Below are positions 1-64,000 of a stretch of 64,000 bases of DNA, piece after piece. Within the stretch, counting starts at the first letter, position 1. Each line of letters starts with the position of its first letter. The position numbers were made by a program, and so were the translations under genes. The notes under the pieces were generated by a model. That model was not told where the DNA came from. It made no database searches and was given only the letters and a program-made list of their open reading frames with translations. Origin of the DNA: Obrimoposthia wandeli (Eukaryota); the NCBI GenBank assembly GCA_977020255.1, contig CDROCS010000506.1, positions 1,798,001 to 1,862,000 on the forward strand, in the 5' to 3' direction.

Positions 1-758
1 CCTTCAGCCGCTACCGCATGAAATGCTTGTAGTGCATAGGCTTGTAACTGCTGACGTTGAGCATCTGTAATCGGTGCTGGGCACAAGTATTCAGTGGTAT
101 TTGACTGGTACTTGGCTTGATAATCATAAAAGGTGTTCGGCGTTTTAAGTTGAATAACCGGTAATACTTCGTCACCAAGAATGGCCACGGTAAACTCTGG
201 TCCTTCGATCCACTGTTCAATTAGAATTTCGTTATCATATTCAAACGCAGCTGTTACCGCGATTTCTAATTCCGCCACGTTATGCACTTTCGCCATGCCA
301 ATACTCGAACCTTCTTTCGCCGGTTTAATGATCACCGGAGAGCCAAGTTCAGCAATAATATTACTGGCAATGTCAGTACTAAAATCTGTCGGCGTGACAA
401 TGCGATAAAGCGCCGTAGGTAAACCTTGAGCTTGCCAAATTTGTTTAGTGCGGATTTTATCCATCGCTAACGCAGCACCTAATACACGGCTGCCAGTATA
501 CGGAATAGCAAGCAGCTCTAACGCCCCCTGCATAACCCCATCTTCGCCACCACGACCGTGTAAGGCAATAAATGCATGGGTGAAACCATCACGACCAAGA
601 TTATGTACATCGTATTCAGCAGTATCTAATGCATGCGCATCAACACCTGCACGTTGTAATCCGGCAGTTACCGCTGCGCCTGATTTGAGTGACACTTCAC
701 GTTCAGCTGAATGTCCGCCAAATAATACTGCTACTTTTTTCGTGTTTGTTGCGCTCAT
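1..758 (-). CDS. ddl: D-alanine--D-alanine ligase, 3' end outside the window
   Basis: Not in the ORF track because there is no stop in the window. Manual translation from ATG 758 gives MSATNTKKVAVLFGGHSAEREVSLKSGAAV, the Ddl N-terminal motif. The frame at the window edge reads AFHAVAAEG. It directly follows murC. Confidence 0.95.
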   Translation of the reverse strand, partial: MSATNTKKVAVLFGGHSAEREVSLKSGAAVTAGLQRAGVDAHALDTAEYDVHNLGRDGFTHAFIALHGRGGEDGVMQGALELLAIPYTGSRVLGAALAMDKIRTKQIWQAQGLPTALYRIVTPTDFSTDIASNIIAELGSPVIIKPAKEGSSIGMAKVHNVAELEIAVTAAFEYDNEILIEQWIEGPEFTVAILGDEVLPVIQLKTPNTFYDYQAKYQSNTTEYLCPAPITDAQRQQLQAYALQAFHAVAAE

Positions 759-760
759 GA

Positions 761-2218
761 TTACTTCTTCCATTGTTTCATCGTATCCACATCCATTGCC
801 ATCGCAGCAAGGTCTTTAGCCAGTGTTCCGACATTACCAGCACCTTGAGTCAATACTAAATCACCGTCTTGTAAATGCTCAGCGAGAATCGCTGGTAATT
901 CATCAGGGCTTGCTACAAAAATCGGTTCGATATTACCGCGTTGTCGAATACTACGACAAAGTGAACGGCTATCTGCACCCGGAATTGGCTCTTCGCCTGC
1001 CGGGTATACTTCCAATAGTAACAACAAATCAACTTTTGATAAGACGTTAGCAAAATCTTCGTATAAATCACGCGTACGAGTATAACGGTGTGGTTGGAAT
1101 ACCGATACTAGGCGTTTTTCCGGCCAACCCGCACGAGCAGCTGTAATAGTAACATCAACCTCGGTTGGGTGATGACCATAATCATCTACCAACATCACAT
1201 TACCAGCACCTGAATCAAATTCACCGAGGTGATCGAAACGGCGACCAGTACCAGCAAAATTAGCTAATGCGGTGACAATCGCGCTATCTGCAATGCCATC
1301 TTCAGTCGCAACAGCAACCGCTGCGGCTGCATTTAAGGCATTATGTTGACCGGGCGAGTTTAAACTCACACGCAAATCATCACGATCTTTACGGCAAATA
1401 GTAAAGTGACTTTGATGACCTTTTTGCACATAATCAACAATGCGAACATCGGCATGTTCAGAAAAACCGTAAGTAACGACCTGACGACCCACATCTGGGA
1501 TCAGTTTTTGAATAACCGCATCGTCGGCACACATAACCGCTAGACCGTAAAACGGTAGGTTATGCAGAAAATCAATGAAGGTTTTCTCTAACTTGGCAAA
1601 GTCACCACCATAAGTATCCATATGGTCGGCTTCAATATTTGTCACCACAGCAACCATTGGCTGCAATAATAAGAATGACGCATCGCTTTCATCTGCTTCA
1701 GCAATCAAATAACGGCTAGTCCCTAACCCAGCATTGGTGCCAGTGCTCTTTACTAAGCCGCCATTCACATAGGTAGGATCTAAACCTGCTTCATGATAAA
1801 TACCCGTCACCAAGGCTGTCGTTGACGTTTTACCGTGCGTACCTGATATAGCAATACCATGACGAAAACGCATCAATTCCGCTAGCATTTCAGCACGTTT
1901 AATCACTGGGATACGATTTTCATGCGCGGCAATAATTTCTGGATTGCTTAAATCAATAGCGGTTGAGACCACCACAACACTAGCATTCAATACATTTTCA
2001 GCACTGTGTTCGAAGTTGATCTTGGCGCCTAATTTAACCAAACGTTCTGTTACTGGATTGGGCGCTAAATCAGACCCGGTAATTTGATAACCTTCGTTAG
2101 CCAATACTTCGGCGATACCGCCCATACCTGCGCCACCGATACCAACAAAATGGATAGTTTTCACACGGCGCATTTCTGGCACCATAGTTCTGAGTTGTGC
2201 GATCTTCTGTTCAGGCAT
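761..2218 (-). CDS. murC: UDP-N-acetylmuramate--L-alanine ligase
   Basis: [23 protein letters not shown] and [10 protein letters not shown] motifs; dcw position. Confidence 0.98.
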
Positions 2219-2221
2219 TAT

Positions 2222-3289
2222 TTATCTCTCTTCACTTAACGCTGAGCAGGCAATAGCGACCTGTTCAGTAGCATCTAGGATAGCAGCGGTTTTTGCTGCC
2301 TCTGACATCGTCACGAGACGTGCTTCGTCATCTATCCACTGCTGTAATAATTTAGCCAAATCTGCGGCATTAAATTGCGGTTGTGGTATCAATATAGCAC
2401 CACCCGCTTGCACTAATGATTGGGCATTTTTAGTCTGATGATCATCAACCGCATGCGGCAATGGAATAAAAATAGCAGGCAGACCAGCAACAGCAACTTC
2501 AGAAACCGTTAACGCGCCAGCGCGGCAGACTACCACATCAGCTTGTGCATAAGCTTGCGCCATATCATCAATAAAATCAGTCACTAAAATTTCAGCTGTC
2601 ACGCCTGCAGTTTGATAAGCGCTGGTTACTTTGGCTGTATTGTTTTTGCCAACTTGGTGACGAACACAAATCTTATCTTGCGGTAATAACGCCAGCGCAG
2701 CAGGTAAAGTATCGTTTAATACTTTCGCCCCTAAGCTACCACCAACCACTAATATAGTCAGTTTTTCTTGTTTTATTCGCACTTGCTGATGCAGAGCAAG
2801 TACATCTTCACGTACTGGATTACCCACTAATTTACCTTGTGCGAACGCACCAGGAAATGCCATTAATACCCGTTTAGCTATTTTGGCTAATAAACGATTA
2901 GTCAAACCAGCAGCGGCATTCTGTTCATGCAAAACGACTGGAATACCTTGTAGCCAAGCAGCAACACCGCCCGGTCCACTGGCAAAACCGCCCATACCCA
3001 ATACCACATCAGGTTTAAAGTCTTGCATCACTTTACGTGCCTGCAGTACTGACTTTAAAATGCGGAACGGCGCTGCGCATAAACGCTTGATACCATTACC
3101 ACGGACACCAGAAATATCAATAAACGAAATATCAAAACCGTGTTGGGGCACTAAATTAGCTTCCATACGATCAGCGGTACCGATCCAATGAATAGCCCAG
3201 CCTTGCTGTTGTAAATGTTTCGCTACTGCAATACCAGGAAATACGTGACCGCCAGTACCACCGGCCATCACTAATAAACGTTTTGTCAT
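2222..3289 (-). CDS. murG: Lipid II GlcNAc transferase
   Basis: [16 protein letters not shown] and [10 protein letters not shown] motifs. Confidence 0.98.
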
Positions 3290-3409
3290 AATATTTTCTT
3301 TAATTTGTAATGAGATTTGAGCTACTCTTACCTAAATAAAAGTCGAAATAAATACCGTATGATTGCCGTAATCATTATCTAAATCATTATTTAAATAATG
3401 ATCATTCAC

Positions 3410-4597
3410 TTACTGCGGCATTTTTATTGTTGCATCGGATATCGGTACTTTTTGTCCGCGATATTCATAATCAATCCGCAATAATACCGCCACTGCGCAG
3501 CTCATGACTAATAAACTCGAACCACCATAACTGACTAGCGGTAAAGTTAAGCCTTTAGTCGGTAATAACCCCGATGCCGCACCGACATTAACCAAGGTCT
3601 GAAAACAAAACCACACGCCAATACTAATCGCCAAGAATCCAGCAAAAGATTGATCTGCTTCTAGACTACGACGACCTATTTGCAACGCTTTAAATACTAA
3701 TAGCATTTGCAGCATCAACACAATGAAGACCCCCACAAAGCCTAACTCTTCAGCCAAGATCGCAAATACAAAATCGGTATGGGCTTCAGGTAAATATTCC
3801 AACTTCTGGATCGAGTTACCCAAGCCTTCACCGCTAAAACTGCCGCGGCCAAATGCCATCAACGATTGGGTCAACTGATAACCACTACCAAACGGATCAT
3901 TCCAAGGGTCAAGAAAAGAAGTGACTCGGCGCATTCGATACGGCGATAATATCACTGCTAATACGCCCAGTAAAATAGCCACAACACATAATGCCATGAA
4001 GTGAACTAACTTTGCACCACCGATAAATAACAGCGCTACACTGGTGGTTAAAATAACCATCACAGAGCCAAAATCAGGTTGAATAAGCAGCAATGCAGAA
4101 ATAACAGCAATCACTAATAAGCCATTTACAAAGCCTTTATAGCTCTCTTGCAATAGACTCTTTTGGCGTACTAAATAGCCCGAGAAATAGGTAAACAAGG
4201 CAAATTTAGCGAATTCAGCGGGCTGCATATTTAACGGCCCTAATGATAACCAACGAGTACTACCATTAACCGTACGACCAATCACTAATACCAGCACTAA
4301 TAATGCGATAGCAACAAACAAAAAACGTACACTATTACGTTCAAAAAATGCAATAGGCACGTTCAATACACAGACAGCCGCACACAGAGAGATTGTCAAA
4401 AAGATTAAGTGTTTCTTTACAAACATAAACGGATCGTTACCCAAGGCAATGCCTTCCGGTAACGACGCCGATGCTACCATCACCAGACCCACCATCATTA
4501 ACACTATGGCTAATAATAAGAGTTGACGGTCATAAGCAGCAGTCTTTTGCTCTTCAGCACCTAGCAAGTAGGCTTTCGTCCGTGTGAGAAATTCCAT
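3410..4597 (-). CDS. ftsW: SEDS peptidoglycan polymerase FtsW
   Basis: MQPAEFAK, QPDFGS, YLPEAHTDF and LPLVSYGGSS motifs. Confidence 0.97.
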   Translation of the reverse strand: MEFLTRTKAYLLGAEEQKTAAYDRQLLLLAIVLMMVGLVMVASASLPEGIALGNDPFMFVKKHLIFLTISLCAAVCVLNVPIAFFERNSVRFLFVAIALLVLVLVIGRTVNGSTRWLSLGPLNMQPAEFAKFALFTYFSGYLVRQKSLLQESYKGFVNGLLVIAVISALLLIQPDFGSVMVILTTSVALLFIGGAKLVHFMALCVVAILLGVLAVILSPYRMRRVTSFLDPWNDPFGSGYQLTQSLMAFGRGSFSGEGLGNSIQKLEYLPEAHTDFVFAILAEELGFVGVFIVLMLQMLLVFKALQIGRRSLEADQSFAGFLAISIGVWFCFQTLVNVGAASGLLPTKGLTLPLVSYGGSSLLVMSCAVAVLLRIDYEYRGQKVPISDATIKMPQ

Positions 4598-5934
4598 TAC
4601 AATGCCTTAACTAGCGCTCTAAAATGATCGCCTCGCGCCATAAAGTTCACATACATATCAATGCTAGCGCAAGCAGGCGATAACAATACCCAATCACCTG
4701 GCTGTACTAACTGACTGATTTCTGCAATCGCGTTATCTAAATCGTCAACCAACTTGGTATTCTCGGCGAGGGCAGAAAAACGTTCCCCGTCTTTACCAAA
4801 ACAATAAGTTAGCGCTATATCATCACGTAGGGCCGGTACTAAAGGGCTAAAATCAGCTCCCTTGCCATCACCACCGGCGATCAAATATAAACGTCCTTTG
4901 ACACTGCTTTTTAAGCCATCAAGCGCCGCGAGTGTCGCGCCGACATTGGTAGCCTTAGTATCATTGATCCAAGTGACACCATTGAGTTCACGGATAAATT
5001 CGCAGCGATGTGCCAAGCCGGTAAATTGTTTTAATCCCGGTAAGGTTTTAATTCTATCCACACCAGCAGCATCAAGCAGGGCAATAGCAGACAAGGCATT
5101 CATCAAATTATGTAACCCTGTGATCTGTAGTTCATCTGCGCTGATAATGCCTTTACCTTGATAAGCTAACCAAGTACTACCTTGCTGTTGGATCAAACCA
5201 TAATCAGCGCTGTCTTCGCCAAAGCTCTGTTTGCTAGCATCGGCATTACTTTGTTGGGCACAAATCGTCAATGCATCATCACGATTAGTCACTATGGTTT
5301 GTGCATTTTGGTAAATAGATAATTTAGCCTGACGATAAGCCTCAAAACCAGAATAACGGTCAAGATGATCGTCACTGACATTAAGCACTGTCGCCGCAAC
5401 AGCCCGTAAACTATGGGTAGTTTCTAACTGAAAACTAGACAGTTCTAATACATAGAGTTGATAAGGGTCAGCTACATCCAATAGGTCTAATGCCGGAATA
5501 CCGATGTTGCCACCAATCGCGGTTCTCACCCCTGCGGCATTGGCCATTTCCCCAACCAGCGTGGTCACCGTCGATTTACCATTAGAACCTGTGATCGCAA
5601 TAATCGGTGCTTTTGCCGCTCTCACAAACAGCTCAATATCACCAATCACTTCGACACCACTTTGCTGTGCTGCAGCAATCTCTGGCGTGGCGATAGCAAT
5701 ACCTGGGCTGACAATTAATTGTTTAGCTTGTAATAAGATCTCGGGATGTAACCCACCTTTATACAAGACCACCTGAGCAGGCAGTTCATCTTGCCCCGGA
5801 GGTGCATCACGACTATCAACCACAACAGGCACTATGCCTTGTTTTAGAAAATAGCGAACGCAAGACAGACCGGTTTGGCCTAAACCAACAATAACAATCG
5901 CAGATGCCATATTTTGCTCAGATAGTTGTGTCAT
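4597..5934 (-). CDS. murD: UDP-MurNAc-L-Ala--D-glutamate ligase
   Basis: GSNGKSTVT, LELSSFQL and NDTKATN motifs. Start moved to ATG 5934, which makes a TAATG overlap with the mraY stop. Confidence 0.97.
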   Translation of the reverse strand: MTQLSEQNMASAIVIVGLGQTGLSCVRYFLKQGIVPVVVDSRDAPPGQDELPAQVVLYKGGLHPEILLQAKQLIVSPGIAIATPEIAAAQQSGVEVIGDIELFVRAAKAPIIAITGSNGKSTVTTLVGEMANAAGVRTAIGGNIGIPALDLLDVADPYQLYVLELSSFQLETTHSLRAVAATVLNVSDDHLDRYSGFEAYRQAKLSIYQNAQTIVTNRDDALTICAQQSNADASKQSFGEDSADYGLIQQQGSTWLAYQGKGIISADELQITGLHNLMNALSAIALLDAAGVDRIKTLPGLKQFTGLAHRCEFIRELNGVTWINDTKATNVGATLAALDGLKSSVKGRLYLIAGGDGKGADFSPLVPALRDDIALTYCFGKDGERFSALAENTKLVDDLDNAIAEISQLVQPGDWVLLSPACASIDMYVNFMARGDHFRALVKAL

Positions 5935-7016
5935 TAGCGCACCTTCAGCGTAGCTAAACCAATGAGTACTAATATAATAGTGATGATCCAAAAACGCACA
6001 ATAACGCGTGGTTCAGGCCAGCCCTTTAATTCATAATGGTGATGAATTGGCGCCATTCTAAAGATACGTTGACCACGTAACTTATATGAACCAACTTGTA
6101 AAATAACCGATACAGTTTCCATTACGAACACACCACCCATGATAACTAACATGAATTCTTGGCGAACCAATACCGCCATCGTACCTAAACCAGCACCTAA
6201 AGCTAATGAACCAACATCGCCCATAAATACCTGTGCAGGGTAAGTGTTGAACCATAAGAAGCCCAGTCCAGCACCCACCATCGCCGCACAAACAATGACT
6301 AATTCACTCGCTTGAGGGATATAAGGAATAAACAGGTATCCAGCAAATTGAACATTACTGGTTAGGTAAGCGACCAACATAAATGCGCCAGCGACTAAAA
6401 CCGTCGGTAGAATAGCAAGACCATCTAAACCATCCGTTAAGTTAACCGCATTACTACTGCCTACGATAACGAAGTAAGTTAATACGATAAATAGCAGACC
6501 CAACTCAGGCATATATTCTTTAAAGAAGGGTACCACTAAAGTTGTTTCAGCGGCAGAACCGGCTGTCACATATAAATAAACCGCAATCGCAATCGCAATT
6601 GCTGACTGCCAAAAGTATTTCCAGCGCGCAATCAAACCAGCGCTATCTTTACGGATCACTTTACGATAATCATCGACAAAACCAACCGCACCAAAGGCAA
6701 CAAATACAAACATCATCACCCAAACATAGGCATTATCTAATCTTGCCCATAGTAAGGTAGATACTAAGATTGCGACCAAGATCATCACACCACCCATCGT
6801 TGGCGTGCCACGTTTACTGAAATGTGATTCAGGACCATCATCACGTACGATTTGACCAATCTGCATATCTTGCAAATAACGAATAAGTTTAGGACCCATC
6901 CATAATGTCAGTAATAACGAGGTAATTATCGTGATAATTGCACGAAATGTGAGATACGAAAAAACTCTGAATAGCGAGAAATGCTCACTTAAAGATTCGA
7001 ACAACCAAACTAACAT
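5934..7016 (-). CDS. mraY: Phospho-MurNAc-pentapeptide transferase
   Basis: [24 protein letters not shown] and MAPIHHHYE motifs. Confidence 0.98.
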
Positions 7017-8482
7017 TTTCTTTCCTTTATTGTATTTTCAACTAACGTTGTATTTTCGGTTAACACGGTCTTCTTGGTTAACACAGTATTTTTGATTAAC
7101 ATAGCAGGGTTCTCTGCAAGCTTAGTGGTTAACAAGCTAATCGCTTGCTCCATTTTAGCACTGCGAGAACCTTTAAATAATAAGGTAAACAGCTGCGTTT
7201 TCGGTGCCGTTGTGATTAATTCAACCAGCGCATCGACTAATTCAGGTTGCGCTAAAAAAGCACGCCCGCTATCACCGGCAGTCAGCGCGGCTTCACGGCT
7301 CAGCGCGCCGCAAGTATAGACATGGTCGACTTGCTGCTGTTGCGCATAATGACCAACTTGCTGATGCATATCAGCGGTACTTGAACCAAGCTCACCCATA
7401 TCCCCCATTACCAATACATTGGTCGAAGAGAAGTGAGTTAAGACATCAATAGCGGCTTTAACCGAGGCGATATTAGCGTTGTAAGTATCATCAATGATAC
7501 GGACACGTGGCGTTAGTGAGGATATTTTCAATCGACCCTGCACATTTTCCATCGTACCAAGACCGAGCTTGATCGTATCCAGATCGATACCGAAACAACT
7601 GGCCATTGCTGCCGCAGCCAATGCATTAGCAACATTATGACGCCCTGCAACCGCCAAGCTGATCGTACATGCACCATTTGGTGTGCATAGTTTAAATGTT
7701 GGATTTCCGACATCATCAAATTTAATGTCTGCCGCAAAATAATCAGCACTGTCGTCAACGACTGAAAAGCTAACGTGGCGCTGCGCATCGACTTTACGTA
7801 ACCAGTATTGATAAAATTTATCATCACGATTCAGTACTGCCAACCCACTGTGTTTCACACCCGCTAAGATTTCACCTTTTGCAGACGCAACGCCTTGTAA
7901 ATCACCAAAACCTTCTAAGTGTGCTGCATCAACATTATTGATTAACACCACTTCAGGCAATACCAATCCCGTGGTATAGGCAATTTCTTTTTTGTGATTA
8001 GCACCAAGCTCCATCACAGCATATTGATCATCGGACTGTAAACGCAATAACGTTAACGGTACACCGACATCGTTATTAAAATTACCCGCTGTTGCTAATG
8101 TCGGCGCAACGAGTTTTAAAATAGCCGCAAGCATTTCTTTAGTTGTAGTCTTACCATTACTGCCAGTTAATGCAGCAACTTTAGGATTAACTTGCTCGCG
8201 TACCATTTTGCCTATTAATCCCAAGGCAATCCGGCTATCTTTAACCACAATTTGCGGAATATCAACGGCTTGTTTTTTAGTGACAATCGCAGCAACAGCA
8301 CCTTGTGCTACCGCTTTGGCGACAAAACTATTCGCATCGAAATTATCACCACTTAAGGCGATAAATAAATCACCCGTTTTTATCGTCCGAGTATCTGTAG
8401 AAACAGCAGAGATAACGCAGTCATCCCCCTGTAACTTGCTGTTAAGCTGCACCGCAATGGCACTTAACGCTAAATTAATCAT
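7010..8482 (-). CDS. murF: UDP-MurNAc-tripeptide--D-Ala-D-Ala ligase with a C-terminal repeat tail
   Basis: [27 protein letters not shown] and FKGSRS motifs. Confidence 0.96.
7022..7093 (-). repeat. Four degenerate 18-bp in-frame tandem units in the murF 3' end
   Basis: Minus strand AAAAATACTGTGTTAACC / AAGAAGACCGTGTTAACC / GAAAATACAACGTTAGTT / GAAAATACAATAAAGGAA, encoding [24 protein letters not shown]. Confidence 0.85.
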
Positions 8483-9957
8483 TCTTGGTTATCCAACATT
8501 TCGATGATCGTTTCACGATCACTATAATGGTGTTTATGCACACCGATAATTTGGTAATCTTCATGACCCTTACCCGCAACTAAAATAATATCATTCGGTT
8601 TGCTTTGGCTCATAGCCCAATGAATCGCTTCACGGCGATCGTGAATAACTTGCACAGCATCAGGCTTAGCAAGTCCAGTAAGCATATCGGTTACGATCGT
8701 AGAGGCAGACTCAGTACGAGGATTATCATCAGTAATGACAGCAAAATCTGAATATTGTTCAGCCACTTTTGCCATTAATGGGCGTTTACCTGTATCTCGG
8801 TCACCGCCGCAACCATAAACACACCAAAGTTGACCTTCACAATGTACGCGTAATGCTTGTAAGGCTTTTTCTAATGCATCTGGCGTATGAGCATAATCAA
8901 CCACACAAGCAGCTTGTCCTGCTTGCTTAAATAACTCCATACGACCACATACAGCGGTCAATTTTGGCGCGGCCTGTAACAGTGCATCAAAATCATAACC
9001 TAGCGCTAATAAACTCGCGCAAGCAGCAACCACATTAGAGGCGTTAAATTCACCAATTAAACCACATTGCAGTTTGCCTTCACCCCAACTGGTTTTTAAT
9101 TCACAACTAAAACCGGCAGTATCAAAATTCAAATCACGGCAATATAAGAAAGTCCCGGCATGGCCAGATAAGTCTTGCTGTACTGAAAACTGGATCGCAT
9201 CGGGCCATTGTTGCGCCCAAGCCTTGCCATAAGCATCATCGACATTGAGGATTCTGTGTTTTACCGCGCCTTGGAATAAGATTTTCTTGGCATCAGCATA
9301 AGCATCCATATCACCATGGTAATCAAGATGATCACGAGTCAAATTGGTAAATAATGCCACATCAAAATCCAGCGCACTAACGCGGCCTTGGATTAAACCA
9401 TGAGAAGAGACTTCCATCGCGCATAATTCTGCGCCTTGCTGTAATTGGCTGGCGATTTCAGCTTGTACGTCTAAGCCACTGCCCGTGGTATTTTCAGCTT
9501 GGGTTAACTGCGCAAATAAGCCATTACCAATAGTCCCCATCACCCCTGCTTTACCGGCTAATAAGGTCACCCAATTAGCAATAATTTGGGTAATGGTACT
9601 TTTACCATTGGTGCCAGTAACACCGATCAATTTTAATTGTTGGGAAGGTGATTGATAAAAATTATCGGCTAATGCGGACAAGGCCTGATTAAGGCCAAAA
9701 AATGAGATGATAGGCGTGCTATTGATATAATCGATATGGCCGTGTTCAGCCTGAGAGTCGGCATCTTTGAGCACCGCTTTTGCGCCACTTTTTAATGCAT
9801 TAGTGATAAAGCGTCTGCCATCAAGCGCATGGCCATTAATTGCGACAAAGCAATCGCCAGTTTGCACTTTTCGGCTATCAATGATTAAGGCGTTAACCGC
9901 TAATTCAACATCAATATTCCACGCGTGTAGAGATAATACTCGACATGACGAATTCAT
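8479..9957 (-). CDS. murE: UDP-MurNAc-dipeptide--meso-DAP ligase
   Basis: GVTGTNGKST, MEVSSHG, VDYAHTPDAL and DNPR motifs. Start placed at ATG 9957 behind an AAGGA SD; ATG 9990 is the alternative. Confidence 0.96.
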   Translation of the reverse strand: MNSSCRVLSLHAWNIDVELAVNALIIDSRKVQTGDCFVAINGHALDGRRFITNALKSGAKAVLKDADSQAEHGHIDYINSTPIISFFGLNQALSALADNFYQSPSQQLKLIGVTGTNGKSTITQIIANWVTLLAGKAGVMGTIGNGLFAQLTQAENTTGSGLDVQAEIASQLQQGAELCAMEVSSHGLIQGRVSALDFDVALFTNLTRDHLDYHGDMDAYADAKKILFQGAVKHRILNVDDAYGKAWAQQWPDAIQFSVQQDLSGHAGTFLYCRDLNFDTAGFSCELKTSWGEGKLQCGLIGEFNASNVVAACASLLALGYDFDALLQAAPKLTAVCGRMELFKQAGQAACVVDYAHTPDALEKALQALRVHCEGQLWCVYGCGGDRDTGKRPLMAKVAEQYSDFAVITDDNPRTESASTIVTDMLTGLAKPDAVQVIHDRREAIHWAMSQSKPNDIILVAGKGHEDYQIIGVHKHHYSDRETIIEMLDNQE

Positions 9958-10059
9958 TTCAAAATCCTTAGTATTTAAAACCCTTGGCATTTCACAATCC
10001 TTTGCACCAAATGATCCTTTGCGGAAAATAACCTTTAACGCCTCAGCGCCCTGTAATTT

Positions 10060-11787
10060 TTAAGAGTCTTTTGCTGTTATCGTTAATGATTGTTTTTCAT
10101 CTGGGGTTACATTTAACATTTGCAGTGTTCTTTCCATCACTTCAGCAAATACTGGCGCTGCAATCACACCGCCGTAATAACGATCACCACTAGGCGAATC
10201 AATCACCACAACTAATGCGAAACGCGGGTTAGATACAGGTGCTACACCTGCAAATAAAGCCACATAATCATCACCATAACCACCGGCTATCGCTTTACGA
10301 GAAGTACCAGTTTTACCTGCGACACGATAACCATCAATACGGGCTTTATCGCCCGTGCCGCCTTTTTCAACCACGCTTTCCATCATGGATAACAAATCTT
10401 CTGCGTCTTGCTCAGAAAGAACTCGCTCCGAGAGTGGCGTGGTATCTAATTTTCTAATCGTCAGTGGGCGATATAATCCACCAGAGCCAATCGTGGCATA
10501 AGCATGAGCAAGTTGCAGTGTCGTGGCTTGCATGCCGTAGCCAAATGATAATGTCGCATTTTCAAATTCAGACCAACGGGTACGACGAGGCATATAACCG
10601 CGACTTTCACCATTTAAGATCAAACTGCTGACATTACCAAAACCAAACTGATAATAGGTATCGAGTAAGCGTTGATGACCGAGTTTCAACGCAATTTTAC
10701 TCACGCCCATATTAGATGAGTAGCGTAAAATATCACCCAACGTAATATCCCCGCGGTTGCGAGTGTCTTGCACTAAACGGCCACCTAAACGCATCCGTCC
10801 AGGGTTTGTATCAATTATCGAATCGGCGGCGATAACACCATTATCTAAACCACTGGCAATCACCAAGGGTTTAATTGTCGAGCCAGGTTCATAACTGTCT
10901 GTGATAGCACGGTTCTTTAATTTATAACTGTCGTACTTACTGCGATTATTGGGGTTAAACGACGGGCTATTTACCATCGCTAATATTTCACCAGTTTTTA
11001 CGTCAATCATCACCAGTGAACCTGACACTGCACCGTTATATTTAACCGCTTTTTTCAGGCGTTGGTAAGCTAAAGATTGAATGCGCTGATCGATACTTAA
11101 CTGGATATTATTCGCTTGTTCACTCTGTTGGATAACAGAAATATCTTCAATCACATTACCGAGGCGATCTTTACGCACAATACGTTTGCCCTGGGTACCA
11201 GTAAGGAAATCGTCATATGCTCTTTCCACGCCTTCAATGCCTTTATCGTCAATATTGGTCATGCCAACTAACTGCGCACTTACTTCACCCGTAGGATAAA
11301 AACGACGGGACTCGGGAGCGAGACTCACACCGACCAATTTTAATTCATCAACATATTTGGCAACAGAAGGACTGATTTGGCGTTTGATATACATAAAACG
11401 GCCATTAGAGGCCAAAATTTTAGCCTGCAGGTCAGCAAGATTAAGATCAAGAATCTCTGCGAATGCTTGCCATGCACGTTTTTTATCAAAACTATTTTTG
11501 TTTTTAATGGTGCGCGGATCAACATGAATAGCCATTACAGGCACACTAACCGCTAACTCCACACCATGACGATCGGTAATAATACCGCGTTGTACTTGCT
11601 GTGAGGCAACACGAAGTGAGCGCATATCGGCTTGTTTACGCAAGTGTTCTGGATTAATAACTTGGATATAAGCGGTTCGAGCAAGCAGACAGGCAAAAAT
11701 CAATACCACAGTCGCAACGACTAAGCGGTAGCGCCAGAGGATAAAATTTTCTTGCTCTTGATTGGGGGTATTACTACGATTTTTCAC
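10060..11787 (-). CDS. ftsI: PBP3 transpeptidase
   Basis: SxxK (GSTIK), SxN (SSN) and KTG motifs; N-terminal TM segment. Confidence 0.97.
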   Translation of the reverse strand: MKNRSNTPNQEQENFILWRYRLVVATVVLIFACLLARTAYIQVINPEHLRKQADMRSLRVASQQVQRGIITDRHGVELAVSVPVMAIHVDPRTIKNKNSFDKKRAWQAFAEILDLNLADLQAKILASNGRFMYIKRQISPSVAKYVDELKLVGVSLAPESRRFYPTGEVSAQLVGMTNIDDKGIEGVERAYDDFLTGTQGKRIVRKDRLGNVIEDISVIQQSEQANNIQLSIDQRIQSLAYQRLKKAVKYNGAVSGSLVMIDVKTGEILAMVNSPSFNPNNRSKYDSYKLKNRAITDSYEPGSTIKPLVIASGLDNGVIAADSIIDTNPGRMRLGGRLVQDTRNRGDITLGDILRYSSNMGVSKIALKLGHQRLLDTYYQFGFGNVSSLILNGESRGYMPRRTRWSEFENATLSFGYGMQATTLQLAHAYATIGSGGLYRPLTIRKLDTTPLSERVLSEQDAEDLLSMMESVVEKGGTGDKARIDGYRVAGKTGTSRKAIAGGYGDDYVALFAGVAPVSNPRFALVVVIDSPSGDRYYGGVIAAPVFAEVMERTLQMLNVTPDEKQSLTITAKDS

Positions 11788-12098
11788 TGTTGTTTCACCA
11801 ACCGTTCTTCAGCTGTACTTGGTCGATACATATCGAGTTTCTTTTTTGCAGTGTATTCAATTTTACTGTGCTCTTCCAGCGTACTCTGCTCGAGTAATAA
11901 ATTCCGCCATTCAATGTCAGCAAAATCTCGTTGAGTCAGTAGGTGTTCTTTGTTATTGGTCTGTAATCGGGTTTCGTGGGTTAACATGATCACGGCAAAA
12001 GCGGAAATTAAGATGGCAAACAACAAACTCACGACGCGCTTATGCTGGCCGATGTCAGTCATGATAACCTTACCTAAATCCCACTTAATGCCGAACAT
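11784..12098 (-). CDS. ftsL: Cell division protein FtsL
   Basis: Small bitopic protein with TM then coiled coil (EWRNLLLEQSTL), between rsmH and ftsI. Start moved to ATG 12098. Confidence 0.9.
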   Translation of the reverse strand: MFGIKWDLGKVIMTDIGQHKRVVSLLFAILISAFAVIMLTHETRLQTNNKEHLLTQRDFADIEWRNLLLEQSTLEEHSKIEYTAKKKLDMYRPSTAEERLVKQQ

Positions 12099-12099
12099 A

Positions 12100-13044
12100 T
12101 TACAACTTCTCCGCCACGCGTAATACTGAACTACGTGCACGAGGATTTATCTCTAACTCAGCTTCCGAAGGTTTTAGCATTTTACCTACCGCTTTCATGG
12201 TACGGGTTTTATCAATCTCTTCTTGCATGATAGGCAGGCCATATGGCACTTCTTTACCACGTGCTTGTTTACGAATAAACTGCTTAACGATGCGATCTTC
12301 TAATGAATGGAAACTGATCACTGATAAACGGCCACTACCTGGTTTTAGGCATTTTAATGCGCCCGCTAATGCTCTTTCAATTTCTTCTAATTCGCTGTTA
12401 ATGTAAATACGAATCGCTTGGAATGAACGTGTTGCCGGGTGTTTAGTTTCTTTTTTAGATTTAGGCACAACACGACAAATCAAACCAGCTAGCTGAGATG
12501 TTGTTTCAAATGGCGTACCGTCACGGTCAAATACCACTGCGCGAGCAATTTTACGGGCAAATTTTTCTTCGCCGAATACTTTTAATACCCAAACGATATC
12601 GTCATAGTCTGCCGTTGCTAACCATTTTGCAGCACTGATACCTGATGTTGGATCCATACGCATGTCTAACGGACCATCACGTAAGAAACTAAAACCACGC
12701 GATGCATCATCTAGCTGTGGTGAAGAAACACCAAGATCAAGCAATACACCATCAATTTGTTCTGTTAAGCCTTTAGTTTCCATGTATTCAGCGATACCTG
12801 AAAAAGGTCCGTGAACTATGTCAAAACGAGGGTCTTCTAACTTTAATGCTTCACCTACAGCAATCGCTTCAGGGTCGCGATCGATTGCGATCAAGCGGCC
12901 ATTTTCACCGAGTTGCGATAAAATAAAGCGAGAGTGACCACCGCGACCAAAAGTACCGTCAATATAAATACCATCCGGTTTTATATCGAGTCCAGCGACT
13001 GTTTCGTTAAGTAAAACGGATACGTGTGAAAATTCTTGTGTCAT
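12100..13044 (-). CDS. rsmH: 16S rRNA m4C1402 methyltransferase
   Basis: [24 protein letters not shown] and FHSLEDR motifs. Confidence 0.98.
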
Positions 13045-13159
13045 GGCGATGAAAGCTCTTAAAAATACTTTAAATAATAGCAGGTGCTAAAAAAGGTTAT
13101 TGTAGCGTAAAAGGTCTAGTTTTGGGAGCGTAAATATAATGAAGGTAATACGAAGAAAG

Positions 13160-13204
13160 AAAAACAAGAACCTCGCTACACTATAGTGAGTAGAAAGGTT
13201 CTTG
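13160..13204 (-). terminator. Intrinsic terminator after rnpB
   Basis: CAAGAACCT/AGGTTCTTG 9-bp stem followed by a T-rich tail on the minus strand. Confidence 0.7.
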
Positions 13205-13575
13205 GAGTTGGTCGATAAGCCGGGTTTTGTCGTGGACAATCATTCCTCTAGGTCTGCAATCGCTCACAGACTCAAGCAACCTACCCGCTTTCAGCGTGGG
13301 CCACGCCTGTAGAAAGCCTATTTGGTCTTGCTCCGGGTGGAGTTTACCCTGCTACGAACTATTACTAGCCGCACGGTGCGCTCTTACCGCACCCTTTCAG
13401 CCTTACCTGTGCTTCCGAAAAAGCCATCGGCGGTCTTCTCTCTGCTGCACTTGTCGTAGGCTTGCGCCTCCCAGGCGTTACCTGGCACCCTGCCCTGTGG
13501 AGCCCGGACTTTCCTCCCCTCTATAACCTCGATATAAATACCGAGTCATAAAGCAGCGATTGTCTGACCAACTCC
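13204..13575 (-). ncRNA. rnpB: RNase P RNA, bacterial type A
   Basis: Minus strand carries GAGGAAAGTCCGGGCTCC and ACAAAACCCGGCTTAT (the two P4 strands). Complementary ends GGAGTTGGTC / GACCAACTCC form P1. Usual position downstream of rsmI. Confidence 0.97.
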
Positions 13576-13585
13576 AAGGCGGAGG

Positions 13586-13591
13586 ATAGTA
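13586..13591 (-). promoter_or_regulatory. Probable -10 box of the rnpB promoter
   Basis: TACTAT followed by a GC-rich discriminator (CCTCCGCC) just upstream of the RNA 5' end; -35 is poor. Confidence 0.45.
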
Positions 13592-13618
13592 CATAATCTA
13601 GGACATAAAATCCAGTGA

Positions 13619-14458
13619 TTATTTGAAGTTTTCTAAACCCCATTTGTACAATGCATTCTTTTTACAGCCATGAATTTCAGCCGTTAAAGCCGCCGCTTTT
13701 TTCAATGGCAACTCTTCATTTAATAATCTAAGTGTATTCAACACCTTAGCTGGTATTTCTAGACCTGTAGGTTTAAAGCCAGAAACCAGTAATACAATTT
13801 CACCACGGCTACGGTTACTATCTTCAGCAACCCATAAAGCAAGCTCACCCACAGGCATAGTGGTAATACTTTCAAACGCTTTGGTTATTTCGCGAGCAAC
13901 GCAGACTTCACGCTCAGGGCCCATAATCGCCGTTAATGCATCTAAGGTATATTGCAGACGACGCGGTGATTCATAAAAAATCATCGTGCGGGTTTCTTCT
14001 TTCAATTCCGTAATTTTGTCATTACGGGCTTTTTCTTTTGATGGTAAAAAACCTTCAAACGAGAAACGATCAGACGGCAAACCAGAAGCACTCATCGCAG
14101 TAACAGCCGCACATGCACCAGGTAGTGGCACAACGTTAACACCATGTGCACGACAAGTATTAACCAAATGATAACCAGGATCACTGATCAACGGCGTACC
14201 AGCATCTGAAACCAGCGCGATGCTGATGCCTGATTTTAATTTTGATACTAAATATTCTGCTTTTTGCTGCTCATTATGATCATGCAACGCAAATGTTTTA
14301 GTCTTAATTTGATAATGACTTAACAGTTTACCTGTATGACGGGTATCTTCTGCGGCAATCAAATCAACACTTCTGAGTATCTCTAAACCACGCTCAGTGA
14401 TATCAGAAAGGTTGCCAATCGGGGTTGGAACGATAAATAAAGTTGCTTGTTCAGACAT
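13619..14458 (-). CDS. rsmI: 16S rRNA Cm1402 2'-O-methyltransferase
   Basis: [30 protein letters not shown] and FYESP motifs. Confidence 0.97.
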
Positions 14459-14542
14459 TTCATTCTCATGGGTAGTTTTTTGTTAAGCGATGATGCTTTA
14501 GTATAGGGGTATTATAAATCTCTTTTGCAGGATAATACACCA

Positions 14543-16429
14543 ATGGAATTTAAGCACAGCTATTCACGCTTGATTATGTTTTTTAGCTTGAGTTTACTAC
14601 TCAGCGCGTGTTCAAGTATCACGACATCTGAAAAAGCAACATCGAAACCACAACCAATCGTTGTACCAGACGTACTGACACAAATTGATGAGCCTGCACA
14701 ATACTACATTGATAAGATCGCATTAGCGAATAAACCACAAGCTATCTCGTGGCAGTTACTGGCTGCCCGCGCATTGATTGCCGAAGGCCACACTCAACCA
14801 GCACTGGATATACTACTGTCGGTAGAACGTAACCCGCTATCAACACAACAATTATTTGAAGTAGCACTGATAAAATCAGAGGCCTACTTATTAGAAAAAC
14901 GTTATCAGCAAGCAGCCGACGTGCTTAATTTTAGTTCAACACTCGATACCAGTGAGCAAGCGCACTGGCAGCGTTTCTATTTATTAAACGCAACCATCGC
15001 TGAACTGCTCAACAATAACGCCAAAGCCGTTGAATATCGTGTGGCGTTAAGTGATTTTCTCGATAGCGAATTACACCGCAGTAATAATAACCGTTTATGG
15101 GGATCTGCCTCGGAAGTACCAAACGAGGAACTTGAACTATTAACATTACGCTTTAAAACTGAAAACCCAACATTAGCGGGTTGGTATCAACTTGCGGCTA
15201 TCGCACAGCAGTATCGTACAAAACCAAAACTGCTGATCGAAAACTTGCAAACATGGAAAAATGACTATCCCCAACACCCTGCATTAATTGGTTTCCCTGT
15301 CGAACTCGTTAAAGCGATGGCAACAACACCTTATATGCCAAGCCAAATTGCAGTGCTAGCACCCTTAACCGGTAAACGCGCAATCGCAGGTCAAGCGATC
15401 CGTGATGGTATGCTAAGTGCTTACTATCAAGATAAGTCAGCTGAAAATATTGCATTACGCTTTTATGATACCGCTGCAACCAGCGCTGATACGCTTTACT
15501 TACAAGCGATTGAAGATGGTGCTGACTTTGTTATTGGACCATTATTAAAATCTAATTTAAGCAAGGTATTACCGCTTGTTAAAGATGTACCCTTGGTATC
15601 ATTGAATAAATTAGCAGATACACCGGCACGAGAAACTGCAACAGATAATATCTATTACTTTTCGTTAAGCTCTAATGATGAAGCTATTGCTGCTGCGAAA
15701 AAAATGTACCGAGATGGCATCAAACAACCGTTAGTCCTAACACCAAATAACCGTACCGGTAATCGCTTAGCAGTAGAATTTGCGCAGCAATGGGCGTTAC
15801 TCACCGAGGGGACGAGCGAGACTTATAAATATAAAAGCCGTAGTGATATGCAAAATACCGTCACCTCATTATTTTCTGTCACTTCAAGTAATCAACGTAT
15901 TAACTTAATGAAAAATCTAGTGGGTACGGATATAAAATCGAAAACCCGTAGCCGTCGTGATATTGATGCCATTTACATTATTGCCACACCTTCAGAGGCC
16001 ATGTTAGCAATTCCTTACATTATGACTACGCAGAACCCGTATGCACCACAAGTTGCGTTATATGCAAGTTCACGCACCCATGGTGATAATCTTTCTAAGA
16101 GTCAGACTCGTGACCTTAATGGCCTGATCTTCAGTGACATGCCTTGGTTGTTGAATCCAGATCGCGAACTAAAACAACAAACTTTGGCATTGTGGCCAAA
16201 TATGTCGAAAATTCAGCAAAATCTATTTGCGATGGGCTACGATTCATATCAATTAATTCCCAACCTGCTACAGCTACGTAATTTTCCTAATTTACGTTTA
16301 GCTGGCCAGACAGGCATTCTTTATATTAATGAAGACGGTGTCATTGAGCGCGAGTTTAGCTGGGCTAAATACCGCTCAGGCAAGATAAAACTTGAGGAAA
16401 CTAACCCTGAAACAAAACCAGCCCCGTAA
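14543..16429 (+). CDS. lpoA: PBP1A activator lipoprotein LpoA
   Basis: Lipobox LSAC; LppC-like C-domain (PLTGK, FVIGPLLK, FAMGYDSY); divergent from rsmI. Start set to ATG 14543 behind an AGGA SD. Confidence 0.9.
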   Translation: MEFKHSYSRLIMFFSLSLLLSACSSITTSEKATSKPQPIVVPDVLTQIDEPAQYYIDKIALANKPQAISWQLLAARALIAEGHTQPALDILLSVERNPLSTQQLFEVALIKSEAYLLEKRYQQAADVLNFSSTLDTSEQAHWQRFYLLNATIAELLNNNAKAVEYRVALSDFLDSELHRSNNNRLWGSASEVPNEELELLTLRFKTENPTLAGWYQLAAIAQQYRTKPKLLIENLQTWKNDYPQHPALIGFPVELVKAMATTPYMPSQIAVLAPLTGKRAIAGQAIRDGMLSAYYQDKSAENIALRFYDTAATSADTLYLQAIEDGADFVIGPLLKSNLSKVLPLVKDVPLVSLNKLADTPARETATDNIYYFSLSSNDEAIAAAKKMYRDGIKQPLVLTPNNRTGNRLAVEFAQQWALLTEGTSETYKYKSRSDMQNTVTSLFSVTSSNQRINLMKNLVGTDIKSKTRSRRDIDAIYIIATPSEAMLAIPYIMTTQNPYAPQVALYASSRTHGDNLSKSQTRDLNGLIFSDMPWLLNPDRELKQQTLALWPNMSKIQQNLFAMGYDSYQLIPNLLQLRNFPNLRLAGQTGILYINEDGVIEREFSWAKYRSGKIKLEETNPETKPAP

Positions 16430-16799
16430 ACGTGGTGAATATTTTGAAGGTATAGCAGCTGAGTATTTACAGCGCCAAGGTTTAATTATCTTGGCGCGTA
16501 ATTTTGCTTGTCGCCAGGGTGAAATAGACCTGATTTGCCAACACGGTGCAAGCTGTGACATAAAATCCTCGACAACATTACCCACCTTGGTGTTTGTCGA
16601 GGTAAAATACCGTCAATATACCCATTACGGCGGTGCAATTTCTGCCATTCCGTTCGCGAAACAACGAAAATTGCGTTATACAGCGCAATATTATATGGTG
16701 CGCAACGGAATAAATGAAAACTATACCCCTTGCCGTTTCGATGTGATCGCCATTGAAGGTTCCAGTGATAATATTCAATGGATAACCAATGCTTTTTAG
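16392..16799 (+). CDS. yraN: YraN family (UPF0102) putative nuclease
   Basis: GEIDLI...LVFVEVKYR and CRFDV motifs; follows lpoA. Confidence 0.9.
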   Translation: MRKLTLKQNQPRKRGEYFEGIAAEYLQRQGLIILARNFACRQGEIDLICQHGASCDIKSSTTLPTLVFVEVKYRQYTHYGGAISAIPFAKQRKLRYTAQYYMVRNGINENYTPCRFDVIAIEGSSDNIQWITNAF

Positions 16800-16810
16800 A
16801 GTAGATACCT

Positions 16811-17407
16811 ATGTTAGAGCTAATTAAAGAAAATTTTACTGAAAGTATTCAAACCAAAATCGCCGCTGCCGAGGCGTTACCCGAGTACATTCAAAACTCA
16901 GCCATGATGATGGCGCAGTGTTTATTAAACGGTAACAAGATCTTAATTTGTGGTAATGGCGCATCAGCTAGCTTGGCACAAAATTTCTCAGCATCGCTGT
17001 TAAATCGCTACGAAACTGAGCGCCCAAGTCTACCTGCACTAGCACTGACACCGGATTGTACTTTGATGACAGCCATCGGTACCGATACCAGTTTCGACAT
17101 GGTTTACTCAAAGCAGGTTAGAGCATTGGGTAATGATGGTGATATCTTGGTGGTGATCTCTGCAGGTGGCCACAGTCGTAATGTCATTACAGCGATTGAA
17201 GCGGCACTAACACGCAATATGACTATCGTGGCATTAACCGGTAAAGACGGTGGTGAAATATCAGGACTATTAGGTCCGCATGATGCAGAAATACGCGTAC
17301 CATCGCGCCGAGAGCCAAGAATACAAGAAGTACACGCTCTGATCATTAATTGCCTATGTGACCTTATCGATCAGACATTATTCCCACAACAAGGCTACGA
17401 GGAATAA
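16811..17407 (+). CDS. diaA: DiaA-like SIS-domain protein (GmhA paralog)
   Basis: [16 protein letters not shown] and ETERPSLPA. GmhA catalytic-type motifs GNGGSAADAQH and STSGNS are degenerate here ([17 protein letters not shown]). Position yraN-diaA-dolP. Confidence 0.8.
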
Positions 17408-17409
17408 AC

Positions 17410-17958
17410 ATGCTACTGAGCAATAAATTAAAACATTACATGGCGTTCAGCGTCATGCTATTTAGCTTAACGGCTATCCAAGGCTGTAGTAACGGTGGCA
17501 GTTTTAGCCAATTAATTGATGACGAAACCATCACCCTAGATATCACAGCAGGGCTTAACGACAATGACAAACAGTTATTGCTCAACAACAACCTGCATAT
17601 CCTCACCAATAGCAGCAAAGTATTATTATCAGGCCAGGTAAGAACGGAAGCTGAACGCGCTAAAATCGTCGATATAGCCACGAAAACAGCATCAGTAGAA
17701 GAAGTGTATAACCAGATCCGCTTAGGGGCGCCAATTTCATTTGAGCGTGCGAGTAAGGACTCATGGTTAACCACCAAAGTAAAAACCAGTATTCTCAATT
17801 TAAAAGACATTGAACCACTAAAAATAAAAGTCATAACCGAAAATGCGGAAGTATTTTTAATTGGCAAGGTAACGAAGGCTGAAGGTAACAAGCTTGCTGA
17901 AGCAGCACGTTATGTTGTAGGGGTAGACAAAGTCATTACGGTATTCGAGTATCGTTGA
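17410..17958 (+). CDS. dolP: Dual BON-domain lipoprotein DolP/YraP
   Basis: Lipobox IQGC, two BON domains (VLLSGQV, DSWLTTKVK, TENAEVFLIG); conserved context. Confidence 0.85.
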   Translation: MLLSNKLKHYMAFSVMLFSLTAIQGCSNGGSFSQLIDDETITLDITAGLNDNDKQLLLNNNLHILTNSSKVLLSGQVRTEAERAKIVDIATKTASVEEVYNQIRLGAPISFERASKDSWLTTKVKTSILNLKDIEPLKIKVITENAEVFLIGKVTKAEGNKLAEAARYVVGVDKVITVFEYR

Positions 17959-17985
17959 TTAACGCTTATACCGAAAAATAAGAAG

Positions 17986-18035
17986 TAAAAAAAATGCAGT
18001 ACTGAATAATGCCCGTCGACACCTCAAGTACTGCA
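17986..18035. terminator. Hairpin between convergent dolP and sspB
   Basis: TGCAGTACT (17995)...AGTACTGCA (18035) with an A-tract on the left, giving a U-tail for the minus-strand ssp transcript. Confidence 0.6.
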
Positions 18036-18059
18036 CGTCTTTGCTAATTAAGTATTATG

Positions 18060-18557
18060 TTACTTAATGACCCGTAAAGAAGGTTTTCCTTTAGCCGGTT
18101 TTGGACGTTCTGGCGTATCGCTCTGACTTTCAGAACTTACAGCAGGCGCACTAACCAATGCAGGTGGGCTTTTCTTTTTCTCTTCAATCGGCTCAATAGC
18201 CACTTCCGCGCTTTCTTGTTCAGCTTGATCTATATATGCTTGTTCTGGTTCAAACATGCTACCAGCGCCGTTCTCACGTGCATAAATAGCTGTAATCGCG
18301 GCAATTGGCACATAAACATCAAACGCTACGCCACCGAAGCGAGCGTTAAAGCTCAATGCAGTATTGTTTAACTCAAAAGCAACCACAGCACTCGGTGCAA
18401 TGTTCAATACGATCTGGCCATCTTGAACAAACTGTTGTGGCACGTAAACACCAGCAATATGCGCATCAACAACAATGTGCGGAGTTAAGTCATTATCAAG
18501 TAACCACTCATAGTGACTACGTAATAAATAGGGACGAATTGGGGTCATTTTATCCAT
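18060..18557 (-). CDS. sspB: ClpXP adaptor SspB
   Basis: RPYLLR..YEWLLDNDLTPH, FNARFGG and C-terminal PSLRVIK ClpX-binding motif. Confidence 0.96.
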   Translation of the reverse strand: MDKMTPIRPYLLRSHYEWLLDNDLTPHIVVDAHIAGVYVPQQFVQDGQIVLNIAPSAVVAFELNNTALSFNARFGGVAFDVYVPIAAITAIYARENGAGSMFEPEQAYIDQAEQESAEVAIEPIEEKKKSPPALVSAPAVSSESQSDTPERPKPAKGKPSLRVIK

Positions 18558-18560
18558 AAA

Positions 18561-19196
18561 TTACATTAACATTCTCATTTCGCGTTCTTGTTCAGTCAAA
18601 GATGCTTGGAATGATTCACGATCGAATACTCGTAGCATATAGTTCTTTAACTCACTTGCAGCTTGGCCAGGAAGATCGATACCTAATTCAGGTAAACGCC
18701 ATAATAATGGTGCCATGTAGCAATCAACTAAGCTGAACTCTTCACTCATGAAGTATGGGTATTCAGCAAAAATAGGGCTGATACTCATTAATGCTTCTTG
18801 TAGTTGCTTACGCGCTACAGCAGCTTCTTCAACAGAGCCTTTCATGATCTTAGTCACTAATGAATACCAATCGTTTTCGATACGGTGCATCATTAGGCGG
18901 CTACTACCACGAGAAACAGGATAAACCGGCATCAACGGTGGATGCGGGAAACGCTCATCCAGATATTCCATGATGATACGTGAGTTATATAACGTTAATT
19001 CACGGTCAATTAATGTCGGTACTGTTTGGTAAGGGTTTAAATCAATTAAATCTTCAGGTAGATTATTACGGTCAACCTGATGAATATCAACACTTACGCC
19101 TTTTTCAGCTAAGACGATTCGGACTTGATGACTGTATAGATCAGTCGGCTCCGAATACAACACCATAACTGAACGTTTATTAGCAGCTAATGCCAT
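18561..19196 (-). CDS. sspA: Stringent starvation protein A
   Basis: MALAANKRSVM and EYLDERFPHPPLMPVYPV. Start moved to ATG 19196 behind GGAGG. Confidence 0.97.
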   Translation of the reverse strand: MALAANKRSVMVLYSEPTDLYSHQVRIVLAEKGVSVDIHQVDRNNLPEDLIDLNPYQTVPTLIDRELTLYNSRIIMEYLDERFPHPPLMPVYPVSRGSSRLMMHRIENDWYSLVTKIMKGSVEEAAVARKQLQEALMSISPIFAEYPYFMSEEFSLVDCYMAPLLWRLPELGIDLPGQAASELKNYMLRVFDRESFQASLTEQEREMRMLM

Positions 19197-19309
19197 GAAA
19201 CCTCCAATAAATTGTAAACACAAACGCCAATGATAGCCTAAACTAGCATTGGCGGTACGTAATTCTTTTACCAGCAACTTTTACAAGTAATGCGGCAACA
19301 TCTCAATGA

Positions 19310-20110
19310 TTAGTGGATATCACGCCAGTATTCACGGTTCAAGAACCAACAAAATACAAGTAAGATAAGTAGGAACCCAATAACCCAGAAGCCCATTTCT
19401 TGACGTTCAAGTTGATTCGGCTCTGCTGAGTAAACTAAGAAGTTCACCAAGTCTAACATAGCTTCATCAAACTCTTCTGCTGATAACTCACCGTTTCCAT
19501 CGGGGCTTAGGTAGCTAGTCAGAATTTCACCTGTTGCAATACCATTGGCATCAACAACTGCGGTTTCTTTAACAATTCTAGCACCTTCCGGTAAATCTAG
19601 CTCTTCTTCGTTATGTTTTATTTCTAAAAGACGTGCTGTACCTTGCAATTCTTCAAGTACATGCGGCATACCGACACTTGGGAAGACCACATTATTCACG
19701 CCAAATGGGCGTGTTTCGTCAATATAGAAAGAACGCAGATAAGTATAAACCCAATCTGGACCACGTAAACGCGCTTCTAGTGAAAGATCTGGAGGCGTAG
19801 CACCAAACCATTTAGCTCCACTTTCAGCAGGCATTGACGTTTTCATTAATGAACCAACTTTAACACCGGTAAATACCAGGTTTTCAGCCATCACATCACG
19901 GTCGATACCAATATCGTCAGCAACACGAGAGTAGCGCTGATATTGAGTCGAGTGACATGTAGAACAATAATTCATGAAGATTTTAGCACCGTTTTGCAGT
20001 GATGCTTTGTCTCTTAAATCATAGTTCGCTTCATCTAAATGAGCGCCACCACCAGCTGCAAATGCAGCTACTGGTAACAGGGTAAGTAACGCGATAAATA
20101 ATTTTCTCAT
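19310..20110 (-). CDS. petC: Cytochrome c1
   Basis: Signal peptide, CxxCH (CSTCH), PPDLSL, C-terminal TM anchor. Confidence 0.96.
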   Translation of the reverse strand: MRKLFIALLTLLPVAAFAAGGGAHLDEANYDLRDKASLQNGAKIFMNYCSTCHSTQYQRYSRVADDIGIDRDVMAENLVFTGVKVGSLMKTSMPAESGAKWFGATPPDLSLEARLRGPDWVYTYLRSFYIDETRPFGVNNVVFPSVGMPHVLEELQGTARLLEIKHNEEELDLPEGARIVKETAVVDANGIATGEILTSYLSPDGNGELSAEEFDEAMLDLVNFLVYSAEPNQLERQEMGFWVIGFLLILLVFCWFLNREYWRDIH

Positions 20111-21318
20111 TACATTGTCACCCTTTTTGGTAATGGTTTAGTAGTTTCATTCTTACTGTATAACCACAGTAGAGCGAAGTAACCAAAGTAACCTAATGTT
20201 GTAATTTGTGACAATATTGTACGACCAGGTGTTGGCGCTAATGTACCTAATACACCTAAGATAATGAAACAAATAACAAATTGCGCTAGGTTAAGCTTGT
20301 GCCAAACACTACGGTAGCGAATTGATTTCACTTTACCGCGATCTAACCAAGGCACTAAGAACAACATTACAATCGCAAGACCCATCATGATTACGCCACC
20401 GAGTTTATCCGGTACCGCACGTAGGATTGCGTAGAATGGTGTAAAGTACCAAACTGGTGCAATGTGATCAGGTGTTTTCAGTGGATTAGCCGCTTCAAAG
20501 TTTGGCGCTTCTAAGAAGTAACCACCACCCTCTGGCATGAAGAAAATCACTATACTACATAAGATCATCATCACTACTACTGCAACAGTATCGTGCACTG
20601 TGTAGTAAGGGTGGAATGGAATACCGTCTTTTGGCCAACCATTTTCATCTTTGTTTTCTTTAATTTCAATACCGTCAGGGTTATTCGAACCAACGTGATG
20701 CAGAGCCACGATATGTAGGAATACAAGAACCACAAGTACTAATGGCACAGCAATTACATGCAGCGCAAAGAAACGGTTCAATGTCGCACCAGAGATTACG
20801 TAATCACCACGGATCCAAAGTGTTAAATCATCACCAATTACTGGAATTGCACCAAATAATGAGATAATAACCTGTGCACCCCAGAATGACATTTGACCCC
20901 ATGGTAGTAAGTAACCCATGAACGCTTCAGCCATTAATGCTAAGAAGATTAGGCAACCAAAGATCCACAATAATTCACGTGGTTTTTGGTATGAACCATA
21001 CATAAGACCACGGAACATGTGCAGGTAGACCACAACAAAGAATGCCGACGCACCGGTTGAATGCATATAACGCAGCAACCAACCAAATTCAACATCACGC
21101 ATGATGTATTCGATTGATGCAAATGCGCCTTCACCCGATGGGTTGTAGTTCATTGTTAACCAGATACCCGTTAGGATCTGGTTAACAAAGATAATTGTCG
21201 CTAGAATGCCAAAGTAGTACCAGAAGTTGAAGTTCTTCGGTGCTGGGTATTGGCCAGCGTGTTTATTCCACGTATCCGTCATTGGGATACGTTCATCAAT
21301 CCATTTGACTAATGACAT
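20110..21318 (-). CDS. petB: Cytochrome b of the bc1 complex
   Basis: RYMHSTGASAFF, GYLLPWGQMSFWGA and PVWY (PEWY-like) motifs. Confidence 0.97.
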   Translation of the reverse strand: MSLVKWIDERIPMTDTWNKHAGQYPAPKNFNFWYYFGILATIIFVNQILTGIWLTMNYNPSGEGAFASIEYIMRDVEFGWLLRYMHSTGASAFFVVVYLHMFRGLMYGSYQKPRELLWIFGCLIFLALMAEAFMGYLLPWGQMSFWGAQVIISLFGAIPVIGDDLTLWIRGDYVISGATLNRFFALHVIAVPLVLVVLVFLHIVALHHVGSNNPDGIEIKENKDENGWPKDGIPFHPYYTVHDTVAVVVMMILCSIVIFFMPEGGGYFLEAPNFEAANPLKTPDHIAPVWYFTPFYAILRAVPDKLGGVIMMGLAIVMLFLVPWLDRGKVKSIRYRSVWHKLNLAQFVICFIILGVLGTLAPTPGRTILSQITTLGYFGYFALLWLYSKNETTKPLPKRVTM

Positions 21319-21908
21319 TATGCAGCTCCCTTATCTACACCAATCAGAATAGTTGTCGCGTCCACATAATAATGCGGCGGGATAACTAAGTTCAATGGCG
21401 CAGGTACACCTTGGAATACACGTCCAGCCATATCAAATTTAGAACCATGACATGGGCAGAAGAAACCAGAAGAAACACCTTCAACCTGTTCGCCGAAGCT
21501 ATCAGGTAAGTAAGTTGGTGAGCACCCTAAGTGAGTACAAATACCAACAGCTACTAATAACTCTGATTTGATCGAGCGATATTTATTTTGTGCGTAACTT
21601 GGTTGTTGTTCTTGTTCTGATGCCGGATCGCGTAACGAACCATCATGCTGTTCAAGTTCGTTTAATACAGCTTCAGTACGCGATACAACCCATACAGGTT
21701 TACCTCGCCATTCAACTCGAATTAACTGTCCAGGTTCGATTTTACTAATATCAACTTCAACCGGAGCGCCAGCTGCTTTAGCTTTAGCACTCGGGTTCCA
21801 AGATTTGATAAAAGGTACGGCTGCGCCGACAGCTCCAACACCACCCACTACACATGTAGCAGCAGTTAAAAAGCGACGACGACCAGAATCAACAGGCGCA
21901 TTGCTCAT
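21318..21908 (-). CDS. petA: Rieske Fe-S subunit
   Basis: Tat signal RRRFL; CTHLGCSP and CPCHGS motifs. Confidence 0.97.
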   Translation of the reverse strand: MSNAPVDSGRRRFLTAATCVVGGVGAVGAAVPFIKSWNPSAKAKAAGAPVEVDISKIEPGQLIRVEWRGKPVWVVSRTEAVLNELEQHDGSLRDPASEQEQQPSYAQNKYRSIKSELLVAVGICTHLGCSPTYLPDSFGEQVEGVSSGFFCPCHGSKFDMAGRVFQGVPAPLNLVIPPHYYVDATTILIGVDKGAA

Positions 21909-22229
21909 CCAATTATTCTCCCATTCGGACTCAGCGCAAATTATTTTTATTATCTTGCAGTGAATACCATTTCAAAAAAGATAACTTCTTATTAGCTAAA
22001 AAAGTTACATAAATGCCGTTGAATTTTAATTAATTGGTTACATTTTTACAAGGACAATGAGACATTAATCATGTATTTTCAGTGATTAAGTCAATATCTG
22101 TCGCTTATGACCCAGTAATGAGAGCAAGTCGCTCTGTTTCTGAGTTAGTAACAGTCGTACCTGTAAGAAACAACATTGTATTTAACAAAGCTGTAACTGT
22201 GTCAATTAAATAAAACACAAAAAACAGAC

Positions 22230-22258
22230 AAAAAAAAGCCTGGCATATGCCAGGCTTT
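22230..22258 (-). terminator. Terminator of rplM-rpsI
   Basis: AAAGCCTGGCA-TA-TGCCAGGCTTT with an A-tract giving a U-tail on the minus strand. Confidence 0.9.
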
Positions 22259-22289
22259 CGTCGCAATAAAGCGAACCACAAAAAACGAA

Positions 22290-22682
22290 TTAACGTTTTG
22301 AGAACTGTGGACGTTTACGTGCTTTTCTAAGACCAACTTTCTTACGTTCAACTTGACGAGCATCACGAGTAACAAAACCAGCTGCACGTAGGCTAGGACG
22401 TAAAGTTTCGTCATATGCCATAAGTGCGCGAGTGATACCGTGACGGATTGCGCCAGCTTGACCAGTAGTACCACCACCAGAAACAGTGATGTTTAAGTCG
22501 AACTTGTCTTGTAGACCAACTAAGTCTAGTGCTTGACGAACAACCATACGAGCCGTATCACGACCAAAATAAACTTCTAAAGAACGTTTATTGATAGTTA
22601 GTTGACCAGTACCAGCTGTCATGAATACACGAGCTGTTGAACTTTTACGACGACCAGTGCCGTAGTATTGATTTTCTGCCAT
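22290..22682 (-). CDS. rpsI: 30S ribosomal protein S9
   Basis: [10 protein letters not shown] and [19 protein letters not shown]. Confidence 0.99.
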
Positions 22683-22700
22683 TTGCTTAAATTCCGTAAA

Positions 22701-23129
22701 TTAGATGTCTAGAACTTGTGGTTGTTGAGCAGCATGATTATGCTCAGGACCTGCGTATACTTTCATCTTACGGAACATTGCGCGGCCTAGAGGACCTTTT
22801 GGCAACATACCTTTAACTGCAGATTCGATAACACGCTCTGGTGCTTTATCAATTAGCTTTTCGAAGCTGATTGATTTAATTCCACCAATGAAACCTGTGT
22901 GCGAGTAGTAAATTTTACCCTTCGCTTTATTACCTGTTACAGTAATTTTTTCACAGTTAACAACGATGATGTAATCACCAGTATCAGCATGAGGAGTGTA
23001 CTCAGGCTTATGCTTACCACGTAAGCGAGAAGCGATTTCAGTCGCAAGACGGCCTAAAGTTTTACCTTCAGCGTCAACAACGTACCAGTCACGAGTGATC
23101 GTGCTTGGTGTAGCAACAAAAGTTTTCAT
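22701..23129 (-). CDS. rplM: 50S ribosomal protein L13
   Basis: [24 protein letters not shown] and [11 protein letters not shown]. Confidence 0.99.
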
Positions 23130-23264
23130 TTATATTGAACCCAATAAAATTTGTTTAAACTATCATATATACTTGTCTATATATGAACTATATACCTTGC
23201 TTATCCCTTCGAATAAGTACATGGCGTCATTAGGACAAGGAACCACCACAGCACCTTGTTCGTG

Positions 23265-23303
23265 GGCAGCACGCATTATAAAGAGAAATGAGCGAAATTT
23301 CAC
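23265..23303 (-). promoter_or_regulatory. Sigma70 promoter of rplM-rpsI
   Basis: GTGAAA-17bp-TATAAT (-10 at 23275-23280) followed by GC-rich discriminator GCGTGCTGCC; leader hairpin GAACAAGG...CCTTGTCC just downstream. Confidence 0.65.
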
Positions 23304-23376
23304 CTATATTTTGCAAAAAATAAGATTAATCTCAAAAAACATTCATATTGTACCAAAAAATTGACTGGAATTAAGG

Positions 23377-24309
23377 CTATTTCCGCAATTTAACTTGATG
23401 TACTTGATGATTTAAATCTTTAGTCAGAATAAGGTTAGCACGTTCTCGGGTTGGTAAAATATTTTCTACTAAATTTTTACCATTAATTGTCCGCCAAATA
23501 TTCAATGCCACCCCTTTCGCCTCTTCCTCATCCAATTTTGCATAATGATGGAAATAAGAACTCGAATCGGTAAAGGCACTTTCACGCAGTTGCAAGAAAC
23601 GCTGAACATACCAATTTTCTAAGTTTTCAGTATCGGCATCAACATAAATAGAGAAATCAACAAAATCTGATACAAAGACACGATGTGGGTCATTCGGATA
23701 TTCTAACCCTGACTGCAGTACATTCAAGCCTTCGAGAATAACGATGTCCGGTTGTTCTACAACCACTTCTTTATCCGGTTCGATATCATAAGAGAAATGC
23801 GAATAAACTGGCGCGGTAACCCGAGCATTACCCGATTTAATATCGGCAACAAACTTAACTAATGAATTTATATCATAACTTTCAGGAAAGCCTTTACGCT
23901 TCATCAAATCATGTTCTTTAAGATGGGCATTTGGATAGAGGAAACCATCTGTGGTTATCAGCGCAACGTTTGGGTGCTCGCTCCAGCATTGCAATAACGC
24001 TTGTAAGATCCGCGCTGTGGTACTTTTACCGACAGCTACACTACCAGCAAGACTGATAATATAAGGCACTTTACCTACTTTTCGGCCTAAGAACTGATCA
24101 CGCACAAAGCGGCGTTGAATACGATTAGTGACATATAAATTAAGCAAACGTGATAATGGCAGGTAAATGTCACACACCTCTTCAATCGAGACGCGTTCAT
24201 TAATACCTTGTAACTGCTTTAACTCGAGTGCCGATAAGGTCAGTGGTACTGACTCACGTAATTCAGCCCAATATTCCCTGTCGAACACTTGATATGGAGA
24301 GTAATTCAT
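23377..24309 (-). CDS. coaA: Type I pantothenate kinase
   Basis: [36 protein letters not shown] and ILPTRERA. Confidence 0.96.
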
Positions 24310-24560
24310 TAAACTAAAAGCCTATTTAACGCCCTAATAATCACTTACTTCGGATATAAAGAAGTAAGCCTTCGCGATGAACTTAATGACGTAATAACAC
24401 TATATACGTCACCTTGTCGGTTCATGTCCGCCGAAACAATAGCCTATATACTGACAGTAACTCAATAAATAAATACGTTAATTAGTGTATTTATTTAAAT
24501 AACGCGCACAAAAACTACCTACTTGGTGCTAAATAGCGCAGTACTTGCTGCTAAATACAC

Positions 24561-25673
24561 TTAAGGTAAATGTTCTCGGCCGAGATATTCATGTGATTGC
24601 ATTTCTTGTAAACGCGATAAACAGCGGCGAAATTCGAATTCTAATAAGCCTGTCGTATATAACGCTGACATTTCTAACTCAGCTGACATTATCAAGGTAA
24701 CGTTACGTTCATAAAACTCATCGACCATGGCAATAAAGCGACGCGCGACATCCCCTGTTAACGGTCCCATTTGTTTAACGTTAGCCAGTAACACAGTATG
24801 ATAAATACGTGAGATTTCCATATAATCAACCTGACTACGTGGCCCACCACATAACTCATCGAAATCAATCATCAACACACTATCAGCTTCCGCTAACGTC
24901 TGGATCTGACGATTTTCAATATCTATCGGTTGATTGTAATTACGCGGTTCACAAGATAATTGTTGGAAATATTGGTCTAGATTCTGCTGCGCGGCACTAT
25001 CCAATGGAAAGTGATAAATTTCCGCTTGCTCTAAGGTTCGTAGACGATAATCAACGCCGCTATCAACATTAATAATGTCACAATTTTGATTAATCAGCTG
25101 GATCGCAGGTAAAAAACGCGCGCGTTGTAGGCCATTACGATAAAGCTCGTCAGGAATAATATTCGACGTAGCGACAAGAATAACTTGATGGGCAAATAAC
25201 TCTTCAAATAAAGTACCTAAGATCATCGCATCAGTAATATCTGAAACAAAAAACTCATCAAAACAAATTACTCGTGTTTCATCCGCTAATTTTTTCGCGA
25301 TTACTTTCAGTGGATCTTTTTGTTGCGTTAAGCCTTTTAGCTCTTGATGCACTCGATGCATAAAACGGTGAAAGTGAATACGGGTTTTATTTTCAAATGG
25401 CAGGCAATCGTAGAAAGTATCAACTAAATAGGTCTTACCTCTTCCCACGCCGCCCCAAAAGTAAATGCCTCTGACTGGATTGTTCGCTATCGGTGCAGGC
25501 TTTGCTGTTAATGCTTTCAATTTAGCTAAAAAACTTACTTTCGCGGGTAATGCTGGCACCGCTAACAATTCATCAAACAAGCGCTGTAATGCCATTACTG
25601 CATTTTCTTGCGCTGCATCAAACATGAAATCAGGGCGCTTTAAATCCTGTCGATATTTCTCTATTGGGGTCAT
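24561..25673 (-). CDS. zapE: AFG1/ZapE family ATPase
   Basis: GGVGRGKT Walker A, CFDEFFVSD and RRFIAMVDEFY. Start moved to ATG 25673. Confidence 0.95.
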   Translation of the reverse strand: MTPIEKYRQDLKRPDFMFDAAQENAVMALQRLFDELLAVPALPAKVSFLAKLKALTAKPAPIANNPVRGIYFWGGVGRGKTYLVDTFYDCLPFENKTRIHFHRFMHRVHQELKGLTQQKDPLKVIAKKLADETRVICFDEFFVSDITDAMILGTLFEELFAHQVILVATSNIIPDELYRNGLQRARFLPAIQLINQNCDIINVDSGVDYRLRTLEQAEIYHFPLDSAAQQNLDQYFQQLSCEPRNYNQPIDIENRQIQTLAEADSVLMIDFDELCGGPRSQVDYMEISRIYHTVLLANVKQMGPLTGDVARRFIAMVDEFYERNVTLIMSAELEMSALYTTGLLEFEFRRCLSRLQEMQSHEYLGREHLP

Positions 25674-25851
25674 TTTAATTGCTAATCCTTTACTGTTTTT
25701 AACGCTTTGTTCACAACGCATTAATAATAATCAATGCTACCATGTTGTATTCTTTTGAAATACACTATTTTAAAACTAAGGCCGTTATATTAAAGTATCA
25801 AAATAAGCGTCCATATTTAGATAATACAAATTTCCATTTAACGAGGTGTAT

Positions 25852-26223
25852 ATGCCCTATCTTGAAATACTAATTAGTCTGGTTATCGGTATTGTTATCG
25901 GTTTTGCTATCGCGAAAGTAAGCAACACAAAAGATCAAACAGGTAAGTTTAAGGGTAAATTATTAGCGAAAGAAGCTGAAATTGAACAATACAAACATGA
26001 TGTTAATGAACACTTCAACAGCACTGAAGCATTATTAATGAAACTATCAGATAGCTACGTAGAAATGCAGCAGCACTTAGCGAGCAATGCCAAGCATTTA
26101 TTAGATAATGTTGCCGTCAAAGATATTCCTTTTCAGGCTAAAGAAGTACTTGATCCAGCAGAGCCAGTTGAAGGTCAACCAAAAGATTACTCAAGCACCA
26201 GTTCAGGCTTACTGAACAAATAA
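25852..26223 (+). CDS. zapG: ZapG/YhcB (DUF1043)
   Basis: N-terminal TM, coiled coil (YKHDVNEHF) and C-terminal QPKDYS; between zapE and degQ. Confidence 0.88.
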   Translation: MPYLEILISLVIGIVIGFAIAKVSNTKDQTGKFKGKLLAKEAEIEQYKHDVNEHFNSTEALLMKLSDSYVEMQQHLASNAKHLLDNVAVKDIPFQAKEVLDPAEPVEGQPKDYSSTSSGLLNK

Positions 26224-26226
26224 CTT

Positions 26227-26253
26227 GAACTTTTATCTTTGACCTATACCTAA
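26227..26253 (+). promoter_or_regulatory. Candidate sigmaE promoter for degQ
   Basis: GAACTT-16bp-CCTAA, close to the sigmaE consensus GGAACTT-N16-TCNAA, upstream of an HtrA protease. Confidence 0.4.
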
Positions 26254-26290
26254 CTGTTTATACTTATAATTTAAAAAGGCTTAAATTGTT

Positions 26291-27652
26291 ATGGTATCGA
26301 AGTTACAGTGTAAAACTCTTATTGCTTTGACGTTAAGCGCTGCAATGGGGTTAACAAGTCTATCTGCAACAGCGGCACTTCCGTTCGCTGTAGCAGGTCA
26401 GCCACTCCCAAGTCTTGCGCCAATATTGGAACAAGTAACACCTGCCGTTGTCAATATATCCGTATCCGGAACTAAGGTGTCACAACCACAAATACCTGAG
26501 GAGTTTCGCTATTTCTTTGGCCCTGATGGTTTAGGCGCTAAACAACAAGCACAACCATTCCAAGGTTTAGGTTCAGGTGTGATCATCGATGCCAAACAAG
26601 GTTACATTCTCACCAATAATCACGTTATTGCCGATGCAGATAACATCAAAGTGATGCTCAAAGATGGCCATGAATATGAAGCGAAACTGATTGGTGCAGA
26701 TAAAAGCAGTGATATCGCCTTATTACAAATTACAGCAAAAAACCTAACCGAAATTAAATTCGCTGATTCAGATAAGTTACGAGTCGGTGATTTCACGATT
26801 GCGATTGGTAATCCATTTGGTTTAGGCCAAACGGTTACATCCGGTATTGTCAGTGCGTTAGGTAGAACCGGCTTACAATTAGAAAACCTCGAAAACTTCA
26901 TTCAAACAGATGCTGCGATTAATAGTGGTAACTCTGGCGGCGCGTTAGTTGACTTACGTGGTGAATTAATCGGTATTAATACCGCGATATTAGGCCCTAA
27001 TGGCGGTAATGTAGGGATTGGTTTTGCGATCCCTGCCAATATGGCCAACAATCTAGTGCAGCAAATTATTGAGCATGGTGAGGTTCGTCGTGGTTTGTTA
27101 GGTGTCGCAGGACAAGAATTAACCGCTGATCTTGCCAAGGCATTTGATATTGATGTGCAATACGGCGCTTTCATCAACCAAGTCACACCAGATTCTGCCG
27201 CAGCGGAAGCAGGATTAGTGGCAGGTGATATTATTGTCAGCGTTAATAACAATAAAATTCGTAGCTTCAGTGAACTAAGAGCACGCATTGGTTCTTTAGG
27301 TCCAAATAAAAAAATTACCTTAGGCATTTTCAGAGATGGTAAACAAATAACCGTCACAGCAACCCTCAAGCCAGCAGATAACCGATTCGCTAATGCCAGT
27401 AACATGCACCCGAGTCTGAAAGGAGCGGTATTAGCGAGCACTGACAAAGACCAAGGCGTGATGATTACTGACGTGAAACCACGCTCCATGGCCGCAGACG
27501 CTGGATTAAAACAAGGTGATATCATTATTGGGGTAAATAAAGATAAGGTTCAAAATCTCGCTCAATTAAAGGCGTTACTGTCTGAAGAAAATGCCACTCT
27601 GGCGCTTAATATTCAACGTGGCGAACAACATTTATTCCGAGTATTACGTTAG
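26291..27652 (+). CDS. degQ: Periplasmic HtrA protease DegQ/DegP with two PDZ domains
   Basis: Signal peptide, TNNHV, QTDAAINSGNSGG; degQ-degS context. Confidence 0.93.
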   Translation: MVSKLQCKTLIALTLSAAMGLTSLSATAALPFAVAGQPLPSLAPILEQVTPAVVNISVSGTKVSQPQIPEEFRYFFGPDGLGAKQQAQPFQGLGSGVIIDAKQGYILTNNHVIADADNIKVMLKDGHEYEAKLIGADKSSDIALLQITAKNLTEIKFADSDKLRVGDFTIAIGNPFGLGQTVTSGIVSALGRTGLQLENLENFIQTDAAINSGNSGGALVDLRGELIGINTAILGPNGGNVGIGFAIPANMANNLVQQIIEHGEVRRGLLGVAGQELTADLAKAFDIDVQYGAFINQVTPDSAAAEAGLVAGDIIVSVNNNKIRSFSELRARIGSLGPNKKITLGIFRDGKQITVTATLKPADNRFANASNMHPSLKGAVLASTDKDQGVMITDVKPRSMAADAGLKQGDIIIGVNKDKVQNLAQLKALLSEENATLALNIQRGEQHLFRVLR

Positions 27653-27761
27653 CGGCTACGCTAGGTATTACATCACTTTACACGTTATTTTCTACATTAT
27701 CCGAGGAAGAGGTGCTATTCTCTACGTTGCTATTTTTGATGAGTAACGTAGGGATATTTCA

Positions 27762-28844
27762 GTGAAAAATTTGTGGTCATATGTTTCAAAAAGTATCTTC
27801 CTCGGTATTGCTGTAGCCGCAGTACTGCTGTTGGCGTTACCACAGTTACAGAACAAGCAAGGTCTCACCCAACCTTTTTCATTAGGCCTTAATGAACAAA
27901 TGAGCTTTTCTGCCGCCGTAAAGCGAGCAGCGCCTTCTGTTGTAAATATCTATACCCGTACCTATCAAAAATCAACGATTAACAGCAAACCAACATTACG
28001 CCCACAAAGTCTCGGCTCAGGTGTGATCATGAATAAAAAAGGCTACTTACTGACAAATTATCATGTGATCGCAGATGCCGACCAGATCATTGTCGCGCTA
28101 CAAGATGGTCGTTTTTTTACTGCTGAGTTAATCGGCTTTGATAAATATACCGATCTTGCCGTGTTAAGCATTGATGCCAAGAATTTACCCAGTATCCCCC
28201 AGAGTAAACATGAACAAACCAATATTGGTGACGTAGTGCTTGCCATTGGTAACCCGTACAATTTAGGTCAAACAATTACTCAAGGTATTATCAGTGCTCG
28301 TGGTCGTATTGGTATGAGTACCACAGGCCATCAAAACTTCTTACAAACCGATGCGGCAATTAACGAAGGTAATTCAGGCGGTGCTCTGGTTAACAGCTTA
28401 GGAGAGTTAGTGGGTATCAATACCGCCTCTTTTCAAGTTGCAGAAAATGTTGAAACCATGGGTATCAGCTTTGCGATCCCCTACCCGCTAGCGGTTAAAA
28501 TAATGAATTCATTAATTGCCAATGGTCGCGTTATCCGTGGTTATCTCGGTATTGAAGGCACATCAATTAATACCGTGATGGCAAAGTTACTCGGTTTAAA
28601 AGCCAATCAAGGTATTGTCATACAAAACACCGCGCCAGATTCCCCTGCAGAAAAAGCCGGTCTGGTTGCTGGTGATGTGGTGATCAAGTTCAATGAGACT
28701 GAAATTGATAATGTAATTTGGTTAATGGATGTGGTGGCTGAACAGCGCCCAGGTTCAAAAATTAATTTAACGGTTATACGCGAGGGTAAACAACTCGACA
28801 TATCCGTGACACTCGGTGAGTTACAGGCACTACAGCCTCAGTAA
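27762..28844 (+). CDS. degS: Stress-sensor protease DegS
   Basis: N-terminal anchor, TNYHV, QTDAAINEGNSGG, single PDZ domain. Confidence 0.94.
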   Translation: MKNLWSYVSKSIFLGIAVAAVLLLALPQLQNKQGLTQPFSLGLNEQMSFSAAVKRAAPSVVNIYTRTYQKSTINSKPTLRPQSLGSGVIMNKKGYLLTNYHVIADADQIIVALQDGRFFTAELIGFDKYTDLAVLSIDAKNLPSIPQSKHEQTNIGDVVLAIGNPYNLGQTITQGIISARGRIGMSTTGHQNFLQTDAAINEGNSGGALVNSLGELVGINTASFQVAENVETMGISFAIPYPLAVKIMNSLIANGRVIRGYLGIEGTSINTVMAKLLGLKANQGIVIQNTAPDSPAEKAGLVAGDVVIKFNETEIDNVIWLMDVVAEQRPGSKINLTVIREGKQLDISVTLGELQALQPQ

Positions 28845-28871
28845 CATTCAAGACAAGATAAATTCAGACAC

Positions 28872-28901
28872 AAAAAAGGCGCATATTAAATGCGCCTTTT
28901 T
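28872..28901. terminator. Bidirectional terminator degS/murA
   Basis: AAAAAGGCGCA-TATTAAA-TGCGCCTTTTT. Confidence 0.9.
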
Positions 28902-28975
28902 ATTTATAATAACCAATTACACGTTATTAAGACTTACTCATAGACAAGGATTAACCTTCAATACGTCGACGAGTA

Positions 28976-30507
<1,532 letters not shown>

Positions 30508-30599
30508 AATACTTAAATCCTGTGATGCCGCCATTCTAAGCCAAGTTAAAAACTCTACATGCCGCGATCGCGAACTGACTAAAACGATAGAGCAGCATG

Positions 30600-30652
30600 T
30601 TTAGTTTTAAGTGAATGGCGTTCTAAATGAGAGAATCGCGCTTAAAACTAAA
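30600..30652. repeat. Inverted repeat in the ibaG-yrbG spacer
   Basis: TTTAGTTTTAAG...CTTAAAACTAAA 12-bp arms with an inner GCG-TTCT/AGAA-T-CGC pairing. Confidence 0.7.
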
Positions 30653-30832
30653 GTATTAAAATAGCCCAGTATTCTAAAAGCAATCGCTATAATACACAAT
30701 CCAAAAGTATCACTAAGTCGTGATTTTTAGGCTGTGATCATTCAATCATCGACAAGATTTAACAATTTAGCTTTTCTTTCCATTAAAAAAGACCGAAAAT
30801 AGTGTTCTTTTTTATCTACTTCAATTGTGCTG

Positions 30833-31637
30833 ATGCTAACTACAAATATAATTATTTTAATTCTTGGATTGATTGGCCTTATTATAAGTGCCGATAAATT
30901 CGTCTATGGTGCAGCTGGATTAGCCCGCAACCTTGGTATTTCACCGCTTATCATTGGTCTTACTATTGTCGCGATGGGTTCTTCTGCACCAGAAATGATG
31001 GTAGCAGTATCTTCATCGCTTAATGGTGCACCCAATACGGCAATTGGTAACGCCATTGGTTCAAACATAACGAACATCACCTTAGTATTAGGTCTCACCG
31101 CGTTATTGAAACCATTACTCGTCAGCTCTGCAACTATTCGTCGTGAGATCCCGATGGTATTAATTACCACGATACTTGCCGGTGTTGTGCTTTGGGATTT
31201 AAAACTAGAAATGTATGAAGGCGTAATTTTATTATTATTATTCTTCATTACTATTTTAACGTTAACAATTTTAGCATTAAAGCGTCCAAGCAATGATCCA
31301 CTAGCGCAAGAGCATGACGATGAAGTACCAGAAGGCGTATCAACCTGGAAAGCGATTGCTTGGTTAATGTTCGGCATGATCGCACTCCCTGTTAGTTCTT
31401 ACCTACTTTGATAGGTGGTATGAGCATGATTTAGTTATACGATTATTGCGATAGGCACCAGCTTACCGGAACTCGCAGGCTAACATCTTCAATATTTTAG
31501 CTTATATGTGGCGATTTAACATGCTCGGTGCAACGATCGTCATGCTATTAATGGCCATGAGTTTCAGAGGCCGTCCAGGTCGTATCAACCGTATTGAAGG
31601 TGGGTTACTTCTTGTTGGCTTTGTTGTGTATCCATAA
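30833..31637 (+). pseudogene. yrbG: Calcium/sodium antiporter (CaCA family), disrupted
   Basis: N-half intact (GSSAPE alpha-repeat), stop TGA at 31409-31411. Downstream fragments: TIIAIGTSLPELA (31439-31477, same frame), then ANIFNILA...GRINRIEGGLLLVGF (31479-31637, shifted frame). The expected segments between fragments are missing. Confidence 0.88.
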
Positions 31638-31668
31638 GTATTAAACCGTATTTTTATTAGGGAATACC

Positions 31669-32640
31669 ATGTCTAGTCAGTTTAATTATTGCCAAAGTGC
31701 GCTTAATGTCATTCAAACAGAAGCGGCGGCGATCACTCAATTAAGTCAGTATATTGATGTAACATTTACAGCAGCCTGCGAATTATTAATCGCCTGTAAA
31801 GGTAAAGTAATTATCACTGGCATGGGTAAATCCGGTCATATTGCCAATAAAATTGCCGCGACACTCGCCAGCACTGGTACCCCGGCTTTCTTTGTTCACC
31901 CAGGTGAAGCCAGTCACGGTGATCTAGGCATGATAGGCACTGACGATGTGGTTATCGCACTCTCAAATTCAGGGGAGTCAGATGAAATTTTGGCGTTATA
32001 TCCCGTACTTAAACGCTTGAGCATTCCTATTATCTCGATGACAGGTAATGCCAAGTCAACCATGGGACGCGAAGCACAGGTTAATTTATGCATTAAAGTG
32101 GATAAAGAAGCCTGTCCATTAGGATTAGCACCAACCTCGAGCACCACAGCAAGTCTAGTGATGGGGGATGCGATTGCCGTGGCATTACTTGAAGCTAGAG
32201 GCTTTACTGCCAATGATTTTGCGCTGTCTCATCCCGGCGGTAGCTTAGGCCGTAAATTATTACTGCGTATTTCCGATATTATGCATAAAGGTGAAGGCGT
32301 GCCGAGTGTACTGCACAGCGAAACGATCTCTGATGCCTTATTAGAAGTCTCTCGAAAAGGGCTAGGTATGACGGCCGTAACGAACGACAATAAGTTGGTT
32401 GGTATTTTCACCGACGGTGATTTACGCCGTATCTTAGATGCACGTATAGATATCCACCAAACCCCAATCAGTGCAGTAATGACCGAAAGATGTGTTACTA
32501 TTAATGAACATATATTGGCTGCAGAAGCCCTCGCCGTCATGGAAAATAAGAAAGTTAACGGATTAATTGTCGTTAATGAACAACACGAACCGGTCGGCGC
32601 CTTCAATATGCATGACTTACTACGCGCAGGTGTACTATAA
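31669..32640 (+). CDS. kdsD: Arabinose-5-phosphate isomerase
   Basis: GMGKSGHI, HPGEASHGDLG, APTSSTT and tandem CBS domains. Confidence 0.96.
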   Translation: MSSQFNYCQSALNVIQTEAAAITQLSQYIDVTFTAACELLIACKGKVIITGMGKSGHIANKIAATLASTGTPAFFVHPGEASHGDLGMIGTDDVVIALSNSGESDEILALYPVLKRLSIPIISMTGNAKSTMGREAQVNLCIKVDKEACPLGLAPTSSTTASLVMGDAIAVALLEARGFTANDFALSHPGGSLGRKLLLRISDIMHKGEGVPSVLHSETISDALLEVSRKGLGMTAVTNDNKLVGIFTDGDLRRILDARIDIHQTPISAVMTERCVTINEHILAAEALAVMENKKVNGLIVVNEQHEPVGAFNMHDLLRAGVL

Positions 32641-32641
32641 A

Positions 32642-33190
32642 ATGATCAACACGTTATACGGTCCAATCTCACAAGATATTTTAACTACAGCCAAAACATT
32701 GAAACTACTTATTTGCGATATAGATGGTGTTTTTTCTGACGGTCGCGTGTATATGGGAAATGATGGCGAAGAGCTAAAAGCATTCCATACCCGCGATGGT
32801 TTTGGGGTTAAATCGCTGCTTAATGCAGGCATTGAAGTCGCGGTGATCACCGGACGTCAATCTACTATCGTCGCAAATCGTATGCAAGGTTTAGGCGTTA
32901 AGCACATCTATCAAGGCCAAGACAACAAAGTCATTGCCTTTAACATGCTCATTGAAAAATTAAACATATCGCCAGAGCATGTCGCTTATATTGGTGATGA
33001 TGTTATCGACTTACCGGTAATGAATCTATGTGGCCTCAGTGTTGCAGTTGCCGATGCGCACCCGCTAGTGAAAAAAGGCGCTGATTTTAGCACCTCTATT
33101 CGTGGTGGTTTTGGTGCCGTCAGAGAGCTTGCAGATTTAATCTTATTATCGAAAGGTATATTAGATCAAGCACAAGGTACTTCGGTATGA
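32642..33190 (+). CDS. kdsC: KDO 8-phosphate phosphatase
   Basis: DIDGVFSDG HAD motif and YIGDDVID. Start moved to ATG 32642. Confidence 0.96.
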   Translation: MINTLYGPISQDILTTAKTLKLLICDIDGVFSDGRVYMGNDGEELKAFHTRDGFGVKSLLNAGIEVAVITGRQSTIVANRMQGLGVKHIYQGQDNKVIAFNMLIEKLNISPEHVAYIGDDVIDLPVMNLCGLSVAVADAHPLVKKGADFSTSIRGGFGAVRELADLILLSKGILDQAQGTSV

Positions 33191-33747
33191 ATCGACAAAA
33201 TGTAGGAATAGTAATCCTCTTTTTGTGTGCCCTTGGGGTATGGCGATTTTTTTCGCCTGATGAAGAAGTAATAGCACCAACATCGACCGAATATCAACCT
33301 GATTTTACTGCGGAAGTTCTCCGTAGTGTTGAATTCAGCCTTGATGGTAAAATCATACGTCGCATTTTTGCCGATAGCATGGAGCATTATGGCGAGTTAG
33401 GCATGACAATGTTCACTAACCCCGTTATTATCCTTTATGATGAAAATGCACAAGCAACGTGGAAAATCAAAGCCAAAGAAGGTAACTTCAGCAGTGAAGA
33501 TGTGGCCACATTACGTGATAATGTTGTCATTAAAAATATGACTAAAAATGATTACATTGATGTCATCACGACCAGTTATTTACAATTAGAACTTGCCGAA
33601 AATTTGGTGCGTAGCGATCAATTAATTACCATTACTGGCGACTTGTTTAATCAAACAGGTATTGGGCTAGAAGGTGATTTAAAGCAAGAATACATGACTA
33701 TCCTTAAGCAAGTTAAAGCGATTTATACTAATGATGAAAAAATATAA
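33187..33747 (+). CDS. lptC: LPS export protein LptC
   Basis: N-terminal TM then beta-jellyroll-type sequence; position kdsC-lptC-lptA. Confidence 0.9.
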   Translation: MNRQNVGIVILFLCALGVWRFFSPDEEVIAPTSTEYQPDFTAEVLRSVEFSLDGKIIRRIFADSMEHYGELGMTMFTNPVIILYDENAQATWKIKAKEGNFSSEDVATLRDNVVIKNMTKNDYIDVITTSYLQLELAENLVRSDQLITITGDLFNQTGIGLEGDLKQEYMTILKQVKAIYTNDEKI

Positions 33748-34231
33748 AGTTTTACTGTTAACATTATTCATGAGCAACTCAGCGTTCGCATTAGAGTCTG
33801 ACTTTGAAGAGAATGTTGTCGTGAATGCCAAACGTCAAGAAGTGTTTATTAAAGAGAACCGCGTTATATTTTATGATAATGTGGTAGTAACTCAAGGCAC
33901 GATATTAATACATGCTGATAAGCTAACCGTATTAAGCTCTGGCGGCAAAGGCACCGAAGTAATGATAGCGACGGGGAACGTTGCTACTTTTTATCAAGAA
34001 CTTGATGACGGTAAAAAAATCAACGCTGAGTCTAACGAGATCCGCTACGAACTTGGCAAAAAACGCTTAACCTTGTCAAAGAATGCCCGTTTACGTCAAG
34101 CAGATAGTGAAGTTAAAGGTGACAAGATCATCTACCAAATTGATAAACAAGAAATGATAGCCGAGAGTGGCAATAATGAATCTGATCGCGTGATCACAAT
34201 TTTCACTCCTGAAGACACTAAAACTAAGTAG
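33731..34231 (+). CDS. lptA: LPS transport periplasmic protein LptA
   Basis: Signal peptide, NVVVTQGTILIHADK and GDKIIY; OstA-like. Confidence 0.92.
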   Translation: MMKKYKVLLLTLFMSNSAFALESDFEENVVVNAKRQEVFIKENRVIFYDNVVVTQGTILIHADKLTVLSSGGKGTEVMIATGNVATFYQELDDGKKINAESNEIRYELGKKRLTLSKNARLRQADSEVKGDKIIYQIDKQEMIAESGNNESDRVITIFTPEDTKTK

Positions 34232-34246
34232 AGTAAGTAGATTCAT

Positions 34247-34972
34247 ATGGCGCGTTTAAAAGCATCACACTTAGCAAAAAGTTACAACAAACGAAAAGTT
34301 GTTTCAGATGTGAGTCTCGAAGTTGAATCAGGCCAGATTGTTGGCTTGCTTGGGCCCAATGGCGCCGGTAAAACCACTACCTTTTATATGGTAGTCGGCT
34401 TAGTGAAGCGAGATCATGGACAAATTTTCATTGATGACCAAGAATTAACCCATGAGCCTATGCATATTCGCGCACAGCAAGGTATTGGTTACTTACCGCA
34501 AGAAGCATCCATTTTCCGTCGCCTATCAGTGACTAAAAATATCATGGCTATCTTAGAGTTACGTCCAGAGCTCAGCCGTTTTGAACGCGAAGAAAAATTA
34601 GAAGAATTATTAGAAGAGTTTCATATTACCCATATTCGCGATAGTTTAGGCATGAGTTTATCAGGTGGTGAACGTCGCCGCGTTGAGATTGCCCGCGCAT
34701 TAGCTGCAGACCCGAAATTTATCTTATTAGATGAACCATTTGCCGGCGTAGATCCGATTTCGGTTGGTGATATTAAGAAAATTATTCAGCATCTTCGAGA
34801 TCGTGGTTTAGGGGTATTAATTACCGATCATAACGTACGTGAAACGCTTGATGTATGTGAACATTCATATATTGTGAGCCATGGACATTTGATCGCGTCA
34901 GGTACTTCTGAAGAAATTTTATCTAATGAAAAAGTAAAAGAAGTATATCTTGGAGATCAATTCCGACTATAG
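34247..34972 (+). CDS. lptB: LPS export ABC ATPase
   Basis: [24 protein letters not shown] and [10 protein letters not shown]. Confidence 0.98.
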
Positions 34973-35003
34973 TTTGATATCAGTTCCAAATATAGTTTGA
35001 TAT
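34968..35003 (+). repeat. Exact 13-bp direct repeat upstream of rpoN
   Basis: TATAGTTTGATAT at 34968-34980 and 34991-35003 (23-bp period). Confidence 0.85.
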
Positions 35004-35043
35004 TGCTATTTAGCCGCATTAAGGAAGAGAGAGTAGTCGTTAG

Positions 35044-36579
35044 ATGAAGCCATCATTACAACTTAGGATGAGTCAATCTCTGGCAATGACGCCACAGTTA
35101 CAACAAGCGATTCGATTATTACAATTATCGACCTTGGAGTTGCAACAAGAGATCCAAGAAGCGCTAGATAGTAATCCACTTCTAGAGCAAGAAGACCCCC
35201 ATGAATCGCTTTCTAACGATGCAGAGAGTAATGCAGCTCATGATGGTAATAGTCATGACGCCAGCAGTCATGATACCAATAACGGTGATGCGCCAACCGA
35301 CAGTAGTCAAATTGAAGTAAGTGATGCGCTTGCCAGCGACTCTATGCCCGATGAACTACCCAATGACAGTAATTGGGATGACGTTTACACCCCACAAATA
35401 CAAAATCACAGTAGCGGCAGTGCTGGCATTGATGGCTTAGATCAAGTTTACCAGGGTGAAACCAGTGAAGGTTTATACGAGCATTTAATGTGGCAAATGG
35501 AGCTCACCCCCTTTTCTGACATCGATCGTGCGATTGCAATCGCAATCATTGATGGTATTGATGACCACGGTTACCTCAACCAAACTTGTGAAGAGATCCT
35601 GGAAAGCGTTGACATCGACCACCAGGAAGTGGATGCCAACAATGACGCCAAGATTGAATTAGATGAAGTTGAAGCGGTACTAAAACGTATTCAGCACTTT
35701 GATCCCATCGGTGTAGCAGCACGTTCACTGCAAGAATGTTTATTGATCCAGCTCCAACATTTACCTAAAAGTACCCCTTGGTTAAGCGAATGTCAGCAAA
35801 TAATTCAATCTCATATGGATTTATTGGGCAATCGCGACTACCGTCAATTAAGCCGTAAAACAAAATTAAAAGAACCACAGCTTAAAGAGATCATGCAATT
35901 AATTCAAAGCCTAGAACCAAGACCGGGTAATGTCATTGATCAGACCGAAGGGCTGTACGTTATTCCCGATGTATTAGTAAAGAAAAAAAATAATCAGTGG
36001 ATAGTCGACTTAAATCCTGACATTGTGCCAAGATTAAAGGTGAACAATGAATATTCTAATCTTTCGACAGGTAACCGCAACAGTAGCGATGGGCAGTTTA
36101 TCCGTACCCACGTACAAGAAGCCAAGTGGTTTATTAAAAGCTTAGAAAGTCGTAATGAAACGTTACTTAAAGTAACGAAAAGTATTGTTCAACGCCAAGT
36201 CGATTTCTTTGAATATGGCGATGAAGCCATGAAACCTATGGTTTTGAATGATATTGCAGAAGAAGTAGAAATGCACGAATCGACAATTTCGCGGGTAACA
36301 ACGCAGAAATTTATGCATACACCACGTGGTATTTTTGAATTGAAGTTCTTCTTTTCAAGCCATGTCAGTACTGACACTGGTGGTGAATGTTCATCAACCG
36401 CGATACGTGCATTAATTAAAAAATTGGTTGCGGCAGAAAATGTCATGAAACCATTAAGTGATAGCAAGATTGCTGATTTACTTGCTGATCAAGGTATCAA
36501 AGTTGCTCGACGTACGATCGCAAAATACCGAGAGGCACTAAGCATACCACCATCTAATCAGCGCAAGAGTCTGTTATAG
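35044..36579 (+). CDS. rpoN: RNA polymerase sigma-54
   Basis: [22 protein letters not shown] and RpoN box [10 protein letters not shown]. Confidence 0.99.
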
Positions 36580-36610
36580 GGCTCATCCTACCTTCATAAG
36601 GGAGACATAT

Positions 36611-36898
36611 ATGCAAATTAATTTAACCGGTAGACATGTAGAAATTACAGATTCTCTGAAAGATTACATTGATAGCAAGTTTTCCAAATTAGAACGGCAT
36701 TTTGATCACATTAACAATATTCATGTGATTTTAAATGTCGAAAAGCTACTGCAAGTGGCTGAAGCTAAAATACATTTAAATGGGGGTGAAATATTTGCCG
36801 TACATGAACATAACGATATGTATGCCGCAATAGATGGTTTAATGGATAAGCTCGATCGCCAGGTCATTAAACATAAAGAAAAATTAATTCGCCATTAA
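36611..36898 (+). CDS. hpf: Ribosome hibernation promoting factor
   Basis: MQINLTGRHVEITDSL and DMYAAID..DKLDRQ. Confidence 0.97.
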   Translation: MQINLTGRHVEITDSLKDYIDSKFSKLERHFDHINNIHVILNVEKLLQVAEAKIHLNGGEIFAVHEHNDMYAAIDGLMDKLDRQVIKHKEKLIRH

Positions 36899-36918
36899 TT
36901 TTAGTCCCACAACAAATA

Positions 36919-36948
36919 ACCTAAAGGAAAACAACTTTTCCTTTAGGT
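36919..36948 (+). terminator. Hairpin or terminator after hpf
   Basis: ACCTAAAGGAAAA-CAAC-TTTTCCTTTAGGT perfect 13-bp stem. Confidence 0.7.
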
Positions 36949-37097
36949 ATTAATGCTTCTGACATAATTAAAACATATCATATCCACATCAATTCCGGGA
37001 TAATAAGCCTTCTTTTATAGTACGACAGGTTTAAAATTAGCAACCTAATTTTCACCCTGCTAATGCTATATTCGCTGCGCAGATATGGGGACAGAAC

Positions 37098-37961
37098 ATG
37101 AAATTAATAATAGTCAGCGGCCAGTCAGGATCCGGCAAATCAATTGCATTACGGGTACTTGAAGATTTAGGCTACTATTGCGTAGACAACCTGCCAGTTA
37201 CCTTGCTCCCACAACTACTGCAAACCTTAAATGCCAAAACTGAAAAAGTGGCCGTCAGTATTGATGTGCGTAATTTACCGACTGATAAGCAAGAATTAAA
37301 TGACATTATTACGGCGCTAAAAGCCAGCACCGATCTCACCAGTTTATTTCTTGATGCTAATAAAGCAGTGCTTATTAAGCGCTACAGCGAAACAAGACGA
37401 CTGCATCCATTAACCAAAGATGAGCTGTCATTATCTCAAGCAATTGAAATAGAAGAAAAACGCTTACGTCCTATCGCTTTGCATGCTGATTTAAAAATCG
37501 ATACCTCTGAATTAAATATTCATGAACTCAGCGAACAAATAAAAGAACGTATTTTGGGTAAGAAGAATAATCAATTGGTCCTGGTCTTCCAATCATTTGG
37601 TTTCAAACACGGCCTGCCAATGGATGCCGACTACGTCTTCGACGTGCGATTTTTACCCAACCCACACTGGATCCCAGAGTTAAAACCTTACACAGGTCTG
37701 GATGAACCGGTAATTAATTACCTTAGCCAGCAACCAGAAGTGATGAGTTTTGCACTGCAAATTGAAAACTTATTAACGACCTGGTTACCACTGTTAGAAA
37801 AAAATAATCGTAGCTATGTGACAGTTGCAATTGGTTGTACTGGCGGTCAACATCGTTCGGTCTTTATTGCAGAGCAATTAGCTAAATGCTTTAAACTGCA
37901 AGATCGTGTCGTACAAACGCGTCACCAAACATTAGAAAAAAACAAACATAAAATTAGCTAA
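37098..37961 (+). CDS. rapZ: RNase adapter RapZ
   Basis: [29 protein letters not shown] and [10 protein letters not shown]. Confidence 0.97.
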
Positions 37962-37968
37962 ATACTCT

Positions 37969-38031
37969 CAGCATTAACAAAGTGATACCGTTAATTATTA
38001 TTATATTTTATGGTATCACTTGTTAATGCTG
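37969..38031. repeat. About 20-bp inverted repeat between rapZ and mgtE
   Basis: CAGCATTAACAA(A)GTGATACC-22nt AT loop-GGTATCACTTGTTAATGCTG with one bulge. Confidence 0.85.
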
Positions 38032-38113
38032 ATTATAAATACAGATTAAGCTAGAATTGCGCAGCACCTGCGAGCAAGGTCTTGCAGCAAAAGAATAAGA
38101 ATGGGGACGACAT

Positions 38114-39475
38114 ATGCTAGAACAAATGGAGCATGACAGTACACACCTGCGTTTAAGTGAAATGAATGAAGCGCTCGACAGCGGTATGTTTGTTCACGTA
38201 AAACGAATGCTCAACCAAACGCCCCCTTGTGATATTGCATTATTACTTGAATCATCGCCACCAGCTGGCCGTAAAGTGTTGTGGCGATTAACCGATTCTG
38301 AAATGCAAGGTGAGATCCTTGACGAACTCAACGAAGATGCTAAAACCAGTATTCTCAAACTCATGGATACCGAATCGCTTGTCGCGGCGACTGAAGGTTT
38401 AGATTCCGATGATCTCGCTAATATTCTCCGCAGTCTCCCAGATAGCATCTATCAAGAAGTTATCTCGAAAATGGATACCCAAGATCGCCATCGTCTAGAA
38501 GCTGCTATGGCCTATCCAGAAGATACTGCGGGCAGTATCATGGACACTGATACCATCACTTTTCGTCCAGATGTCACTGTCGATGTTATTTTACGCTATA
38601 TCCGTTTACGCGGAGAACTACCAGAAGCAACCGATACCTTATACGTGGTGGATAAAGATAATCGCTTAATGGGTGATGTATCTTTGGCGATGCTACTGAC
38701 CACAGATCTAAACAGTGTGGTCGATACCATCATGGATCGCCAAGCTGAAACATTACCAGCCAATATGGATACCTCCGAAGTCGCCAAGTTATTTGAACGT
38801 CATAATTGGATCTCTGCGCCTGTTATTGATGATTCAGGTAACCTACTCGGTCGTATTACCATTGATGACGTGGTCGATATTATTCGTGAAAATGCCGAGC
38901 ATGACATGATGGGTATGGCCGGTATGGATGATGATGAGGATACTTTCGCGCCCGTCATCCAAAGTACCAAACGTCGTACGCTCTGGCTTGGCGTTAATTT
39001 AATTGCAGCACTGACCGCCGCATCTGTTTCCAATATGTTTGAAGCGACTTTAGAGCAACTAGCAACACTGGCTATTTTAATGACCATCGTACCGAGTATG
39101 GGCGGTATCGCCGGTAATCAAACGTTAGCTTTAGTTATTCGTGGTATGGCAGTGGGTCATATTAGTGAAGACAACAGCCGTTGGTTAATTGGTAAAGAAG
39201 CCATGGTTGGCGCATTGAATGGTGCTATTTGGGCCATCTTTATCGCTATCATCGTCTCGCTGTGGAAAGGTGATCCGTCACTCGGTCTCATCATTGGCGG
39301 TGCGATGTTTATTAATATGTCGATTGGCGGACTCGCGGGTGTAGTGATTCCATTGGTGATGAAAAAATACAATATTGATCCAGCATTAGCAGGCGGAATG
39401 GCGCTCACGACCGTTACCGATGTCGTCGGTCTATTTGCCTTCTTAGGCATGGCAACACTGGTCTACGGTTCATAA
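38114..39475 (+). CDS. mgtE: Magnesium transporter MgtE
   Basis: YPEDTAGSIMD, CBS pair, GRITIDDV, MGGIAGNQ, DPALAGG and TTVTD. Confidence 0.96.
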   Translation: MLEQMEHDSTHLRLSEMNEALDSGMFVHVKRMLNQTPPCDIALLLESSPPAGRKVLWRLTDSEMQGEILDELNEDAKTSILKLMDTESLVAATEGLDSDDLANILRSLPDSIYQEVISKMDTQDRHRLEAAMAYPEDTAGSIMDTDTITFRPDVTVDVILRYIRLRGELPEATDTLYVVDKDNRLMGDVSLAMLLTTDLNSVVDTIMDRQAETLPANMDTSEVAKLFERHNWISAPVIDDSGNLLGRITIDDVVDIIRENAEHDMMGMAGMDDDEDTFAPVIQSTKRRTLWLGVNLIAALTAASVSNMFEATLEQLATLAILMTIVPSMGGIAGNQTLALVIRGMAVGHISEDNSRWLIGKEAMVGALNGAIWAIFIAIIVSLWKGDPSLGLIIGGAMFINMSIGGLAGVVIPLVMKKYNIDPALAGGMALTTVTDVVGLFAFLGMATLVYGS

Positions 39476-39533
39476 AACGCGTTTAAATCGCGAAGTAATG
39501 ACCGAGCCGAGAATAATTACCGCGTTATAAATA

Positions 39534-39566
39534 AAAAAGCCTGTGTCTTAACGACACAGGCTTTTT
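39534..39566. terminator. Bidirectional terminator mgtE/pmbA
   Basis: AAAAAGCCTGTGTC-TTAAC-GACACAGGCTTTTT. Confidence 0.9.
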
Positions 39567-39637
39567 ACGTTCTAATTCTTTTTACATACTATTCATATTC
39601 AAAATAAGGCGATATAAAATTAAAGCTTAACGGCTAA

Positions 39638-40978
39638 TTAGTTACCGGCAATCTGCATTGACTCTAACAGTGTCGAACCCATCAAAATACTGCTACGAAT
39701 ATCAACGTCGTTACCCACAGCAACAATGTTTTTAAACATATCCGTTAAGTTACCTGCGATAGTGATTTCATGTACTGGATATTGTACTTCGCCGTTCTCA
39801 ACCCAGAAACCAGACGCGCCACGGCTATAATCACCCGTCACTATATTAACGCCTTGACCCATCAGCTCAGTCACTAATAAACCCGTGCCCATTTGACGAC
39901 ACAGCTGACCTAGTGTTTCGCCTTTACCAGTTACATTCCAGTTATGGATACCACCAGCATGACCAGTCGTTTGCATGCCGAGTTTACGACCGCTATAACT
40001 AGTTAGCAGGTAGCTTTTTAAGATACCTTGTTCAACAACATTTAAATCTTTAGTACGCACACCTTCAGCGTCGTACATAGACGATGCTAAACCACCTAAA
40101 ATATGTGGGCGCTCTTGGATGTTCAACCAATCAGGGAAAATTTGTTCACCCAGCTTATCCAGCAAGAATGATGATTTACGGTATAAACTACCACCACTGA
40201 TACCCATGACTAACTGACCCATTAAGCTGCTAGCAACATCATGGTGAAAAATCACTGGCACATTACACGTATCAATTTTACGCGCGCCTAGACGGTCCAC
40301 AGTACGATTAACCGCTTCTGTAGCAATCTGTTCAGGTGTCCACAATTTACTTGCGTCACGTGCCATTGAGTAGCCGTAATCACGTTCCATTGCGCCATCT
40401 TCTTCGGCAATCAATACCGAACTCATGCTGTGACGGGTACTTGCATAACCATTCACCAAACCATGACTGTTACCATAAACTTTAATACTGCTGTGGCTGG
40501 TAAATGCGCCTTCGCTGTTCACAATACGAGGATCTTGCGCTAACGCTAAACGCTCTGTTAGGCACGCTTGCTCAATCGCATACTCAGGCTTAATTTCAAT
40601 CGGGTGGCATAAATCTAAGTCTGTCGGAGAAAACGCCATGAGTTCACGATCTGCTAGACCTGCAAACTCATCTTCAGCGGTATGCAAGGCGATATCTAAT
40701 GCCGCAGCAACCGCACTTTGAATTGCAGCTTCGCTTAAATCAGAGGTAGATGCATTACCTTTACGTTGACCACGGTATACACAAATACCTAACGCGCCAT
40801 CGTGGTTGAATTCAACATTTTCAACTTCACCCATGCGCGTACTCACAGACAAACCAGTTTGTCGTGAAATAGCTACTTCAGCATCACTCGCGCCCGCTTT
40901 TTTGGCCATTTCGAGTGCTTGAGTAACGGCTAATTCCAATTTATTTTGTTCTAATGTAATTTGCTGTTTTAAGTTCAT
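39638..40978 (-). CDS. pmbA: Metalloprotease PmbA (TldE)
   Basis: [30 protein letters not shown] and EITIAGN. Confidence 0.96.
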
Positions 40979-41103
40979 GGGCTCGTTTCAATTAGTTATA
41001 CTGGATTTAGCATACCATGATGTGATAAAAATTCCTCCAGCAACTGCGCAATTAGCAATAAACTGATACAATTAACATATCAATCGTTTTGAAAAAGAAT
41101 ATT

Positions 41104-41655
41104 ATGAGCGTAAAAGAGCGAAATATTACCAGTGAAAAGTCTTACCGACGCGCTGAAGACGACGAGTTATATCAAAGTCGTGCAGAAAATAAAATTGAAA
41201 TTGCGAAGACACTGAAACTCGCTGGCGCTATCGCTTTACTCAGTAAAGCTGAAATTGCCAAGATGGGTTTTTCAGAAGAGATGCTTGCAGCAATCGTCAC
41301 AGCAAGAAAAATTGTTGTACGTACTGATGCTTACAGCAGACATCTATCGTACATGTGCAAAATCATGCGTAGCGATGGCCTCGAACCAATCCAAGCGGCA
41401 TACGATAAGATCACCAATAAATATAACCAAGCAACGGTTGAATTAGCGAAACTAGAAATGGTTCGTGATGACTTAGTTGCCGGTGGTGATACTGCGATCA
41501 CTGCATTACTGGAAACTTATCCAAATGCTGATCGTCAGAAATTACGTCTGCTGATCCGCCAAGTGAATAAAGAATTGAAAGCTGAAAAGCCGCTTAAAGC
41601 AGCAAAACCAAGCAAAGAAATCTTTAAACACCTACGTGAAATTGCTGGTCTGTAA
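41104..41655 (+). CDS. darP: Ribosome biogenesis factor DarP/YjgA (divergent N-half)
   Basis: C-half KLE..RDDL..GD, ADRQKLRLLIR and KEIFKHLRE; divergent from pmbA as in relatives. Confidence 0.8.
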   Translation: MSVKERNITSEKSYRRAEDDELYQSRAENKIEIAKTLKLAGAIALLSKAEIAKMGFSEEMLAAIVTARKIVVRTDAYSRHLSYMCKIMRSDGLEPIQAAYDKITNKYNQATVELAKLEMVRDDLVAGGDTAITALLETYPNADRQKLRLLIRQVNKELKAEKPLKAAKPSKEIFKHLREIAGL

Positions 41656-41748
41656 TATTAATTGGCCATTTTGGCTAATTAATATTTAACCTGCAAAAAC
41701 AATAAAGCCCTAACAAGTGATTCATATACTTGCTAGGGCTTTATTTTT
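41654..41748. terminator. Two tandem hairpins between convergent darP and tldD
   Basis: AATATTAATTGGCCA-TTT-TGGCTAATTAATATT (41654-41686) and AATAAAGCCCTA...TAGGGCTTTATT plus T-tract (41701-41748). Confidence 0.75.
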
Positions 41749-41794
41749 ATCTGTTATTTTTTAACCGTGACGTTTAAAGTGTCCAGCAGCATTA

Positions 41795-43243
41795 TTAGCT
41801 GCCCGTACCACCGACTGTCATGCTGTCTAATTTTAATGTTGGCTGACCAACACCAACAGGGATACTTTGGCCTTCTTTACCACAAATACCGACACCCTTA
41901 TCTAACTCCAGATCATTACCGACCATAGAGATATCTTGCATCGCGTCATGACCATTACCGATCAAGGTTGCGCCTTTAATTGGCGTGGTAATTTTACCAT
42001 TCTCAATTAAATAAGCTTCTGATGCAGAGAATACAAACTTACCCGAGGTAATATCAACCTGACCACCACCAAAGTTAGGCGCGTAAATACCCTTCTTAAC
42101 CGTACTAATAATCTCTTCAGGTGTATGTTCACCCGGCAACATGTAAGTATTAGTCATACGCGGCATCGGTAAATGCGCGAATGATTCACGACGTCCATTA
42201 CCCGTAGATTCAACACCCATTAAGCGGGCATTAAGTTTATCTTGCATATAACCTTTCAAAATACCCTTTTCAATCAACATGGTATTTTGCGTTACCGTGC
42301 CTTCGTCATCAATGTTCAATGAACCACGGCGATTCGCTAAAGTGCCATTATCAACAATCGTACACAATGAAGATGCCACTTGCTCGCCAATTTTACCAGC
42401 ATAAGAAGACGTACCTTTACGGTTGAAGTCACCTTCTAAGCCATGGCCTACCGCTTCGTGTAATAATACTCCAGGCCAACCAGCACCAAGAACCACAGTC
42501 ATCGCACCAGCAGGTGCATCAATGGCCTCAATATTAACTAATGCCTGACGTACCGCATCTTTAGCATAGCTAAACGCACGCTGCACACCATCTACATCTT
42601 CTAAAAAGTAATCAAATCCATAACGACCACCGCCACCAGCGCCACCACGTTCACGTTTACCATTTTTCTCAATCAACACAGAACAGTTCATACGTACTAA
42701 TGGGCGAACGTCTGTCGCCAACGTGCCATCTGTTGCTGCCACTAATATTTCTTCGTATACCGCAGATAGACTCACGCTCACTTGCGTAACGTGTGTATCC
42801 AATGAACGCGCATACACATCAACCTCATGTAATAAGTCAATTTTACGTTGTCTTTCCATGCTCGCTAATGGATCTAATGGCTGATAGATCTCACTACCTT
42901 GTGGTTTGCTCCAGGCTTTAACTTTACCTTCACCACCGCTGCCAGCAATACCACGCGCCGCTTTAGCAGACTGGGTTAATGCCTTTAAACTGATCTCATC
43001 AGAATAAGCAAAACCGGTTTTCTCGCCCGATACTGCACGTACACCAACACCTTTCTCGATGTTAAATGAACCTTCTTTAACAATGCCGTCTTCTAAACCC
43101 CAAGACTCATGCTTACAAGCTTGGAAATAAAGATCACCATAATCAAGCTGATTACCCATCAATAATGACAGTGTGCTCTGCAGCTTATCGACGTTTAAAC
43201 CGGCTGGCAGTAAAATTGAATTTTCGACTTGTTCAAATCTCAT
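41795..43243 (-). CDS. tldD: Metalloprotease TldD
   Basis: [24 protein letters not shown] and CGKEGQS. Confidence 0.97.
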
Positions 43244-43251
43244 TTGGATTA

Positions 43252-44136
43252 TTACTCTTTATTTTTCAAGCTCGCCGTAAAGCGTGCGTGTTGTAAAATA
43301 GGTATGTCAGCACGTACTTGTACTAACTTATGTTTGTCTAATCGCGCACAACTGATACCGCATGCCGACGTTTGTTGTGCCAGTATCTCTCCCCAAGGGT
43401 CTAAGATAACTGAATGCCCCCAAGTATGACGATTGTGGCCATGATCACCCACCTGATTCGCCGCTAACACGTAGCATTGGTTTTCAATTGCTCGGGCTTG
43501 TAACAGGGGTAACCAATGGGCTTTACCTGTCACATAAGTAAACGCGGCAGGCAGTAAAAACACATCGACATTAGCCGCACTCAGTGCACGAAATAATTCT
43601 GGAAAGCGTAAGTCATAACAAATCGCCATGCCAACCGTTATATTGCCGACGCGAAAGGTCGCAATCCGATCACCGGCAATAAAGCTATCTGATTCTTTAT
43701 ATACTTGAGTCTTTAACGCTTGCTTAAATACCGTCTTAGCTTGGTCATCATTCGTGGTGACAGAGACAGCTGGAACATGCGCATCAAACAAATGGATCTT
43801 GTGGTAATGTTGCACCAATTCCCCATTCGGGTCAAATGCTAAACTCGTGGTGTAAACCCGATCATCAATATCACTAAGAATAGGGAAAGAACCTGCAACC
43901 AGCCAACATTGGTATTGTTTCGCCCAATCAGCAAGTTGTTGCTGAACACAGCCCTGTCCTAATACTTCTGCATGGGCTAAATAATCGTCACGATTGGAAA
44001 ATAACGCGAAATTCTCAGGTAATAATATTAACGTCGGGGCAACTTGCGTATTAATCAACGCCAGTTGCGATGCCACAGTCGCTAAGTTTGCTGCAATATC
44101 AGCACCAGAGTTCATTTGTATTGCGACTAACTGCAT
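43252..44136 (-). CDS. Carbon-nitrogen hydrolase (Nit1/YbeM-like amidase)
   Basis: E-K-C triad in [13 protein letters not shown] and ICYDLRFPE; conserved yhdP-nit-tldD context. Confidence 0.9.
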
Positions 44137-47100
44137 TACTTACCTCCTGAAGTTTGCGACTCAGCGTCATTAAGCAATCTGTCCGGTACCGTGATCGCTT
44201 TTTGATTACGCTTACCTTCGGTAAATACGGGATTATCAAAGTCGCCACTGACATTAAATTTAAGCTCGGTGATCACTTCAACCACCGGTTCTAAGATCTT
44301 AGATAACGCAAACACAGCCAATGCAGTTGTTGGCGTGACTGCAAACGCCGCCAATACCGGTAAACTAGAGGTCACATCGGGGAAGAAGCTTAAATTATAA
44401 TTAATCGTATCCGTGACTAAATCGATATAACCATGGCCGGTGATCTTACCGCTATTGGAATTAAGGATAAAATCTTTATTATTAATCGCACCATCAACGA
44501 TCAGCAGTGACCCTTGCATAGACGAATATGGCAGCCCGTCATTAAATACATCACTGAAATCTAAACTTAAGCGCTTCACTAATGACTGTAAGCTCAGCAC
44601 ACTTAAGAACCGCGTACCTTTATCACTGACATTCGATATACGCCCTGCTTTAGTGGTTATTGTCGCATTACCATTTAATGAGTCACCATCAATATTAAAA
44701 GGCTGATCTTGCCAAGCCAGTCTGAAGTTAACATCTGCAGGGGTCTTTGCCAACGGACTGATCATGCCTAGGCCCGTCATAAACTCTTCAACACTCTTAG
44801 TGCTTAACTCACCCTGTAATTGCGTTGCCTGCTTACCTTTCGCATCCGTAAACCAACGCCCAGTCATAGCCACAGTGGAATGTTCCATATCAACATCAAG
44901 GGCTTTTAAGCTCAGTCCTGTCGTACTCTTAGTTACTTTAGCAGACGTTTGACCTAAATTAATTTGGCCTAAAATACAGGCGCCACAATTAAAATTAAAA
45001 CCCGGTACATCTTGCCAAACAAGTGCGCTAGATTGCGGTTCATCTACGACGTTCTCGGTTTTGGCCTGGTTATTCTCATCACCGTTAAACACTAAATCAG
45101 GTAAATATAAATAATCAAAATCGATATTAATATCACCGACGTCAGGGATAACAACAGCCCCATTAAATTCATCCGCTTGTAGTGCGATGCCCCAATTACG
45201 GTAACCTTTAGTGGCGGTAATATTTAAGTTGGTCAAGGGTTGTTGGTAATAAACAGTATTAGCCACCGCTACTTTAATCGAGGATAAGGGTTCAACAGCA
45301 CTACTGACATCGAAATTACTGTCTGGCAAACCCTTGTACCATGACTGCCAATCGGCAAGTGCAAGGTTATCGACATTCACAACCACGGCATTTGCGGTAT
45401 CACTGATAAGTAGTTCATCAGCATTACCTATCTGAACTAAAGATTGGATCAAGGTTAATTGCTCACCGGCGTAATTAACCTGACCAGAGAAGTAGATCAG
45501 GTCAGTCGAATTGAGTTGAACATGGGCTTGTTTATCATTACCGACAACAGCAATATCGGTTGGCCAATCCTGCGAAGCTGCTTTGCCTAAAGGAATGGGT
45601 AAATCGAGCATCACGCTCTCTAAATCACTCTGTAAATCAAATTCATAGTTAAAACCCTGCTCAGGGAAAACCATGTTTAACGAGCCTTGCCAGTTCACAT
45701 AACCCGACACATACTGCTGATATTCGGGCATGAACTGCATCATCACCTTTTCACTCGCCCAGTTACCCGCAAGGTCAACATTGACTTGATAGTCACTGCC
45801 TTGCTGTGCACTGGTAAAGCTGACATTTAGTTGCTCGCCGAACAACGTGGCCGTTAATGGCGTTGATAATAAACCTGCATCATCAAACTTGAAACTACCT
45901 TTCACATTGTCCAAGGTTAAATCCAGCGCTGGCAGATAAACACCGGCATTCACTAATCCAATATCACCGCTGACAATAACGGGATCATCATCGGTAAACG
46001 GCAGGACAATATCAATTGCGCCGTTAATAGCGCCAGAGACTTGTAAATTGTTCAATACCTCGCTAACTTCAGGTAACGGGCTTAAATCAATCAAAGATTT
46101 GGCTTTTTTACCAGAAGTTATAAATTTCGCTTGGATCCCGAGAGCCTTCACATCACCTAAATTCGGTAACTGTAAGTCCACAGCCGATATCGCCACTTGC
46201 TCCAAATTACCTTTGCGCGATGACATAAATAAATCATCGTTTTGAAATAACAGTTCTAACTGCAATTCCGTTAAGCTTGGCCATTGCGGATCAAATTTAA
46301 ACTCAGCATCGACGACATTTAATCGGGTCTGGAAGATGCCGTCACCTTGGGCATAAGGATAATGAGCAAACTCACCAAACCACAACACTTGGCCATTCTC
46401 AGCATGGCCTTGCTTTAAAGCACCGCGCAGGTAATCAATTAATGACTCCCCCATATATTCGGTTGGATAGTAATAATAGGCTTTACTGGCATCGCGTAGT
46501 TTTAAATCTCCCGCAAGGCTAAGGAATGGCGGCGCATTACTCGGGATATCTAATAAGAATTGGCTATCGAGCACTAATTCTGTGGTATCAACAAATACCT
46601 TGTCTGCGCTGATCTCTATCCCTGTTGCGGTTGTTCCAGCGCCGGTATCACTGTTGCTTTCAGCATCGACATCGCTATAGTCATAACGACGCCAGGTTAA
46701 ATCAGTCGAAAATTGATTAACCTGAATACTATGCTCAAGATGCTCCGAGAGATCTAACGACACATCCTGCATATCAACACTGACCTTGCCAGCATCTAAA
46801 CTGCCCGTCACGGCGATATCGACATTATCAATAGCCGGAAAACCTTGCCAACTTTGCAACTGCAGATCATCAACGTTTAGCTGATAACGTAGCTTAGTCC
46901 AATCTTGCAATGGGATCTTAACCTTCACATCACGGACTAGACCATGAGGATATAGGGCTTTTAAGTCTTTAAATAAAGCTTCATCAACATAACGTGACAA
47001 CGCCACAATTGGCGCGAGCTTAGACAGCTCCACTTGATTCACAAAAGCAAATAAATCACTGTCTTGCTGCCTGACTTGTAAATCGAGCTGTGGCCAGACG

Positions 47101-48071
47101 ATACCATTGGTTACCAAGGCTAATTCACGACTATCTAACTGCCAACCGGAATCCGTTAACTGCCATTCCAGTTCACCGCCCCAGATATTAAGGTCTTGCT
47201 GCAGATCACCACTTTTCCACGTAAACGCGGAAGGCTGTAACTGTAATAATGCCGATGTTGGTTTATTGTTGGCAATATCAATCCAACTTTCAAAGCTAAG
47301 TGCGCCTTGCTTTAACCCTTCTCGTTTAAACAATACCTTTTCAAACCAATTCGACAAACTCACGTTTTCGGCTTGAACATACACTTGACCACTGACACTG
47401 GCTAAATCGTTTTTGGCGCTGGTGACATCAACCATAATACGCAAGTTATTATCAGTGATATCATCATTGATGTATGCCCAACCTTCCCCTCGGTGACGAT
47501 TACCTTGGTTTAGCCAAGCAAATTCAGGGATATGAATGATCTTTTCTTCACCCGCGGGGGTTAATACCCGTAAGTTACTATTCGTTAATTCGAAGTGCGC
47601 AAGTTGACGGAAAAACACATCAAGCAGACGGGTTAATTCGGGGGAAGCAAGTTTACTGTCTTTATCGTCAGAATTTTGAAACGGGGAAATGGGTAATTTA
47701 ATCTGCACGCCATCTAAGATCAGATTATCGAGCAGTAGTTTTCTTTCTAATACACTGTTCCAAAAATCAATGCTGATCTTAATACTTTCAACATCAAAAT
47801 GATAAGGTAAGGACTCATCAAACTTAACGTCTAAGGTATTAACGATTAATACCGGACCGAATTTATACCAACCCGCATCAATACTTGCAACTTCAATACT
47901 CACCGATTGATCAGCAACAAGCCAATCAATCACGCGATCGTGATATTGATTCAGGTAAGGTAAACTCGCCCGTAACAAACTAATCGAAACGGCAGAAAAA
48001 ACAGCTAAGCAGGCAAAAGTGTAAAGGCAGGCTTTACCACACCTTCTTAGCCAATTTCGTTTCGCTGTCAC
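44136..48071 (-). CDS. yhdP: AsmA-like phospholipid bridge protein YhdP
   Basis: 1311 aa, N-terminal TM, C-terminal LSLQSLVKRLSLDFSDVF; between rng and nit. Confidence 0.93.
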   Translation of the reverse strand: MTAKRNWLRRCGKACLYTFACLAVFSAVSISLLRASLPYLNQYHDRVIDWLVADQSVSIEVASIDAGWYKFGPVLIVNTLDVKFDESLPYHFDVESIKISIDFWNSVLERKLLLDNLILDGVQIKLPISPFQNSDDKDSKLASPELTRLLDVFFRQLAHFELTNSNLRVLTPAGEEKIIHIPEFAWLNQGNRHRGEGWAYINDDITDNNLRIMVDVTSAKNDLASVSGQVYVQAENVSLSNWFEKVLFKREGLKQGALSFESWIDIANNKPTSALLQLQPSAFTWKSGDLQQDLNIWGGELEWQLTDSGWQLDSRELALVTNGIVWPQLDLQVRQQDSDLFAFVNQVELSKLAPIVALSRYVDEALFKDLKALYPHGLVRDVKVKIPLQDWTKLRYQLNVDDLQLQSWQGFPAIDNVDIAVTGSLDAGKVSVDMQDVSLDLSEHLEHSIQVNQFSTDLTWRRYDYSDVDAESNSDTGAGTTATGIEISADKVFVDTTELVLDSQFLLDIPSNAPPFLSLAGDLKLRDASKAYYYYPTEYMGESLIDYLRGALKQGHAENGQVLWFGEFAHYPYAQGDGIFQTRLNVVDAEFKFDPQWPSLTELQLELLFQNDDLFMSSRKGNLEQVAISAVDLQLPNLGDVKALGIQAKFITSGKKAKSLIDLSPLPEVSEVLNNLQVSGAINGAIDIVLPFTDDDPVIVSGDIGLVNAGVYLPALDLTLDNVKGSFKFDDAGLLSTPLTATLFGEQLNVSFTSAQQGSDYQVNVDLAGNWASEKVMMQFMPEYQQYVSGYVNWQGSLNMVFPEQGFNYEFDLQSDLESVMLDLPIPLGKAASQDWPTDIAVVGNDKQAHVQLNSTDLIYFSGQVNYAGEQLTLIQSLVQIGNADELLISDTANAVVVNVDNLALADWQSWYKGLPDSNFDVSSAVEPLSSIKVAVANTVYYQQPLTNLNITATKGYRNWGIALQADEFNGAVVIPDVGDINIDFDYLYLPDLVFNGDENNQAKTENVVDEPQSSALVWQDVPGFNFNCGACILGQINLGQTSAKVTKSTTGLSLKALDVDMEHSTVAMTGRWFTDAKGKQATQLQGELSTKSVEEFMTGLGMISPLAKTPADVNFRLAWQDQPFNIDGDSLNGNATITTKAGRISNVSDKGTRFLSVLSLQSLVKRLSLDFSDVFNDGLPYSSMQGSLLIVDGAINNKDFILNSNSGKITGHGYIDLVTDTINYNLSFFPDVTSSLPVLAAFAVTPTTALAVFALSKILEPVVEVITELKFNVSGDFDNPVFTEGKRNQKAITVPDRLLNDAESQTSGGK

Positions 48072-48072
48072 G

Positions 48073-49548
48073 CTACATCATTACCACATCGAATTGTTCT
48101 TGTAGGTACTGCGGTTCAGCTTTTATCTTCACCTGTTTACCCATAAACAATTCTAACTCAGCAATACTGTGTGACTCTTCTTTGACAATGTATTCAGCAA
48201 CCGCAACCGAGGCATAAACGTTAAACTGATCCGCATCATAAGCACGATTAACCCGGGTTACTTCACGAAATATCTCATAACATACTGTTTCAACAGTTTT
48301 CACCGAACCACGACCATCACACGTCGGACAGTCTGAACACAAGACATGCTCTAATGATTCACGCGTACGCTTACGGGTCATTTCTACTAAGCCTAACGCC
48401 GAGAAGTCATGGGTATTGGTTTTAGCACGATCATGGCTTAATGCTGATTCCAAACATTCCATCACGCGACGGCGATGTTCAGAACTTTGCATATCAATGA
48501 AATCGATAATGATAATACCACCAAGATTACGTAATCTCAGCTGGCGAGCGATCGCTTGGGTCGATTCGACATTAGTATTAAAGATCGTATCTTCAAGATT
48601 ACGATGGCCAACAAACGCGCCGGTATTAATATCAATCGTCGTCATTGCTTCAGTCTGATCGATAATTAAATAACCACCCGACTTTAACTTTACTCGACGT
48701 TCAAGTGCACGTTGCGATTCGCTTTCGACATCGTACATTTCAAAGATCGGACGTTCGCCAGTATACGGTTCTAACGCACTCACTAGCTCTGGTACATACG
48801 ATTCAGTAAATTCACATAACTCAGCGTAAGCCAAGCGTGAATCGACACGGATCTTGTCTAATGGTGCACCGGCAAAATCGCGAATAATACGAAATGCCAA
48901 AGACGGATCTTGATACAACATACTCGCGCTTGGATTCGCTTTTTTACGCTGTAACACTTTGGTCCATAGACGTTTTAAGTAAGCAATGTCTTGTTCAAGT
49001 TCTTTATCACCCACACCATCGGCGGCGGTACGAATGATATAACCACCGAGTTCATCAATTTGCGCTTCAGTGACACGTTTTAAACGACTACGCTCTTCTT
49101 CACAATCAATACGTTGTGATACGCCAACATGTGAACTGCCTGGCATAAACACTAAATAACGTGAAGGCAAGGTAATATCCGTCGTTAGGCGTGCACCTTT
49201 AGTGCCCATCGGATCTTTCACTACTTGCACGACAATATCTTGGCCTTGACGAACGAGTTGCGAGATATCAGCGACTTTAAAATGTTTCTTCTCGCCAGGC
49301 GCAACACATTCGGTATGTGGCACAATATCTGATGCGTGTAAGAATGCTGCTTTATCAAGACCAATATCAATAAATGCAGCTTGCATGCCCGGTAATACTC
49401 GGCTTACTTTACCTTTATAGATATTACCCACGATGCCACGTTTCGCTTCGCGTTCAACATGTATTTCTTGCAATATGCCATTTTCAATCAAGGCAACACG
49501 TGTTTCGCTCGGGGTAACATTTACTAATAATTCTGTCGTTATACCCAT
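48073..49548 (-). CDS. rng: Ribonuclease G
   Basis: GNIYKGKVSRVLPGMQAAF, IDQTEAMTTIDIN and RLRNLGGIIIIDFIDM; no RNase E-type C-terminal tail. Confidence 0.97.
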   Translation of the reverse strand: MGITTELLVNVTPSETRVALIENGILQEIHVEREAKRGIVGNIYKGKVSRVLPGMQAAFIDIGLDKAAFLHASDIVPHTECVAPGEKKHFKVADISQLVRQGQDIVVQVVKDPMGTKGARLTTDITLPSRYLVFMPGSSHVGVSQRIDCEEERSRLKRVTEAQIDELGGYIIRTAADGVGDKELEQDIAYLKRLWTKVLQRKKANPSASMLYQDPSLAFRIIRDFAGAPLDKIRVDSRLAYAELCEFTESYVPELVSALEPYTGERPIFEMYDVESESQRALERRVKLKSGGYLIIDQTEAMTTIDINTGAFVGHRNLEDTIFNTNVESTQAIARQLRLRNLGGIIIIDFIDMQSSEHRRRVMECLESALSHDRAKTNTHDFSALGLVEMTRKRTRESLEHVLCSDCPTCDGRGSVKTVETVCYEIFREVTRVNRAYDADQFNVYASVAVAEYIVKEESHSIAELELFMGKQVKIKAEPQYLQEQFDVVMM

Positions 49549-49564
49549 ATTCTTTAGCCCTTCG

Positions 49565-50182
49565 TTACTTATTCTGCTCTGCCTTAAAGGCTTGAATTAA
49601 TTGCTCGGTTTGCATTAAAGGTAAACCGACAACGGCACTATAACTACCGCTTATATGGCTGACAAATTTCCCGGCAATACCTTGGATAGCATAACTCCCG
49701 GCTTTATCGCAGGGTTCACCCGTACGCCAATAGTCGTGCATCTCAATCGCTGAGATATCTCTAAACTGTACTGTTGTTGTTACTAACTCGACCTTGCAAC
49801 GCGTGCCATCGGCAAGTGCAACAGCGGTCATTACTTCATGTTCATGACCGGATAATAAACTGAGCATGCGCACTGAGTCAGCTTCATCTACAGGCTTTTC
49901 TAATACTTGTCCGGCATAGACGACTATCGTGTCGGCGCCTAAAACAACAGCTTCAACGGCTACGTTCGTCGTTACCTGTGTTGCGTTGACCTTGAGTAGC
50001 GCAGCAACACCCGCTTGCGCTTTATCTCGCGCCAGACGGGATACATAGTCAGGTGCTAATTCACCCACTTGTTGCTGCTCTTCCACATCAACGGATAATA
50101 CCGAGAATTCAACGCCAATTTGGGTTAATAACTCACGGCGACGTGGAGACTGCGACGCTAAATACATATTAGTCTGTTTCAT
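49565..50182 (-). CDS. yhdE: Maf family dTTP/UTP pyrophosphatase
   Basis: LASQSPRRRELL, LGADTIV, KAGSYAIQG and VVGLPL. Confidence 0.94.
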   Translation of the reverse strand: MKQTNMYLASQSPRRRELLTQIGVEFSVLSVDVEEQQQVGELAPDYVSRLARDKAQAGVAALLKVNATQVTTNVAVEAVVLGADTIVVYAGQVLEKPVDEADSVRMLSLLSGHEHEVMTAVALADGTRCKVELVTTTVQFRDISAIEMHDYWRTGEPCDKAGSYAIQGIAGKFVSHISGSYSAVVGLPLMQTEQLIQAFKAEQNK

Positions 50183-50220
50183 CTTATTATCTTCTACTCA
50201 ATTAAGCTATCTTCCGGCGA

Positions 50221-50703
50221 CTATCTAATCGCAAATTGGCGACGAATCTTCCGTAAAATCAAGAATATCCATGGCCATATTAACATCGTGGTTAAGATTG
50301 ACCATAAGTACATGGGTGTTATTGATATATCGAAAAGTAATTTTTCAGCCCAGAATATGATGAGCTTATTAAGCATCGTTAAGAAGCCGACAATTAAAGC
50401 TTGCTGCCATAACGAAATATTCCGGATCAAACGATGATTCATCACGATAATATAGATAACAATAGATAAGGCCAAAGAATGGATACCGAGCGGCGCACCT
50501 AATAACAGATCCAACGCTAACCCAGTGATCCAAGCATAACCAACACTTACCCTATAAGGCAGTGCCATACACCAATAGCCTAACACCAACAGCACCCAAT
50601 CAGGTCGGAAGCTGTTGAGCGGTTCGGGCACCGGTAGTGCAGTCAATAATAATGCGAGAATGATGGTCAAAATTAATTTAAAACGACCGTTAGCAGACGT
50701 CAT
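50221..50703 (-). CDS. mreD: Rod shape protein MreD
   Basis: RPDWVLLVLGYW and DLLLGAPLG; polytopic membrane protein. Confidence 0.95.
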   Translation of the reverse strand: MTSANGRFKLILTIILALLLTALPVPEPLNSFRPDWVLLVLGYWCMALPYRVSVGYAWITGLALDLLLGAPLGIHSLALSIVIYIIVMNHRLIRNISLWQQALIVGFLTMLNKLIIFWAEKLLFDISITPMYLWSILTTMLIWPWIFLILRKIRRQFAIR

Positions 50704-51608
50704 AGCGTCTTCTCCTTACCTGTTTCTAACTGCGGTTCATTAACATCATCCAGATCTTTGATCGCAGGATCACCCTCGGATGCGTTGTCGTCATTGTCCC
50801 AAACTAATAGCACATAACGTATCCGCTCTAACGCCACAGCGGGTTTCGCTTCAACTTGGGCGTAGGGCTGACCAACCTGATAAGTGAACTCAGAAATAGT
50901 AGCAACAGGATAACCTTCAGGAAATACGCCACCCAGGCCAGACGTCACTAATACATCGCCCACTTGAATATCGGTACTGTGTGGCATGTAAGGTAGGTTA
51001 AGACTATTGAGTTCGCCGCCGCCATTGGCTATCGCGCGAATATCATTACGCTGTACGCGCACCGGAATACCGTGGCTAATATCAGAAATCAGTAATACTC
51101 GGCTGTATGTGGCTGCCACATCAACAATTTGTCCAACCACACCCTGTTCGTTTAATACCGGTTGACCAATATAAACACCTTCCATTGCGCCCTTATTAAT
51201 CACCACTTGCAGTGAAAACGGATCGGAATTAACGGTAATAATTTCAGCGACTAACTTACGTTTATCGGAATGGACGGGAGAATTGAGTAATGCGCGCAGG
51301 CGTTTATTTTCTTCTTTCAGGTGCTTAAATTCTAATAACTGGACTTGTTGAGTGAATAGTTTATCTTTTTGTTCCGCCACTTCTTTTCTTAAATCACGAC
51401 GGCTAACAACATTATTAGATACACCTTTAAGCATTTCACTAGGAATATCAGCGGCATAAATTAACGGCGAGACGGCGGTATTTAAATACACACGCACATT
51501 CGAAAATGAATCAAATTTAGAATCAAAAATTATTAATGAGAAAGACGCGATAACCGCAAAAAATAACCGCAGCTGTAACGATGTAGAGGTAGCAAAAATA
51601 GGTTTCAT
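50700..51608 (-). CDS. mreC: Rod shape protein MreC
   Basis: ENKRLRALL, GVVGQI and SGLGGVFPEGYPVA. Confidence 0.95.
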   Translation of the reverse strand: MKPIFATSTSLQLRLFFAVIASFSLIIFDSKFDSFSNVRVYLNTAVSPLIYAADIPSEMLKGVSNNVVSRRDLRKEVAEQKDKLFTQQVQLLEFKHLKEENKRLRALLNSPVHSDKRKLVAEIITVNSDPFSLQVVINKGAMEGVYIGQPVLNEQGVVGQIVDVAATYSRVLLISDISHGIPVRVQRNDIRAIANGGGELNSLNLPYMPHSTDIQVGDVLVTSGLGGVFPEGYPVATISEFTYQVGQPYAQVEAKPAVALERIRYVLLVWDNDDNASEGDPAIKDLDDVNEPQLETGKEKTL

Positions 51609-51624
51609 TAGATGGTGTACTCAA

Positions 51625-51646
51625 AGGATGGCGCGCCCGCCATCCT
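51625..51646. other. GC-rich hairpin in the mreB-mreC spacer
   Basis: AGGATGGCG-CGCC-CGCCATCCT with no U-tail; likely an mRNA stability or processing element (inference). Confidence 0.55.
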
Positions 51647-51668
51647 ATAGGATTATGTGATCAGAGGC

Positions 51669-52793
<1,125 letters not shown>

Positions 52794-52810
52794 TTATGAA
52801 CTACTCACTA

Positions 52811-52870
52811 TTAATTTAACCGTCTTCGGTAAATAACTCGGTCATTACCGCGGAAAAAGCCGAATATCAT
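52811..52870 (-). pseudogene. mshQ: mshQ deletion remnant (19-aa mini-ORF)
   Basis: ATG overlaps the mshP stop (ATGA) and reads MIFGFFRGNDRVIYRRRLN*. This matches the MshQ/DUF6701 C-terminal motif FGxxRGNDRIIY (recalled) at the usual mshQ position. Confidence 0.8.
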
Positions 52871-53295
52871 AACTTAACTTCTGCTTCCACTTTATGCTGC
52901 GCGACAATTTTCCCACCATCGCAGGTACCAGTTGATCTTAGATAATATTGCTTACTAGTATCAGGTAATGCAATAATTTGACATTCTATATCTACCCTAC
53001 AATTTTCCCAACCGACACCACTGCTTATAACAGAAAGGGTTTTAAAGGGTTTATCTGGAAACAAATTACACGTCAAAGTGCTATTTAACGCATTATAAAT
53101 GCCATACTCCATACCGCTATCGGCCGCATAATAAGCTTTCGCGCTATACACTTCATTCGCAACACTGTCTGCGGTTGAACTTAAGATTCGACTCAACGAC
53201 GCCGCTAATAACGAAATAACCACAATAATAAAAATAGCGATCACCAGCATGCTGCCTTGCTGCTGATAAGGACTCGAATGACGATTACGGCACAT
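52867..53295 (-). CDS. mshP: MSHA minor pilin MshP (PilX-like)
   Basis: QQGSMLVIAIFIIVV and AYYAADSGME; follows mshO. Confidence 0.88.
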   Translation of the reverse strand: MCRNRHSSPYQQQGSMLVIAIFIIVVISLLAASLSRILSSTADSVANEVYSAKAYYAADSGMEYGIYNALNSTLTCNLFPDKPFKTLSVISSGVGWENCRVDIECQIIALPDTSKQYYLRSTGTCDGGKIVAQHKVEAEVKL

Positions 53296-54076
53296 TAGAC
53301 ATTACCACCTGATGTTCAAATTTAATTTCACCGTTATCACGTAATAAGAAGTTAAAATTCAACTCCAAAATAGCATTACTAAACTGAGTCGCGCTGGTTA
53401 ACGACATGTTACTGCCAGCAGCGAGGTTATCAGCCATTAATACTCCAGAAGTCGAAACAGGTAATGGAAATGATTTAGTTAACAACACTTGGCTACGACG
53501 TAGCTGTCCAGCCGATATACAGTAGCGCACTTTATTCTCTGCAATAAAATAGCGTGAGGCAGCAGAGTCGAGTACTAATGGAACATCGAGTGTTAACGTG
53601 GCAACTGCACCAGAGCTTGATGCACTCATAATGGTTGCGACTGTATCTGTCGTACTCGAATCTATGCTATAAAAATCATTTTCCTGAGTTGTTAATACGC
53701 TAATACGCTGACCTATAAACGTTGTTACCGCTCGACTTCCAGAACGAGTGATTGGATCCATTATAAGCTCGATTGTACCTTGCCCTGCAACATTAGCAAT
53801 ATATTGGCCAGCAGCCGTAAAAGGTACAAACTGCATACATGTCCCGGAGTCCTGCACACTAAACGCAATAGCAGAATCCAATTCTTTACTCATGCGGTTT
53901 ATCACAAATCGCGCATCATTAAGGCGTTCATTTTGATTAACCGATGATTGATACAGCACCACGTTATCAGCAATAAAGCGACTGCTGAAAGTACCAACAA
54001 CCCCCAGCAATATAATCACAGTAACCAATTCAACAAGGGTGAATCCAGCCTGCGTATATTTAATCATTTTAGGCAT
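53285..54076 (-). CDS. mshO: MSHA minor pilin MshO
   Basis: AG|FTLVE prepilin cleavage motif; 263 aa; position. Confidence 0.88.
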   Translation of the reverse strand: MPKMIKYTQAGFTLVELVTVIILLGVVGTFSSRFIADNVVLYQSSVNQNERLNDARFVINRMSKELDSAIAFSVQDSGTCMQFVPFTAAGQYIANVAGQGTIELIMDPITRSGSRAVTTFIGQRISVLTTQENDFYSIDSSTTDTVATIMSASSSGAVATLTLDVPLVLDSAASRYFIAENKVRYCISAGQLRRSQVLLTKSFPLPVSTSGVLMADNLAAGSNMSLTSATQFSNAILELNFNFLLRDNGEIKFEHQVVMSNVP

Positions 54077-54619
54077 TAATAATTCCCCTTAAATGACGTC
54101 AGCGTAATACTTTCATTGTTGGGCATCAATATAGTAACCCGGATCCGTTTAGCAACATGATCAAGCGTGCTGGTTTCACCGAATTGCGCTGCCGCATTAG
54201 CAACGCATATATTCAATCCATAACCGGGGTATTCATTAGTAAATTCTTCCAAGGTATCTACAGGGTCCGCATTACAATACACATGGTAATCATCAACGTC
54301 ATTGAAGCCATCTGGATTATCGCTCTTTTCACCTGCATCTAAGCCTAATTTGCTACACGAAATAGTCACACCGCCAATATTCTTGCCACAACGAATAGCG
54401 CCATTAGTTCTGGCGTTCACATCATCATAATAACGAATTAGCACCTGGTTCATAATGCTCTTGCCTAATGCTGTCGCTTTTATCTGATACATAGGCGTAG
54501 TCATTTTATTCGCTTGTGGTAAGAACACACCAGTTACAATAGTCAACGCTACCGCTAATACCACGATACCGACAACAATCTCAATTAAGGTAAAACCGCG
54601 TTGTTTATATCTTCTTCAT
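54076..54619 (-). pseudogene. mshD: MSHA minor pilin MshD, probable 5' frameshift
   Basis: The frame carrying KQRG|FTLIE has TGA at 54618-54616 upstream. The only nearby ATG (54619) is 1 nt out of frame and reads MKKI*. The body (FNDVDDY, KRIRVTI) is intact. Confidence 0.7.
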
Positions 54620-55124
54620 GGATATAGCCTTGAGATTCGATGCGAATTGATAATGTTTGCTCGCCGAAAATACTGATATCACAGCCAGCGCAGCTACTTG
54701 CCACACCACGAGAGTTAAATTCAATCGTATGCGGGCTAAATTTAATAGCACTACTATCAGCCTCCGCTTTACTCATACCTAATTGAGGTGGATTAAATAT
54801 AACGGGTAGCTCAAGCACAGTCGAATTATCATCATCACAGTTTGTAGGAATACCAAATCGACTTGGTTCAGTGCTACTTTCTGCAACAATCAGCACTTTG
54901 TTACAAGCATAAGGATTAGTCGTGCGAGTACTACGACACGCCTTATCACAACTCATTGCTTGTTGCTGTACGGTTTTTAATAATTGTAGTAATTGGTCAC
55001 GATAAGCTTGAACTTCAAAGCCATCATTACCAATTAATTTGGGGATCGCAGTTGCGGCGAGAATACCAGTCAGGATAATTACGATAACTAGTTCAATGAG
55101 GGTGAAGCCGGAGTTTTTGTGCAT
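54585..55124 (-). CDS. mshC: MSHA minor pilin MshC
   Basis: SG|FTLIE motif, RDQLLQLLKTVQQQAM and C-terminal IESQGYIH. Confidence 0.88.
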   Translation of the reverse strand: MHKNSGFTLIELVIVIILTGILAATAIPKLIGNDGFEVQAYRDQLLQLLKTVQQQAMSCDKACRSTRTTNPYACNKVLIVAESSTEPSRFGIPTNCDDDNSTVLELPVIFNPPQLGMSKAEADSSAIKFSPHTIEFNSRGVASSCAGCDISIFGEQTLSIRIESQGYIHEEDINNAVLP

Positions 55125-55189
55125 ATGCTATCGAACCTGATGGCTTAAGAGTTGTGGGTGCTAAGTATTAGCGTTTTCCCATACTGATT

Positions 55190-55247
55190 ATTGATAATAT
55201 TATCAATTTAAGGTAGTTGCATTAATAATGAATTATTAATGCAACTA
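55190..55247. repeat. Two adjacent palindromes upstream of mshC
   Basis: ATTGATAATATTATCAAT, perfect 18 bp (55190-55207); TAGTTGCATTAATAAT-GA-ATTATTAATGCAACTA, 16-bp arms (55214-55247). Confidence 0.85.
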
Positions 55248-55259
55248 ATTCGTAAAAAT

Positions 55260-55290
55260 AAAAAAGGCTTACCGAAGTAAGCCTTTTTTA
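55260..55290 (-). terminator. Terminator after mshA
   Basis: AAAAAGGCTTAC-CGAA-GTAAGCCTTTTT. Confidence 0.88.
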
Positions 55291-55311
55291 TAATAGCGAT
55301 TAATTTATTAT

Positions 55312-55711
55312 TTACTGGACAAGTCACGTTTTAATAGTTTTTATCACCTGTTGGCTTGTTATAAGTCACACAAAAGTATCTTTAGCATCAGCGATGAAGA
55401 AGATACGAAGGATGTGTAAGCCAAAACCACTTAATTCAACAGCCTTTAATACCACTACATGTTGCAGGATAACCAAACCAGTATAACAACACCACCAGCA
55501 CTGCAGTAGTTCTCTACGTCATGACAATAGCCGCTTTAGAATAAACAATATTTGCAGCACTATGAACTGCAGCTTCAACGCCTTTCATTGCAGATTCTTT
55601 AGCATCATCTTGAAGGTTAATAAATTTCGGCACAGCAGTGGCAGCTAAGATACCTAGTACAATAATTACGATCACTAATTCGATTAGTGTAAAACCTGAA
55701 TTTCTTTTCAT
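55312..55711 (-). pseudogene. mshA: MSHA major pilin MshA, disrupted
   Basis: SG|FTLIE pilin N-helix intact to about codon 63, TAG at codon 66. Remnants FGYPA (55463-55477), CVTY (55361-55372) and VTCP (55316-55327) are separated by further stops and frameshifts. GGAG SD and terminator are retained. Confidence 0.85.
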
Positions 55712-55970
55712 TTTAGCTCCAAAAGCTGTTTTTTATATAAATTACATGAACATATAACCGGTAGAACATCCACCTAATTTACATTAATGTACGTCTTAGT
55801 CTATTTTTTGATACTATGCCAAAAAATACACTGTTTCACTAGTTTTTTTTCAAAATTGTGGACTAATCACCACATTATGTCCGGTCACAACATTTCCATA
55901 TTATAACCAACATAATAATAAAAAATATTATAACATCTTGATAGTTAAATAATACTAAAGTGTTAGTTAA

Positions 55971-57188
55971 CTAACCTTGTACTACGCCCATCATGTCCCA
56001 CATAGGCACAAAGATACCAAGCGCTAGAATCAATACCATTACCGCAACGATACCTATCAATATAGGTTCAATCTTCGCTGTCAACGATTGCAGTTCATAA
56101 TCCACTTCACGCTCATAAAACTGCGCGGCCTCTAACAATAAGTCATCGACTTGACCAGTTTCATCACCAACCGAGATCATCTGTAAAATAAGCGGGGTAA
56201 ACATACCACTTTCACTGGCGGTGATAGTCAAGCTTTTACCTTCTTCAATACCCGCTCGCATTGATAAAATACGTACTTCCATCCAAGCGTTATCAACTGT
56301 TGATGCCACCAATGACAGACTGTTATTCAATGGCACACCACCCCGAAGCATTAATGAAAAGCTACGAGCGAAGCGTGATAACAAGGTTTTTTCAATCACC
56401 GGGCCAACAATAGGAATGCGAATATAAAACAGTCCCCAGCGTAACTTGCCTTTATCGGTTTGAATATAATATTTGAAGCCAACAACACTGGCCATTACCG
56501 CAACAATAAGCAAATGCCAATAGTTAACAAAAAAGGCCGATGAAGCCAGTAACGCCCGTGTCGCCCACGGTAATTCGACCCCAAATTTGTTAAACATATT
56601 GGCAAACGTCGGAATAACAAAAATATTCAAGATCACCATAGCAGCAGAGATCGCCACCAATACAAAAATAGGATAACGCACGGCACTAGCAATACGACGG
56701 CGGGTATCCATTTCTAATTCTAAATAATTGGCGATTTGTAAAAATGAATCATCTAAGCGACCAGTATTCTCACCCACTCGCACAATCGACACAAAAATAG
56801 AAGCGAACACATGCGGATGTGCTGCCATTGATGCCGATAACGTATTACCACTGTTTAGGCGTACCACAACATCGTTGAGCACGTCTTTGAGCTTGGCATG
56901 TGAACTTGACTCAGATAAGCCCTTAATCGCCCGTATCATCGGGATACCCGCTCGGGTAAGCGAGTACATCTGACGAGCAAAAATAACCAACTCGGCAAGT
57001 GGGATGCTGCGCGTTAACAACTGGCTAAGATCAATATTATTACTGTTACTGCTCGCCACTTTAATTTCAGTTGGCGTAATACCTTTCGCCATTAACGATT
57101 GTACTAATGCATCTTGATTCTGCGCTTCTTGCTTCGCCGAAACTGCATTACCTTGGCTATCGCGGCCTTTATACGAAAAATTTGGCAT
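55971..57188 (-). CDS. mshG: MSHA platform protein (PilC/GspF family)
   Basis: FARQMYSLTRAGIP, VGENTGRLD, YPIFV and GDETGQVD. Confidence 0.94.
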   Translation of the reverse strand: MPNFSYKGRDSQGNAVSAKQEAQNQDALVQSLMAKGITPTEIKVASSNSNNIDLSQLLTRSIPLAELVIFARQMYSLTRAGIPMIRAIKGLSESSSHAKLKDVLNDVVVRLNSGNTLSASMAAHPHVFASIFVSIVRVGENTGRLDDSFLQIANYLELEMDTRRRIASAVRYPIFVLVAISAAMVILNIFVIPTFANMFNKFGVELPWATRALLASSAFFVNYWHLLIVAVMASVVGFKYYIQTDKGKLRWGLFYIRIPIVGPVIEKTLLSRFARSFSLMLRGGVPLNNSLSLVASTVDNAWMEVRILSMRAGIEEGKSLTITASESGMFTPLILQMISVGDETGQVDDLLLEAAQFYEREVDYELQSLTAKIEPILIGIVAVMVLILALGIFVPMWDMMGVVQG

Positions 57189-57210
57189 TAACTGACCTTA
57201 ACAATCCTGT

Positions 57211-59172
57211 TTATTGACCATTACGGTCCAGCGATCTAACCGCTTTGAGCAAACGTAAAATATTTTCAACATCAATATTATCAACCTTGTCTAACTCTCT
57301 AACATGCGAAGCGATATTAGCCCCTAAAGTATCAGAGACAGCGGTTTCATTGGCGCTAACACTGGTGACATGATGGTGTTCATTACTGTTGCGATTGTCA
57401 GCATGGCTATCATTTTCAGCGTTGCTATTACCTTCGCCACTGTTACCTTCGCCATTAGTATCATCAAGAACGACTTCATCTGCCAGTTTTAATACTTCCT
57501 CAATAGAGGTCAAACCTTGCTTGGCAAAATCCAGCGCAGATAATACTAGTGGACGATAAAGCTTACTCTTACGCGCTTCAGCCTCAAATTCTGCCGCTGA
57601 TTCACGTCGTAACGCATCACCCATAGCATCATTCAGTTCTAATAATTCAAATACACCGATACGACCACGGTAACCGGTATAGTTACAACTTTGGCAACCA
57701 ACACTACGGTAAAAATTCGCCTCGCCGAAAGATTCGTTACCGATTCGCTCTAAACACGCATGTTCACTACTGGTCAGTTCATGGCTACTTTTACACTGGT
57801 TACATAATTTTCGCACCAAGCGCTGAGCAACAACGGCACGCAATGCAGCACCAATTAAATAGCCCGGAGCACCCATATCCATTAAGCGTAATGCACAAGT
57901 AATTGCATCGTTCGTATGCAGTGTTGATAACACCATGTGACCGGTTAAGGCGCCACGTAAGCCAATTTCGACGGTTTCTTTGTCACGCATTTCGCCGACT
58001 AATAAGATATCCGGATCTTGACGTAAACAAGTACGTAAAATATGCGCAAAGTCTAAACCAATTTTAGGGTTAACTTGTACTTGGCTGATCCGCGGTAGAC
58101 GGTATTCCACCGGATCTTCCACGGTAATAATCTTTTTACCCGGTTCGTTAAGCTCACTCAACGCAGCATAAAGTGAAGTCGTTTTACCACTACCTGTCGG
58201 GCCGGTTACCAGTACCATGCCATGCGGGCGACGGATCAAACCGCGTAAGCGTTTAATCAAATCAGCAGGCATACCAGTACTTTCTAACTGGAAAATACCT
58301 GAATCTTGATTAAGCAAACGCATCACCACAGATTCACCGTATTGCACCGGCATGGTCGACATACGAATATCAATCGATTGATTACGAACCTTTAAATTAA
58401 AACGCCCATCTTGCGGTAAACGTTTCTCGGAGATATCTAAACCGGCCATTAATTTTAGGCGTAGTACCAATGCTGGTACGATAGCAACTTCATTCAAGAT
58501 ATTTTCTTGCAGCACACCATCAACACGTAAACGAATACGTAGGGCTTTTTCATCGGGTTCAATATGAATATCCGAGGCACCTATTTGTACCGCATCCTCA
58601 AACACTGAGTTAAGAAACTTAACGACAGTCGCTTCACTAGATGCATCGTCGACATCCTTGAAAATATCAAATTCTTGCGCTGGTCTATGTTCATCTTCTA
58701 ACTGACCAGCAAATGCTTCAATGTCTTTGGTTCGGCGATATAAACGATCGTACGCTGGTAATAACTGACTCTCTCGCACAATGGCAAATTCGAGCTGATA
58801 CGCCGATAAAAAACTTGATATCGCTTCCACGGCATTCAAATCTGCCGGATCACTTAATGCGATCGTCAAAATATCATGGTCGGCTTTAACTACTAATGCA
58901 CGGTGTCGACGAGCATGTACTTCCGGTAACTTAAGTACCGTTTGCGGATCGATACTCAGTGTCGCGATATTTAAAAATGGAATTTCCAACTGTTGAGACA
59001 AAAAGTTCAACAGTTGCTCTTCAGTAATAAAACCGAGATGAATTAATGTGGCACCCAACTTACGGCCACTACTGCGCTGTTCTTTTAGCGCTAAGCCGAG
59101 TTGCTCATCACTAATAATGCCCTCACCAACAAGTAAGTCACCCAGTCGTTGTTTTAATTTTAATTGTGCCAT
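57211..59172 (-). CDS. mshE: MSHA extension ATPase with a c-di-GMP-binding MshEN domain
   Basis: RLGDLLVGEGIISDEQLGLALKEQ MshEN motif, GPTGSGKTT, EDPVEY, LRQDPD and CxxC pairs. Confidence 0.96.
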   Translation of the reverse strand: MAQLKLKQRLGDLLVGEGIISDEQLGLALKEQRSSGRKLGATLIHLGFITEEQLLNFLSQQLEIPFLNIATLSIDPQTVLKLPEVHARRHRALVVKADHDILTIALSDPADLNAVEAISSFLSAYQLEFAIVRESQLLPAYDRLYRRTKDIEAFAGQLEDEHRPAQEFDIFKDVDDASSEATVVKFLNSVFEDAVQIGASDIHIEPDEKALRIRLRVDGVLQENILNEVAIVPALVLRLKLMAGLDISEKRLPQDGRFNLKVRNQSIDIRMSTMPVQYGESVVMRLLNQDSGIFQLESTGMPADLIKRLRGLIRRPHGMVLVTGPTGSGKTTSLYAALSELNEPGKKIITVEDPVEYRLPRISQVQVNPKIGLDFAHILRTCLRQDPDILLVGEMRDKETVEIGLRGALTGHMVLSTLHTNDAITCALRLMDMGAPGYLIGAALRAVVAQRLVRKLCNQCKSSHELTSSEHACLERIGNESFGEANFYRSVGCQSCNYTGYRGRIGVFELLELNDAMGDALRRESAAEFEAEARKSKLYRPLVLSALDFAKQGLTSIEEVLKLADEVVLDDTNGEGNSGEGNSNAENDSHADNRNSNEHHHVTSVSANETAVSDTLGANIASHVRELDKVDNIDVENILRLLKAVRSLDRNGQ

Positions 59173-60368
59173 TACTGTTTCTCCAACTGGGTTATGCGAG
59201 TATTGATATAGTTACGTGATGACGCTGAAAGCTGCCCCATGTTTTGCGCTGTATGATAAGCCTGCAGTGCCAGCTTAACCTGCTTTGCTTTATCAGCAGT
59301 AATACCCAGACCTAACCACCATTTAGCGCGGTTTGGTTGATGAACGGTGAGTTTTTTATAAGCCACTAATGCGGTATCTAAATCATCCAAATTTTGTGCT
59401 AAACCAGCTAAGAGCGCATAATAATCAACATTCCCCTCCACCTCTGGTTGGTGTGGTTTGAGGTAATAATAAGCTTGTTGTTTACTTTTATTTTTTAGAT
59501 AAATACGCGCGAGCATTAAGCGGAAATTAGTATACTCAGGCGATACACTGAGTCCTTCTTGCAACAAATTCACCGCCGATTGGGTGCGTTGCTCACCATA
59601 TAGGATAGCGGCTAATTTTTCTCGCGATAAATCATGCTGCTTATCGAAGCTTAATACCTTGGTAAAGAGTATCTTCGCACGGCCTTTATCACCCGCAAGC
59701 AATGCGGCTTCGGCTTGTTTGGCATATAACTGCGCTTGCTGCTGTGGCGTGCGCGTTACTGTTTTAATAGAGACACTGTCTTCATCGTGAATATCTGTAT
59801 CAGGCGTGGCTAACTCAACACGTTTTGCCACCATTTGTGGCGCAGACACGACGGCAGGTTTAGCGACTTTAGGGATGATTGTGTCGATACGAGCAACGGT
59901 AACCTTGTTATCCTGCTTAGCTGTGATTGTGCTAGCTGACGCTGTAATAGTTGTACTGCTAGTTGCAACGGGGAGCACGACTTTATTCACGCTTGGTACG
60001 ACAATGTTTGACGGTTCTGTCATCGCCGGTTTATCGATTTCACGTTGAGCGCTAACGGGAGTGTCAACTATTGCGGCAGATAATGCGTTCGCGAGTAACG
60101 GTTCATCAGCCTGGCTATTTTGTTCATTGCTGACTGCTGGCACGACAATATTTTCTGGTTCGCTGACGTGGGCTGCCCGACTTTGTTTTTGTACAAACAA
60201 ATAGCCAGCTAACGCAGCAAAAATGATAATTGAAGAAACTAATGCAATCACCACTTTGTTATGCGTGTTCGGCGTTGCGACAATAACAGCACCGTTCGAT
60301 TCAACCGCCGCTTGTTGCTCTTGAGCACCTTTATCCAAGCCTTTTAGCATTTGATTAATAACGCTCAT
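59172..60368 (-). CDS. mshN: MSHA biogenesis TPR protein MshN
   Basis: MSVINQMLK start (ATGA overlap with mshM), TM, low-complexity linker and C-terminal TPRs (WWLGLGI). Confidence 0.88.
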   Translation of the reverse strand: MSVINQMLKGLDKGAQEQQAAVESNGAVIVATPNTHNKVVIALVSSIIIFAALAGYLFVQKQSRAAHVSEPENIVVPAVSNEQNSQADEPLLANALSAAIVDTPVSAQREIDKPAMTEPSNIVVPSVNKVVLPVATSSTTITASASTITAKQDNKVTVARIDTIIPKVAKPAVVSAPQMVAKRVELATPDTDIHDEDSVSIKTVTRTPQQQAQLYAKQAEAALLAGDKGRAKILFTKVLSFDKQHDLSREKLAAILYGEQRTQSAVNLLQEGLSVSPEYTNFRLMLARIYLKNKSKQQAYYYLKPHQPEVEGNVDYYALLAGLAQNLDDLDTALVAYKKLTVHQPNRAKWWLGLGITADKAKQVKLALQAYHTAQNMGQLSASSRNYINTRITQLEKQ

Positions 60369-61261
60369 AACATTGACTCCCCAAACCACCAAATAACTAA
60401 CATCACCTCAATCACTAAAATACCCGCCATTACCGGTAAACGGAAGTTACGCGGCTGTATTGCACTGTCCGTATCAGTTATGGCGAGCTTGACTAACTTG
60501 GCACTAATATTTCGCACATTTTGGCCATAGCTCAGCATTAAACATTTATGCGCTAAGACATTTATTAAACGCGGTATACCGCCACTTGCTTGATGTAATA
60601 AGCGCAATGCTTTTGCCTCAAACAGCGGCGCGCCACGATAACCCGATACCGTTAAACGGTGTTCGACATAGCTAGACGTTTCATTGACAAGTAAAGGACG
60701 AAGTTGGTAAGAAAACGTAATACGTTGACGTAATTGACGTAAGTTATCTTGTTTTAAACGGGCATCTAATTCAGGCTGTCCAAATAACACCACCTGCATC
60801 AATTTTTTGCTTTCCGTTTCTAAATTACTGATCAAGCGTAATGCTTCTAATGTTTCATGTGGCAACATCTGCGCTTCATCGATTAACAACACAACTTGTT
60901 TATCTTCGCCTGATAACGTGATTAAACGATGATTCAATGCTTCCGTTAATTTATGCTGATCTAAGCTAGCATCAATACTGAGTTCACTGGCAATGGCAGC
61001 ACGCATTTCATTTGGCGTTAAATACGGATTAGGCAAATAAGCGATAACATAATTATCGCCAAGCTCATTGAGTAATTTCCGGCAAATTAAGGTTTTGCCT
61101 GTGCCAACCTCACCCGTGACTTTAATAAAACCTTCACCGCTAGCAAGCGCGGTCGTCAATACTTGCAGCGCTTCAAAATGCGGCACTAACGGATGATAAA
61201 ATTGCGTATTAGGCGTGAGACCAAACGGAACTTCGGTCAAACCAAAATGCGTTTTATACAT
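60365..61261 (-). CDS. mshM: ExeA-family ATPase MshM
   Basis: PFGLTPN, TGEVGTGKT, IDEAQ, FGQPEL and GIPRLINVL. Confidence 0.92.
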   Translation of the reverse strand: MYKTHFGLTEVPFGLTPNTQFYHPLVPHFEALQVLTTALASGEGFIKVTGEVGTGKTLICRKLLNELGDNYVIAYLPNPYLTPNEMRAAIASELSIDASLDQHKLTEALNHRLITLSGEDKQVVLLIDEAQMLPHETLEALRLISNLETESKKLMQVVLFGQPELDARLKQDNLRQLRQRITFSYQLRPLLVNETSSYVEHRLTVSGYRGAPLFEAKALRLLHQASGGIPRLINVLAHKCLMLSYGQNVRNISAKLVKLAITDTDSAIQPRNFRLPVMAGILVIEVMLVIWWFGESML

Positions 61262-62871
61262 TACCCTTGCTCATCATTTTTTTCTGTCGGATACCATTGT
61301 TCAAGTAACTCAGCAGAGCGTTCTAGTTCAAGGCGCCAAGTATTCTGATCAACCACAATCGGTTTAATCAAAATAATTAATTCTGTTTTCTGTACTGACT
61401 GCGAGCGATTCGTGAAAATTTCACCTATCCAAGGTATATCTCCGAAGAATGGTATTTTAGCCACTAAGTCTTTATTCGCGGTTTTCATTAAACCACCAAT
61501 AACAATGATTTCACCACTTTTAGCCTTAACGACTGTATCTGTTTCACGCACATCACTTTTCGCTAACGGTAATTCAATATCCGTCGCGCCAGAGATTGTT
61601 TTTGTCGAATCACTGACATCAATAATCGAGGGATGGACATGTAATAAAACCCCTCCTTCGCTATCAATTTGCGGCGTCACATCCAGCGCAATACCGGAGA
61701 AGAATGGCGTTAATTCGATATCTTGATCTGTGGTATCGTTTTCTGTTGATGTCGTCGTGGTATAACCCGTTACAAAATATTCGTCAGTGCCGACTTTAAT
61801 CACTGCTTTTTGGTTATTCAATGCTGTAACGCGAGGACTAGACAGGACGTTGACATCACCTTGGGTTTTCAACAAGTTAATCGCAGCACTAAAATCATTA
61901 CCTGCTAGGGTCAATACACCACCACCAGTCACAACATCAGCCACATTATCGACAGAAAAGCTAAACGATGAATCTTTGGCTACATTGGCATTATTTACAT
62001 TCCAATCAATTCCTTGCTCGTAACCATCACTTAAAGTGACTTCCATTATTTTAACTTCAAGCAATACTTGACGCTGTAATTGTTCTTCAGCTTGAGCGAG
62101 AAAGTCTTTAATTTTACGAATATCTTTCGGATAACCGTGCACAGTCACTAAACCCGCTTGTGGGCTGATAATGACTTGAGTATCTTTTTGATTAGCCGTT
62201 AAGCCTAACAAAGTATTTTCTAATTCTGACCAATAATCGGTATCCGTTTGTGTTGAGATCTCGGTACCAGTACTGTTTGATGATGACGATGAATCAGATG
62301 AATTATCATCATCATCTGAAGAACTACCCGAAGAACCATTATCAGTCAAATAACCCGAGCTAATTGAACTGTTGGATAAACCATTACGCTTCATTAACAA
62401 ATAGTTCATCGGGATTATTTCAGTACGCAGACCTGCACCATTCACGCGATAGGTATTACCTTGACGCTGAATATCATAGCCGTACATATCTGCAACTTCA
62501 TCCATGGTTTCAGCAATGGTTACATCATTAAGGACAACAGTTACACGACCAGCAACATCAGGACTAACCGTTAAATTATATTTAGTGCCTTTTAATAACG
62601 AACCAAAGAATTGACGCGCGGTGACTGATTTAGCCGAAATATCCATACGTGGTTCGATGACGGGACGGTTCAATGCATCGCTGCCTTCAAAATCAGGTAA
62701 CAATTCCGCATTCACATCATCGGGAACAGTCCAAGCTTGCGCTTCGGCATCCGCACGATCAAGCTCAGCTTGAATAGATTCTTTGATCACAACAGGCTCA
62801 AGTGAGCTACGCGTTGTTTCGCAGCCCGTTAAAAACACACCTAAAATAATTGCAAGATACAACTTTTTCAT
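61261..62871 (-). CDS. mshL: MSHA secretin MshL
   Basis: Lipobox LTGC, Ser-rich loop, SSPRVTALNNQKAVIKVG, PFFSGIALDVTP and KTELIILIKP. Confidence 0.95.
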   Translation of the reverse strand: MKKLYLAIILGVFLTGCETTRSSLEPVVIKESIQAELDRADAEAQAWTVPDDVNAELLPDFEGSDALNRPVIEPRMDISAKSVTARQFFGSLLKGTKYNLTVSPDVAGRVTVVLNDVTIAETMDEVADMYGYDIQRQGNTYRVNGAGLRTEIIPMNYLLMKRNGLSNSSISSGYLTDNGSSGSSSDDDDNSSDSSSSSNSTGTEISTQTDTDYWSELENTLLGLTANQKDTQVIISPQAGLVTVHGYPKDIRKIKDFLAQAEEQLQRQVLLEVKIMEVTLSDGYEQGIDWNVNNANVAKDSSFSFSVDNVADVVTGGGVLTLAGNDFSAAINLLKTQGDVNVLSSPRVTALNNQKAVIKVGTDEYFVTGYTTTTSTENDTTDQDIELTPFFSGIALDVTPQIDSEGGVLLHVHPSIIDVSDSTKTISGATDIELPLAKSDVRETDTVVKAKSGEIIVIGGLMKTANKDLVAKIPFFGDIPWIGEIFTNRSQSVQKTELIILIKPIVVDQNTWRLELERSAELLEQWYPTEKNDEQG

Positions 62872-62886
62872 AATTAAATCTGAGCC

Positions 62887-63243
62887 TTAATGTTTAATTT
62901 CACTGCCAAATAATGACAATCTAAATTCTTTATCGTTACGGATGAAATACACAAAGTCATCGGTAATACGGCGGATCTGAAAACCAGAAACCCAACTACC
63001 GGCAGTGACTTCTTTATCATCCATGATGGCGACATGACCATTATCTCGCACAAAAATAGCCTGTAAACGCGGGATATGCACCTTTGCTTTAGTGTCGCTG
63101 CGAACAATGGGTTCAACAGCACCCCAAGGACCAGTGGGGTCGTCTAGCACATTGCCATCAATAACCCCTTGACCTGCTTGAGCCAAACTTGAACTTAACA
63201 ACAGTACTATCGGCAATAGTATCGGAAGTAATAGCTTAACCAC
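62887..63243 (-). CDS. mshK: MSHA biogenesis protein MshK
   Basis: Signal peptide, DPTGP and PRLQAIF; between mshJ and mshL. Confidence 0.82.
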   Translation of the reverse strand: MVKLLLPILLPIVLLLSSSLAQAGQGVIDGNVLDDPTGPWGAVEPIVRSDTKAKVHIPRLQAIFVRDNGHVAIMDDKEVTAGSWVSGFQIRRITDDFVYFIRNDKEFRLSLFGSEIKH

Positions 63244-63994
63244 GAATAAACTCCTTATTGATACTCAAGGTATAGATTTCCATCACCACTTCAGCGGTTG
63301 GATATTCTTGCATTTGGTAATCAAATACTTCCCAATAGAATTTTTTCGGCAATTGCTCGATAGAGTCCAGATAAGCCTGAATATCAAAAAATGCACCCGT
63401 CATGGTAATACGTAAGCCATGGCGATACAGCAATACTTCAGAACCGCTCGATTCTAAAACGCGATTAATATTACTCGAAATAGCATCCGACTTAATCAAC
63501 TCTGCAGAATCAACTTCTTGACCACTGGCGTTAGCCATTTTTGGCTTGGTTTCGCCCTGTCCTGTCACTGATTCTTTGTTGCTATTACCGGTAATAGTCG
63601 TCACTGGTAATGATTCAATGGCAAGTAATTTAACTTTTTTCGCACGACTTAACACATCACCCAATACTAAGGCCATTTGATTGGAGTTAATTAAATCCGC
63701 AGTTAAATCGGTTAATTTACCGTTGGCTTTTTTGAGTTCATTTTCAGCTCTAGCAATACGTAACTTAATCACTTTATTCGGATCAGTAGTTAAGACCTGC
63801 TTTAATTCAGCGATGGTAAAATCATATTGTCGTTGCTGCTGTGTTAGCGACGATAACTGCGTCGTTAATTGTTTATTACGCGCATAATTTGGCTCAAGCA
63901 CAAAACTAAACATCACATAAACAATTGCACTCGCTAGCGAGCCAACCAGTAGCACACGCTCACGCATTGATAATTGATTAAACTTTTCATTCAC
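63236..63994 (-). CDS. mshJ: MSHA biogenesis protein MshJ (PilO/GspM-like)
   Basis: FNQLSMRER, TM, coiled coil, LYRHG, KFYW and IYTLS. Confidence 0.88.
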   Translation of the reverse strand: MNEKFNQLSMRERVLLVGSLASAIVYVMFSFVLEPNYARNKQLTTQLSSLTQQQRQYDFTIAELKQVLTTDPNKVIKLRIARAENELKKANGKLTDLTADLINSNQMALVLGDVLSRAKKVKLLAIESLPVTTITGNSNKESVTGQGETKPKMANASGQEVDSAELIKSDAISSNINRVLESSGSEVLLYRHGLRITMTGAFFDIQAYLDSIEQLPKKFYWEVFDYQMQEYPTAEVVMEIYTLSINKEFIRG

Positions 63995-64000
63995 GGTTAG

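What the first reader, a model, noticed from the sequence alone, without database searches (positions are those of the whole stretch)
52811..52870. mshQ collapsed to a 19-codon in-frame scar: start codon fused to the C-terminal motif
Seen: an ATG overlapping the mshP stop (TTATGA) opens MIFGFFRGNDRVIYRRRLN-TAA, ending about 100 bp before mreB. It is too short for the ORF track. Known: mshQ, a very large putative tip adhesin (DUF6701), lies between mshP and mreB in Vibrio and Shewanella and, as I recall, ends in FGxxRGNDRIIYxRE. Inference: a multi-kb deletion removed nearly all of mshQ but left frame, coupling and the mreB upstream region intact. The kept peptide resembles the C-terminal strand of PilY1-like adhesins that is thought to engage the minor-pilin tip complex, so it might still be translated and interact.
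Basis: partly seen in the sequence, partly recalled or inferred. Interest (0 to 1): 0.75.

Follow-up and report, generated by a model that had tools for sequence, protein, structure and literature searches.

The report
Deletion scar of pilus adhesin mshQ
In this Moritella chromosome the roughly 3-kb gene for the MSHA pilus tip protein MshQ has been deleted down to its start codon plus its last 18 codons; this is almost certainly a dead remnant, and a second, longer MshQ-like gene survives 113 kb away.

Summary
On the minus strand, 52870-52811 reads ATG + 18 codons + TAA (MIFGFFRGNDRVIYRRRLN*). The ATG overlaps the mshP stop (ATGA), and 101 nt follow before mreB.

The window is a Moritella chromosome. 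Ten of 13 Moritella species carry a 930-1118 aa MshQ (DUF6701) at this spot, ending ...FGFF[Y/S/R]GNDRVIYRRRLN*. Similarity to those genes resumes exactly at 52864, so about 2.8-3.3 kb was lost.

It is not an assembly artefact. Contigs from three sequencing runs, two of them from other studies, carry the junction. Two other species (G004, G005) have their own mshQ scars with different breakpoints and no start codon.

A working peptide is unlikely:
- It has no signal peptide, while its presumed partner, the MshP globular domain, is periplasmic.
- mshA and mshD in this locus are also broken.

New here:
- Every genome that lost this mshQ keeps an intact, lectin-domain DUF6701 paralog at a distant conserved site (here 1467 aa, ending FGLFRGNDRVIYRRVIN*).
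- The nearest relative shows the reciprocal loss.
- The retained block is the most conserved part of MshQ and lies 29 nt upstream of a genus-conserved mreB promoter.

Verdict: a real, ordinary gene-loss scar in an informative evolutionary setting.

The parts
52811..52870 (-). 19-codon ORF plus stop: the remnant of syntenic (type A) mshQ
   Evidence: It matches the C-terminus of M. dasanensis and JT01 MshQ at 17 of 18 residues.
52863..52870 (-). Junction zone of the deletion. ATGAT comes from the 5' end and TTCGGC... from the 3' end. The exact breakpoint cannot be placed within about 6-8 nt.
   Evidence: In some searches the alignments of the two sides overlap here. In one search, contigs from strains with intact mshQ diverge at 52864.
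52811..52864 (-). Retained 3' block of mshQ: the last 17 codons plus the stop
   Evidence: it aligns with 13 Moritella species, and the variation among intact genes falls almost entirely on third codon positions; this is the most conserved 18-aa window of type-A MshQ.
52867..53295 (-). mshP (PilK/PilX-type minor pilin), intact
   Evidence: PilX_N; 75% aa identity to M. dasanensis MshP over its full length.
52753..52781 (-). sigma-70-like mreB promoter (TTGCCA, 17-nt spacer, TAAAGT with an extended -10 TG), 29 nt downstream of the scar's stop
   Evidence: consensus scan; both hexamers and the whole spacer are nearly invariant in 13 species.
51669..52709 (-). mreB, intact
   Evidence: MreB_Mbl, E = 7.5e-147.
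53285..54076 (-). mshO, intact
54076..54620 (-). mshD. The ATG is out of frame with the prepilin motif: four extra nt compared with M. dasanensis. The first in-frame start lies inside the hydrophobic helix.
55350..55711 (-). mshA (major pilin) pseudogene. Codons 1-62 are intact (94% identity). The rest is scattered over three frames with stops.

Best explanation
The 19-codon ORF is a non-functional remnant of the ancestral mshQ that sat next to mreB. I call this gene 'type A': a DUF6701 protein of about 940-1100 aa with a chitin-binding-like insert. MshQ is the MSHA pilus counterpart of the PilC/PilY1 tip proteins. One deletion of about 2.8-3.3 kb, or nested deletions, joined the first one or two codons to the last 18 codons. 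That the frame is kept is most simply luck, with a prior of one in three. The loss was tolerated for two reasons. First, the genome carries an intact second MshQ ('type B': 1467 aa, signal peptide, two LamG/pentraxin-like lectin domains, a full DUF6701 domain and the same C-terminal signature) 113 kb away. Second, in this lineage the MSHA filament genes are decaying anyway: mshA and mshD are broken. Why the last 54 nt survive is inferred, not shown. They lie immediately upstream of the strongly conserved promoter region of the essential gene mreB, so deletions reaching further would be removed by selection. They are also the only conserved sequence at the right edge of a hypervariable, recombining pilin island, so recombination joints tend to fall there. 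Shown here: the homology, the direction of the event (a deletion), its recurrence, the paralog, and the broken neighbouring genes. Inferred: that the paralog substitutes for type A, and the reason the 3' block was kept.
For: Synteny and homology: MshQ lies between mshP and mreB in 10 of 13 Moritella species. Several other bacteria in the same assembly also have a DUF6701 gene beside mreB. This sets the direction of the event as a deletion.

Not an artefact: the junction is present in Logan contigs of X1, X2 and X3, while other contigs in X3 and X11 diverge at 52864 into intact mshQ sequence. No other gene in the 1.35-Gb assembly ends in the type-A RRRLN signature.

Recurrence: G004 and G005 have different scars, although their mshA, C, D, O and P genes are intact.

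Paralog: L011 3643-8046 encodes 1467 aa with DUF6701 at 317 bits plus Laminin_G_3 and Pentaxin matches. It sits at the same site in G004, G005, G007 and G001, and is cleanly absent from the nearest relative G002, which keeps type A.

C-termini: type B ends RRLN or RRVIN, the same length as type A, in the three genomes that have only type B. It is one residue longer in the three genomes that also carry type A.

Locus decay.

Peptide: it has no signal peptide (read from the sequence). A synonymous GAG to GAA change weakens the Shine-Dalgarno sequence seen in relatives.

mreB promoter footprint.
Against: In intact genes the third codon positions of the 54-nt block vary freely, so a strict DNA-level constraint on that block is not shown. 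The predicted promoter lies wholly downstream of the stop. All three scars beside mreB still encode an undamaged peptide, which could mean either selection or simply recent origin. The intact type B gene sits oddly with a dead mshA in this genome; type B may serve something other than MSHA. The tree rests on a single 4.6-kb flanking region.
Confidence: 0.8

Rival explanations
1. The peptide is a working micro-protein. It keeps the beta-strand 'licensing' signal of MshQ and still primes assembly of the MshD-O-P tip complex, giving MSHA pili without an adhesin. This would be a natural counterpart of the engineered pilK-Cbeta fusion.
For: The retained residues are the most conserved block of MshQ. 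PMC13533445 shows that the last 12 aa of PilC/PilY1 are necessary and partly sufficient when fused to PilK, and predicts the same role for MshQ with MshP. The ORF keeps the native ATGA-coupled start. Three scars all keep the block undamaged. In G005 the block is in frame with mshP, behind a single TAA.
Against: There is no signal peptide and the peptide is not fused to MshP. It lies in a different frame from mshP, and I saw no slippery sequence at the overlap on inspecting the sequence. A cytoplasmic 19-mer cannot reach the periplasmic MshP domain. mshA and mshD are broken in this genome. The scars in G004 and G005 have no in-frame ATG, GTG or TTG. The Shine-Dalgarno sequence is weakened.
Confidence: 0.05
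2. The scar is an assembly or consensus artefact: the region collapsed or is a chimera in a mixed-strain sample, and mshQ is really present.
For: The assembly is a 1.35-Gb mixture. Several Moritella strains are visible in the runs: in X1, 24 laid contigs match at 99% or more, 35 at 95-99% and 30 at 90-95%. Strains with intact mshQ co-occur in X3 and X11.
Against: The junction is found in contigs from three runs, two of them from other studies (X2 food metagenome, X3 organism B). Genome assemblies of two other species show the same kind of loss. No orphan type-A mshQ exists anywhere in the assembly. A unique 3-kb gene has no repeat that could cause a collapse.
Confidence: 0.02
3. The block is kept purely as DNA. 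It would be part of the mreB control region (an UP element, an activator site or a second promoter), and its coding potential is irrelevant.
For: The block lies at roughly -65 to -125 relative to the start site predicted from the conserved promoter. The spacer is nearly invariant across the genus. All three independent deletions stop short of it. The only scar-like sequence that is not next to mreB, in the PE36 spacer, is degraded.
Against: Third codon positions vary among intact genes, so most of its bases are not constrained as DNA. No promoter-like site falls inside it. The PE36 case is statistically weak.
Confidence: 0.3

Closest known systems
MshQ (DUF6701, PF20419), the last gene of the MSHA type IV pilus locus in Vibrio, Shewanella and Moritella
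   Same: Same position between mshP and mreB. Same ATGA-coupled start. The C-terminal 18 residues match at 17 of 18.
   Different: About 920-1070 codons are missing, including the signal peptide and nearly all of the DUF6701 domain. It is a pseudogene remnant, not a member of the protein family.
The C-terminal beta-strand-addition signal of PilC/PilY1 (PNAS 2026, doi 10.1073/pnas.2602298123, PMC13533445)
   Same: The retained residues correspond to the extreme C-terminus that this paper predicts docks on the PilK homolog MshP.
   Different: In the paper the strand works on an exported protein or when fused to PilK. Here it is a free peptide with no leader. No docking was tested here.
Reciprocal loss of redundant paralogs, such as the two interchangeable pilC genes of Neisseria described in the same paper
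   Same: There are two MshQ-type genes with the same C-terminal signature, and every genome keeps at least one.
   Different: The two types differ in their adhesive modules: type A has a chitin-binding-like insert and type B has LamG/pentraxin lectin domains. Loss is by deletion, not by phase variation.

Membership tests
MshQ / DUF6701 (PF20419) | DUF6701 domain (577 profile positions) | tested here: not met
   Only the last ~18 residues remain. tblastn finds MshQ residues 924-940 only. Intact relatives score 229-317 bits.
MshQ / DUF6701 (PF20419) | C-terminal motif FG..RGNDR[IV]IY | tested here: met
MshQ / DUF6701 (PF20419) | Gene lies after mshP and before mreB, with its start coupled to the mshP stop | tested here: met
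MshQ / DUF6701 (PF20419) | N-terminal Sec signal peptide, giving an exported protein | tested here: not met
   The 19-mer starts MIFGFFRGND and has no hydrophobic leader. The intact type A and type B proteins have one.
PilC/PilY1-type beta-strand licensing signal | The strand is delivered to the periplasm on an exported protein or fused to the PilK homolog | tested here: not met
   It is a separate ORF in another frame than mshP and has no leader.
PilC/PilY1-type beta-strand licensing signal | The strand completes the beta-sheet of the PilK homolog (MshP) | not testable with these tools
   Only single-chain prediction is available here. The paper's model is for V. cholerae.
Functional MSHA pilus locus | Intact major pilin mshA and minor pilins mshC, D, O and P | tested here: not met
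   mshA is broken after codon 62 and the mshD start is out of frame. mshC, O and P and mshE, G, L, M and N are intact.

The most novel reading that the evidence does not exclude
The retained C-terminal block is kept because it still works. At low level it would reach MshP, for example through rare frameshifting or readthrough that appends it to MshP; in G005 the block is in frame behind a single TAA. It would then license tip-complex assembly without any adhesin, a natural version of the engineered pilK-Cbeta rescue. A milder form of this reading: the block serves as a landing pad that lets mshQ cassettes be swapped in and out by recombination.
Probability: 0.05. Interest if true: 0.8.

Novelty: new member of a known kind. 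Interest (0 to 1): 0.4.

Why it matters
By itself this is an ordinary gene-loss scar. Its value is comparative. Moritella offers natural genotypes with type A only, type B only, both, or scar-only. [quoted passage not shown] Three separate deletions removed everything except the part of MshQ that includes that signal. In the genomes that have only type B, its C-terminus has the type-A length and ending. That gives a directly testable prediction: a distant, unlinked adhesin gene can plug into the MSHA tip complex, exchanging a chitin-binding tip for a lectin-type tip.

Tried and rejected
1. Relocation of mshQ. The distal 1467-aa gene is not the moved copy. Its 3' end is only about 79% identical to the scar over about 54 nt, with no flanking similarity. 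It also sits at a site shared by five Moritella genomes.

2. A degraded scar-like sequence in the PE36 spacer between mshP and mshQ. This suggested a history of 'scar plus re-acquired mshQ', and collapse by recombination between two 3' blocks. The alignment score beats 998 of 1000 shuffles of that spacer. However, similar scores occur elsewhere in the 15-kb locus, so I keep it only as a lead.

3. An 11-nt match in the G007 spacer (ATGATATTTGG) is within chance.

4. An exact search for the 21-nt junction in JGI metagenome contigs found nothing. That search needs an exact match, so this says little.

5. A paper search for 'MshQ' alone returned only clinical questionnaire papers. Adding 'MSHA' and 'pilus' found the relevant work.

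6. Not run: the large protein searches, structure prediction and fold search. The family scans and genome comparisons left nothing open that these could settle, and the tools offer no complex (multi-chain) prediction.

7. The exact breakpoint and any microhomology could not be fixed. No genome holds the direct intact ancestor of this allele, and the two sides overlap over 52863-52870.

Full report
**1. What is there**

On the minus strand, 52870-52811 reads ATG ATA TTC GGC ... AAT TAA, which translates to MIFGFFRGNDRVIYRRRLN*.
- The ATG overlaps the TGA of the preceding 142-aa ORF as ATGA.
- That ORF is a PilX_N-type minor pilin, mshP.
- Upstream on the same strand lie mshO, D, C and A, then G, E, N, M, L, K and J.
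- Downstream, after 101 nt, comes mreB (ATG at 52709; MreB_Mbl E = 7.5e-147).

**2. Where it comes from**

The window is part of a 3.78-Mb contig (G000:C506) inside a 1.35-Gb mixed assembly. A search with MshO identified the organism as Moritella.

Across mreBCD-maf-rng the nearest species representative is G002, M. dasanensis ArB 0140, at 94.6% identity. A tree of that single 4.6-kb region gives ((G007,G004),(G005,(window,G002))).

**3. It is the remnant of mshQ**

- In M. dasanensis, JT01 and PE36, an ORF of 940-1088 aa lies between mshP and mreB.
- In the first two species its ATG overlaps the mshP stop in the same ATGA arrangement.
- In those two species the protein ends ...FGFF[Y/S]GNDRVIYRRRLN*, which is 17 of 18 identical to the scar.
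- A genus scan finds this 'type A' DUF6701 gene at the site next to mreB in 10 of 13 species.
- DNA similarity to all of them resumes at 52864/52865 and continues into mreB at 90-96%.
- On the other side, similarity to mshP runs through ATGAT. The junction therefore lies within 52863-52870 and cannot be placed more finely, because no genome holds the intact ancestor of this allele.
- The deletion is about 2.8-3.3 kb.

Other bacteria in the same assembly also have DUF6701 genes beside mreB. The ancestral state is therefore a full gene, and the event is a deletion, not an insertion elsewhere.

**4. Not an artefact**

- Logan contigs of three runs cover the junction: the probable source sample X1, a food metagenome X2, and organism B run X3 from another study.
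- X3 record 29 spans 52832-53026.
- Other contigs in X3 and in the RNA run X11 follow mreB up to 52864 and then continue into intact mshQ-like sequence, so strains with and without the gene co-occur.
- Only contigs were available, not raw long reads.
- No other gene in the whole assembly ends with the Moritella type-A RRRLN signature.

**5. The loss is recurrent**

G004 and G005 also lack mshQ at this site. Their scars differ from this one.
- G004 keeps nine 5' codons followed by a stop, then about 80 nt, then about 30 codons of the 3' end.
- G005 has a TAA stop for mshP and no ATG. It keeps about 45 codons of the 3' end, including a PKWL motif also seen in M. dasanensis. These happen to be in frame with mshP.
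- Neither remnant has an in-frame ATG, GTG or TTG.

The sequences upstream of the FGFF block do not align between G004 and G005. At least two events, and probably three, are therefore independent. In both species mshA, C, D, O and P are intact.

**6. A second MshQ**

On the same contig, 113 kb away (L011 3643-8046, minus strand), lies an intact 1467-aa gene. It has:
- a signal peptide;
- a DUF7305-like stretch that falls just below the Pfam cut-off (26 against 27 bits);
- two LamG/pentraxin-like lectin domains;
- a full DUF6701 domain (317 bits).

It ends FGLFRGNDRVIYRRVIN*. It is not the relocated copy: its 3' end is about 79% identical to the scar over about 54 nt, the differences are mostly synonymous, and there is no flanking similarity.

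This 'type B' gene occupies the same site, beside a tRNA cluster and a cytochrome c gene, in G004, G005, G007 and G001. It is cleanly absent from G002. The distribution is:

| Genomes | Type A (beside mreB) | Type B (distant site) |
|---|---|---|
| window, G004, G005 | lost | intact |
| G002 | intact | lost |
| G001, G007 | intact | intact |
| G006 | intact | broken |
| G003, G008, G009, G010, G012, G013 | intact | none |

G011 is an incomplete 2.7-Mb genome. It has a DUF6701 gene beside mreB (563-aa ORF), whose type I did not assign.

No genome lacks both. All three losses of type A fall in genomes that carry type B. Ignoring phylogeny, that is 10/364, about 0.03.

The C-termini follow the same split. 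Where type B is alone it ends ...RRLN or ...RRVIN, 18 residues from the FG, the same as type A. Where it coexists with type A it is one residue longer (RRKVVD, RRRVNN, RRRVYN). I read this as functional redundancy, with type B able to take the type-A docking role. This is an inference.

Type A also carries a GbpA-like chitin-binding segment inside DUF6701, so the two types probably bind different surfaces.

**7. This locus is decaying further**

- Compared with M. dasanensis, mshA is intact for 62 codons (94% identity). After that it is scattered over three frames with stops. The conserved AVELSGFG piece and the terminator hairpin are still recognisable.
- The mshD ATG is out of frame with its prepilin motif. 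There are four extra nt, and mshC is extended as a result.
- mshE, G, L, M, N, C, O and P are full length.

Two earlier first-reader notes on this window say the same. I checked the mshA claim myself. These breaks were not checked against reads.

**8. Could the peptide work?**

PMC13533445 (PNAS 2026) shows the following:
- They are necessary for piliation.
- They are partly sufficient when fused to PilK.
- From modelling, the MshQ C-terminus does the same with MshP.

The retained 18 residues are the most conserved 18-aa window of Moritella type A: 16 of 18 columns are invariant against 25% overall, while the proteins are 43-70% identical in pairs.

The arguments against a working peptide are stronger:
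- It has no leader and would stay in the cytoplasm, whereas the MshP globular domain is periplasmic.
- It is in a different frame from mshP, and I saw no slippery site on inspecting the sequence.
- The Shine-Dalgarno sequence seen in relatives is weakened by a synonymous change in mshP.
- The major pilin is broken.
- The scars in G004 and G005 cannot be translated.

I put a working peptide at about 5%.

**9. Why the last 54 nt survive (inferred)**

- The spacer between mshQ and mreB is almost invariant in 13 species. It contains TTGCCA, a 17-nt spacer, and TAAAGT with an extended -10 TG. Both hexamers are conserved even in the most distant genome. The scar's stop is 29 nt upstream of the -35 hexamer, so deletions running further would hit the control region of an essential gene.
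- The stretch from mshA codon ~62 to mshP is far more diverged from the nearest relative than either flank: 62-75% aa identity against 94-97%. The conserved 3' block of mshQ is the right-hand edge of this variable island. Informative sites suggest a mosaic joint within the spacer.
- Against a strict DNA-level constraint: third codon positions in the block vary freely among intact genes.

**10. Verdict**

The speculation about function is improbable. This is an ordinary pseudogene remnant, but it sits in an informative natural series: recurrent scars, reciprocal loss of two adhesin paralogs, and matching C-terminal signatures. That series bears on the new beta-strand licensing model for type IV pili.

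Noticed in passing
window 55350-55711 (minus strand): The major pilin gene mshA is a pseudogene. Codons 1-62 are intact. The rest is spread over three reading frames with stops. The downstream terminator hairpin is conserved.
   Followed up: partly
window 54565-54620 (minus strand): The mshD start codon is out of frame with the KQRGFTLIE prepilin motif: four extra nt relative to M. dasanensis. As a result mshC gains a 12-residue tail.
   Followed up: partly
L011 3643-8046 (G000:C506:1963643-1968046, minus strand): An intact orphan 1467-aa DUF6701 protein with two LamG/pentraxin-like domains. It lies next to a tRNA cluster, at a site shared with four other Moritella genomes, and is cleanly absent from the nearest relative G002.
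   Followed up: partly
L016 (G005:C34:308300-310300), between mshP and mreB: The ~45-codon mshQ remnant of G005 is in the same frame as mshP, separated by a single TAA. This resembles the engineered pilK-Cbeta fusion apart from the stop. The prior for being in frame is one in three, and G004 is also in frame but behind five stops.
   Followed up: no
L012 11222-11400 (PE36, spacer between mshP and mshQ): A degraded sequence resembling the scar's 3' part follows the mshP stop, ahead of a full mshQ that has its own ~170-nt leader. Statistical support is weak.
   Followed up: yes
L043-L047 and L011 (type B C-termini): Type B ends with the type-A length and an RRLN or RRVIN tail in the three genomes that lack type A. 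It is one residue longer in the three genomes that also carry type A.
   Followed up: partly
L013 11192-14011, residues 597-661: Moritella type-A MshQ has a GbpA-like (chitin-binding module) segment inserted in the middle of DUF6701. The match is well below the model's cut-off: E = 2e-10, 39.8 bits.
   Followed up: no
window 53300-55525 compared with the flanks: The stretch from the mshA 3' half to mshP is a hypervariable island: 62-75% aa identity to the nearest relative, against 94-97% for mshG, the mshA N-terminus and mreB. This suggests exchange of pilin cassettes by recombination.
   Followed up: partly
X2 joint 52840 to 53095: One food-metagenome contig joins the scar region to mid-mshP, skipping 254 nt. 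It may be a strain with a divergent or further deleted mshP 3' half.
   Followed up: no
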